This document shows, one piece after another, positions 1 through 41,302 of a stretch of 41,302 nucleotides of DNA. How positions within the stretch are numbered: position 1 is the first letter of the stretch; every line of letters begins with the position of its first letter. This DNA comes from Bacillota bacterium (GTDB taxonomy: Bacteria; Bacillota_I; Bacilli_A; RFN20; CAG-826), in the NCBI GenBank assembly GCA_023443485.1, contig JAEZUH010000005.1, positions 1 to 41,302 on the forward strand, read 5' to 3'. A program made the translations under genes and the position numbers. The notes under the pieces are model-generated. The model was not told where the DNA came from. It saw nothing but the letters and a program-made list of their open reading frames with translations, and made no database searches.

Positions 1-92
1 CTAAACTGAAAAGTAATGTTGAAAACAGTTTGGCAAGTTATAATAATAGTGAGCAATCTTCTTGAACTATAATTTGAAGAGGAGGTTAACAT

Positions 93-641
93 ATGAAATA
101 TCAAATTATTGGCAAAAACATCTCGATTACGGAGGGCATTTCTTCGTCGGTTCAAAAGAAGCTTGGACGCCTTGACAAGTTCTTTTCCCACAATGAGGAA
201 GTCAATTGTCGCGTCGTCTGTAGCATTCATGGCGAAGACTCACGAGTTGAAGTCACGATTTTCTTATCCCAAGTTACTTTAAGAGCGGAAGTTGAAGAGA
301 CAGATTTATATAACGCCATTGACATGGCTGTTGAAAAATTAGTTGGACAGATTCATAAACTAAAAACGAGAATGGATCGTAGCAATGGTAAGTTATCCTT
401 TGCTGAATCGATGGATATTGATCTCCATACTGAGGAAAAAAAGCCAGAGAAAGACACGATTGTCCGCGCTAAATCGTACTATCTGAATCCAATGGATATC
501 GAAGAAGCCATCGCTCGTATGGAAGCTCTCGGTCACGATTTCTTTGTCTATTTAGATAAAGATGACGATCGTTTCTCCGTCGTTTATGTTCGACGTGATG
601 GTGGTTACGGCGTTATTCAGGCTGAGAACCCTGTCAAATAA
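93..641 (+). CDS. hpf: ribosome hibernation promoting factor, long form (HPF/YfiA family)
   Basis: 182-aa ORF with SD GAGGAGG about 7 nt upstream of the ATG. The N-terminus (MKYQIIGKNI-IT--I---V-KKL-RL-KF) is typical of the S30AE/YfiA fold. The C-terminal extension (NPMDIEEAI-RME-LGHDFFVY-D) is typical of long HPF of Gram-positives. A hairpin terminator follows. Confidence 0.9.
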   Translation: MKYQIIGKNISITEGISSSVQKKLGRLDKFFSHNEEVNCRVVCSIHGEDSRVEVTIFLSQVTLRAEVEETDLYNAIDMAVEKLVGQIHKLKTRMDRSNGKLSFAESMDIDLHTEEKKPEKDTIVRAKSYYLNPMDIEEAIARMEALGHDFFVYLDKDDDRFSVVYVRRDGGYGVIQAENPVK

Positions 642-661
642 GTAAGCAATTTCGAGTTTTA

Positions 662-690
662 AAAGGTGGAATCATTTCCACTTTTTATTT
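662..690 (+). terminator. rho-independent terminator after hpf
   Basis: Stem GTGGAA / TTCCAC (666-671 / 676-681) with loop TCAT, flanked by AAA...TTTTTATTT. Confidence 0.6.
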
Positions 691-759
691 GTTTCCGATT
701 TCTCTCTAAAGTTTTCGTGCGCTTTGCGCCTACTTGTGTGTATAATAATCACACTGGAT

Positions 760-1620
760 ATGGCGAAACTATTAGCGACTGATTTAGATGGAACTCTCTT
801 CTATCCTGGCCAAATAAAAACTTGTATTCCAAAGAAGAATATAAAGTTTTTGCAAAGATGGATCGATAGCGGAAATCGTTTAATAGTGGTCACTTCACGA
901 AGTCACGAGTTTGTCGACAAGTTAAAAGATGAAATCAAAAGGCCATTTGATGTTGTCGCTTGTTCTTCCGCTGAAATATACGCTGATGGTAATCTTCTCC
1001 GCGATGTGGCGATACCAAACAAGACTTTAGCGGAAATTTTAACGATTATTAATGATGACCTCAAGCCATTGTCATACATGATGACAACAAAAGGTTATCC
1101 ATGTATCATTAATGCTAATCGTGAAGTAGGAAATTTCTTCTTATTCTTCTATCGAATTTGGAAGTTTTTCCAATTTAAACGAGAGGAACCATTTATCGTT
1201 TCAAATGAAAAATTCCTTGAGCAATTGAACAATGGGCGAGTTTACAAAATCATGATTTTCTTTGGATTAGGTCACAGCAAGAACAAATTTACCAAAGAAC
1301 TCAACAAACAATTTAGAAGCAAATACTCAATGCTTGAATTTTCTTGGACAACCAAGGTAATTGAAATTACTCCCTATGGATGTAATAAAGGAATGGGTTT
1401 AAAATACTATACTGAAGCCATGGGCTTTAAAAAGGAAGATGTCTATGTCGTCGGTGATTCCGGAAATGACATTTCCATGTTTACCGAATTTTATGAAAAC
1501 AGTTATTGTATGCGGCATGCCTACACGAGTGTGAGGAAATATGCAAAGCACACTGTTTCTCGGGTCTATAAACTCGAGAAGATGTTATTGAAAGGAGACA
1601 ACAAGAATGAACAAAACTAG
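760..1620 (+). CDS. Cof-type HAD-IIB family hydrolase (sugar phosphatase-like)
   Basis: HAD motifs are present: DLDGTL (motif I), VVTSRS (motif II) and GDSGNDISMF (motif IV). ATG 760 (MAKLLATDLDGTL) is preferred over the track's TTG 724, whose extension runs through a TATAAT at 740-745. Confidence 0.8.
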   Translation: MAKLLATDLDGTLFYPGQIKTCIPKKNIKFLQRWIDSGNRLIVVTSRSHEFVDKLKDEIKRPFDVVACSSAEIYADGNLLRDVAIPNKTLAEILTIINDDLKPLSYMMTTKGYPCIINANREVGNFFLFFYRIWKFFQFKREEPFIVSNEKFLEQLNNGRVYKIMIFFGLGHSKNKFTKELNKQFRSKYSMLEFSWTTKVIEITPYGCNKGMGLKYYTEAMGFKKEDVYVVGDSGNDISMFTEFYENSYCMRHAYTSVRKYAKHTVSRVYKLEKMLLKGDNKNEQN

Positions 1621-2464
1621 TCAATACATCTTCAATATCTATCACTACCTCTTACAATTAAGAGATACCCTAGAATATTGCATTAACCGCGAGCATGAAA
1701 AAGTTCTCTACGAACAAAGAAGCACCGTGCTTTTTAAAGGACTCGAAGAGAGCGCCCCGTTAGGAAGCTTTCTCAAGAACAACCCAGAACAAGGCGACAA
1801 AATTAAAGAAAAACTCAAAGAATTTTTAGATGATATCTATAGTCCTAACAGCACTATTTTAGTGGCGGAAGAGAGTGGAAAAATTCGTGTTGATCACACC
1901 CAACATATCAAAATATTTGATTATGTAACAGGAATTAGCGAATCCATTCGCGATATCCTTTATGGATATTTGAATTTCGCAAAAACGAAAAATGAAAGCG
2001 AATCAATTATTACTGATTTAGTAGCTTTAGATGATCGCCTCTATCGCAGCATCTTAGCTATGCTCGTCTTAAGAGATTATGAAGCTTCATTTGCTGAATT
2101 CCAAAAAACGATGGCGGAATCAAAAGGTCAACCAACCCCTCAATCCAACTTCATCGTTCAAAATGAACTTATGAAACTTGCTGGATTTGCCAGATTCTCA
2201 CGCGCTCATATACACGCAACTGACAACGAGACACTTGATTTATTAGATGAAGTCAACGCTACTATCGAGATGTGTGAAGGACGTCGTGAACGTCGCGAAA
2301 ACAAACCTTTCAAAGACATTTTCGAAGCAATTAATAAACGCTTAAATGAACATGTTGGAAAAGTAGAACCACTTTGGAAAGAAGCATTTAAAAAAGCTTT
2401 CCAAGAAATGGTTGATTTATCTCGCAAGGAAGCAGCGGTTAACGGTAAAGCTACCGAAGCATAA
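1607..2464 (+). CDS. hypothetical protein (soluble, helical, no recognisable motif)
   Basis: 285-aa ORF overlapping the HAD gene stop by 14 nt, which suggests translational coupling. Codon usage matches the neighbours. The antisense ORF 2206-2427 is a shadow. Confidence 0.55.
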   Translation: MNKTSQYIFNIYHYLLQLRDTLEYCINREHEKVLYEQRSTVLFKGLEESAPLGSFLKNNPEQGDKIKEKLKEFLDDIYSPNSTILVAEESGKIRVDHTQHIKIFDYVTGISESIRDILYGYLNFAKTKNESESIITDLVALDDRLYRSILAMLVLRDYEASFAEFQKTMAESKGQPTPQSNFIVQNELMKLAGFARFSRAHIHATDNETLDLLDEVNATIEMCEGRRERRENKPFKDIFEAINKRLNEHVGKVEPLWKEAFKKAFQEMVDLSRKEAAVNGKATEA

Positions 2465-2488
2465 TTAACGAAGGAGTTTATAATCTTT

Positions 2489-2866
2489 ATGAAAAAGAAA
2501 AGCCAATTAAAAATTTCAATTTTTGAACTAGTTGCCTACATTGTCACCATTGGTGTCGCCCTTTGGGGACTCACTTATATCATACTAGGCTTATTTGCTC
2601 GCTTTTTACCAGTTGGTAGTGATCTTGCTTTAGCGGATGCCACAATTGAGAAATTGTTTGGCCTTGGTTATTTCTACTGGGGGGCAATTATCTTATCCAT
2701 CGCCGCGGTCACTTTATCTCTTGTATTAGTTTTATACGCGAAGAAAAATGATCGCCAAGCCGAAAAGGAGACACGTCGTGCCGCTCGCTTAGCTCAAATT
2801 AAAGATAATGGTAAAGATTTACCAATCGTTGATGCTGAAGTGCTTCCAAAGACTGAAGAAAAATAA
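2489..2866 (+). CDS. small membrane protein (2 predicted TM helices, charged C-terminal tail)
   Basis: SD GAAGGAG upstream. Two hydrophobic stretches (IFELVAYIVTIGVALWGLTYIILGLF; YFYWGAIILSIAAVTLSLVLVLY) are followed by a Lys/Arg/Glu-rich tail. Confidence 0.55.
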   Translation: MKKKSQLKISIFELVAYIVTIGVALWGLTYIILGLFARFLPVGSDLALADATIEKLFGLGYFYWGAIILSIAAVTLSLVLVLYAKKNDRQAEKETRRAARLAQIKDNGKDLPIVDAEVLPKTEEK

Positions 2867-2899
2867 ACTCCAAAAGAGTAATTATCATTAAATAAGAAG

Positions 2900-2922
2900 A
2901 AGAGGTCTAAAGCCTCTTTTTT
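2900..2922 (+). terminator. hairpin terminator between convergent genes (overlaps the 3' end of the minus-strand permease gene)
   Basis: AAGAGG (2900-2905) / CCTCTT (2913-2918) with a 7-nt loop, then a T-run. The A-rich 5' flank could allow bidirectional function. Confidence 0.45.
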
Positions 2923-3671
2923 AATGTTCCCTTAATAAGATTTGCTCCCAAAGAAATAATCAGCATGACCAGAATTGCTAAAAAGGAATAGGCAAAGACT
3001 GGGACCATATTGCCAGGATTGTTTTCTTGGGCGTATCTAATCGCTACTCCAAGGCCATAACCAGTAAATCCAGAAAGAGCCTCCGCCATAATTTCTATTT
3101 TAATTGATAAAGCAAAAGAAGAAGCTACTCCTACAAGAACATACGGCATGGCGAGAGGCAGCTTTATTTGAAATGTACCTCTAAGAGTCGAACGGCAATC
3201 TAATTTCATAGCTTCAATGATATTGCTATCGATATTTTTAATCCCATTGCTGGTCGCCTCATAAATAATTGGAAAGACAAGTAATATAACTGTCAATATC
3301 GGTAAATTGTTTGCTTTAACTAAAACGAGAAACAAGAAGACCACCGCGACAGTAGGAATGGCTTTTAAAACAGTCATAATTGGGGAGAAAAATTTCTGAA
3401 ATGAAGGTGAATTTCCAGCGATAGTTCCAAAGAAAAGCCCAACGGCAAAAGCAATAAGAAAGCCGATAAATAATTTGAATAAAGAATACCCTAAGCTAAG
3501 GTAAAAATAGCTCTTACCTAAGATAGAAAATGAATAGCCAATGGTTCTGATTGGATCAGGAAAAATCGCTACGGGTTCATTAATTATAATGGAAACTAAC
3601 CACCATAAAAGAAGAAAAGCGACGACGCCTAAACTGTAAAGAAAATATTTATTGGTAATAAATTTCTTCAA
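2907..3671 (-). CDS. ABC transporter permease (NitT/TauT/SsuC-like, BPD_transp_1 type)
   Basis: Polytopic membrane protein with the EAA-like loop region (IEAMKLDCRSTLRGTFQIKLPLAMPY). I prefer TTG 3671 (LKKFITNKY...) because GGAG lies 7 nt upstream. The track's 3710 start has no SD and would overlap the upstream gene by 62 nt. Confidence 0.75.
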   Translation of the reverse strand: MKKFITNKYFLYSLGVVAFLLLWWLVSIIINEPVAIFPDPIRTIGYSFSILGKSYFYLSLGYSLFKLFIGFLIAFAVGLFFGTIAGNSPSFQKFFSPIMTVLKAIPTVAVVFLFLVLVKANNLPILTVILLVFPIIYEATSNGIKNIDSNIIEAMKLDCRSTLRGTFQIKLPLAMPYVLVGVASSFALSIKIEIMAEALSGFTGYGLGVAIRYAQENNPGNMVPVFAYSFLAILVMLIISLGANLIKGTLKKRL

Positions 3672-4584
3672 GTGTATTCTCCATTCCGAACAAGTTAATA
3701 TATGCATCAACGGCGTCTTTATTTTCTAAAGCATTTAAATATCCTAATCCAAGTCCATTATCTTCCATAACTGCCTGAATAGTGGTGCTATCAACGCCAA
3801 AACGGGAGATGGCTAATTCGGAATCACTTAATAAATCAATCCCATTTTTGATTTTATCGGGAACATCAATCCCCTCTTCAATATCGCTTTTTAAAGTTGA
3901 TAGTAGAGAGTTAACATCGTTTTTATCAGCAGAATTTTTAATAAAAATTGAAGCTTGCATAAGTGGTAATCCATCACTTTTTGTCGCATAGGCTTCTTGG
4001 ACATCGACATAGATATAAGCGTCTGTGTTGTTTTGCAATGCTTTATAAAGAACTGGTTGAGCGATGAAAACATAATCAACAGCGCTTCCTGTTGCAACAT
4101 TGCTTCCCGTTACAAGAGCGGAAGCTGCATTAGCAACATTAGTGACATATTCAATTCCTGAATCCAATTCATTTCCATAAAGATAGTGGAATATTTTGCT
4201 TGGGACAGCACCAGCTGTTCCGAATAAGACAATGGTGTCACCATCGTTCATTTCATCATTAATATCATTTCCTGTGGCGGCGATGAAAAAGTTTCCAAGA
4301 GTAATGGTGGAGGCCAGTTTGTAAGGCGCGCCATTTTTAATCGCGCTGATTCCACTTGTTGTGTCGATAACTATTAGATCGTACTCAGAATTTTCGATCA
4401 TCTGAGCAACGATATTAGTGGGAGTTCCGTTAGTTTCGAAATTGATATCAGTGGCATAGTTGTAAAAAGCAACAGCGGGGGCTCCATTTGGTGTCAATAT
4501 TTTAAAAGGGAGAATATGACTAGCATTACCGCATCCGGTGAGAATCATGCTGGTCATTGCTAACAGGGCAATTTTGTTTTTCAT
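3649..4584 (-). CDS. ABC transporter substrate-binding lipoprotein (substrate unknown)
   Basis: Signal peptide plus lipobox (MKNKIALLAMTSMILTGC), SD AGGAA upstream, and a position immediately upstream of and overlapping the permease gene. Confidence 0.75.
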   Translation of the reverse strand: MKNKIALLAMTSMILTGCGNASHILPFKILTPNGAPAVAFYNYATDINFETNGTPTNIVAQMIENSEYDLIVIDTTSGISAIKNGAPYKLASTITLGNFFIAATGNDINDEMNDGDTIVLFGTAGAVPSKIFHYLYGNELDSGIEYVTNVANAASALVTGSNVATGSAVDYVFIAQPVLYKALQNNTDAYIYVDVQEAYATKSDGLPLMQASIFIKNSADKNDVNSLLSTLKSDIEEGIDVPDKIKNGIDLLSDSELAISRFGVDSTTIQAVMEDNGLGLGYLNALENKDAVDAYINLFGMENTLEEIYYQ

Positions 4585-4637
4585 ATTAATTTCCTCGTTA
4601 GTTATTTTATCAAAATAGTATATAATAATGTGTGATT

Positions 4638-5258
4638 ATGCTCACAGAAGATTTCAAGATAAAGACTTGCTTATTAGACTTGATTAAAGACTCAGAAAAG
4701 AAATTTTTCCGCTTTGAAAATTTCTCTCGTGGTCAAATTATATTTCACGAAAATGAAGAATGTCAGGAACTTGGTCTAATCATAAAAGGAGAGGTAGTTA
4801 TCTCTTCTTATACCTACCATGGTGAAGAAATTGTTTATAACCTCTTAAAAGAAAATGATGTCTTTGGAAATAATCTCATATTCTCGAGTGACCCCCATTA
4901 TCGAGGAAACATTATAGTTAATAAACCTTCAAAAGTTGCCTTTATTACGCGCCAGTCTTTGCTAACTTTATTAAGACAAAATGAGTCATTTTTGACTTCG
5001 TATTTACAAGTCCAATCTGACTTTGGTAAACGCTTGAATGCAACGATCAAATTGCTCTCATTTTCTACCGCGGAAGAAAGGTTTCTTTATTACCTTTTTT
5101 TGAATAACAATCGCCTCAATTTCTCCAATGTCACTTCTTTAGCAAAAGAGGTCTTTTTGAAGAGAGAAACGCTTTCTCGCTTGCTGAGCAAACTAACTAA
5201 AGATAAAAAAATTAATCGTTATCGAAATTTAATTATTTATAATGAAAAAAGCCGCTAA
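4638..5258 (+). CDS. Crp/Fnr family transcriptional regulator
   Basis: N-terminal cNMP-binding-like beta-roll (F--GQIIFHENEECQELGLIIKGEV) and a C-terminal Crp-type HTH (LAKEVFLKRETLSRLLSKLTKDKKI). GTG 4632 is an alternative start. It is divergent from the ABC genes. Confidence 0.75.
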   Translation: MLTEDFKIKTCLLDLIKDSEKKFFRFENFSRGQIIFHENEECQELGLIIKGEVVISSYTYHGEEIVYNLLKENDVFGNNLIFSSDPHYRGNIIVNKPSKVAFITRQSLLTLLRQNESFLTSYLQVQSDFGKRLNATIKLLSFSTAEERFLYYLFLNNNRLNFSNVTSLAKEVFLKRETLSRLLSKLTKDKKINRYRNLIIYNEKSR

Positions 5259-5288
5259 AAAGCGACTATTTTCTTTAAAATTGCTCTA

Positions 5289-5471
5289 TTATTTTATTTT
5301 ATATTTCTTCCGATAAGCTTTTAGCAATTTTTTCTTGTTTTCTAAAAGTGTGCAAGAAGAGCAATCTCCCGTTGGTTTATGTTTGATTTTTTTATAAAGC
5401 CAAGTGCCAAAAACACCACCCACAATTGCGATGCAAAAAATGATGACAAGCAACTCCAAAAATAGGTCCAT
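5289..5471 (-). CDS. FeoB-associated Cys-rich membrane protein
   Basis: 60-aa product MDLFLELLVIIFCIAIVGGVFGTWLYKKIK...GDCSSC: one TM helix followed by a Cys cluster. Its ATG (5471) lies directly after the feoB stop (5473-5475). The track's longer 98-aa version overlaps feoB and is rejected. Confidence 0.7.
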   Translation of the reverse strand: MDLFLELLVIIFCIAIVGGVFGTWLYKKIKHKPTGDCSSCTLLENKKKLLKAYRKKYKIK

Positions 5472-5472
5472 A

Positions 5473-7728
5473 TTATTTGGCCGTCCTTTGTTTATTGTCT
5501 CGATGTTTATTAACCAAATAAATGGCAAAAACTCCAATACCAAAAGCACCGAGGAATATGAAACTTGTCCACCACCAAGAACCAATTAAATAAATCATGC
5601 TCGAAACGATGTATGAAGTGGCTAGCCAGAAAACTAATGTGCCAACAAATTTATTCTTAGGTAATTCTGCCTTTGCAGTTACGACAGCCGCAAAACAAGG
5701 AATCGTTAACAAGTTAAAAGCGATGAAGGATATTAAAGCGGGAATCGTAATCCCAGTCCCTTGAATCATTGTGGCAACAGCCGCGATTCCGCCATCACCC
5801 CCAACGTCAATAATAGATCCAGCAACACAAGCACCTAAAACGCCAAAAGTAGAAATAACATTTTCTTTGGCGATTAATCCCGAAAACGCTGCGACAACAA
5901 AAACCCAACTAAAAGAACTAAGCTGAGATCCAAATCCTAACGGAGTAAATAGTGGAGTTACTAACTGACCTAATCCCGCGAGAATTGACTTATCGATATC
6001 GACATCTTCAAGGTATTGCCAACTGAAAGAAAAATGAGAGAAGAACCAAATGATGATGGTAAAGGCAAGAATAACAGTAAAAGCTTTTTTTAAAAAGTGT
6101 TTGGCTTTATCCCAAAGGTGAATCATTAGAGCTTTGAATTGGGGGAGATGATAAGCAGGAAGTTCCATGATGAAAGGAGGAACGGCCCCACGCATTATCG
6201 TAGCTCTCATCAAAAGAATTGAAACAATCGCCACACCCATTCCAAGCAGATACATACTAAAGGTAATGATATCGGCGTTTCCAATTCCAAATTGTTGAAT
6301 AATACCACCTGCCACCGCGGTCAAAATTGGTAATTTCGCCCCACAAGAAAAGAAAGGTATAACCCGAATCGTCGCAATTTTTTCATTATCATTTGATAAG
6401 GTTCGAGTATTAATCATGGCTGGAATGGAACACCCAAAACCCATAATCATAGGCATCAAAGAACGCCCCGTTAATCCAAATCGACGGAAAAGGCGATCGA
6501 GAATAAACGCCACACGGGCCATGTATCCAGAATCCTCTAATATAGAAAAGAATAAGAAGAGTAAAAGTATTTGTGGAAGGAATGATAAAACAGCGAATAC
6601 TCCACCTAGCATCCCATTGGTTATTAAGCCAGAAACCCATTGAGGAGATGTCGATAGCCAACCTTGAACAACATCAGTAAGCCAAGAAGTGGTGCTTCCT
6701 AACAAATTTGCGAACACAACTCCAATTGAATTTATTCCACTTGAAGTCCAAAACAAACCTTCAAAAAAGGTTCCTTCGAAACTAGGTGCGATGTTAGTGA
6801 ATAATCCTCCTAAGAAGAATAGATTTTCACTGAAAGTCATATGAAAAATAAAAAATAAAAGTAGCAAGAAAATAGGAATACCGAGCCATTTATTCGTTAG
6901 GACCCGGTCAATCTTGTCGGATGTTGAGAATGTTTTTGCCATCTCATTATTATTCTTTTTTTTGGCCTTTGAAAAGTTGCTTGTAATATGCTTATATCTA
7001 CTATCAGCGACAATTGCCTCCAAATCTGAGCCAAATGTTTCATCTTTAAAGTATTTTTTGAATTCATCGACAACGCCTAACAATTGGGGGTGATTTTTAA
7101 TTTCAATTTCGTCATTTTCGACTAATTTAATTGCATGGAATAATGGATTATCAACTTTTAAACCCTTGAAGGAAAGCTCAATATCGTTGATCAAGTGACT
7201 GAGATTAGAGTTTAAAAGAACGCTTGTTGCTTCTCGCTTTTTAAGTGATTCTTCATAGGCACGGTCCATTAATTCATCAAGCCCTTCTTCTTTAGAAGCT
7301 GAAATGCAAACAACGGGAACACCCACCTCTTTTTCTAAAAGTAGTGGATCTATACTATCTCCACTTTTTCTAACGGCATCCATCATATTTAAAGCGATGA
7401 TAACTGGGACATCAATCTCTAATAATTGGGTCGTCAAATAAAGATTTCTTTCTAAATTAGTGGAATCAACAACATTTATGACGCAATCTGGTTTTTCATC
7501 AATAATAAAATTACGTGAAATAACTTCCTCTGAAGTATATGGAGACAAGGAATAAATACCTGGTAAGTCAACAATAGAAATAGGTTCTTTACATTTCTTG
7601 TATTTACCTTCCTTTTTTTCGACAGTCACTCCTGGCCAGTTCCCTACATAAGCCGAAGATCCAGTGAGAGAATTGAAAAGAGTAGTTTTACCACAGTTTG
7701 GGTTTCCCGCTAAAGCGAATCTTTTCAT
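5473..7728 (-). CDS. feoB: ferrous iron transporter FeoB
   Basis: N-terminal G-domain (GNPNCGKTTLFN, DLPG, NMMD) followed by a large polytopic permease domain. 751 aa, overlapping the feoA stop (ATGA-type junction). Confidence 0.95.
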   Translation of the reverse strand: MKRFALAGNPNCGKTTLFNSLTGSSAYVGNWPGVTVEKKEGKYKKCKEPISIVDLPGIYSLSPYTSEEVISRNFIIDEKPDCVINVVDSTNLERNLYLTTQLLEIDVPVIIALNMMDAVRKSGDSIDPLLLEKEVGVPVVCISASKEEGLDELMDRAYEESLKKREATSVLLNSNLSHLINDIELSFKGLKVDNPLFHAIKLVENDEIEIKNHPQLLGVVDEFKKYFKDETFGSDLEAIVADSRYKHITSNFSKAKKKNNNEMAKTFSTSDKIDRVLTNKWLGIPIFLLLLFFIFHMTFSENLFFLGGLFTNIAPSFEGTFFEGLFWTSSGINSIGVVFANLLGSTTSWLTDVVQGWLSTSPQWVSGLITNGMLGGVFAVLSFLPQILLLFLFFSILEDSGYMARVAFILDRLFRRFGLTGRSLMPMIMGFGCSIPAMINTRTLSNDNEKIATIRVIPFFSCGAKLPILTAVAGGIIQQFGIGNADIITFSMYLLGMGVAIVSILLMRATIMRGAVPPFIMELPAYHLPQFKALMIHLWDKAKHFLKKAFTVILAFTIIIWFFSHFSFSWQYLEDVDIDKSILAGLGQLVTPLFTPLGFGSQLSSFSWVFVVAAFSGLIAKENVISTFGVLGACVAGSIIDVGGDGGIAAVATMIQGTGITIPALISFIAFNLLTIPCFAAVVTAKAELPKNKFVGTLVFWLATSYIVSSMIYLIGSWWWTSFIFLGAFGIGVFAIYLVNKHRDNKQRTAK

Positions 7729-7967
7729 ATTTTCTTCACCCCCATTTCACAAACAATGAATTGGGCTTCTGTTTTTCTTAGTGTTAATTCATAACCACGT
7801 ACATGTATTTCAAGAGGGTCTCCAAAAGGAGCTTTTTTTCTTAAATATATTTCGGCTCCTGGAGTGATTCCCATGTCAAAAAGGCGACGACGGATTTTGC
7901 CTTCGCCAAGGACATTAATTACGATTCCATATTCGCCGATTGCGAAATCATTTAGTTTTTTTTGCAT
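7725..7967 (-). CDS. feoA: ferrous iron transport protein FeoA
   Basis: Small SH3-like FeoA signature (G--G-I--V-G-----RRL-DMGI-PG--I-------FGDP). ATG 7967 is preceded by AAGGAGAA. The track's 8000 extension is unsupported. Confidence 0.9.
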   Translation of the reverse strand: MQKKLNDFAIGEYGIVINVLGEGKIRRRLFDMGITPGAEIYLRKKAPFGDPLEIHVRGYELTLRKTEAQFIVCEMGVKKI

Positions 7968-8134
7968 ATCCGTTCTCCTTATATACTTATTAGGTGGCAA
8001 CCTTTAATACTGATTTGTCGTTTCTTTTATCTAGTTAGAGGGGACTAACTTTATATGTTATACAATGTTGATATGACATAAGTCAAGCATAAAGTTTGTT
8101 AGAACTAACCAAGCATGTTAAAATTACTCCGCAT

Positions 8135-10342
8135 ATGAAAAAGAAGCACAAATTTTTAGTTAAAGGGATGACCTGCAGCGCTTGCCAAGCTCATGTCGAA
8201 CACTCGGTAAATAAAATTCATGGAGTAGATAATGTTGTTGTTAATTTAATCAGCAATACTTTGGAATACGAAAGTGATGTTGTGAGCGATAAAACAATCA
8301 TGAATGCCGTCAAACGGGCCGGTTATCAAGCAGTGCCATTTCAAAAAATTGATTATCGAACTCAAGAGAAAAACAAAGGTAAATCTTTGATAATTTCTTT
8401 AGTCCTGTTAGTTTTCTTACTCTACGTTGCAATGGGCCCTATGATTAATCTACCACTCCCACCTTTCTTAACTGATGCGCATGGTGGCATGTATCTCTCT
8501 ATCGCTCAATTTATATTATTAATCCCCATCGTCATATTGAATTTTCGCTATTTCACAAGTGGCTTTAACAAATTATTCCGTTTAAAACCAAACATGGATT
8601 CTCTTGTCGCTCTTGGTTCAACCGCCTCAATTCTATATTCCATCTACTCTTCAGTAATGATTATTATTTCAACGACAAGAAATCAGCCTGAAATGGTCCA
8701 TCATTTTCTCGAACAATTATATTTTGATGGTGCCGGCACAATTCTCACCCTTGTTTCATTAGGAAAATACATCGAATTTAAATCGAAACGTAAAACAAGC
8801 AACGCAATAAGCGATCTATTAAAGCTACAAGGCGACACCGCCATTATTGTTAAAGGCGAGAAAGAAATGATTATTGATATTAAAGATATTCAAGTGGGAG
8901 ACACCATCAAATTGATGGCTGGATATAACGCTCCAGTCGATGGAATAATTAAACAAGGCCATGGTAGTTTCAATGAATCCTCGCTCACTGGAGAAAGTCT
9001 CCCTGTTTTTCATCAAGAAGGTGACAATATCTTGAGTGGTGTGACAAATCTAGATGGATTTATTTTATATGAGGCGACTTCTACATCCGCTAATTCAACT
9101 ATTGCGAGAATTGTAGAAATGGTCAGCGAAGCCTCTTCTTCAAAGGCTCCAATTGCTAAAGTGGTTGATAAAGTGAGTTTAATCTTTGTCCCCATCGTTT
9201 TAGGATTATCATTAATCACCCTTGTTGTGTGGTGGATTTTCTCAAAAAGTTTTGAGCAAGCAATTAGCTTTGCTATCCCAGTTTTAGTAATATCTTGTCC
9301 TTGTGCTCTTGGCTTAGCGACTCCAATTGCGATTATGATATCTACCGGAATGGCGGCCAAAAATCACATTTTAATTCATAATGCGGAAGCTCTTGAAAAT
9401 CTCAGCAAAATTAAAACCATTGTTATGGATAAAACCGGAACCTTGACCAAAGGAGATTTAATGGTTACTCAATTCGTGAGTTTTAATAATCGATTTGCCC
9501 CTTTGCTATATGGTATGGAAAAAGCTTCCTCCCACCCATTAGCTAAAGCAATCATTCGACATTCTGAAGAAGAACTAATCCCTATCGTTAAATTTGATGA
9601 AGTGATTACTGTTCCTGGAAAAGGATTAAAAGGTAAATACCAAAATCAAACACTTTATGCCGGTAATGCTGCATATATCAAAGAAGCAACAGGTCTAGAC
9701 TTTAACTATGAGACTAGCCATTCTTCTTGTGTAATTCTCGCAAGCGAGAAAGAAATATTGGGATATGTTTTGATTAACGATTCTGTCAAAGATTCGAGCA
9801 TTCAAGCGATTAAAGCCTTTCAAAAAGAAGGGATAAAAACCGTGATGTTGACAGGCGACAATAAAGAAAACGCCCACGAGATGAATAAGCTACTTCATAT
9901 TGATGAGATAATTGCCGAAGTTTTACCCGATCAAAAAGCGGATATCATCCGCTCTTATCAAAAAGACGGCATGACTTTAATGGTGGGGGATGGCATCAAT
10001 GATGCTGTCGCTTTAGAAGTCGCTGATGTATCTATGGCAATTGGAGCGGGCAGTGATATCGCAATCAAATCTTCTGATCTGGTTTTGGTTAAAGATGATT
10101 TATTTGATGCCTATCGAGCCTATAAATTGAGTAAAAGAACAATGCGCAATATCAAAATGAATCTCTTCTGGGCCTTTTTCTATAATGTGGTTTCAATCCC
10201 AATAGCGATGGGTGCTTTATATCCAAGTTTCCAAATTTCCCTCGACCCTATGATTGCTGCGTTAGCCATGACTTTCAGCAGTGTCTTTGTCGTTTTGAGC
10301 GCTTCTACCCTCTTCATTGAGAAAAAAGCAAAGAAATCATAG
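8135..10342 (+). CDS. copA: copper(I)-translocating P1B-1-type ATPase (CopA-like)
   Basis: One N-terminal HMA domain (GMTCSACQAHVE). P-type motifs TGES, DKTGTLT and GDGINDAVAL are present. TM6 CPC (SCPCALGLATP), TM7 YN (FFYNVVSIP) and TM8 M-x-x-SS (AMTFSSV) form the Cu(I) signature. ATG 8135 (MKKKHKFLVKG) is preferred to TTG 8096. Confidence 0.9.
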   Translation: MKKKHKFLVKGMTCSACQAHVEHSVNKIHGVDNVVVNLISNTLEYESDVVSDKTIMNAVKRAGYQAVPFQKIDYRTQEKNKGKSLIISLVLLVFLLYVAMGPMINLPLPPFLTDAHGGMYLSIAQFILLIPIVILNFRYFTSGFNKLFRLKPNMDSLVALGSTASILYSIYSSVMIIISTTRNQPEMVHHFLEQLYFDGAGTILTLVSLGKYIEFKSKRKTSNAISDLLKLQGDTAIIVKGEKEMIIDIKDIQVGDTIKLMAGYNAPVDGIIKQGHGSFNESSLTGESLPVFHQEGDNILSGVTNLDGFILYEATSTSANSTIARIVEMVSEASSSKAPIAKVVDKVSLIFVPIVLGLSLITLVVWWIFSKSFEQAISFAIPVLVISCPCALGLATPIAIMISTGMAAKNHILIHNAEALENLSKIKTIVMDKTGTLTKGDLMVTQFVSFNNRFAPLLYGMEKASSHPLAKAIIRHSEEELIPIVKFDEVITVPGKGLKGKYQNQTLYAGNAAYIKEATGLDFNYETSHSSCVILASEKEILGYVLINDSVKDSSIQAIKAFQKEGIKTVMLTGDNKENAHEMNKLLHIDEIIAEVLPDQKADIIRSYQKDGMTLMVGDGINDAVALEVADVSMAIGAGSDIAIKSSDLVLVKDDLFDAYRAYKLSKRTMRNIKMNLFWAFFYNVVSIPIAMGALYPSFQISLDPMIAALAMTFSSVFVVLSASTLFIEKKAKKS

Positions 10343-10392
10343 GAGTACATTTTGTTAGTTCGTGATAAACTGAAAAAAATGGAATAACTATT

Positions 10393-11202
10393 ATGCACGA
10401 TCCAATTCTTATATCAATAATTGCGATATCTTTGATTTTTGTATCAACCACTCTTGGAGCTGGATTGGTCTTCTTCTTTAAAAAAGACCTGACTCCCAAG
10501 ATTCGTTCGATTATCTTAGGTTTTGCTGGAGGAATCATGATTTCCGTCGCATTCTTTGGACTCATTCTTCCCGCAATTTCAGAAAGCCATAAATATTATG
10601 CTGACTGGGCTTTTTTGCCACCTTTAGCTGGCTTTATCTTTGGTGGGTTACTATTATTTGCTTTAGATAAAATTATCCCTCACTTTCACAAGTTAACCAA
10701 CACTGAAGAAGGTTTGCCAAATCGAGCTATTAGCCAAAACATACGTTTCTTTCTCGCTGTTACTATTCATAACATTCCCGAAGGTCTATCGGTTGGTTTT
10801 GCTTGTGGCCTTGCTATCGCTTTAAGAGCCGATCCTGTATTAGCGGCTGCCGCTAGTGCTTCTGCCCTATCACTTGCTATAGGTATTTCTGTACAAAACA
10901 TCCCCGAAGGTGCGGCAATATCTATTCCCATGTTTGGGGATGGAATGAAAAAGTGGAAAGCTTTTTTGTTCGGTGCTTTTTCCGGATTGGTGGAACCAAT
11001 ATTCGCTATTGCAGCTTTATTCTTGGCCCAACTAGTGGTGGTTACACCTTGGTTGTTGGCTTTAGCAGCCGGAGCTATGCTCTATGTCACTCTTGATGAA
11101 ATTATGCCTGAAGCCAGACAAAATGGTTATTCCCATTATTCGATGTGGTCATTCATGATTGGTTTTGTCCTCATGATGGCAATGGAAGTCGCGATTGTTT
11201 AA
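10393..11202 (+). CDS. ZIP family divalent-metal transporter (ZupT-like)
   Basis: Polytopic protein with duplicated HNIPEGLSVG / QNIPEGAAIS motifs characteristic of the ZIP/ZupT metal-binding helices. Confidence 0.85.
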   Translation: MHDPILISIIAISLIFVSTTLGAGLVFFFKKDLTPKIRSIILGFAGGIMISVAFFGLILPAISESHKYYADWAFLPPLAGFIFGGLLLFALDKIIPHFHKLTNTEEGLPNRAISQNIRFFLAVTIHNIPEGLSVGFACGLAIALRADPVLAAAASASALSLAIGISVQNIPEGAAISIPMFGDGMKKWKAFLFGAFSGLVEPIFAIAALFLAQLVVVTPWLLALAAGAMLYVTLDEIMPEARQNGYSHYSMWSFMIGFVLMMAMEVAIV

Positions 11203-11218
11203 AAAGAGGTAAAAATTT

Positions 11219-11479
11219 ATGAACAAAATTATTTTAAAAGTCGAAGGAATGAGTTGTGGAATGTGCGAAGCACATGTCAACGATGCAGTACGAAAAATTA
11301 AAGGTGTCAAAAAAGTTAACGCCGACCGCACAAAAGGCGAAGTAATCGTCATCGGTCAAGATGATACTGAAATCAAAGATATCAAAGATGCAATTTCTCA
11401 ACTGGGTTATCGCGTGATTTCTGAACACAACGAACCATACGAAGAAAAGAGTTTCTTTGATTTTTTACGCAAAAAATAA
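11219..11479 (+). CDS. heavy-metal-associated (HMA) domain metallochaperone, CopZ-like
   Basis: 86 aa with GMSCGMCEAHV (MxCxxC) and a ferredoxin-like HMA pattern. It lies 16 nt after the ZIP gene. Confidence 0.8.
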   Translation: MNKIILKVEGMSCGMCEAHVNDAVRKIKGVKKVNADRTKGEVIVIGQDDTEIKDIKDAISQLGYRVISEHNEPYEEKSFFDFLRKK

Positions 11480-11543
11480 GCGTTTTGATTTCTAAAAACG
11501 TTATTCTCAACCAATAAATACTTTTTATGCTTTGTTAATTACA

Positions 11544-11573
11544 TTGTAATAACAGAACTATTTTTAATATAAT
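11544..11573 (+). promoter_or_regulatory. candidate sigma-A promoter (TTGTAA-18-TATAAT) for the 11600 ORF
   Basis: -35 TTGTAA at 11544-11549 and -10 TATAAT at 11568-11573. SD GAGGAG lies just upstream of ATG 11600. Confidence 0.35.
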
Positions 11574-11599
11574 ATTGTATAAATACTTGAGGAGTAAAG

Positions 11600-12265
11600 A
11601 TGGCGTTTGAAAGAAGAGAAGGCAATATCGGAGGAAACATAACTAGATATGCAGATAGGCATTTAACAAAATGTCCTTACTGCAAAGCTATTCATCCTCT
11701 TTGGTTGAGCGATGCGAAACCAATTAAAATTGAGGGAGAAAACGACTCAATTTCTTTTCAATTTAAGTGTCATCGTTGCAATGGAATCATCGAGTATGTT
11801 AGCGAAAGCGAAAAAGCTTTTGAAATAAATGACGAATTCAAGAGCATTAAAATGATTGATCCAGGTCGTGGCACCAACAATCTCAACCTCCTAAACGTTT
11901 CTTTGTCTCCTGACCAAATATACGCGCTTATTAACAATTTTGGGGTGACGACAACCAGTCAACACGTCTCCGGAGCTGAGTACTCAAAAACCAAAGATTC
12001 AAAAGTTCAAAATGATCCTCGAAAAACTCACGCCTTAATTGGTATGATTCTTGGCATTTTTGGATTGGCTTCTTGCTTTTTCTATGGTACTGGTGTTCTT
12101 TATTGTATTCCTGGATTAGTGCTTTCTATTATGGGTTTAAAGAGCACAAAAAATCACGGCAAAGCCGTTGCTGGTTTAACAACTTCTATTATTGGACTGG
12201 CTTTGGTTGGATTAGCTATTATTCTAGGGGCTTTAACCTGGCTGCCAATACTCATTTTCTTTTAG
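11600..12265 (+). CDS. hypothetical membrane protein: N-terminal CxxC...CxxC zinc-ribbon-like region plus C-terminal DUF4190-like glycine-rich TM helices
   Basis: CPYC (residues about 25-28) and CHRC (about 57-60) suggest a zinc ribbon. The C-terminus (ALIGMILGIFGLASCFFYGTGVLYCIPGLVLSIMGL...AGLTTSIIGLALVGLAIILG) resembles DUF4190-type helices. Confidence 0.5.
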   Translation: MAFERREGNIGGNITRYADRHLTKCPYCKAIHPLWLSDAKPIKIEGENDSISFQFKCHRCNGIIEYVSESEKAFEINDEFKSIKMIDPGRGTNNLNLLNVSLSPDQIYALINNFGVTTTSQHVSGAEYSKTKDSKVQNDPRKTHALIGMILGIFGLASCFFYGTGVLYCIPGLVLSIMGLKSTKNHGKAVAGLTTSIIGLALVGLAIILGALTWLPILIFF

Positions 12266-12328
12266 AAGAAGATTAATATTAAAAGACAATTTCTGATTAT
12301 ATGTTATCTTCCTTTTACCATTTTTTGA

Positions 12329-12337
12329 TGGTATACT
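12329..12337 (+). promoter_or_regulatory. extended -10 promoter element (TGgTATACT) upstream of wzx
   Basis: TG at 12329-12330, one spacer nt, then TATACT at 12332-12337. GGAG SD lies at about 12351, before ATG 12362. Confidence 0.35.
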
Positions 12338-12361
12338 TTGTTCTATTGTTGGAGAAAAAAT

Positions 12362-13792
12362 ATGGAAAAAGGCTCGATAAATTGGCAAAGAATACTTCCA
12401 ATACTATTATCTGCTTTGTCAGCTGGTTTATCATTATTGACCACTTTTTTTATAGCCAGACCTTTAGGCGCCGAAGAATTTGGAAAAGTCCAGTTTTATG
12501 TTGGCGTCATTCAAGTTCTTAGTATTGCTACCGCTCTTGGTCTCCCTGATTTCTTAACAAAGAATGCACAATTTGCGCAGAATAAGAAAGCGTTTTTTTC
12601 CAAGTATTTTTTACTTGTTTGCTGCTGGAGCATCATAATTTTTCCTATTTTCTTTTCTATCTCTTATTTTTTCCTGCACTCATTTGAGAGAAACATCATT
12701 TTAATTGTAGCAACTGGCTTAGCTTCTTTCGCTCAATGTGTTTGCATGCTGATTGGCGGTTTTTTCCTGGGAATTTTTAAACAAACCAAAGCCATTCTTT
12801 TTGAAAACTTACTCCCTAAACTTGTATTTTTTCTTTTTGCTCTTACTTTGATAGTGGTTTTTTCAATTAGAGAAGGATTCTCAACATATTATGTCTATGG
12901 TTTTTTGGCGATTTACGGAACCACCACTTTAATTTTTATTTTTTCACTTGTCCGTAGGTCATCTTTTAAATTTACCAAGAAAGAGGTCATTTCGATTCTT
13001 TCATTTTTTGCTTTGAGCGCGACATATGGTTTTAACACCGCTTTAGGAAAAATCATTGGTTCAGAATACTATAATTCCTTTTCAGGCGTTGGTGCTTATT
13101 CATTAAGTGCTCAAATTGCATTATTGGCCACACTTTTTACCGAGGTAATCAATTCAATGTCCAAGCCAGTTTTTTCATCTCTGGCTAAGGATAAAAACAA
13201 ATTAATAAATTATTTTCAGAAAATAACGCGAGTTAACAGTTACATTGTAATTCCTTTTTGCATGGGGATTATTGTTCAATCAGAAACATTGTTGTCATTG
13301 TTTGGCGAGTCCTACGCGCCTTTTTTTATGATACTAGTCATTATGGGTTTGGGGACTTTGCTAACTAGTATTACTGGCCCTAATGGCAACATGCTGGCAA
13401 TGGCGGGGCACGAGAAACTAGAAGTAGTAAATGGTATCATCAATATTGTGATTTTTTTAATTGCATCATTTAGTTTTGTTTTCCTTGGCAGTTTGGGATT
13501 AGCTCTCGCTACTTTTGTTTCTCTTGTTACAGTGAAAATAATTAAGCTAATTGAGATGTGGGTGGTATATAAAACAAATCCTTTCCCATGGAAGCTCCTT
13601 GAACATATTCTTATTTTAATTGTCGCTTCTTTGGTGGTTTTTAGCATTGTTAACCGCATTCCAAATATTTACATCAAACTCGGAGTTGATTGCGTGGTTG
13701 GAATAACATTAATTGTCCTGAATTTTGTCATCAATCCTTATAAAGATGACAAATACTTTTTCAGTAACAGAGATAAAATAGATAGTCATTAA
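12362..13792 (+). CDS. wzx: oligosaccharide/polysaccharide flippase (Wzx, MOP superfamily)
   Basis: About 476 aa with about 12-14 hydrophobic helices and the N-terminal pattern typical of PST-family flippases (ILPILLSALSAGLSLLTTFFIARPLGAEEFG). ATG 12362 has a GGAG SD, so the track's 12338 start is rejected. Confidence 0.7.
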   Translation: MEKGSINWQRILPILLSALSAGLSLLTTFFIARPLGAEEFGKVQFYVGVIQVLSIATALGLPDFLTKNAQFAQNKKAFFSKYFLLVCCWSIIIFPIFFSISYFFLHSFERNIILIVATGLASFAQCVCMLIGGFFLGIFKQTKAILFENLLPKLVFFLFALTLIVVFSIREGFSTYYVYGFLAIYGTTTLIFIFSLVRRSSFKFTKKEVISILSFFALSATYGFNTALGKIIGSEYYNSFSGVGAYSLSAQIALLATLFTEVINSMSKPVFSSLAKDKNKLINYFQKITRVNSYIVIPFCMGIIVQSETLLSLFGESYAPFFMILVIMGLGTLLTSITGPNGNMLAMAGHEKLEVVNGIINIVIFLIASFSFVFLGSLGLALATFVSLVTVKIIKLIEMWVVYKTNPFPWKLLEHILILIVASLVVFSIVNRIPNIYIKLGVDCVVGITLIVLNFVINPYKDDKYFFSNRDKIDSH

Positions 13793-14437
13793 CAGTAAAA
13801 ACAGGATTCTTTCTGTGCTTTTTTGATCTTCTATAACGCTTCATCATTTTTATTTTTTTGTCTAATTAACCAAACTTATAAAATAGTTTTCTTCCACTAT
13901 TGACCCTAGAAAGCAAAACTTTGATATTTTTGATCTTGGATAATCAAATTGTAAAAGGCCACAAGTCTTTTTGGTCTTTGTATTACTCATCAAAAATATA
14001 GTTTATGAGAACATGGTTTGACTATTGTCTAAATTTAGATTTAACTCTCGCAGTTGAACTAAGAGTTGCAATATCAGTAGAACTTTAATCAATCGACAAT
14101 ACAAAACCTAATAATCTAGATTACTTTCCCCAATTTGTTTAATAGGAACAACTTTTCCTAGTCGGTCAATTGGCTATAAAAGTATTTTTTTGGAGAAGTT
14201 AATAAGCAAAAAATAAGTAAGAGGCCAAATAATAAAAAATGAGCAATTCAAAAGCGATAATTATTGCTAATTGAATGATTGAAAAAACATGCTTTTTTAA
14301 TAAAATTCAAAAAATAGTTACGTTTTGTTGACGGCAAAATGAAAGTGATAAACCTGCAACATTTAAAATAATACCTAATGTTTTTAAGAATATTAAGGTT
14401 CTTAAATAGAAAATGTTTTAACTAAAAGATTGTATTG

Positions 14438-14466
14438 TTGCAAATTTAATAAATGTTAAAATAATA
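14438..14466 (+). promoter_or_regulatory. candidate promoter TTGCAA-17-ATAATA for the REC/HK module
   Basis: -35 at 14438-14443, a 17-nt spacer, and -10 at 14461-14466. SD AAAGGGG follows at 14467-14473, before ATG 14482. Confidence 0.3.
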
Positions 14467-14481
14467 AAGGGGAAAATTCAT

Positions 14482-15186
14482 ATGTGCTGCTTTTTCAATT
14501 ATTCATGCATTAAGAAATTTCAAACTCTTGATGATATAAAATCAAAAAAATTGGGTAACGATCTAAACATTCCAAAAGAAAAAATAAAAATATGCATAAT
14601 TGATGACGAGTCATTTCCTTGTGACTCATTAAAAAGACTTGGGTTTTCGAACATTACTGTTCTTGAAGATTGTCCAAACGATATTAACGAATTATCCGAA
14701 TTTAATATTGTTCTTGTTGATGTGAGAGGTGTCGCTACAAAAATCAATCAAAAAGAACAAGGCCTTGCTTATGCAAAAACACTGAAAAGGGAGTTCCCTT
14801 TTATCCATGTTTTGCTTTACACTGCAATTCAACCAAAAATTTTGGGTGATGTTCCAGATAGTATTCCTGTCATTTATAAGAGCATTCCTTATGATCAAAT
14901 AGCTTTAAAACTTGACGAAATTAGAAAACAAATAAGTGATCCCAAATATTTATGGGGTGTCATTGAGTCCTATTTACTTGAAAATGGGTATTCTCATAGA
15001 GATTTGGCAATTGTGGAAGACATTTATTGTAAGTCTATTTCAAATAAAATAGACTACAAAGAAATACAAAGCAAGTTCGCCGGAATTTCATTCATGAAAA
15101 AAAGCAAAGAAACAACAAAGTTTTTATCAAGATGTTCTTATTTACTAGGTGCATTAATAGCTGGCTATGTTGAGTATAATAACTGA
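14482..15186 (+). CDS. receiver (CheY-like REC) domain protein with an uncharacterised C-terminal helical domain and no DNA-binding output
   Basis: REC landmarks are spaced as in CheY: acidic pair D41-D42 (KICIIDDE), candidate phospho-acceptor D80 (NIVLVDV; codon gat 14719-14721), T114 (VLLYTA) and K133 (VIYKSIP). Residues about 150-234 match nothing I recognise and end in a hydrophobic helix (YLLGALIAGYV). A good SD is present. Confidence 0.55.
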   Translation: MCCFFNYSCIKKFQTLDDIKSKKLGNDLNIPKEKIKICIIDDESFPCDSLKRLGFSNITVLEDCPNDINELSEFNIVLVDVRGVATKINQKEQGLAYAKTLKREFPFIHVLLYTAIQPKILGDVPDSIPVIYKSIPYDQIALKLDEIRKQISDPKYLWGVIESYLLENGYSHRDLAIVEDIYCKSISNKIDYKEIQSKFAGISFMKKSKETTKFLSRCSYLLGALIAGYVEYNN

Positions 15187-16435
15187 TCCCCTATTATTGA
15201 AAGAAAAATTGGGTAATTCCGAAAATATATCGGAATTTTACTCTTTTTTTTCTTGTGCTTTTTGCAAGTCACATATAGCAAAAAATGATTCAAAGTGTTT
15301 GTCTTTTATGAAATTCATTATTAATTCCTCTGGAGAAAAAATCGAACAATGTCCATATGGATATTATGTTTATAAAGATTATTTTTCGAGTTTTTTTATT
15401 AATGGCATTGTTAGCGACAAATGTAATATACCGACTTTAAAATATAGATCAAGGCATATATATAAAGAAAAATTCATTGTCCATAATCATGAAATTTTGT
15501 TCGAAAAAATTAAAACATATGTCCAGTGCCAATATCTTTTTGACACTATTAATTTAATTACCCATGATATCGGAGGTGCTTTGAAATACCTCAATAATCT
15601 TGCCGCCATACAAAAAGATAAATATATCAACAATAATAGCAAAGTGAAATGTTTATTATTTTACAATAATATTTCTGAAAAAATTACATATCTTCTCGAG
15701 AAATATAAAGAAAAAATATCATTTGATATTGCGACTGACTATAAAAAAATCTTTGCTGACCTACAAGAATCAATTCGAGCAGTAAAAAACATAATTATAG
15801 TTGGAGAAAATAATGCAAAAACAATAAGAGAAAATTTAAACAAAAAACATGACGAAGCATATAAATATTGTCCAGAGTACACCTGTTTTGAAGGTTTTTC
15901 GCTTTTACTTTCGCTTTTAAAACGAGACATTATTACATATTCTTCCAGCACTTATAAACAAAAGATTAAAGATTTAAAAGTATATGGAATGATCGAGAAA
16001 ATCAAACGAATAACAACCAAAAAAGCTGAAATTTCTAAAGTGTCAATTGAATCAATTAAATGCGACTGCAAAAGTAAAACAATTAAAACCATTGATGAAG
16101 TTTATCTTGCTGTTTTTACCATTATTGATAATGCAATTAAATACTGCAAAAAACATGACAAGATTTTCATTTCAGTACAAGATTTAGGCGATGATTTTGT
16201 GGTGGTTAATGTTTCAAACAAGAGCGATTTTTTAAGCAAAGAAGATGTCAACAGAGTGTTTGATATGGGTTATCGAGGAACAAACGGAAACGGAAAAGAT
16301 GGGAGTGGACTGGGTCTTTTTCTTGTCCAAAAGATAATGAACTCTGCTAATTCTTATGTTGGTGCTAACTATGATTCCGCTTCTTCTATTTTTACTATTT
16401 CAATGAAAATTAGAAATATTAGAAATATCAAATGA
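15167..16435 (+). CDS. soluble histidine-kinase-like ATPase (HATPase_c) with a Cys-rich N-terminal sensor region
   Basis: No TM helix. N-terminal cysteines are C30-x2-C33, C44 and C62 (FSCAFCKSH...KC...EQCPYGYYVY), which is tentatively PocR-like. Candidate H-box is LITHDIGGALKYL (H133). N-box is FTIIDNAIKYC. The F/G2 region is VFDMGYRG-x8-GSGLGLFLVQKIM. The start overlaps the upstream ORF by 20 nt. Confidence 0.65.
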   Translation: MLSIITDPLLLKEKLGNSENISEFYSFFSCAFCKSHIAKNDSKCLSFMKFIINSSGEKIEQCPYGYYVYKDYFSSFFINGIVSDKCNIPTLKYRSRHIYKEKFIVHNHEILFEKIKTYVQCQYLFDTINLITHDIGGALKYLNNLAAIQKDKYINNNSKVKCLLFYNNISEKITYLLEKYKEKISFDIATDYKKIFADLQESIRAVKNIIIVGENNAKTIRENLNKKHDEAYKYCPEYTCFEGFSLLLSLLKRDIITYSSSTYKQKIKDLKVYGMIEKIKRITTKKAEISKVSIESIKCDCKSKTIKTIDEVYLAVFTIIDNAIKYCKKHDKIFISVQDLGDDFVVVNVSNKSDFLSKEDVNRVFDMGYRGTNGNGKDGSGLGLFLVQKIMNSANSYVGANYDSASSIFTISMKIRNIRNIK

Positions 16436-16464
16436 TTTTTATTCTTTTTCCTTTTTTTCTTCAT

Positions 16465-16698
16465 CTTTGTATTGCGCTTTTCTTGGCAAAGAGGAACTAG
16501 AAAGTCGTCATCATCGATGTTAATTATGCCAAAGCAGAAGGCAAAGATTTAGATGTGAATCACGCGATGAACTTTTTCCAAAGAAATCAAAACTGTCACT
16601 ATGAAGATACCAAATGGCCACATTATTGTTATCACCGTTGAGGAGGCTAAAATTGGGAGAAACTAGATTTCGACTCCGCAATATTGTTTTTCGTTTTC
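16465..16698 (+). pseudogene. 5'- and 3'-truncated, frameshifted L-lactate dehydrogenase fragment
   Basis: Reads CIALFLAKRN*KVVIIDVNYAKAEGKDLDVNHAMNFF...YED..HIIVIT..GETR, with in-frame stops and at least 2 frameshifts. It is colinear with residues about 20-100 of the intact ldh at 20825. A hand alignment gives 53 of 64 identical nt between 16507-16570 and 20927-20990. Confidence 0.75.
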
Positions 16699-17835
16699 TT
16701 ATTTTTTGCTTTTATAATCATAGATTTGTTGAAGAATTTTTTTGAGTTTCATTATTGTTCTTTTTATCAAAGAAGGTTTCAAAATCGACAACACTTTTCT
16801 AGGTTTATAATTTTTGAAAGCATTTTTGCGAGTTAAAGGAAGCGGAGATGGCTGTACAACACGCGGATTATTTTCGAGAACTGTTTCTAAATCGCTTTCT
16901 TTTAAAAAGGACAGATTATCTTTAATTCTATTGAAAAAACTTAAGCCTTTATCTGTTTTAATAATTATTGCCGATACTCCGTCTTTACTCTCTTTTAAAG
17001 AACTATCTAGAACAGTAGAAGCTCCCCAGAAGTCGCCGATGGTAATATCGCTTCCGCTTCTAAAATTATTGCTTGGGCATCTGTAACAGGATGGACGAAA
17101 AGTATCATTTCCAAAGGTGATGTAAGAACTCTCAAATATCTCTTTGCCGTTCGCAAATCGAATCTTTAATTTTTGTCCATCAGCTTCCTTTGAGCGAAAA
17201 TCAATAAAAGAAATTTTACTCTTATGCTTTTTTTCTACAGCTTTTTTGAAATCTGAAAATAACATTGGCGAAGGAACACCAGCACAAAAAATATCTACTG
17301 CTAACAAGTTTGGATAATCTTTTTTCAAAAATAGACCAAGACCATGAATTTGACAAGGAGTCCCACTAAATAAAACTTGTTTTCCAGCAATTAATTCGCT
17401 TTTAACTTCTTTGAAAACCAAATTAATTCGGCTTTGAACATACTTAGATTTTTTAAAGGCTCCAACGCCATCATAAGTATCTGCTTTTTCGTGATTTACT
17501 ACAAAATCTTCATTAAATTTTGCTCCGAATACAACGCCATTATTTTTGATTACTTCATTTGCTAGGAGTGCAAAAGCCCCACCGGAAGAGCTGGCCATTA
17601 ACAATTCTTTGTTCTGAACGATAGCGCCATAAAACTTTATTGGCTTGGTTTTTTTTGACTTTTGAATAAAGGGACAGACACTCTCACAAAGGCCACAATT
17701 AATGCACTTATTCAAATCTACAGAAGGATAATAGTACCCCTCATTATCTGGTTTCATCGAAATTGCCTTTGTTGGACAAATGTTAAAACAAGCTTCACAG
17801 CCGCAGCATTTTTGTTTATCAGTAATATTAATCAT
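16699..17835 (-). CDS. FrhB/FdhB-like (coenzyme F420 hydrogenase beta-subunit family) flavo-iron-sulfur protein with 2x[4Fe-4S] ferredoxin motifs
   Basis: The N-terminus has CCGCEACFNICP and CINCGLCESVCP (two CxxCxxCxxxCP motifs). The rest has the length and pattern of the FrhB_FdhB N/C domains. It sits directly downstream of a pyruvyl transferase, a pairing commonly seen in glycan loci. Confidence 0.75.
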   Translation of the reverse strand: MINITDKQKCCGCEACFNICPTKAISMKPDNEGYYYPSVDLNKCINCGLCESVCPFIQKSKKTKPIKFYGAIVQNKELLMASSSGGAFALLANEVIKNNGVVFGAKFNEDFVVNHEKADTYDGVGAFKKSKYVQSRINLVFKEVKSELIAGKQVLFSGTPCQIHGLGLFLKKDYPNLLAVDIFCAGVPSPMLFSDFKKAVEKKHKSKISFIDFRSKEADGQKLKIRFANGKEIFESSYITFGNDTFRPSCYRCPSNNFRSGSDITIGDFWGASTVLDSSLKESKDGVSAIIIKTDKGLSFFNRIKDNLSFLKESDLETVLENNPRVVQPSPLPLTRKNAFKNYKPRKVLSILKPSLIKRTIMKLKKILQQIYDYKSKK

Positions 17836-17846
17836 TTAACTAATCC

Positions 17847-19001
17847 TTAATTCTTTCCAAATGATTTCAAGTAACTGAAAGCTTTCTCTTTCTCTTTCTC
17901 AATAATACTTTTCACAGGAGAATAATCGATATCAGAAAAATCAAAGTCATCAAAATCATCGGCATTATAAATAAGACGATTCTCAAAATTTGTTAATTTC
18001 AATAGTCCGGTTATCCTTGAACCACGAGTGGGGTGCGGGAATGCGATAAAATTCTTTTCAAAAATAATTGATAAAGCAACACCATGGAATGAACTAGAAA
18101 TTGAGTAAGCTGCATTGTTTAAAAGGCCAAGAAAAGAGCTTGGAGAACAATTTTGAAGCCAAAGTACGTTGTTTTTAAAGCCATTTCTATTAGAAAAACT
18201 AACAATATCTAAATGAAATTTTGTTGCCATCTTATTAGCAAAAGTAATTAGTTCTTGGGAAGGAACTAAATCATAGATGAAAATATACTTATTTTTAAGC
18301 TTCGGACTATCAGAAATCTTAAGCCATGAGCTTTTATCAAGCAAAAAAGTTGGGTCAATATGAACCTGAATATCCTCTCTTTTGGACAACTCAATCAGCT
18401 TATTTTTTTGTTTCTCTTCACGTATGGAAATACCATCAAAATCAGAAATAAGAGAAAAATCAATTGTTTCCATTTTTAAAGGTGCGACCGCTATGCTGGC
18501 AGCATATGAACATTTCTTTTGGTTTTTATTTGCGAAATTAAGCAGGTAAGCCTGTCCATCGGGTAAAATGAAATATGGATTCCAAACTTGGTCAGAGCCA
18601 GTTAAAAGAATATTGTAGTCTTTCGCAAAATGACGAATGTTGTCATCTGTGACAAAAATCTTTGAATCAACGTTTAAATATTGTTGTCTAAATTTGTCGA
18701 ATAGTTTTTTTCTTTTCTTGTTATTATTGTAACTATAAATTGAGGACAATATTTTATACATTCCACTTCGAAATCCAAGAGTACGCAATCTTTTGAAAGG
18801 ATGAATTCCATAGTCGTGATTATCGCGTTCCTTTTGTGTAAGAAAATTAATGAATTCAGGTTGATAGCCAAGACTTTTTAATGCTTCTTGCAAAGCATAG
18901 GCTTGAAGAACTGAACCAAAATTATCAGCATAATGCATCGTTAGAATACCGACTTTTTTGGGGAGTGACAAAGACTCAATTTCTTCGTTAGGTTTTAACA
19001 T
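17847..19001 (-). CDS. polysaccharide pyruvyl transferase family protein (CsaB/WcaK-like)
   Basis: N-terminus KVGILTMHYADNFGSVLQAYAL and the motif LLTGSDQVWNP are typical of PS_pyruv_trans. 384 aa. Confidence 0.8.
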   Translation of the reverse strand: MLKPNEEIESLSLPKKVGILTMHYADNFGSVLQAYALQEALKSLGYQPEFINFLTQKERDNHDYGIHPFKRLRTLGFRSGMYKILSSIYSYNNNKKRKKLFDKFRQQYLNVDSKIFVTDDNIRHFAKDYNILLTGSDQVWNPYFILPDGQAYLLNFANKNQKKCSYAASIAVAPLKMETIDFSLISDFDGISIREEKQKNKLIELSKREDIQVHIDPTFLLDKSSWLKISDSPKLKNKYIFIYDLVPSQELITFANKMATKFHLDIVSFSNRNGFKNNVLWLQNCSPSSFLGLLNNAAYSISSSFHGVALSIIFEKNFIAFPHPTRGSRITGLLKLTNFENRLIYNADDFDDFDFSDIDYSPVKSIIEKEKEKAFSYLKSFGKN

Positions 19002-19098
19002 ATTTAGATTATAACATAATCTTAAAAAAACTAAAGATTATAAAAAGTCGGAATCTTGAGCCGAACCCCATTTAGTAAACAACAAAAAGATTAGCACT

Positions 19099-19130
19099 TC
19101 TTATCACATAAAAGCGATAAGAGGTTTTTT
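19099..19130 (+). terminator. orphan terminator-like hairpin with T-tract
   Basis: TCTTATC (19099-19105) / GATAAGA (19116-19122) with a 10-nt loop, then TTTTTT (19125-19130). No plus-strand gene lies upstream. It abuts the IS-remnant region. Confidence 0.3.
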
Positions 19131-19420
19131 GTGTCGGAAAAAGGAAACCCATTTCAAAAGCATAGACATTGAGCGGAAGTTAAAATACCTTAAAATCATG
19201 TTTGTGGCAAATATTCTTATGCTTCACATGGCGCAAAATTCGGTGTCTTAGGAAATAATCAATTTAGAATTGGCTTCTAAAAACGAAAAAAGACTTTAAT
19301 GTGGTCATCAATTAGCAGAATTTGCCACCTGGCAAAAAGCCAACAAAGACATTAACTAAGGAAGATTATAAACAGAGATATGAAATCCTCAAAAAAACTT
19401 TGCACAAAAATAGTATATTT
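19131..19420 (+). mobile_element. decayed IS3/IS150-type transposase OrfA remnant (HTH/leucine-zipper part only)
   Basis: Pieces spread over three frames (DIERKLKYLKIM, AKFGVLGNNQFRIGF, PPGKKPTKTLTKEDYKQRYEILKK) resemble the N-terminal OrfA of IS3-family elements. They are broken by several stops and frameshifts. No DDE OrfB and no inverted repeats were identified. Confidence 0.35.
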
Positions 19421-19580
19421 TTAGAACAGTACATTAAATATGTTGAGGAATGGGCAGGCTTTTATTATATGCCGCGAATAAAAAAGAACCGTAAACGATT
19501 TCTATTTTAATGGCTTTTTTTGCTGAAGCATTCATCTTGGAGGACACTTTATGAACTTACTTTTATTGCAAATTACATAT

Positions 19581-20189
19581 TTATTTACCCTTGATTCTCA
19601 AGAGAGTCATAAGGAATAATTTTGCATCAAGCCAGAAATCAACTGTCCTAGCGTATTCGGAATCATAACGCGCTTTTTCTTTTGGATCATGATCACGATT
19701 CATTTTTACTTGGGCTAATCCAGAAATGCCTGGTTTAACATCGAAAGCAGATGGAGTGTACGATTCTCTTAATCTAATTAATTCTTCTTCGTTTTTTGCA
19801 GCGCCTGGTCTTGGACCTACAAATGACATCGTTCCACCTAATACGTTGATAAGTTGAACTGTTTCATCAATGGAGAATTTTCTCAAGAAGTTTCCAAACT
19901 TATATTCCATGGCCTTTTGTTGCTCTTCGGTCATATCACTAGGAGCGATTTGAGGCGCATCTGCTCTCATTGTTCTAAATTTGTAAATTTTGAAAACTTT
20001 TTTGTGCTTGCCCACTCTTTCTTGTCTAAACAAGACCGGACCCTTTGAAGTGAGTTTAATGAGTATTGCTACCCACCACCAAATCAGTAGTGAACAAACG
20101 ATAATTCCGAATAAAGATCCACAAATATCGATCAATCTTTTCCAGAAGAAATAGAATTTTTGGCTTTTCTTAAATTTATAGTTTTCCAT
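19581..20189 (-). CDS. small monotopic phosphoglycosyl transferase (bacterial sugar transferase family, PglC/WbaP C-terminal-domain type), initiating enzyme
   Basis: 202 aa. One N-terminal reentrant helix (FGIIVCSLLIWWWVAILI) is followed by GPVLFRQERVGK, YKFRTM, VGPRP and SGLAQV motifs characteristic of Bac_transf. Confidence 0.85.
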   Translation of the reverse strand: MENYKFKKSQKFYFFWKRLIDICGSLFGIIVCSLLIWWWVAILIKLTSKGPVLFRQERVGKHKKVFKIYKFRTMRADAPQIAPSDMTEEQQKAMEYKFGNFLRKFSIDETVQLINVLGGTMSFVGPRPGAAKNEEELIRLRESYTPSAFDVKPGISGLAQVKMNRDHDPKEKARYDSEYARTVDFWLDAKLFLMTLLRIKGK

Positions 20190-20291
20190 AAGATAACGCC
20201 TAATATCATACCAAAGTAAAATAAAAAAGCAAAAGTTTCTTTCTCAATGCCTTAATATTGATTAAAAAGATTCCATCAGATGAGAAATTAA

Positions 20292-20702
20292 CTATTCAAT
20301 ATGTTGTTCGCCAATTTCGCTGATGGATAGTATTTTTACATATTGAGCGTCGCTAAAGTCTTTTTGCCCTCGCATGTATTTTTCTTTGAGGTTATAAAAA
20401 CATATTCTCAAATAATCATCATTTTGATAGATGAAAAAAGGCTTATCGATATTGGCTTTGATTCCCTTAAAGTAGCTATCATAATTGCCATAATTAATAC
20501 GATAACCCCGTTTTTTCATTTCTTCTAAGACCATGTTTGAATAGGATAGTAGATCTTTTCTATCTTTATATTCATCTTTATAAATATAATTTATAAGAAT
20601 GTGATTCGGTTCCTGTCTAAAAATTAAATTCAGCTCTCGCCACTGGGCTAAAAGTTGAGATCTAGGAAGATGTTGTATTAACTTATAATGCCAAAGTCTC
20701 AT
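20292..20702 (-). CDS. T4 endonuclease V (DenV)-like pyrimidine-dimer DNA glycosylase family protein (TIGR02328-type)
   Basis: The N-terminus MRLWHYKLIQHLPRSQLLAQWRELNLIF parallels the EndoV N-terminal helix. A Glu at position 23 (WRE) matches the catalytic E23 of T4 EndoV. 136 aa. Confidence 0.55.
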   Translation of the reverse strand: MRLWHYKLIQHLPRSQLLAQWRELNLIFRQEPNHILINYIYKDEYKDRKDLLSYSNMVLEEMKKRGYRINYGNYDSYFKGIKANIDKPFFIYQNDDYLRICFYNLKEKYMRGQKDFSDAQYVKILSISEIGEQHIE

Positions 20703-20824
20703 ATCGATTAATTTATTTTTACCATCATTGACAAGAAGACGTCAATTCAAGCGCTCTTTTTTGAGTACATTACTTGTAGTGATGTTATGAAAAACATATC
20801 ATTACCATGTAGGGGGACTACAAT

Positions 20825-21778
20825 ATGAAAAACTTAAACAATCGAAAAGTTGTAATTATTGGAGATGGAATGGTTGGAAGCTCAATCGCTTATACCCTTC
20901 TTCTCAAATCAAATATCCAAGACATTGTCATCATTGATGTCAATAAAGACAAAGCCGAAGGTGATGCTTTAGATATGAATCACGCGATGAGTATGCTAGC
21001 TCCAAAAGACATCAAAGCCGGTTCATATGAAGATATTGAAGATGCTCACATTATCGTGATCACCGCTGGCGCTGCTCAAAAACCAGGAGAAACAAGACTT
21101 CAATTATGCTACAAGAACAAAGCTATCTTCGATAGCATATTTGCCATGATGAAACCGCATCTCAACCCAGAAAGCATAGTTATGATAGTGACAAATCCTG
21201 TTGATATTTTGACTCACTATGCTTTTACTAAATTGGGACTACCGGCCAATCAAGTTATTGGTTCAGGTACTGTCTTGGATACTGCAAGATTAAAATTCTT
21301 GCTTAGTGAGGACACCAAAATTGACCCACGAAATATTCATACTTATGTCATAGGAGAACACGGTGATAGTGAAGTAATGGCCTATTCGGTTACTTACATC
21401 GCTGGAGTGCCAATTGCTGACTTCTGTACAGTCTGTGGAAGATGCAAGAACTTGCATCACTTGAAAAAGTTAGAAGAGATTGGCAGAGAAGTTGTTACAT
21501 CAGCTTATAAAATCATTGAGAAAAAAGGCAGCACATATTATGGAATCGCCGCTGCGGTTGCTCGAATCATCGACGCAATTGTTAACGATACTGAAAGTGT
21601 CTTAACAGTCTCCTCTTATGTTGAGGATGCCCTTGAGGGAAAAATTAGAGATGTCTATCTCTCTGTTCCATCAATTGTTAACCAACATGGAGCTGTAAAG
21701 ACTGTATGGCCGGCATATAGCGAAAATGAAGCTGAATTGCTCATTCAATCAGCCAATAAGCTTAAACAGTTTTATTAA
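20825..21778 (+). CDS. ldh: L-lactate dehydrogenase
   Basis: KVVIIGDGMVGSS Rossmann motif, ITAGAAQKPGETRL, the substrate loop, catalytic IGEHGDS, and 317 aa. SD GGGGGA is present. Confidence 0.95.
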   Translation: MKNLNNRKVVIIGDGMVGSSIAYTLLLKSNIQDIVIIDVNKDKAEGDALDMNHAMSMLAPKDIKAGSYEDIEDAHIIVITAGAAQKPGETRLQLCYKNKAIFDSIFAMMKPHLNPESIVMIVTNPVDILTHYAFTKLGLPANQVIGSGTVLDTARLKFLLSEDTKIDPRNIHTYVIGEHGDSEVMAYSVTYIAGVPIADFCTVCGRCKNLHHLKKLEEIGREVVTSAYKIIEKKGSTYYGIAAAVARIIDAIVNDTESVLTVSSYVEDALEGKIRDVYLSVPSIVNQHGAVKTVWPAYSENEAELLIQSANKLKQFY

Positions 21779-21784
21779 ATGAAG

Positions 21785-21808
21785 AGTGGCAAAGCCACTT
21801 TTCTTTTT
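21785..21808 (+). terminator. rho-independent terminator after ldh
   Basis: AGTGGC (21785-21790) / GCCACT (21794-21799) with loop AAA, followed by TTTTCTTTTT. Confidence 0.65.
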
Positions 21809-21887
21809 CCTACTTTAAACTGTTGATGGAATATTAAACTACTGAAAATAAACCTCTTTTTTGTTAAGATGGGAATAGGTAAAAATT

Positions 21888-22988
21888 ATGAAACCAATAC
21901 GTTTAACCATTTTAGGTATTTTAACCCCACTTCTTTTGGGGTGCTCAAGTAGCGCTGGCTCTTATCCTTTGGATCTTCCGGCTGAAGATTACATCACAAC
22001 CTTGGAGATTAACGATATCGAAAATTTCACAATATGTGTTTTCAACGATCTTCACATCTCGGTTTTAACAAATTTAACCGACGAAATTGCCTATTACGAG
22101 AAGTGCCTTATTAGCAATGGTGGGGAACTACCAAGTTTAATCGTTTTGAATGGCGACTCTTTTATGGGAGCTGCTAAATCTCAAGTTGAACGTTTTTTCG
22201 ATTGGATTGATAGCAAAGGTGTTCCTTTTGCGTATACTTACGGCAATCATGATTTACAAGGCACATATTCGAATATGCTTATTGATCAGGTTATTAAGAG
22301 CTGTGAACATGCGGTTTTACTGAACCCTATCAATGACAATGTTTTTGGCGATAGTAACTATGTTTTAAATATCGAAGAAATCGGAACGCCGAACACATTG
22401 AAATGGCAGCTTTATTTTTATGATAGTAATACATATTATGGCGTTGATTATGATGTCATTCATGAAGATCAAATTGCATGGTACGAAAAACAGCAACAAG
22501 CACTTGAAGACCTTGGCACTCCAAATATACCTTCTTTAACTTTCATGCATATTCCTACTGAAGAATTTGAAGAAGCTTATAAAACCATTGGTCACAATGT
22601 CACTAGTGGACACGATACCGCTGACACTGAAAGCCTATGGTACATGGGCGAATCGATATCTTGGGGTTATAAAGAAACCGAATTCTATGAAACGATGCAA
22701 GAATATAAAAATAACAAAGCCATTATTGTTGGCCACGACCATGTCAATTTGACTGATTGGCATTATGATAAAGATGAAGGATCAGCTGACAATATGATTC
22801 ATCTAATTTATGGTTTAAAAACCGGGCGAGGAATTTATCACGATACGAGAATTATGGGTGCGTCTTTCTATACCTTAAAAGATTCCAATGAATTTGATAT
22901 CAAATGGATGAATGTTCCATATGAAGAAGATCCATTCGAAATCACTTCTGGATATCTCATTGGTTTAGGAGAGGGGGCAATTGCATGA
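21888..22988 (+). CDS. lipoprotein metallophosphoesterase (calcineurin-like)
   Basis: Lipobox LLLGCSS. Metallophosphoesterase motifs are present: DLH, GDSF (GDxx), GNHD, H-IP and GHDH. Confidence 0.75.
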   Translation: MKPIRLTILGILTPLLLGCSSSAGSYPLDLPAEDYITTLEINDIENFTICVFNDLHISVLTNLTDEIAYYEKCLISNGGELPSLIVLNGDSFMGAAKSQVERFFDWIDSKGVPFAYTYGNHDLQGTYSNMLIDQVIKSCEHAVLLNPINDNVFGDSNYVLNIEEIGTPNTLKWQLYFYDSNTYYGVDYDVIHEDQIAWYEKQQQALEDLGTPNIPSLTFMHIPTEEFEEAYKTIGHNVTSGHDTADTESLWYMGESISWGYKETEFYETMQEYKNNKAIIVGHDHVNLTDWHYDKDEGSADNMIHLIYGLKTGRGIYHDTRIMGASFYTLKDSNEFDIKWMNVPYEEDPFEITSGYLIGLGEGAIA

Positions 22989-23908
22989 CAAAGTTATTTT
23001 CAAGCGTAAAGGTCAGAAAAATTACCTTATTATTCTTATTTTTTGTGGCTTCACTATCAACAGCATATGGCTGGTTCCTCTTTGTTCCAGTCATCACTAA
23101 CTATGGAAGAATGTTAGCAACATATTTTCCAACTTTATTTACCTTTGGCGTTCCTTTATTTACCTTTTTTATGTTGTGGATGTATTGGCATACTTGCAAC
23201 ATTGCTAATAAACACCGAATCTTGAAAATTTACTCTATTACCTTAATTGTCTTGATGGGCTTATGCATTCCATTTCACATTTTATCCATTGGTCTATCCT
23301 TTGGATGGAATGGCATCTATGGAGTTTTAACCCCTCTATTTCCTTATGACATCCTAGTAAAAATGGTATTTTTCCTAGCCATAGGAATTTACATTCTTGT
23401 TTATGTTATCCGAAATGGAGATTTAGCATTAGTTCCTTTGACAGTAAAAAATCCTTTGCGCAAAAGAGCTTTTGTAGCCATGGGATTTGTATCTGCTTTT
23501 ACATCCTATTTCTTTGGGGCATTTTTCGAAGTATTTTTTATCTTAGATACTTTCGATTCAAACTGGTATGGGATGATACCAGCAATTTTACTCTTTCTTC
23601 TTCCATTAGCATCCTTTCTTTTATATGTTTTCTATCGTCATCAGACAGATGAAATCACAAAGCGAAGAGTTCATTTTTATAGTCTTATTTCCATACTTTT
23701 GTCAACACTGGTTTTGTTATTATGGGTGTTGATTGCTGTCTTAATAAACCCTTACCTTTTTCCTCAATCACTAAGCAATTTCTACATGCTTGGTTATGCC
23801 GCAAAAATGCCAATTGGATTCTTCTTAATTATCATTATGCTTTTCGTTGAAATCTTAGTTAGTTTCCTGCGATATCGCAAAAGATATTTAATGAAAAAAG
23901 ATGCCTAA
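22985..23908 (+). CDS. polytopic membrane protein of unknown function (about 8-9 TM)
   Basis: ATGA overlap with the upstream gene. It is hydrophobic throughout, with no recognisable catalytic motif. Confidence 0.55.
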   Translation: MTKLFSSVKVRKITLLFLFFVASLSTAYGWFLFVPVITNYGRMLATYFPTLFTFGVPLFTFFMLWMYWHTCNIANKHRILKIYSITLIVLMGLCIPFHILSIGLSFGWNGIYGVLTPLFPYDILVKMVFFLAIGIYILVYVIRNGDLALVPLTVKNPLRKRAFVAMGFVSAFTSYFFGAFFEVFFILDTFDSNWYGMIPAILLFLLPLASFLLYVFYRHQTDEITKRRVHFYSLISILLSTLVLLLWVLIAVLINPYLFPQSLSNFYMLGYAAKMPIGFFLIIIMLFVEILVSFLRYRKRYLMKKDA

Positions 23909-24410
23909 AAATTCAAAAATTAAAACAGCCCTTTTAATCTTTTTTGCACTTAGCATCTTGCTTAATCTTTTTATTTTAGTCAACGCATTTATTCCGGGAG
24001 ATGAAAGTGCGGCGACTTCATTTTGGATAGCTGATATTCTTGCAACATTAATTAATTATGTCAAATCAGGAACTATCAATATTGATAATATTGATGCTTT
24101 CTCATATTTCATCCGAAAACTGGTTGGTCACTTCTCTCTCTTTTTGTTGGATGGCGTTTTTGTTGGTTTGACTTTCTATCTCTTTTTGATGTATAAAAAG
24201 AATCGCAATTTTTGGTGGGCTACTCTCTTTATTTTTTTGATTGGTTTTTTAGTAGCTTCAATTAGCGAAGCAATTCAACTAGGGATTCCAGGCCGAATTG
24301 GCACAATAAACGATGTTCTAATCGATATGGCGGGATATGTGATATCTTTAATCGCTCTTTTTATCATCTTTTTCTTCAGACCAAGAAAAAAGAAACTCAT
24401 CATAAATTAA
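23901..24410 (+). CDS. VanZ-like family membrane protein
   Basis: RKLVGHFSLFLLDG and SEAIQLGIPGRIGTINDVLIDMAGY match the VanZ-like pattern (K--H---F ... E--Q---PGR----DV--D--G). It overlaps the upstream ORF by 8 nt. Confidence 0.7.
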   Translation: MPKNSKIKTALLIFFALSILLNLFILVNAFIPGDESAATSFWIADILATLINYVKSGTINIDNIDAFSYFIRKLVGHFSLFLLDGVFVGLTFYLFLMYKKNRNFWWATLFIFLIGFLVASISEAIQLGIPGRIGTINDVLIDMAGYVISLIALFIIFFFRPRKKKLIIN

Positions 24411-24420
24411 AAAAAATATT

Positions 24421-25527
24421 TCAATTTTTCCTAAGCGTTTTTTTGATAAAGGGTAGATTTTTATACCTCATAAAATTGGCAAAAAGCAACATATCGGTAT
24501 AAGGTATTTTAACCAGTACGATGGTAACGAGCAAACTGAGCGCGAAGAACGCTAGTGAGCCACCCACAACAAAGATATGTTCATACCATTGAAAAGACGC
24601 CGGAAGATCAAAGAATGAATAGATTAAACGGATGAAATATACATGGATTAGATAAAATGGGCCAGAGTATCGCCCTAAAAATGATATCTTTTTTGCTACT
24701 TGATATTTTGAAATATATGTTGCCACTTGGTATAGAAAGAAAGTGCCTGTAATGCTCGCTAGCCATCGCCAAAAGATATCAAGGAAAGAGCCAGACAATC
24801 CTTGAAACCAACTGTTTTGGAAGATAATTACAATGCTTATCCAAATAGAAAAGCATAGAACTGAAGTAAAAAATGTCACAAAAGAAGTGGCCTTACTTTT
24901 TTTGATATATGGCGAAAAGATGGCGAAAGTGAAGCCAATAAAAACAGTTGGAAGATAAAATAGAAACATATCACTAGAAAGGCATTTTGGACCAATCCCC
25001 TCGAAGTTTTTATTGTAGATAGCGATAAATATCCACATATATCCAGCTAGAGACAAAATAATTAAAAGCCAACGAAGAACATCGAATTTAAACCCATCCT
25101 TTTTATAAATTAAGTGGGACAAATAGTAAAAGATTGCAATCGGAATATTAATGAAACAAGCTGTTAAAAAATACCAGTAAAAATAATCAGTATATTCATA
25201 TAAAGCCATCATCCACCAGCCGAAATTGTGATCCCCGTATTGCGAAAGCGTCCAAATTGATAGACAGGTAAAAAAGTAAGCAGGAGCTAGGTAAGTAATA
25301 ATAGTTTTGAGAATATAGAATCCAAGCTCTTTTAAAGAACTTGTTCGTTTGATGAAGAAACCACCTGTAAAAAAGAATAGGCCTAAAGAGACGCTGTAAG
25401 GAATAGCGAAAAAGATGGAATTTGTAAAAGAGTAGTTACTATAAAAACGTTGAAAACAATGGGTCATGCATATCAAAAACATGGCCAATAATTTAAGCAA
25501 ATCAAATTGAGTTAGACGAAGTTTCAT
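24421..25527 (-). CDS. membrane acyltransferase family 3 (O-acyltransferase of glycans)
   Basis: About 10 TM helices. The N-terminal FDLLKLLAMFLICMTHCF matches the acyl_transf_3 opening motif (conserved His). It sits in a polysaccharide gene context. Confidence 0.7.
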   Translation of the reverse strand: MKLRLTQFDLLKLLAMFLICMTHCFQRFYSNYSFTNSIFFAIPYSVSLGLFFFTGGFFIKRTSSLKELGFYILKTIITYLAPAYFFTCLSIWTLSQYGDHNFGWWMMALYEYTDYFYWYFLTACFINIPIAIFYYLSHLIYKKDGFKFDVLRWLLIILSLAGYMWIFIAIYNKNFEGIGPKCLSSDMFLFYLPTVFIGFTFAIFSPYIKKSKATSFVTFFTSVLCFSIWISIVIIFQNSWFQGLSGSFLDIFWRWLASITGTFFLYQVATYISKYQVAKKISFLGRYSGPFYLIHVYFIRLIYSFFDLPASFQWYEHIFVVGGSLAFFALSLLVTIVLVKIPYTDMLLFANFMRYKNLPFIKKTLRKN

Positions 25528-25763
25528 CTTTTTAATTATAAATATTTGGATAAAAAAATGGCGACACTTCTTTGCCTATTTAAAGAAAAAAAATAAATTG
25601 AAAAAGCAATTTCATGGTTAAACAGCATTTTTCGTTTAAAACTATGATATATTAAAAAAGAATCCAAAAATCTTGTAGATTTTGTTTCGATCACTCAAAT
25701 AAAGATTGATGAGATATGCTGAGCAATATTATTCTTATTGTATCGGCAGGATAGGAAAATAAT

Positions 25764-26960
25764 ATGAAGATTGCAGTAGCAGGAATAGGATATGTTGGTT
25801 TGAGCAATGCCATTGTGTTATCTCAACATAATGAAGTGGTAGCAGTAGACATTCTCCAATCGAAAGTTGATTTAATAAACTCAAAAAGATCTCCGATTAA
25901 AGACAAAGAAATTGAAGATTATCTTTCCAACCAACCTTTACGTTTAACTGCAACGATGGATGTTGATATAGCCTATCGAGATGCTGAATTAGTAATAATT
26001 TCTACTCCAACCAACTATGATAGCCAAAAAAATAAATTCGATACTTCCAGTGTCGAATCGGTAATTGAACAGGTGAAAAAAGTAAATCCCGCTGCTTGGA
26101 TTATTATCAAATCGACTGTTGGTGTAGGTTTTACTTTAAAGGTTAGAAAGGATCATGACTTTGAACACATTCTTTTTTCTCCAGAATTTTTAAGAGAAAG
26201 CAAAGCTCTTTACGATAATTTATACCCTTCCCGCATTATTGTTGGAGTTCCCGCCAAACAAGAGCCATATCTTTCCTTTGCAAAGAAATATATTTCTCTT
26301 CTACAAGAAGGAGCGATAAAAAAAGAAATTGAAACTCAAATTATCGGTGTAACGGAAGCTGAAGCTGTTAAATTATTCGCCAATACATATCTCGCTCTTA
26401 GAGTGGCTTATTTTAATGAATTAGACACCTTTGCTGCTATTAAGGGTTTAGACACTAATGACATAATCTCTGGAGTCTGTGAAGATCCGAGGATTGGAGA
26501 TTTTTATAACAATCCATCTTTTGGTTATGGCGGATATTGTTTGCCAAAAGATTCCAAGGAGTTACAAGCTAGTTTTGAAGATGTTCCAGAAAATCTCATC
26601 TCAGCAATCGTGGAATCCAATCGGACTCGAAAACAGTTCATTTCAAACGATGTCTTGTCAAAGATAAAAAGTAAGAAAAAACCAGTTGTTGGAGTTTACC
26701 TTATGGCCATGAAATATGGGTCAGATAATTCTCGTTCCAGTCCAATAGAGGACATTATTAACAATTTGAAAAAGAAAAACATAGAAATCCTGATTTTTGA
26801 TCCTTCGATTGAAAACGAATTTTTCTTAGGATGTCCTATTGTCCGAGGCTTACAAGATTTTAAAGAAAAAGCTGACATAATTATTGCCAATCGTTGGGAT
26901 GACATTTTGGATGATGTAAAAGAAAAAGTTTACACTCGAGATCTTTTTAAAAGAGATTAG
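25764..26960 (+). CDS. ugd: UDP-glucose 6-dehydrogenase
   Basis: MKIAVAGIGYVGLSNA Rossmann motif, FSPEFLREG-like FSPEFLRES, the catalytic Cys in GGYCLPKD, and 398 aa. Confidence 0.9.
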   Translation: MKIAVAGIGYVGLSNAIVLSQHNEVVAVDILQSKVDLINSKRSPIKDKEIEDYLSNQPLRLTATMDVDIAYRDAELVIISTPTNYDSQKNKFDTSSVESVIEQVKKVNPAAWIIIKSTVGVGFTLKVRKDHDFEHILFSPEFLRESKALYDNLYPSRIIVGVPAKQEPYLSFAKKYISLLQEGAIKKEIETQIIGVTEAEAVKLFANTYLALRVAYFNELDTFAAIKGLDTNDIISGVCEDPRIGDFYNNPSFGYGGYCLPKDSKELQASFEDVPENLISAIVESNRTRKQFISNDVLSKIKSKKKPVVGVYLMAMKYGSDNSRSSPIEDIINNLKKKNIEILIFDPSIENEFFLGCPIVRGLQDFKEKADIIIANRWDDILDDVKEKVYTRDLFKRD

Positions 26961-27040
26961 AGCATATTTTTTTGGTGTTTTATGAAAAAAGTGTATAAAG
27001 TCGTTTCTTTGTTATAATTGAGATAGTAGAATGCATAAAT

Positions 27041-27817
27041 ATGAACAACAAATCGGAAATATTTGATACGGAAGCATTGGTTTCAATAATTACTCCTTCA
27101 TACAATTCGGAAATTACATTGATGGAGACCTTTGAAAGCATAAAAAACCAGACATTTTCTAATTGGGAATGGCTAATTATTGATGACCATTCAAACGACT
27201 CATCTTTTGATATGGCTAAGAAATTTGCATTGAGTGACAAAAGAGTTATTGCTTTGCAAACCGAGGTTAATAGTGGTGCTGCTGCAGCAAGAAACCTCGG
27301 AATAGAACAAGCCAAAGGAAGATATATCGCTTTCTTGGATTCAGATGATATGTGGAAACCCACAAAACTAGAAGATCAAATCAAATTCATGACCGAAACA
27401 GGCGCAAGTTTTGTTTACTCGGACTATGATATCTTATTCCCTGATGGAAAGATTAAAACTTTTTCTCCAAAAGCACCAAAGACAACATACAAACAATTGC
27501 TAAAAAAATGTGACATCGGTTGTCTCACTGCAATGTATGATTCACAAGTTTTGGGGAAAAGATTTATGCCACTTGATACTCCAAAAAGAGAAGATTATGC
27601 TACTTGGTTAGACATCACAAAAAGTGGTGTTATTGCATATCGAGTTCCCGTGAATCTTGCTATATATAGAATTCAAAATAGTTCAGTATCATATAACAAA
27701 TTCAAACTTCTAAAATTCCATTTCAATGTTTATAAAAAGCACGAAAAATTCAATTTCTTTAAGTCGCTATATTACTTATTGATTCACTCATTGAACAAAG
27801 TATTCAACAAATATTAA
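27041..27817 (+). CDS. family 2 glycosyltransferase
   Basis: VSIITPSYN, IIDDHSNDSS, and the DSDD (DxD) in FLDSDDMW are classic GT2 (GT-A) features. The antisense ORF 26980-27363 is a shadow. Confidence 0.85.
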   Translation: MNNKSEIFDTEALVSIITPSYNSEITLMETFESIKNQTFSNWEWLIIDDHSNDSSFDMAKKFALSDKRVIALQTEVNSGAAAARNLGIEQAKGRYIAFLDSDDMWKPTKLEDQIKFMTETGASFVYSDYDILFPDGKIKTFSPKAPKTTYKQLLKKCDIGCLTAMYDSQVLGKRFMPLDTPKREDYATWLDITKSGVIAYRVPVNLAIYRIQNSSVSYNKFKLLKFHFNVYKKHEKFNFFKSLYYLLIHSLNKVFNKY

Positions 27818-27922
27818 TTAATTCATCCAATATTGCAAAATATGAAATAATTGCATTTTTTGTTGACTCTTTTATTGTGCACGTACATGATGAATATGTA
27901 ATAAACGAAAAGAGATGTGATT

Positions 27923-29125
27923 ATGGAATTACGAGAAACTCGCAAAAAATGCAAATTAACACAAAAACAAGCTGCGCAAATTATTGGGATTTCCCATAGA
28001 ACTTATGTTGCTTATGAAAACGACGAATTAAAAGCGGATTCCCTAAAACTTTCTAGAATGATTGAAATTCTCAATGAATATGCTTCCAAAGATGTTTCTA
28101 TCTTGAAAGATAAAGTTTTGCTCGTCACAGGGGGAACTGGATCATTTGGTCACGCTGTTGTTGATCGCTTTTTGAATACAGACATTAAGGAAATTAGAAT
28201 TTTATCTCGCGATGAGAAAAAACAAGAAGATATGCGAAAAGCTTACAATAATGAAAAGCTCAAATTTTACATTGGAGATGTGAGATATTTGGATTCTATT
28301 ATGGATGCATTTAAGGGTGTTGATTATGTTTTTAACGCTGCTGCTTTGAAGCAAGTTCCTTCTTGTGAATTTTTCCCAATGGAAGCAGTTCGAACCAATG
28401 TTATTGGAAGTGACAATGTAATTACAGCCTGTGTTAGAAACGGAGTAAAGAAAGCAATTTTTATCTCCACCGATAAGGCTGCCTATCCAATAAACGCGAT
28501 GGGTATTTCAAAGGCTCTAATGGAAAAGAATGTTATCGCAAGAAGTCGACAACTTTTGCCAGGAGAGACAATTTTGTGTCTCACTCGATATGGTAATGTT
28601 ATGGCGAGCCGTGGGAGCGTCATTCCTCTTTTCCTTCAACAAATTCGGGAAGGAAAACCCCTAACTATTACAAATCCTGAAATGACAAGATTTATGATGA
28701 CTTTAGATGATGCAGTTGATTTAGTGCTTTATGCATTCGAACATGGTAAACAAGGTGATCTTTTTGTTCAAAAAGCTCCTTCAGCGACAATTGATACATT
28801 AGCAAAAGCAATTTTGAATTTAACGAAATCAAAAGCCAAGATTGAATATATTGGAACTCGTCATGGGGAGAAATTATTTGAAACCCTGGTTACTCAAGAA
28901 GAAATGCTCCGTTTAGAAGACCTAGGTAATTTCTTTAAAATCAACGCTGATAACCGCGACTTGAATTACGATAAATATTTCAGTAAGGGCAATAAACATT
29001 TAAATCTTGATAAGTCCTACACATCTCATAATACGAATCGTCTCGATGTCCCAGGAATGGAGAAACTTCTTAAAAGACTTGAGCTTTTTGGTGGGCCAGT
29101 TAAACAACACGATTTGTGTATTTAA
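27923..29125 (+). CDS. fnlA: XRE-type HTH domain fused to UDP-GlcNAc 4,6-dehydratase/5-epimerase (FnlA/CapE/WbjB family)
   Basis: Residues about 1-55 (ELRETRKKCKLTQKQAAQIIGISHRTYVAYENDE) form an HTH_3/XRE pattern. From KVLLVTGGTGSFGHAVVDRF onward the protein is colinear with CapE/FnlA (DEKKQ, GDVRY, ALKQVPSCEF, INAMGISKALMEK, RYGNVMASRGSVIPLF, TRFMMTLDDAVDLV, GTRHGEKL). The reading frame is continuous with no internal SD. Confidence 0.85.
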   Translation: MELRETRKKCKLTQKQAAQIIGISHRTYVAYENDELKADSLKLSRMIEILNEYASKDVSILKDKVLLVTGGTGSFGHAVVDRFLNTDIKEIRILSRDEKKQEDMRKAYNNEKLKFYIGDVRYLDSIMDAFKGVDYVFNAAALKQVPSCEFFPMEAVRTNVIGSDNVITACVRNGVKKAIFISTDKAAYPINAMGISKALMEKNVIARSRQLLPGETILCLTRYGNVMASRGSVIPLFLQQIREGKPLTITNPEMTRFMMTLDDAVDLVLYAFEHGKQGDLFVQKAPSATIDTLAKAILNLTKSKAKIEYIGTRHGEKLFETLVTQEEMLRLEDLGNFFKINADNRDLNYDKYFSKGNKHLNLDKSYTSHNTNRLDVPGMEKLLKRLELFGGPVKQHDLCI

Positions 29126-29148
29126 TATAAAGATCAATTGGTGATTAA

Positions 29149-30258
29149 ATGAAAATATTATTGACTGGCTCGAAAGGTTTTATAGGAAAGCATCTTTCCT
29201 TTTGGCTTCTTCGTCAAGGGTTTGAAGTGCTTAGTTTAGATTTGGAAAATTCAAACGAATTACCACTTTTGCTTAATCAAGCAAATTTCATCATTCATTT
29301 AGCGGGAATTAACCGTCCTCAAAGCAGCGAGGCATTTTATGAGGGCAATTATGATTTCACAAGAAAGATTGTAGATTTGCTAAAAAACAACAGCAGAAAG
29401 ACTCCAATTATTTTCGCGAGTTCAACTCAAGCCACTTTGAATAACGATTATGGAAAATCGAAAAAACTAGCGGAAAAATATTTATTCGAAAGCGGTCTCC
29501 CAGTATATGTTTATCGGCTAGCAAATGTTTTCGGTAAATGGGGCAAGCCAAACTATAACAGTGTGTGTTCAACTTATTGTTACAATATTGCCCATAATCT
29601 TCCTATTGACATAAGAGATTCGAATCAAGTTATCCATTTTAACTATGTTGATGATGTCTGCCAGGAGTTTTTAAGAATCGTTAATAATCATATTTCCCCT
29701 TCAAATAATGTATTGTCTGTTGAACCTACCTATGATTGCACTTTGGGCCACCTTGCAGAATTAATTAAATATTTTAAAGAAACCATCGAAAGCACTCATC
29801 ATTTGCCAAATATTCACGATGAATTTGAACTAAAACTATTTGAAACATTTTGTGACTACTCTAGTGATGAAGTATCTTCGTTTAATTTTGTGCAAGATAA
29901 ACTTGGCTCATTTAAAGAGATATATAAATCTTCAAAATACGGTCAAATTAGTATTAATGAGGCATTTCCAAAAGTGAAAAAAGGCGGTCATTATCACAAC
30001 TTCAAAAAAGAATTATTTAAGACCGTCATTGGAAAGACCAAAATCAGATTGAGAAAGATTGATTCGAATATCATAAATGAGTACATATCGAAAGAACTAG
30101 ATATGACAAGAATCGTCATCAATCCTGGCTATACACATGACATAACAAACATCGGCGAAAAAACAAGCAAAACATTGATGTGGGTGTCCGAAGTATTCGA
30201 TGAGAAATCAGCCGATACAATCAAAGAGGATGTAGATAAACATGAAAAAGAAAATTAA
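29149..30258 (+). CDS. fnlB: CapF/FnlB-type bifunctional reductase (N-terminal SDR plus C-terminal cupin) of the UDP-L-FucNAc pathway
   Basis: MKILLTGSKGFIGKHL Rossmann motif and YGKSK (YxxxK). The C-terminal approx. 110 aa are cupin-like (GGHYHNFK..., INPGYTHDITNIG). The size (369 aa) and the position between fnlA and fnlC match capF. Confidence 0.8.
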   Translation: MKILLTGSKGFIGKHLSFWLLRQGFEVLSLDLENSNELPLLLNQANFIIHLAGINRPQSSEAFYEGNYDFTRKIVDLLKNNSRKTPIIFASSTQATLNNDYGKSKKLAEKYLFESGLPVYVYRLANVFGKWGKPNYNSVCSTYCYNIAHNLPIDIRDSNQVIHFNYVDDVCQEFLRIVNNHISPSNNVLSVEPTYDCTLGHLAELIKYFKETIESTHHLPNIHDEFELKLFETFCDYSSDEVSSFNFVQDKLGSFKEIYKSSKYGQISINEAFPKVKKGGHYHNFKKELFKTVIGKTKIRLRKIDSNIINEYISKELDMTRIVINPGYTHDITNIGEKTSKTLMWVSEVFDEKSADTIKEDVDKHEKEN

Positions 30259-31366
30259 AGTTGTAACCATTATTGGAACGAGACCAGAAATCATTCGTCT
30301 CAGCGAGACTATCAAAGCTTTAGATAAAGATGAAGAAATTGATCACATTTTAGTCCATACTGGTCAGAATTATGATTATGAATTGAATCAGATTTTTTTC
30401 GATGAGCTAAAGCTGCGAACTCCAAATTATTATTTAAATTGTGTAGAAAAAAACCTCGGTGGAACGATTGGAAATGTTATTTCAAAATCCTACGATTTAT
30501 TACTAGATTTAAAACCTGACGCTGTTCTTATTTTGGGAGATACAAATAGTGCTCTTTGTGCAATTTCTGCAAAAAGATTGAAACTCCCCATCTTTCATAT
30601 GGAGGCAGGAAATAGATGCGGTGATTGGAATGTTCCCGAGACAATTAATCGAAAAATTGTCGACCACATCTCCGACATCAATCTCCCTTATACAAATCAC
30701 GCCTATGACAATTTAATGAAAGAAGGAATTGATCCTGAATTTACCTTTGTTACAGGCTCGCCAATGTTAGAAGTTTTAAACGCTAATAATGATGAAATTA
30801 AAAAATCAACAATACTAGATGAATTAAATCTTCAAAATAGAAAGTATATTGTTGTATCTTCTCATAGAGAAGAAAATGTAGACATTGAAAAGAATTTCGT
30901 CATGCTTATGTCGGCAATTAACGCTGTTGCAGAAAAGTATCAACTGCCTGTCATCTTTTCCACTCATCCTCGGACTCAAAAAAGACTACTTGATAGTGGA
31001 TTCAAGATGCATTCTTTAGTTAAAAACATTAAACCATTAGGATTTATTGATTATGTCAAACTCCAAGAAAACGCTTTCTTTGTCTTATCCGATAGTGGGA
31101 CACTTACCGAAGAGAGTGCGATGAGACACTTTCCCGCTATTCTTATTAGAACATCAACTGAGAGGCCTGAAGGCGTTGAGGCTGGAAGCATCATCGTTTC
31201 TGGAATTGACAAAGAAAATGTATTATTTTCGATTGAAACTGAATTGATGAGATATCAATTTGCAAAAACTCCGGAAAACTATGATGTCGTAAATGTGTCA
31301 GAAAGCATCGTTCTCTATATTAAAGACAAAATCGATTTAGTGAATAAAAAGATTTGGAAAAAGTGA
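30242..31366 (+). CDS. fnlC: UDP-N-acetylglucosamine (UDP-2-acetamido-2,6-dideoxy-talose) 2-epimerase, non-hydrolysing (FnlC/CapG)
   Basis: KVVTIIGTRPEIIRLS, HTGQNYD, ILGDTNS, HMEAGNR, SHREENV and SDSGT are WecB/CapG family motifs. Confidence 0.85.
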   Translation: MKKKIKVVTIIGTRPEIIRLSETIKALDKDEEIDHILVHTGQNYDYELNQIFFDELKLRTPNYYLNCVEKNLGGTIGNVISKSYDLLLDLKPDAVLILGDTNSALCAISAKRLKLPIFHMEAGNRCGDWNVPETINRKIVDHISDINLPYTNHAYDNLMKEGIDPEFTFVTGSPMLEVLNANNDEIKKSTILDELNLQNRKYIVVSSHREENVDIEKNFVMLMSAINAVAEKYQLPVIFSTHPRTQKRLLDSGFKMHSLVKNIKPLGFIDYVKLQENAFFVLSDSGTLTEESAMRHFPAILIRTSTERPEGVEAGSIIVSGIDKENVLFSIETELMRYQFAKTPENYDVVNVSESIVLYIKDKIDLVNKKIWKK

Positions 31367-31408
31367 TAATTGAACTAAGTTTACAATATTTGTAGTTAAA
31401 TTATGTTG

Positions 31409-31438
31409 TTGCGTGGCTATGCATCAGCACTCTATAAT
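31409..31438 (+). promoter_or_regulatory. candidate internal promoter TTGCGT-18-TATAAT
   Basis: -35 at 31409-31414 and a perfect -10 TATAAT at 31433-31438, in the 94-nt gap after fnlC. Confidence 0.35.
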
Positions 31439-31460
31439 TAATTATTATCTATAAATAATT

Positions 31461-33197
31461 ATGTGGCTGAAATTTTCAAATAGTGTTAATCCCGTTAGCG
31501 TGAGTAATGGGCTTCATAGTCTTAGTAGTTTTAACGTTGATGAAGACGCTTTTTTAAATGTTTTGGCTGAAAATGATATTCAAAATGTGAGTTATACACT
31601 TGATTCAGGATCAAACGAACCTCAAGACAAAATCTTAAGAAAGATCGTTTCCTTATCTTGGAAAAATAGAAAAGGGGTTATTTTGTTGAATGGAGAGTGG
31701 ACAGAATCACTTTTAACAAAATTACACAATAAAGAGATTTTTTGTCCCATTTTTGTTTCTCAAAATATCCCATGGAATGAATATCAAGAGATACAAAAGA
31801 TAAGCGCTTCTCAAGCAAGAGAAAAAGGCAAAAACCTTTTCCATGAGTTTTTTAGTAAAAAAACATTCACAAAAAAAACCAACATCTTGATGGCTGTTAT
31901 CTCTGGACTGACCATAATTTTTTCTTATGGATACGGAGCACTCACTAATTATTTTAGAGAAGATTCACTATATCAATATGTCTCAAAATCAATTATTGAT
32001 AGTAACTACCCTTGTGGACACGCTATATACGGAAGCGAAAATTCCACATTCTCCAGCATATCTCAGTTCAACTCTGCAGCGGTTACTGCAGGTAATGCTC
32101 TTTACACAAACTTTGATATTGGCGAGAGCACAGAAATCAAAAAAAGAACCTATGTCGCTACGTATATACAAATTAACAAACCAGATTCACTCAACTTTTC
32201 GTTCGAAGGAAAGGATTACTTTCCATCGCCTTTGACTATTTCTGATTTTGGTTATGCTTTGGATGAAAATGATCCAGAAAGCAGTGCATATGGCAAGTTT
32301 TACAATCTTAGCCTATACCGCTACAAGTATATTGAAAGAGACTGGCTGATAAATTCAGGATATGACGCTCCGATTTATCTTTCTCAACAAACTGCCGATC
32401 AAATTATTGCAAACAGTGAATCAATTGCTTCGTATGATGATTTAATTGGAGAAGCAATAGAAGTCGACATTGATAATGAAGATGAAGTTGTCACACTAGA
32501 TTGTTTTGTTGCAAACATTCTACTCGATAAAGGGCATTCTACTTATTTGTCAGCTTTTTACCAAGATTACTGTTTGTTACAGATATCTAATTTCACTACC
32601 CGTGACCGATTCAATTATTCCTTTTGTTTTGATCCATCGACGAGTTACTTGAATATTAAAACAATAGCTAAACCCACATACATAAAAAATTGGAACGATG
32701 GAGACACATTAGAATTTTTCATCAGAGACCCAAAAAACGGCAATTATGTTTTAGACACTAAAATATCTGAGGATCTTTCTTCGCTTTACGATGGAAAGCA
32801 AGACACTGCTTCAAGTGTTGTTTTCCTCATCATAATAATTACCTTATTGCTATCAAATGCTGCATTGGTTGGATTCGTTTTTTATAAAAAGATTAAAAAA
32901 TGTCGCGAAAAAGCCGGCGCGAAGATTACTCTTTTTGAGCCAATTGAAGTTTTTATTTTTCTTGTCGCTCCCATTATTCTTATTCAAGGATTGCTCCACA
33001 TCCTGCAACTGCTTATGAAGAATAGCCTTGATTCTTTTTATTTTTTCAATTATTTTGGATCGAATTTCTCTACAATTTACCTGTTTATTTTAGCTTTCTT
33101 ACTTGTCTTTGCTTTGATTGCCTTCAGTGGCAATGGAATCACAAGCAAGAAACCCCCCGTCGTTATTGAGGATGATTTGTATGAAATCAATGTTTAA
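31461..33197 (+). CDS. hypothetical membrane protein: cytoplasmic N-domain, TM1, approx. 300-aa extracytoplasmic domain, three C-terminal TM helices
   Basis: 578-aa ORF. TM candidates are ILMAVISGLTIIFSYGYGAL (about 152-171), VVFLIIIITLLLSNAALVGFVFY, VFIFLVAPIILIQGLLHIL and IYLFILAFLLVFALIAF. There is no SD before ATG 31461, so the start is uncertain. The 3' end overlaps wzy by 17 nt. Confidence 0.55.
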   Translation: MWLKFSNSVNPVSVSNGLHSLSSFNVDEDAFLNVLAENDIQNVSYTLDSGSNEPQDKILRKIVSLSWKNRKGVILLNGEWTESLLTKLHNKEIFCPIFVSQNIPWNEYQEIQKISASQAREKGKNLFHEFFSKKTFTKKTNILMAVISGLTIIFSYGYGALTNYFREDSLYQYVSKSIIDSNYPCGHAIYGSENSTFSSISQFNSAAVTAGNALYTNFDIGESTEIKKRTYVATYIQINKPDSLNFSFEGKDYFPSPLTISDFGYALDENDPESSAYGKFYNLSLYRYKYIERDWLINSGYDAPIYLSQQTADQIIANSESIASYDDLIGEAIEVDIDNEDEVVTLDCFVANILLDKGHSTYLSAFYQDYCLLQISNFTTRDRFNYSFCFDPSTSYLNIKTIAKPTYIKNWNDGDTLEFFIRDPKNGNYVLDTKISEDLSSLYDGKQDTASSVVFLIIIITLLLSNAALVGFVFYKKIKKCREKAGAKITLFEPIEVFIFLVAPIILIQGLLHILQLLMKNSLDSFYFFNYFGSNFSTIYLFILAFLLVFALIAFSGNGITSKKPPVVIEDDLYEINV

Positions 33198-34419
33198 CAA
33201 TCTCATCCTCTATAAAAAAAGCGTTCCTGCACTCCGTTTCTATCTTGAGGTCAGCATTTTTTGTTTATTCTTTTTAGTTTTCTTCTTCACTATTGGATTG
33301 AACTATCTTTGGCCTTTTAACTATTTGAATATTGCCTTTTACGTTTTACTTAGCGGTCTGATTTTGTTTTGGAGTCTTAACTACAAAAATCTATACTTCA
33401 ATTACTATTTCGTATTATTTGCATTCTTCAACATTATGATAATAGTTTCAAGTTTGTTAAATGGCTTTTTCTACATCAACACGACTGTTCTCACTTTATC
33501 CGCGACAACCTTCATTTTTTCTCAATTCATTGTCGAAAAAGAATATAGAACTAAAGTTTTGAAAATATTTGCCTTGGCCTTTATTGCCTTTTTGGTTGTT
33601 TTCTCTTTGAAAAATATCGTTCAACTATTTAGCTTACAACAACAATTGGATTTTTTCGGAGCCGATCCAAACGTCTTTAGTTATATCTTTGTTTATTCGT
33701 ATCTAGTTCTCCTATACTTTTTGCTTTATAAAAGAACATATTTCTTAATCCCCTTTTGCCTTTACACAATCCTTCTTATTTTTATTATTGGATCAAGATC
33801 GGCCTTGCTTCTGATGATTATTTGCTCAATCGCAATGCTTTTCCTTTTCTTTGGAAAGCGACGATTTTACATTCCAATAATCATTACTGTCGTTATCATC
33901 CTTCTTGTTGTTCTTATTCTTTCTCTACCAATTCCACAATTGGAAGAGTTAAAAGCGCGTTTAATCGATGCATTTCAATCCATTTTTGAAAACGGAAGTG
34001 GCGATACTTCATCCAATCATCGTATTATGATGTTTTTCTACGGAATCGATATTATTTTGAAGAGACCATTTTTTGGTTATGGTGGCATTTATCGCTTCGG
34101 TTTCTATAATTTCTCTGGGCAAATATCACATAATAATTTCATCGAAATTGGATTCAATTATGGACTATTAACCCTAATTCTTTATGAAGCATTCATCATA
34201 TATTCAATTTATAAATTGTTTAAAAATAAAAGAGAGGAATCTCATCTTTATATCAACTTTTTAATTTGTTTCTTTCTCATGCAATTTTTTTACCCAATTT
34301 TCACCAATAAAATCGACTATTTTGTCATTTGTTTCGCACTTTCAGCAATCGCGAAAGATACGACGAGAGGCAAACTATCAATAAAGAGCAAAAAAATTAA
34401 TTTAATAGTAGAAAAATAA
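33181..34419 (+). CDS. wzy: O-antigen/capsule repeat-unit polymerase (Wzy / O-antigen ligase-like family)
   Basis: About 10-12 TM helices with a Wzy_C-like segment (IIGSRSALLLMIICSIAMLF ... large loop ... HNNFIEIGFNYGLL). ATG 33181 (MKSMFNNL) is preferred to the track's 33118. Confidence 0.65.
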   Translation: MKSMFNNLILYKKSVPALRFYLEVSIFCLFFLVFFFTIGLNYLWPFNYLNIAFYVLLSGLILFWSLNYKNLYFNYYFVLFAFFNIMIIVSSLLNGFFYINTTVLTLSATTFIFSQFIVEKEYRTKVLKIFALAFIAFLVVFSLKNIVQLFSLQQQLDFFGADPNVFSYIFVYSYLVLLYFLLYKRTYFLIPFCLYTILLIFIIGSRSALLLMIICSIAMLFLFFGKRRFYIPIIITVVIILLVVLILSLPIPQLEELKARLIDAFQSIFENGSGDTSSNHRIMMFFYGIDIILKRPFFGYGGIYRFGFYNFSGQISHNNFIEIGFNYGLLTLILYEAFIIYSIYKLFKNKREESHLYINFLICFFLMQFFYPIFTNKIDYFVICFALSAIAKDTTRGKLSIKSKKINLIVEK

Positions 34420-34446
34420 AACAAAATTGAGAAAAAGGAAGTCAAC

Positions 34447-34475
34447 TTGTTAATAACAAGAATTTCAATTATAAT
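34447..34475 (+). promoter_or_regulatory. candidate promoter TTGTTA-17-TATAAT overlapping a perfect 7-1-7 palindrome
   Basis: -35 at 34447-34452 and -10 at 34470-34475. The palindrome CTTGTTA-A-TAACAAG at 34446-34460 covers the -35. SD GGGAG lies before ATG 34505. Confidence 0.4.
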
Positions 34476-34504
34476 CAAATAAATGAGACAGGGAGAAAGA
34501 TAAC

Positions 34505-35596
34505 ATGAAAGTTTTGGAAGTGATAAGCACATTAGAACCCACAGGTGGAGCCGAAACTTTTGCGGTTAATTTTTCAAGAGAATTGCGACAAATTTCTGAC
34601 TTAAAAGTTGTTGTTTTGTATCAAAAACATAAAAGTTATTTTGAAGAAAAAATTAAAGAAGCCGATATCGATTTAGTCTTTTTAAACAAAAAGAAACGTT
34701 TTGATTTAAAAAATGCAAAAGAGCTAAGAAATATTATCAAAGAATTTAAACCCGATGTTATTCATACGGAAAACAACGCTTTAATTCCCGTTTATCTAGC
34801 ATTACGTAATATTAAAAAAAGCCATCTCCCAAAAGTGTTCCACACCATGCACCTTAAAGCAGAAGAAGAAACTTCTAATAAAATTGTGCGATTCCTCTTT
34901 AAATCCATTTTTAAAAACCCAAATTATATCCCTGTTGCAATTACAGAGACTTTGTCCAATGAATCCAAAGCTTTCTACAAAAACCCGTTTGTTCCTTACG
35001 TTAACAACGGAGTCTCATTGGAGCCATTTAGAAATGATAAGCCACTTAAATTGAGAAAATATGACATAGTTGTTGTTGGAAGATTCGCCCGTGAAAAGAA
35101 TCACTTTTTTGTTGTTTCTTGCTTCATAGAACTAAAGAAAAAGTTACCAAATATTCAGATTTCACTTGTTGGCGGTGGCGAATTACTTGATGATGTGAAG
35201 AAATTTGTTTCCGACAATGATGCCCAAGATTTTATTCATTTCACAGGGATTTTGAATAGCCCTGCTGAAATTGTTAAGGAATCCAAAATCATCGCTCTTG
35301 GATCTCTTTTTGAAGCCAATCCCTTATCATTACTAGAAGGTATGTCTGCCGGATGTATTGTTGTTTCCTCTAATGTCGGTGGTGTTGCCGACATAATTAA
35401 TGAAGGACAAAATGGTTTTTTGTTTGAGTCTGGTGATAGAGAAAAATTCGTTGACATTTTGAACAAAGTCCTATCAAATATTGATTCATATCAAGATATG
35501 AGCGATTTCAATGTTAAATATAGCGATCAATTTTCGATGAGAGAATGTGCAAAAAAATATTACGATCTTTTTGAAGAGAACATCGAAAAGAAATAA
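34505..35596 (+). CDS. family 4 (GT-B) glycosyltransferase
   Basis: N-terminal GGAETF and the C-terminal EANPLSLLEGMSAGCIVVSSNVGG...GQNGFL (E-x7-E region) are typical of GT4. Confidence 0.85.
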   Translation: MKVLEVISTLEPTGGAETFAVNFSRELRQISDLKVVVLYQKHKSYFEEKIKEADIDLVFLNKKKRFDLKNAKELRNIIKEFKPDVIHTENNALIPVYLALRNIKKSHLPKVFHTMHLKAEEETSNKIVRFLFKSIFKNPNYIPVAITETLSNESKAFYKNPFVPYVNNGVSLEPFRNDKPLKLRKYDIVVVGRFAREKNHFFVVSCFIELKKKLPNIQISLVGGGELLDDVKKFVSDNDAQDFIHFTGILNSPAEIVKESKIIALGSLFEANPLSLLEGMSAGCIVVSSNVGGVADIINEGQNGFLFESGDREKFVDILNKVLSNIDSYQDMSDFNVKYSDQFSMRECAKKYYDLFEENIEKK

Positions 35597-35624
35597 ACAC
35601 ATAAGTAGTAAAGGAAGAGTAATT

Positions 35625-36404
35625 ATGAAAGTTATCATTTTAGCAGGCGGTTTCGGAACAAGGATTTCTGAAGAATCTCAATTTAAACCAAAGCCAATGA
35701 TTGAAATTGGTGGAATGCCAATTTTGTGGCATATTATGAAAGAATTTTCGGCGTATGGTTATAACGAATTCATCATTTGCGCTGGATATAAACAAGAATA
35801 CATCAAGCAATGGTTTAGTAATTATGCTTTATTCACAAACGATGTGTCTTTTGATTTTGGTAAAAATGGTGAAGTAACTCTTCATCGAAAACACGCCGAG
35901 AAATGGAAAGTGACTATTGCTGATACAGGATTAAATACACAAACTGGTGGTCGAGTAAAAAAAATCAAAGATTATGTTGGCAACGAACCTTTTATTCTCA
36001 CCTATGGTGATGGTGTTTCTGATATCAATATTGATGATTTAGTTACATTTCATAAAAAGAGCGGCAAGATTGGCACGATTAGCGTCTATAACTTTGGACA
36101 AGACAAAGGTGTTCTTGAACTAGGATTTAACGATGAAGTCAAAGCTTTTAGAGAAAAATCTGATTTAGATGGAGACTTAATTAATATTGGTTTCATGGTT
36201 TTAGAGCCAGATTTTTTTGACTATATCGATGGAGATGAAACTGTTTTAGAAAAATCACCAATGGATAAATTAGTCAAAGAACACCAGCTATCTGCATATG
36301 TCCATAAAGGCTTTTGGCAATGCATGGATACTTTAAGAGAAAAAGAAAGACTGGAAAAGGCTTGGAGTTCAGGTCGCGCTCCATGGAAGGTTTGGAAGGA
36401 TTAA
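35625..36404 (+). CDS. rfbF: glucose-1-phosphate cytidylyltransferase
   Basis: [43 protein letters not shown] and a C-terminal PWKVW are hallmark RfbF/DdhA/AscA features. ATG 35625 follows AAGGAAGAG. The track's 35547 extension is rejected. Confidence 0.9.
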   Translation: [259 protein letters not shown]

Positions 36405-36405
36405 T

Positions 36406-37461
36406 ATGAAGTTCGATTTATCTTTTTATAAAGATAAGACAGTATTGATTACCGGCCATACTGGTTTTAAGGGTTCGTGGTTATCACAAATCCTCGTATT
36501 AGCTGGCGCGAATGTCATTGGCTACTCACTTGAACCAAACACAAACCCAAATCTTTTTAGCATCCTAAAATTAGATGAAAAAATGCACTCATACATTGGA
36601 GACATCCGCGATTTAAATAAACTTCGTGAAGTTTTTGATCGCCACCAGCCTCAGATAGTCATACATTTAGCGGCTCAACCAATCGTAAGAGATTCTTACA
36701 AAGATCCTGTTTACACATATGAAACAAATGTAATTGGTACAGTTAATGTATGCGAATGCGTTCGCCTGCATCCCTGTGTAAAATCGTTCCTCAATGTCAC
36801 GACCGATAAAGTCTATGAAAATAATGATATTCCAGACCATCCATTTAGAGAAGATGAAAAACTAGATGGATACGATCCATACAGCAACTCAAAGAGTTGT
36901 AGTGAGTTAGTTACTCATTCTTATGTAAAAAGTTTCTTATTACCTCTAGGAATTCCAACCAGTACAGCAAGAGCGGGTAATGTCATTGGGGGAGGAGATT
37001 TTTCTAATGATCGAATCATCCCAGATTGCTATCGTGCTTTGGCAGGTAAAAAGCCTTTAGTCATTCGCAATCCCCATTCAACAAGGCCATACCAACATGT
37101 TTTCGAACCATTGATTTGCTATTTGCTAATCGCTCAAAAGCAATATGAAGATAAAACTGTTGCTGGTGCATATAACGTTGGTCCTGATTCAGATAGTTTT
37201 GTTAATACTAAACTACTTGTTGAAAAGTTTAAGCTACATGCTTCTGGTTTTGATTACCGAATCGAATCAGATGGTGGCCCTCACGAAGCGGCATTCCTAT
37301 CACTTGATAATTCAAAAATCAAAAAAGCTTTTGGTTGGTTACCATTAATGGGAATTGGTGAAGCAGTGAAAATCACTGCCGAATGGTACATAGCCTTTAT
37401 TAATAACGAGGACATGATTAATATTTCCAACAAACAAATAAAGGAGTACTTTGGCGTATGA
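36406..37461 (+). CDS. rfbG: CDP-glucose 4,6-dehydratase
   Basis: VLITGHTGFKGSWL, TTDKVYEN and YSNSK (YxxxK), with length and order after rfbF typical of RfbG/DdhB/AscB. Confidence 0.9.
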   Translation: MKFDLSFYKDKTVLITGHTGFKGSWLSQILVLAGANVIGYSLEPNTNPNLFSILKLDEKMHSYIGDIRDLNKLREVFDRHQPQIVIHLAAQPIVRDSYKDPVYTYETNVIGTVNVCECVRLHPCVKSFLNVTTDKVYENNDIPDHPFREDEKLDGYDPYSNSKSCSELVTHSYVKSFLLPLGIPTSTARAGNVIGGGDFSNDRIIPDCYRALAGKKPLVIRNPHSTRPYQHVFEPLICYLLIAQKQYEDKTVAGAYNVGPDSDSFVNTKLLVEKFKLHASGFDYRIESDGGPHEAAFLSLDNSKIKKAFGWLPLMGIGEAVKITAEWYIAFINNEDMINISNKQIKEYFGV

Positions 37462-38381
37462 ATAAAGTTGTAGTGACCGGTGCTTCAGGCTTTGTTGGAT
37501 CGGCAGTAATAAAAAACTTATTAGAGCGAGATATTGAAGTTTTAGCTCTAGATGTTATCGATGACCCTTCTTTCAGACTCAATCTTTCAAATTCAAAACT
37601 GACATATAAGAAATGCGATATTTTTCAACTCGAGGACGTTAGGAGACACTTATTAGATGGTGGTTTTGATGCTTTTTATCATTTCGCATGGCTCGGCTCG
37701 GCCGGCCCACTTAGGGAAGACACGGATGTACAAATTAAGAATGCGACTGGTACAGTCGAATTGATGAAACTAGCTAATGAATGCAGTATAAAAAAATTTA
37801 TTTGTGCTGGCACAATAATGGAATTTGAAACTTTTTCAGCCATCTACGCTCAGAACAATAAACCGCAAATGTCCTACATCTATGGAGTGGGCAAACAGCT
37901 AGCCCATTTACTTTGTAAACCCATCGCGAATAAAATTGGAATTGAACTGGTGTGGACATACATTACCAATGCCTTTGGCGTTGGTGAAAAGTCTCCGCGT
38001 CTCATTAATTCAACAATTAGAAAATGTATTAAAGGAGAACCTCTTGAATTCACAAGTGGAACTCAAAAATATGATTTCTTATATATCGATGACGTCGCTG
38101 AGGCATTCTACTTAATTGGTGAAAAAGGAAAAGCTAATAAATCCTACGTAATCGGGTCTGGAAAAGCTGGACCTCTTAGAATATTTTTAGAAAAAGCTGT
38201 TCGAATGTGCGATGAAAACGCTAAACCATTGTTTGGTAATATGCCTTTCACTGGAACTGATTTAGACATCAATGTTTTCTCGATTCAAGAGTTACGAAAT
38301 GATTGCGGCTTCGAGCCTAAAATCTCTTTTGAAGAGGGCATTAAAAGAACGTATGAATGGTTAAAAAAAGAGGAAGCATAA
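37458..38381 (+). CDS. NAD(P)-dependent SDR (extended family) sugar-nucleotide 4-reductase/epimerase, CDP-paratose-synthase/AscF-like
   Basis: VVVTGASGFVGSAV Rossmann motif and YGVGK (YxxxK). ATGA overlap with rfbG. The specific activity is not assignable from sequence. Confidence 0.75.
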   Translation: MNKVVVTGASGFVGSAVIKNLLERDIEVLALDVIDDPSFRLNLSNSKLTYKKCDIFQLEDVRRHLLDGGFDAFYHFAWLGSAGPLREDTDVQIKNATGTVELMKLANECSIKKFICAGTIMEFETFSAIYAQNNKPQMSYIYGVGKQLAHLLCKPIANKIGIELVWTYITNAFGVGEKSPRLINSTIRKCIKGEPLEFTSGTQKYDFLYIDDVAEAFYLIGEKGKANKSYVIGSGKAGPLRIFLEKAVRMCDENAKPLFGNMPFTGTDLDINVFSIQELRNDCGFEPKISFEEGIKRTYEWLKKEEA

Positions 38382-38954
38382 ATGGTACAAAAATTTTCTT
38401 TTCAAAAATTGGAACTTGAAGGCGCTTATCTAATCAAACCTTTTTTTGCTTCAGATATAAGAGGTGGGTTTTTAAAAGATTACTCAAAAGATCTTTTCAA
38501 AGCCAACGGAATAAACTATGAGTTAGATGAGGTGTTCTATACAATCTCACATAAAGGTGTCATTCGTGCTCTCCATTTTCAAGAAGTCAATCAACAACCA
38601 AAACTGGTTAGATGTGTTTCTGGCAAAGTTTTCGATGTTATAGTCGACATGAGACCATATTCACCAACTTTTAAAAAGTGGTTAGGGTTTTATTTATCAG
38701 CTGAAAACATGGATGAGTTGCTTATTCCTGCCCATTTTGCTCACGGATATCTAGTTTTGGAAGACTCAATAGTTTCTTATAAATGCGCCGCTCCTTTTGA
38801 TGGAGCGAATGATAGCGGAATTATGTATAACGATCCCGACATCAATGTTAAATGGCCGTTTGAAGAAATAGGTGGAGAAGATAATTTAATCATCGCTGAC
38901 AAAGACAAAAATCTTCAGTCTTTTCAAGAATATGTGAAGCGAGGATGCAAATAA
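38382..38954 (+). CDS. NDP-4-keto-6-deoxyhexose 3,5- (or 5-) epimerase, RmlC/AscE-like cupin
   Basis: F-D-RG-F, RALHFQ, QPKLVRCVSGKVFDVIVDMR, and the HGY-type catalytic region are RmlC family features. 190 aa. Confidence 0.85.
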   Translation: MVQKFSFQKLELEGAYLIKPFFASDIRGGFLKDYSKDLFKANGINYELDEVFYTISHKGVIRALHFQEVNQQPKLVRCVSGKVFDVIVDMRPYSPTFKKWLGFYLSAENMDELLIPAHFAHGYLVLEDSIVSYKCAAPFDGANDSGIMYNDPDINVKWPFEEIGGEDNLIIADKDKNLQSFQEYVKRGCK

Positions 38955-40003
38955 TGAAGAAGAGAATGCTATTTATCGCTTCAATGCCTTCGGAAAAATT
39001 TCATTTCGATGGAGAAAGAAACAAATCTGGAGATGTTTTTTCCTGCTTAAAACAAATGAATTTTGATATCGATATTATCGATTACACTAAAAATAAATAC
39101 CTCCAAACTATTAAATTGGTTTGGAAATCAATGTTTAAAAAGTACGATATCATTTTTATTTCCAAGTGCGTTGTTGGCGGAACAATTGCTCTCCATCAAA
39201 TACTCAAATTCGGAAAAAGAAGCAATCATAAAAACATTTACTTCTACCTGATTGGAAATGGTTTTGAAGGTTTTGATGATAAAAAATACTACAAAGGTGA
39301 TCTGAAAGAATGCCAAGCGGTTATTGTTGAATCATTAGATGTCGTTAAATCACTCGCCGAAAACGGAATTACCAAAACTCATATTTTCCCATGCGTTAAA
39401 AAAGAATATATTCTTAATCCAACTCAAAAAGATTACTCAACTAATGAACCTTTGAAACTCATTTTTTTCTCCCGGGTTATCAAAGATAAGGGTGTGTTAG
39501 ACGCGATTGAAGCTGTTAAAAAATTAAATCAAGACAAAGTAAAATTCACTTTAGACATTGCGGGAGGATATCCCGAAGAAGATCCCGCTCACAAGATTGC
39601 TGAAGAAGAAGCAACAAAACATTCATTTATCACTTATTTCGGAAAAACATTTCATATTTCCGGAATTGAATCTTATGAGAGATTGCAACAGTATGATCTC
39701 CATATTTTTCCATCTCATTTTTTCCAAGAATGCGCTCCTGGATCTATCCTTGATATGTTTATTGCGGGTGTTCCCACTCTTTCATCCCTCTTTCCAAACG
39801 CTTTAAACGTTATGAATGAGCGAAATTCCTATTTTTTCGAATTTAACAATTTTGATGATCTGGTTGCGAAACTTGATTATGTTTACGCCCGCAAAGAAGA
39901 ACTAAATTCCAAAAGGATCGAATCAAATAAAGAAGCACAAAAATATTTCCCAGCAACTTTTATAAAGTTTGTTGAAAACTTATTCATTAAGGAGAATGTA
40001 TGA
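38954..40003 (+). CDS. GT-B fold glycosyltransferase (GT4-like)
   Basis: The C-terminal [28 protein letters not shown] resembles the GT4 E-x7-E nucleotide-sugar binding region. TAATG overlap with the upstream stop. Confidence 0.65.
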
Positions 40004-40884
40004 AAGGTATTATTTTAGCTGGTGGAAGCGGAACGCGCTTATATCCGCTCACTCTCTCGGTTTCTAAACAACTTTTGCCTGTTTATGACAAGCCATTAAT
40101 CTATTATCCATTGAGCATACTTATGCTTGCCGGAATTAGAGAAATTCTCATCATTAGTACTCCAACTGATTTGCCAAGATTTAAGTCACTTTTTGGTGAT
40201 GGAAGTGATTTTGGTATCAAACTAGAATACAAAGAACAACCATCTCCTGATGGTCTCGCCCAGTCTTTTATTTTAGGGGAAGATTTTATCGGTGGCGATG
40301 CAGTCGCGATGGTTCTTGGTGATAATTTATTCTATGGTGGAGGAATTAGAAAAAGACTCCTCGCCGCTTCTGAAAAAGCCGAAAAAGGAATTGCGACGAT
40401 TTTTGGTTACTTTGTTAGCGATCCAGAAAGATTTGGAATTGCGGAATTTGATGATGATTTAAATGTCCTATCAATTGAAGAAAAACCAAAGAATCCAAAA
40501 TCCTCTTATGCGATTACTGGTCTCTACTTTTTTGATAACAAGGCCTCCGAATATGCTAAAAATGTAAAACCATCTATTCGAGGCGAATTAGAAATAACAG
40601 ATGTTATTCAGCAATATCTCGACAAGAACAAATTAACCATCGACCTTTTGGGTCGTGGATTTACTTGGTTCGACACTGGGACAACTGACTCGTTGGTTGA
40701 AGCAAGCCAATTTGTGCGAATGATTGAAAATCATCAAGGGATCCAACTATCTTGCCTTGAAGAAATTGCTTTCATCAATGGTTGGCTTTCTAAGGAAAAA
40801 CTCATAGAAAGAGCAACCGCAATGGGAAAAAGCCAATATGGCAAACATTTGCGAAATGTTGCTGAAGGAAAAATAAAATATTAA
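40000..40884 (+). CDS. rfbA: glucose-1-phosphate thymidylyltransferase
   Basis: [50 protein letters not shown], with YGLAQSF-like DGLAQSF and EITDV, is an unambiguous RmlA signature. Confidence 0.95.
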
Positions 40885-41302
40885 ATGAATCTAACCAAAC
40901 GAACATTGAACGATTTATTAATCTCATTTAGCTCCACTAAGGGGTTTCATGAAACATCCTTTTTACTTGAATGGATTAATCAAGAAAACGCGGCAAACAA
41001 GGCCGTTCTCTCTCCTTATGAAATTTCAGATGATTCTTTTTGGTTTTTTGATAAAGAAAATTCAACAGTTAGAAATAGAAACAATTCTTTCTTCTCCATC
41101 TCTGGAATTAAAAGAGAAGATAATGAGCAACCAATAATTCTTCAAAATGAAGTTGGGTATTTAGGTATTATTGGGAAAAGAATTAATGGAGTTTTGCATT
41201 TCTTAATGCAAGCTAAAATTGAACCAGGGAATATTAATAATATTCAAATATCACCCACCATTCAGGCAACCGAAAGCAACTTTACTCAAAAACATGGTGG
41301 CA
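40885..41302 (+). CDS. NDP-hexose (dTDP-4-keto-6-deoxyglucose) 2,3-dehydratase, EvaA/TylX3 family; 5' part only, runs off the window
   Basis: My own translation from ATG 40885 (directly after the rfbA stop): MNLTKRTL...[72 protein letters not shown]. It contains the family's hallmark QPEIG-LG...G---FL-QAK-EPGN------SPT-QAT-SN pattern. It is absent from the ORF track because no stop falls in the window. Track ORF 40949-41137 is an out-of-frame shadow. Confidence 0.8.
   Translation, partial: [139 protein letters not shown]

Follow-up and report, generated by a model that had tools for sequence, protein, structure and literature searches.

A horizontally acquired histidine kinase and receiver-domain protein pair with novel input and output domains, and its possible role in anti-phage defence

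A low-GC insert among polysaccharide genes, in the metagenome-assembled genome of an uncultured member of the Bacilli, encodes a histidine kinase and a receiver-domain protein that form a real, horizontally acquired two-gene unit. We tentatively read this pair as a self-contained mobile phosphorelay, for which defence of the abortive-infection type is the most likely role. The pair was studied within a stretch of 41,302 nucleotides, hereafter the window, and the positions of its features are listed in Table 1.

Table 1. Features of the receiver-kinase pair and its surroundings. Positions are those of the window.
Feature	Position	Strand	Basis
Non-coding leader of the pair, AT-rich, 26% GC	13793..14481	+	composition
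Promoter-like TTGAAA-16-TAAAAT in the leader	14279-14306	+	guess only
Gene 1, receiver-domain protein, 234 aa, helical output domain without known relatives	14482..15186	+	ORF list
REC domain, residues 33-150	14578..14931	+	family conservation, profile vs PDB, Foldseek
D80 codon, predicted phospho-acceptor	14719-14721	+	family conservation
C-terminal helical domain, residues 154-234, ~80 aa, five predicted helices	14941..15183	+	AF2 secondary structure
Terminal hydrophobic/amphipathic helix, residues 209-233	15106..15180	+	hydrophobicity in 133 family members
Gene 2, soluble class-I histidine kinase, 422 aa	15167..16435	+	ORF list
N-terminal input domain, about 105 aa, three conserved Cys	15167..15481	+	Cys-type kinase alignment
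Conserved Cys codons C33, C44, C62 (C-P-Y-G)	15263-15265, 15296-15298, 15350-15352	+	alignment
H133 codon, predicted phospho-accepting His, H-box I-T-H-D-I-G-G	15563..15565	+	kinase alignment
Clade-specific helical insertion of ~75 aa, C-terminal to the H-box helix, about residues 144-222	15596..15832	+	kinase comparison
CA (HATPase_c) domain, residues 267-416	15965..16414	+	Pfam, kinase alignment
Remnant of ldh with a frameshift, about residues 34-85 of LDH	about 16504-16650	+	match to the intact ldh of the window (tblastn, E=4e-8, 48% identity)

The ORF coordinates confirm that the two genes, on the same strand, overlap by 20 nt and that 689 nt of non-coding DNA lie 5′ of the pair, both as originally predicted. 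A Shine-Dalgarno-like AAAGGGG sits 8-14 nt upstream of the gene 1 ATG. The promoter assigned within the leader is a guess only, because promoter-like sites are no commoner there than in shuffles, and an Rfam scan of positions 13000-21000, which included the leader, matched no family. The GC content of the pair is 29.0%, compared with 34.9% elsewhere in the window, and is the 11th lowest among 394 equal-sized windows. The module is thus AT-richer than its flanks, as had been noticed by eye, and the accompanying hand count of 15 G+C in 15601-15660 was exact. The pair is flanked by a Wzx flippase and a pyruvyl-transferase/FrhB-like/Bac_transf operon, at a convergent, rearranged junction within the polysaccharide locus, and does not head an operon. 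The truncated ldh reported downstream is also real and is a rearrangement scar at the edge of the insert, outside the module. For the IS3-like remnant claimed further on, a blastn search of 18990-19600 against plasmids returned no match. The suggested horizontal acquisition of the two genes as a unit is supported.

Protein 1 displays all of the CheY-like landmarks ascribed to it, namely D41, D42, D80, T114 and K133-x-x-P136. Across 133 homologues neither D80 nor G94 varies, residues D41, D42, G83, P106 and K133 are at least 90% conserved, and serine or threonine is the majority residue at the position of T114. Protein 1 itself had no match in Pfam; 33 of 103 members of its family match Response_reg, and the family profile matches response-regulator structures (3cu5_A, E=2.3e-9, profile positions 33-153). 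A confident AF2 model (pLDDT 90, pTM 0.85) retrieved receiver domains in Foldseek with TM scores of 0.60-0.72, normalised to target length. Protein 1 contains a true receiver domain, the fold supposed at the outset being found via the family profile, AF2 and Foldseek.

The region that follows the receiver domain was predicted to lack a helix-turn-helix (HTH) or any other known output and to consist of helices, the last of them hydrophobic. Both parts of this description are borne out. Searches of Pfam with 103 full-length and 50 C-terminal sequences of the family revealed no HTH or other output domain, and output domains of the OmpR, NarL/LuxR, LytTR and AraC types were absent from the same sequences. 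The profile of the C-terminal domain found no relative among PDB sequences (best E=1), Foldseek gave no convincing match to it, and it has no similarity to a PNP, nuclease, hydrolase or any known toxin. A degenerate LuxR-type HTH, suggested by a G-x-S-x-K-x-I-A motif, had no profile or fold support and was rejected, as was an ANTAR or other RNA-binding output, for which there were no matches. Residues P154, W158 and E179 are conserved within the domain. Taken together, the sequence comparisons and the model strongly support an output for the pair that is predicted to be non-transcriptional and to reside in this family-specific helical domain of ~80 aa.

The hydrophobic character of the terminal helix is a feature of the family. 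When the most hydrophobic 19-mer is located in each of the 133 members, its median distance from the C-terminus is 2 residues; its median KD value is 1.43, whereas the most hydrophobic segment of the REC domain gives 0.81. Values of at least 1.6 are reached by 37 of the 133. A membrane role for the helix is uncertain, because it is only moderately hydrophobic (0.98 in the window protein, given the family median above).

Protein 2 matches HATPase_c in Pfam (E=4e-11), and the profile of its family aligns over the DHp and CA domains of solved kinases, with 7zp0_A as the best match (E=3.7e-16). The H-box proposed at H133 is well founded, this residue being invariant across 8 aligned kinases of the family and aligned with the H-box histidines of 7zp0, SrrB and HprS. 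The CA domain contains an N-box (N322), an F-box-like VFDMGYRG and a G2 box (GSGLGL, G379-x-G381-x-G383), whilst the G1 position reads VSNKSDF, i.e. S-N (N351). The original account of a kinase that has an N-box and G2 and in which the DxGxG of G1 is replaced is therefore accurate; moreover, G2 is found in 54 of 54 family kinases and the canonical DxGxG in only 1. Similarly, the predicted lack of a transmembrane (TM) segment is consistent with a maximum 19-residue Kyte-Doolittle mean of 1.08. The H-to-N spacing had been given as 189 aa, which is exact, but it is not a family trait: the range in the family is 110-143 (median 117), and the odd spacing of the window kinase is due to a clade-specific helical insertion of ~75 aa, which the window kinase shares with P0004 and P0003 and which the kinases of loci L011, L014, L017, L019 and L020 lack.

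Compared with classical class-I kinases (HK853, SrrB, HprS, VicK), the DHp helix, N-box, F-box-like motif and G2 align over about 210 residues. In contrast to these kinases, G1 is S/E-N across the window family, the window kinase has neither a Pfam HisKA match (HisKA was undetected in it and in 7 relatives) nor TM segments, its N-terminal domain is without known relatives, and its clade carries the insertion after the H-box helix. Alignment with the solved kinases strongly supports protein 2 as what is probably a true cytoplasmic class-I histidine kinase. A Pfam Bromodomain match was dismissed as spurious, since it appears in only 1 of 8 relatives and overlaps the N-box helix. The AF2 model of the kinase, built from a 3-sequence alignment, was poor (pLDDT 52) and was left out of the fold search; confidence for the N-terminal domain was below 50.

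The N-terminus of protein 2 had been described as a Cys-rich sensor. Three of the cysteines, C33, C44 and C62 (of C-P-Y-G), are indeed conserved, and all 36 Cys-type kinases have them along with P63 and G65, but the CxxC motif is not conserved. Nor is such a sensor a general trait, the three-Cys pattern being missing from 24 of 54 partner kinases. A PocR sensor domain was rejected, as neither it nor any other Pfam family matched the input domain at E<=1 in the window kinase and 7 relatives, and a profile of the domain found nothing among PDB sequences at E<=10. These comparisons strongly support the three-Cys domain as a putative novel input domain of the kinase.

The pair was originally regarded as an orphan. 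An exhaustive HMMER search contradicts this, placing the receiver family in at least 372 clusters at 50% identity across many phyla, with hosts among Bacillota, Bacteroidota, Proteobacteria, Planctomycetota, spirochaetes, Bdellovibrionota, Myxococcota and Patescibacteria. Word-indexed searches returned protein 1 alone, or the kinase itself and nothing else when a fused receiver and kinase alignment was used, and a kinase alignment searched against genome and metagenome contigs gave no related loci by that route. Genome loci were collected with a degenerate DNA pattern for Y-x-I-I-L-C-D-I-x-G-V-G. Receiver and kinase prove to be near-constant neighbours: at 60 of 70 genome loci the receiver gene is immediately followed, on the same strand, by the kinase, with a modal gap of -4 nt, and most of the remaining loci are at contig ends. 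By tblastn, protein 1 had no match in plasmids and a single match in phages, on a bacterial-looking contig. A phage origin of the pair was rejected, as only 3 IMG/VR contigs carry it. The rarity of the pair on viral contigs was counted against the defence reading.

Comparison with catalogued systems qualifies the claim that the pair is undescribed. In PADLOC the window proteins matched only PDC-M43A (E=2.7e-15; residues 18-117 of 234 in protein 1, positions 63-165 of 203 in the profile, about 50%) and PDC-M43B (E=4.8e-14; residues 309-402 of 422 in protein 2, positions 225-319 of 347 in the profile, 27%). PDC-M43 is cassette CAS_00151 (FAM_00604>>FAM_02649), a phage-defence candidate (Payne et al., bioRxiv 10.1101/2024.01.29.577857) nominated for its location inside BREX, DISARM or type I restriction-modification (R-M) systems (bioRxiv 10.1101/2024.01.29.577857). 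Like the window pair it is a two-gene cassette, with a receiver-type A followed by a HATPase_c-containing B; every other family pair tested also matches only PDC-M43 models in PADLOC, and two members of the window family, at L035 and L105, are likewise embedded in type I R-M operons. However, the window copy lies in a polysaccharide locus and not in a defence system, and there is no full-length similarity. The membership of the window pair in PDC-M43 is weak because the matches cover only generic REC and HATPase cores: the PDC-M43A profiles stop right after REC, leaving the C-terminal helical domain uncovered, and the PDC-M43B profiles match neither the three-Cys domain nor the H-box region of the kinase. 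To call the pair undescribed is thus an overstatement, the family being distantly represented by a catalogued candidate.

The pair had also been set apart from Detocs, and this distinction holds, as no Detocs model in PADLOC matched it at E<=1. Detocs is a phosphorelay that acts as an abortive-infection defence (DtcA/DtcB/DtcC; Rousset et al., bioRxiv 10.1101/2023.01.24.525353), and some of its effectors are transmembrane (bioRxiv 10.1101/2023.01.24.525353). Both systems combine a histidine kinase with a receiver protein whose DNA-binding C-terminus is replaced. Unlike Detocs, the window pair has two genes rather than three and no DtcB buffer receiver (a third receiver ORF is absent from 13793-16698), its receiver protein carries neither a PNP nor a nuclease or hydrolase effector, and its kinase has another sensor domain. 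The best full-length Foldseek E-value for protein 1 (2.8e-5) was to PorX, a type IX secretion response regulator in which the receiver domain is likewise followed by a helical bundle. Yet the PglZ/alkaline-phosphatase domain of PorX is missing from protein 1, and with an RMSD of about 16 Å over the full alignment the similarity comes from REC alone.

The neighbourhoods of the family include several associated with defence or mobility. At L035 and L105 the gene order is hsdM-hsdS-[receiver-kinase]-hsdR, so that the pair lies inside the R-M operon. The L011 pair is cargo of an integrative (mobilizable) element, directly beside Phd/ParE and with AbiH nearby, the pairs of L014 and L113 adjoin serine recombinases, and that of L115 directly follows a retron-like RVT_1 and PRTase. 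Type I methyltransferase, restriction endonuclease and S subunits, OLD/AAA_21, PLDc_2, nSTAND1 and PbeA also appear in the neighbour census. Nevertheless, neighbours are heterogeneous and in the 60-locus census are mostly unrelated housekeeping genes; R-M genes lie within two genes of the pair at only about 5 of 60 loci, and most loci have no mobile-element genes within that distance. The original suggestion of a defence candidate is upheld in part: the PDC-M43A/B matches, R-M embedding, ParE/Phd, AbiH and the retron-like RT speak for it, whilst regulation of glycan genes still stands as an alternative for this clade. It is plausible that the pair is an anti-phage defence candidate.

We favour defence because the family crosses phyla, inserts at unrelated sites, travels on integrative elements, and is found in R-M operons and beside toxin-antitoxin (TA), Abi and retron-like genes. 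In the predicted phosphorelay the phosphoryl group would pass from H133 of the kinase to D80 of the receiver domain. Speculatively, a cue linked to infection would alter the phosphorylation state of D80, which may free or oligomerise the C-terminal helical domain, and this domain could then arrest the cell through an action on the membrane or a cellular target. A bolder version, which we think unlikely, is a new minimal two-component immune system in which a G1-less soluble kinase uses its new three-Cys (metal or Fe-S) domain as the infection sensor and the small helical domain with its terminal hydrophobic helix serves directly as effector, perhaps by insertion into the membrane or by disturbing it. 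The pair has no recognisable toxic or enzymatic effector, which was counted against the defence reading.

For the clade of the window pair the neighbours also invite a role in polysaccharide signalling, in which the kinase would sense a cytoplasmic redox or metal cue and the receiver would modulate glycan assembly at the membrane. The C-terminal helix would bring the phosphorylated receiver to the membrane, there to contact the initiating transferase and Wzx/Wzy, and a membrane-directed helix would suit such contacts. Four of the 8 closest independent loci adjoin polysaccharide loci, and 2 of these 4 pairs lie at the 5′ end of the locus in the same reading direction. Besides the window these are L005 (pair upstream of UDP-glucose dehydrogenase, Bac_transf and glycosyltransferases), L020-L022 (pair directly upstream of, and co-directional with, a complete locus of epimerases, GTs, Wzy, LicD and Wzx) and L017 (pair after GT8, Glf and RmlC). 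However, the association is lost family-wide: polysaccharide-type genes occur within 8 kb of the pair at only 2 of 70 genome loci, and none of the glycan families counts as many as two members among 175 neighbours. Equally close relatives are mobile-element cargo or lie beside retron-like genes, and the window pair is no operon head, being an insert of lower GC that lies at a convergent junction beside an ldh scar. Polysaccharide loci are variable and recombination-prone, and for this reason the co-location may merely mark where acquired DNA is tolerated. On balance we consider this role doubtful.

A general cytoplasmic two-component pair that responds to stress or to a redox or metal cue and acts on an unlinked target, in the manner of CheY, Spo0F and other single-domain or adaptor response regulators, with no role specific to defence or glycan synthesis, would fit the prevalence of housekeeping neighbours and a kinase and receiver chemistry that is complete by sequence; the three invariant cysteines of the input domain may indicate metal or Fe-S binding. 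We judge it unlikely, as the patchy distribution over phyla, the low GC, the integrative elements and the R-M operons are the usual marks of accessory mobile cargo rather than of core physiology, and a Cys-based cue cannot be general when so many partner kinases lack the pattern. The position of the L011 pair beside Phd/ParE on its mobilizable element, the recombinases beside those of L014 and L113, and the tight overlap of the two genes, which resembles TA organisation, would also fit a selfish TA-like addiction module, in which the receiver protein would be a latent toxin kept inactive by the balance between the kinase and phosphatase activities of its partner. As most loci are without mobile-element genes close by and neither known toxins nor their relatives are recognisable in the pair, this seems very unlikely, and it does not separate cleanly from abortive-infection defence.

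If the pair is defensive, as we tentatively favour, Detocs would be the sole two-component-based immune system to precede it, and the pair would be much the simpler of the two, with two genes and new input and output domains. It would also validate one of the 145 "guilt-by-embedding" candidates and offer a tractable system, with predicted switch residues at D80 and H133, for the study of phage sensing by phosphorelay. Were the minimal immune system described above to be true, it would be the first defence phosphorelay without an enzymatic effector. If instead the link to polysaccharide loci is functional, the pair would represent a new, non-transcriptional route of capsule control in gut Gram-positives. 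Under either reading, a testable context is gained for two functionally uncharacterised domains, in a family whose hosts belong to many phyla, gut Bacillota and Bacteroidota among them.

The ORF calls placed both genes of the pair exactly where the original prediction had put them, including their overlap (see table). The AT-richness claimed for the module is likewise borne out, with a GC content of 29.0% in the pair against 34.9% in the rest of the window (rank 11 from lowest among 394 equal-sized windows), and a hand count of 15 G+C in 15601-15660 was exact on recount. The predicted 689-nt non-coding stretch 5′ of the pair is present (26% GC); it matched no Rfam family and has a promoter-like site, but only an ordinary one. 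The truncated ldh gene expected downstream is real and frameshifted. This fragment shares just 48% identity with the intact ldh and is therefore no recent copy of it. Bordering the AT-rich insert, it either marks an old rearrangement or is a co-transferred scar. The Pyr_excise gene is an odd neighbour in a glycan locus and a further hint of a mosaic region. The weak match of the 221-aa ORF to zinc-binding Churchill (E=2.5e-4) falls under the Pfam cutoff. The window locus was found again in four other assemblies.

Features of the pair and its flanks in the window
Feature	Coordinates	Strand	Remarks
Gene 1, receiver protein (234 aa)	14482..15186	+	ORF
Gene 2, kinase (422 aa)	15167..16435	+	ORF; 20-nt overlap with gene 1
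221-aa ORF	11600-12265	+	5′ of Wzx flippase; weak Churchill match
Wzx-type flippase	12338-13792		Flanks pair
ldh fragment, frameshifted	about 16504-16650	+	LDH residues about 34-85; tblastn E=4e-8
FrhB-like/4Fe-4S protein		-	Flanks pair
Polysaccharide pyruvyl transferase		-	Flanks pair
Bac_transf sugar transferase		-	Flanks pair
Pyr_excise (pyrimidine-dimer DNA glycosylase)	20292-20702	-	Between polysaccharide sugar transferase and ldh
Intact ldh	20825-21778		

Protein 1, the receiver gene product, matched nothing in Pfam or NCBIfam when searched alone, and a word-indexed homologue search returned only the protein itself. An exhaustive HMMER search recovered at least 372 representatives at E<=1e-3 (91 at E<=1e-10), nearly all of 215-240 aa. 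Therefore protein 1 is not an orphan, and the description of the pair as such is refuted. In an alignment of 133 homologues D80 and G94 were invariant, D41, D42, G83, P106, K133, P154, W158 and E179 were at least 90% conserved and S/T was the majority residue at position 114, in agreement with the CheY-like landmarks proposed. The family profile matched response-regulator structures (3cu5_A, E=2.3e-9, profile positions 33-153), and 33 of 103 members reached Pfam Response_reg individually. An AlphaFold2 model built with the family alignment (pLDDT 90, pTM 0.85) contains a (beta-alpha)5 receiver at residues 37-151 and, after it, five helices (154-233). Foldseek matched this model to receiver domains (TM 0.60-0.72, normalised to target length), and to receivers only in a viral library; the best E-values were to PorX, which combines REC, a helical bundle and PglZ, but with an RMSD of about 16 Å. 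Profile and structure searches thus agree on a receiver fold, and a complete active site around D80 is strongly supported.

No HTH, ANTAR or enzymatic output was detectable in the C-terminal domain of protein 1, as had been claimed; the best PDB-sequence match of a profile of 50 C-terminal segments did not improve on E=1, and nothing meaningful came from Pfam. A non-transcriptional output is strongly supported. Across the 133 members, hydrophobicity within the protein peaks in the last helix, at a median distance of 2 residues from the C-terminus and with a median 19-residue Kyte-Doolittle value of 1.43 versus 0.81 for the most hydrophobic REC segment. Values reach at least 1.6 in 37 of the 133 and 0.98 in protein 1 of the window. 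Since charged residues are interspersed, this helix may be amphipathic rather than membrane-spanning.

Protein 2, the kinase gene product, contains a HATPase_c domain (Pfam, E=4e-11, residues 311-399), no Pfam match to HisKA and, as predicted, no TM segment. H133, N322, A323, K325 and the G2 glycines are invariant in eight aligned partner kinases, and a profile of these eight spans the whole DHp-CA core of solved kinases (best 7zp0_A, E=3.7e-16; also SrrB, HprS, BceS, VicK and HK853), aligning H133 with their phospho-accepting His. The H-box, N-box and G2 box assignments were therefore correct, and the alignments strongly support protein 2 as a true histidine kinase of class I, its predicted phospho-acceptor being H133. 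Replacement of the G1 DxGxG proved to be family-wide, by S/E-N, with canonical G1 in only 1 of 54 kinases; it is a matter of speculation that this Asp to Asn change might alter nucleotide preference. The H-to-N spacing of 189 residues was confirmed, and is refined here to the result of a helical insertion of ~75 aa common only to the window kinase and the homologues P0003 and P0004; across the family the spacing ranges from 110 to 143, with a median of 117. An AF2 kinase model from 3 sequences was unreliable (pLDDT 52). A Pfam Bromodomain match (window 16037-16174, kinase residues 291-336, 24.2 bits against a gathering score of 21.7) occurs in only one of the eight kinases, overlaps the N-box helix and is almost certainly spurious.

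The Cys-rich N-terminus stood in part. C33, C44 and C62, arranged as F-C...K-C-x2-(F/H)-Y...C-P-Y-G, do not vary among 36 Cys-type kinases, but the CxxC of the window kinase is not kept in the family, and the three-Cys pattern is missing from 24 of 54 full-length partner kinases, most of them apparently from proteobacteria. These have GW(S/H)..(F/L)GY, also written GW(S/H)xx(E/P)(F/L)GY, in its place (among others those at the homologous loci L101, L071, L075, L093, L058, L037 and L038). Because of these, Cys-based metal binding, as judged from the alignments, cannot be essential to the family. The N-terminal profile gave zero PDB-sequence matches at E<=10, and PocR, suggested as a candidate, matched neither protein 2 nor seven related kinases at E<=1.

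The two genes travel together. Even P0004, a distant kinase homologue (26% identity), is preceded by a gene for a 232-aa protein 33% identical to protein 1 (E=2e-34), with a 4-nt overlap. Searching GTDB representative genomes with a degenerate DNA pattern for the receiver motif yielded 86 loci, 70 of which encode a receiver-family protein; a kinase follows directly on the same strand in 60 of these (gap -65 to +104 nt, mode -4), and the other 10 are mostly contig ends. All 60 paired receivers show significant similarity to protein 1. The pair is an obligate unit, and its overlapping genes and near-universal adjacency strongly support a tightly coupled operon. Hosts include Bacillota, Bacteroidota, Alpha-, Beta- and Gammaproteobacteria, Planctomycetota, Leptospiraceae, Treponemataceae, Bdellovibrionota, Myxococcota, Patescibacteria and Gastranaerophilaceae. 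One homologue, P0072 (L016 10001-11245, 414 aa), joins a receiver-family protein in frame with the N-terminal part, about half, of a partner kinase (CPAGY motif, IHEVRAIN H-box, no HATPase domain); it lies among metabolic genes with no kinase gene nearby and is either a decayed or a fused module variant.

Protein 1 and protein 2 matched only the PADLOC models PDC-M43A (E=2.7e-15) and PDC-M43B (E=4.8e-14), respectively, with no match to Detocs or any other model, and other tested pairs likewise matched PDC-M43 only. PDC-M43 is cassette CAS_00151 (FAM_00604>>FAM_02649), listed beside the figure 72, taken here as an occurrence count, and one of 145 candidates nominated by embedding in BREX, DISARM or type I R-M (bioRxiv 10.1101/2024.01.29.577857); we found no other paper mentioning it. 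As matches are limited to the REC and HATPase cores, and PDC-M43A profiles stop right after REC, the window family is, on profile evidence, a distant relative with extra domains rather than a clean member. To call the module undescribed is thus an overstatement, its family being distantly represented already, and its claimed distinctness from Detocs holds, since Detocs comprises three genes with recognised effectors (bioRxiv 10.1101/2023.01.24.525353).

Among 175 genes within two positions of 60 genome pairs, recurring families were N6_Mtase, Methylase_S, HSDR_N, ResIII, SMC_N, AAA_21/OLD-TOPRIM, PLDc_2, nSTAND1, Phage_integrase and Resolvase; PADLOC identified type I MTase (about 5 proteins), REase_I, Specificity_I, MADS genes and PbeA. 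Two loci (L035, L105) read hsdM-hsdS-receiver-kinase-hsdR in one direction. At L011-L013 the pair is cargo of an integrative mobilizable element, directly 3′ of Phd/ParE with AbiH near, and at L014 and L113 it adjoins serine recombinases. L011 (3772-17188) holds two such elements in tandem, each with integrase, NikA-like protein, AAA_25 and Mob_Pre relaxase; Phd/ParE and the pair ride on the first, and the AbiH gene is just upstream. At L115 (101-3169) a close receiver relative lies directly 3′ of a reverse transcriptase (RVT_1) and a PRTase-CE protein, an order reminiscent of retron or DRT defence cassettes. Of the other neighbours, most are unrelated housekeeping genes, and insertion sites are therefore many. 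Pairs on viral contigs are rare; one (IMG/VR UViG_2740891861_000008) and the Cereibacter ovatus contig NZ_OAOQ01000014.1 are 81,255 bp each, both with the pair; the two are probably one bacterial contig, which was called as prophage in the viral set.

In four of the eight closest independent loci whose flanks could be used, the pair adjoins a polysaccharide locus, namely in the window, L005, L017 (GT8, Glf, RmlC) and L020-L022, where it heads a complete polysaccharide locus in the same orientation. The L017 contig (MT838345.1, 'Bacteriophage sp.', 7887 bp) encodes GT8, UDP-galactopyranose mutase and RmlC besides the pair, lacks obvious phage genes, and appears to be a piece of bacterial DNA wrongly labelled as phage. 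This adjacency could reflect clade-specific co-option, with the pair regulating polysaccharide in the window clade, a role that we consider unlikely. Moreover, across the family the uniform embedding considered in the original prediction was not found: polysaccharide-type genes occur within 8 kb of only 2 of 70 loci (24 probe proteins), and no glycan family recurs among the census neighbours. Because the association disappears family-wide, we conclude that the family function is autonomous. We favour a permissive, recombination-prone insertion site, in keeping with the low GC of the window pair and its ldh scar.

The observation was accurate in that the pair is real, but it is no orphan; the family is large, mobile, uncharacterised and already touched by a PADLOC candidate. 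Within one coupled operon, the class-I histidine kinase would pass phosphate from H133 to receiver D80. Speculatively, the three-Cys domain might sense a cue and the helical, hydrophobic C-terminal domain act on the membrane or some other target as an effector gated by phosphorylation. From its mobility and its defence-island and mobile-element contexts we infer a defence or abortive-infection role; that the pair serves in defence is a tentative reading, credible but a little short of even. This would place the pair among two-component-type defence candidates.
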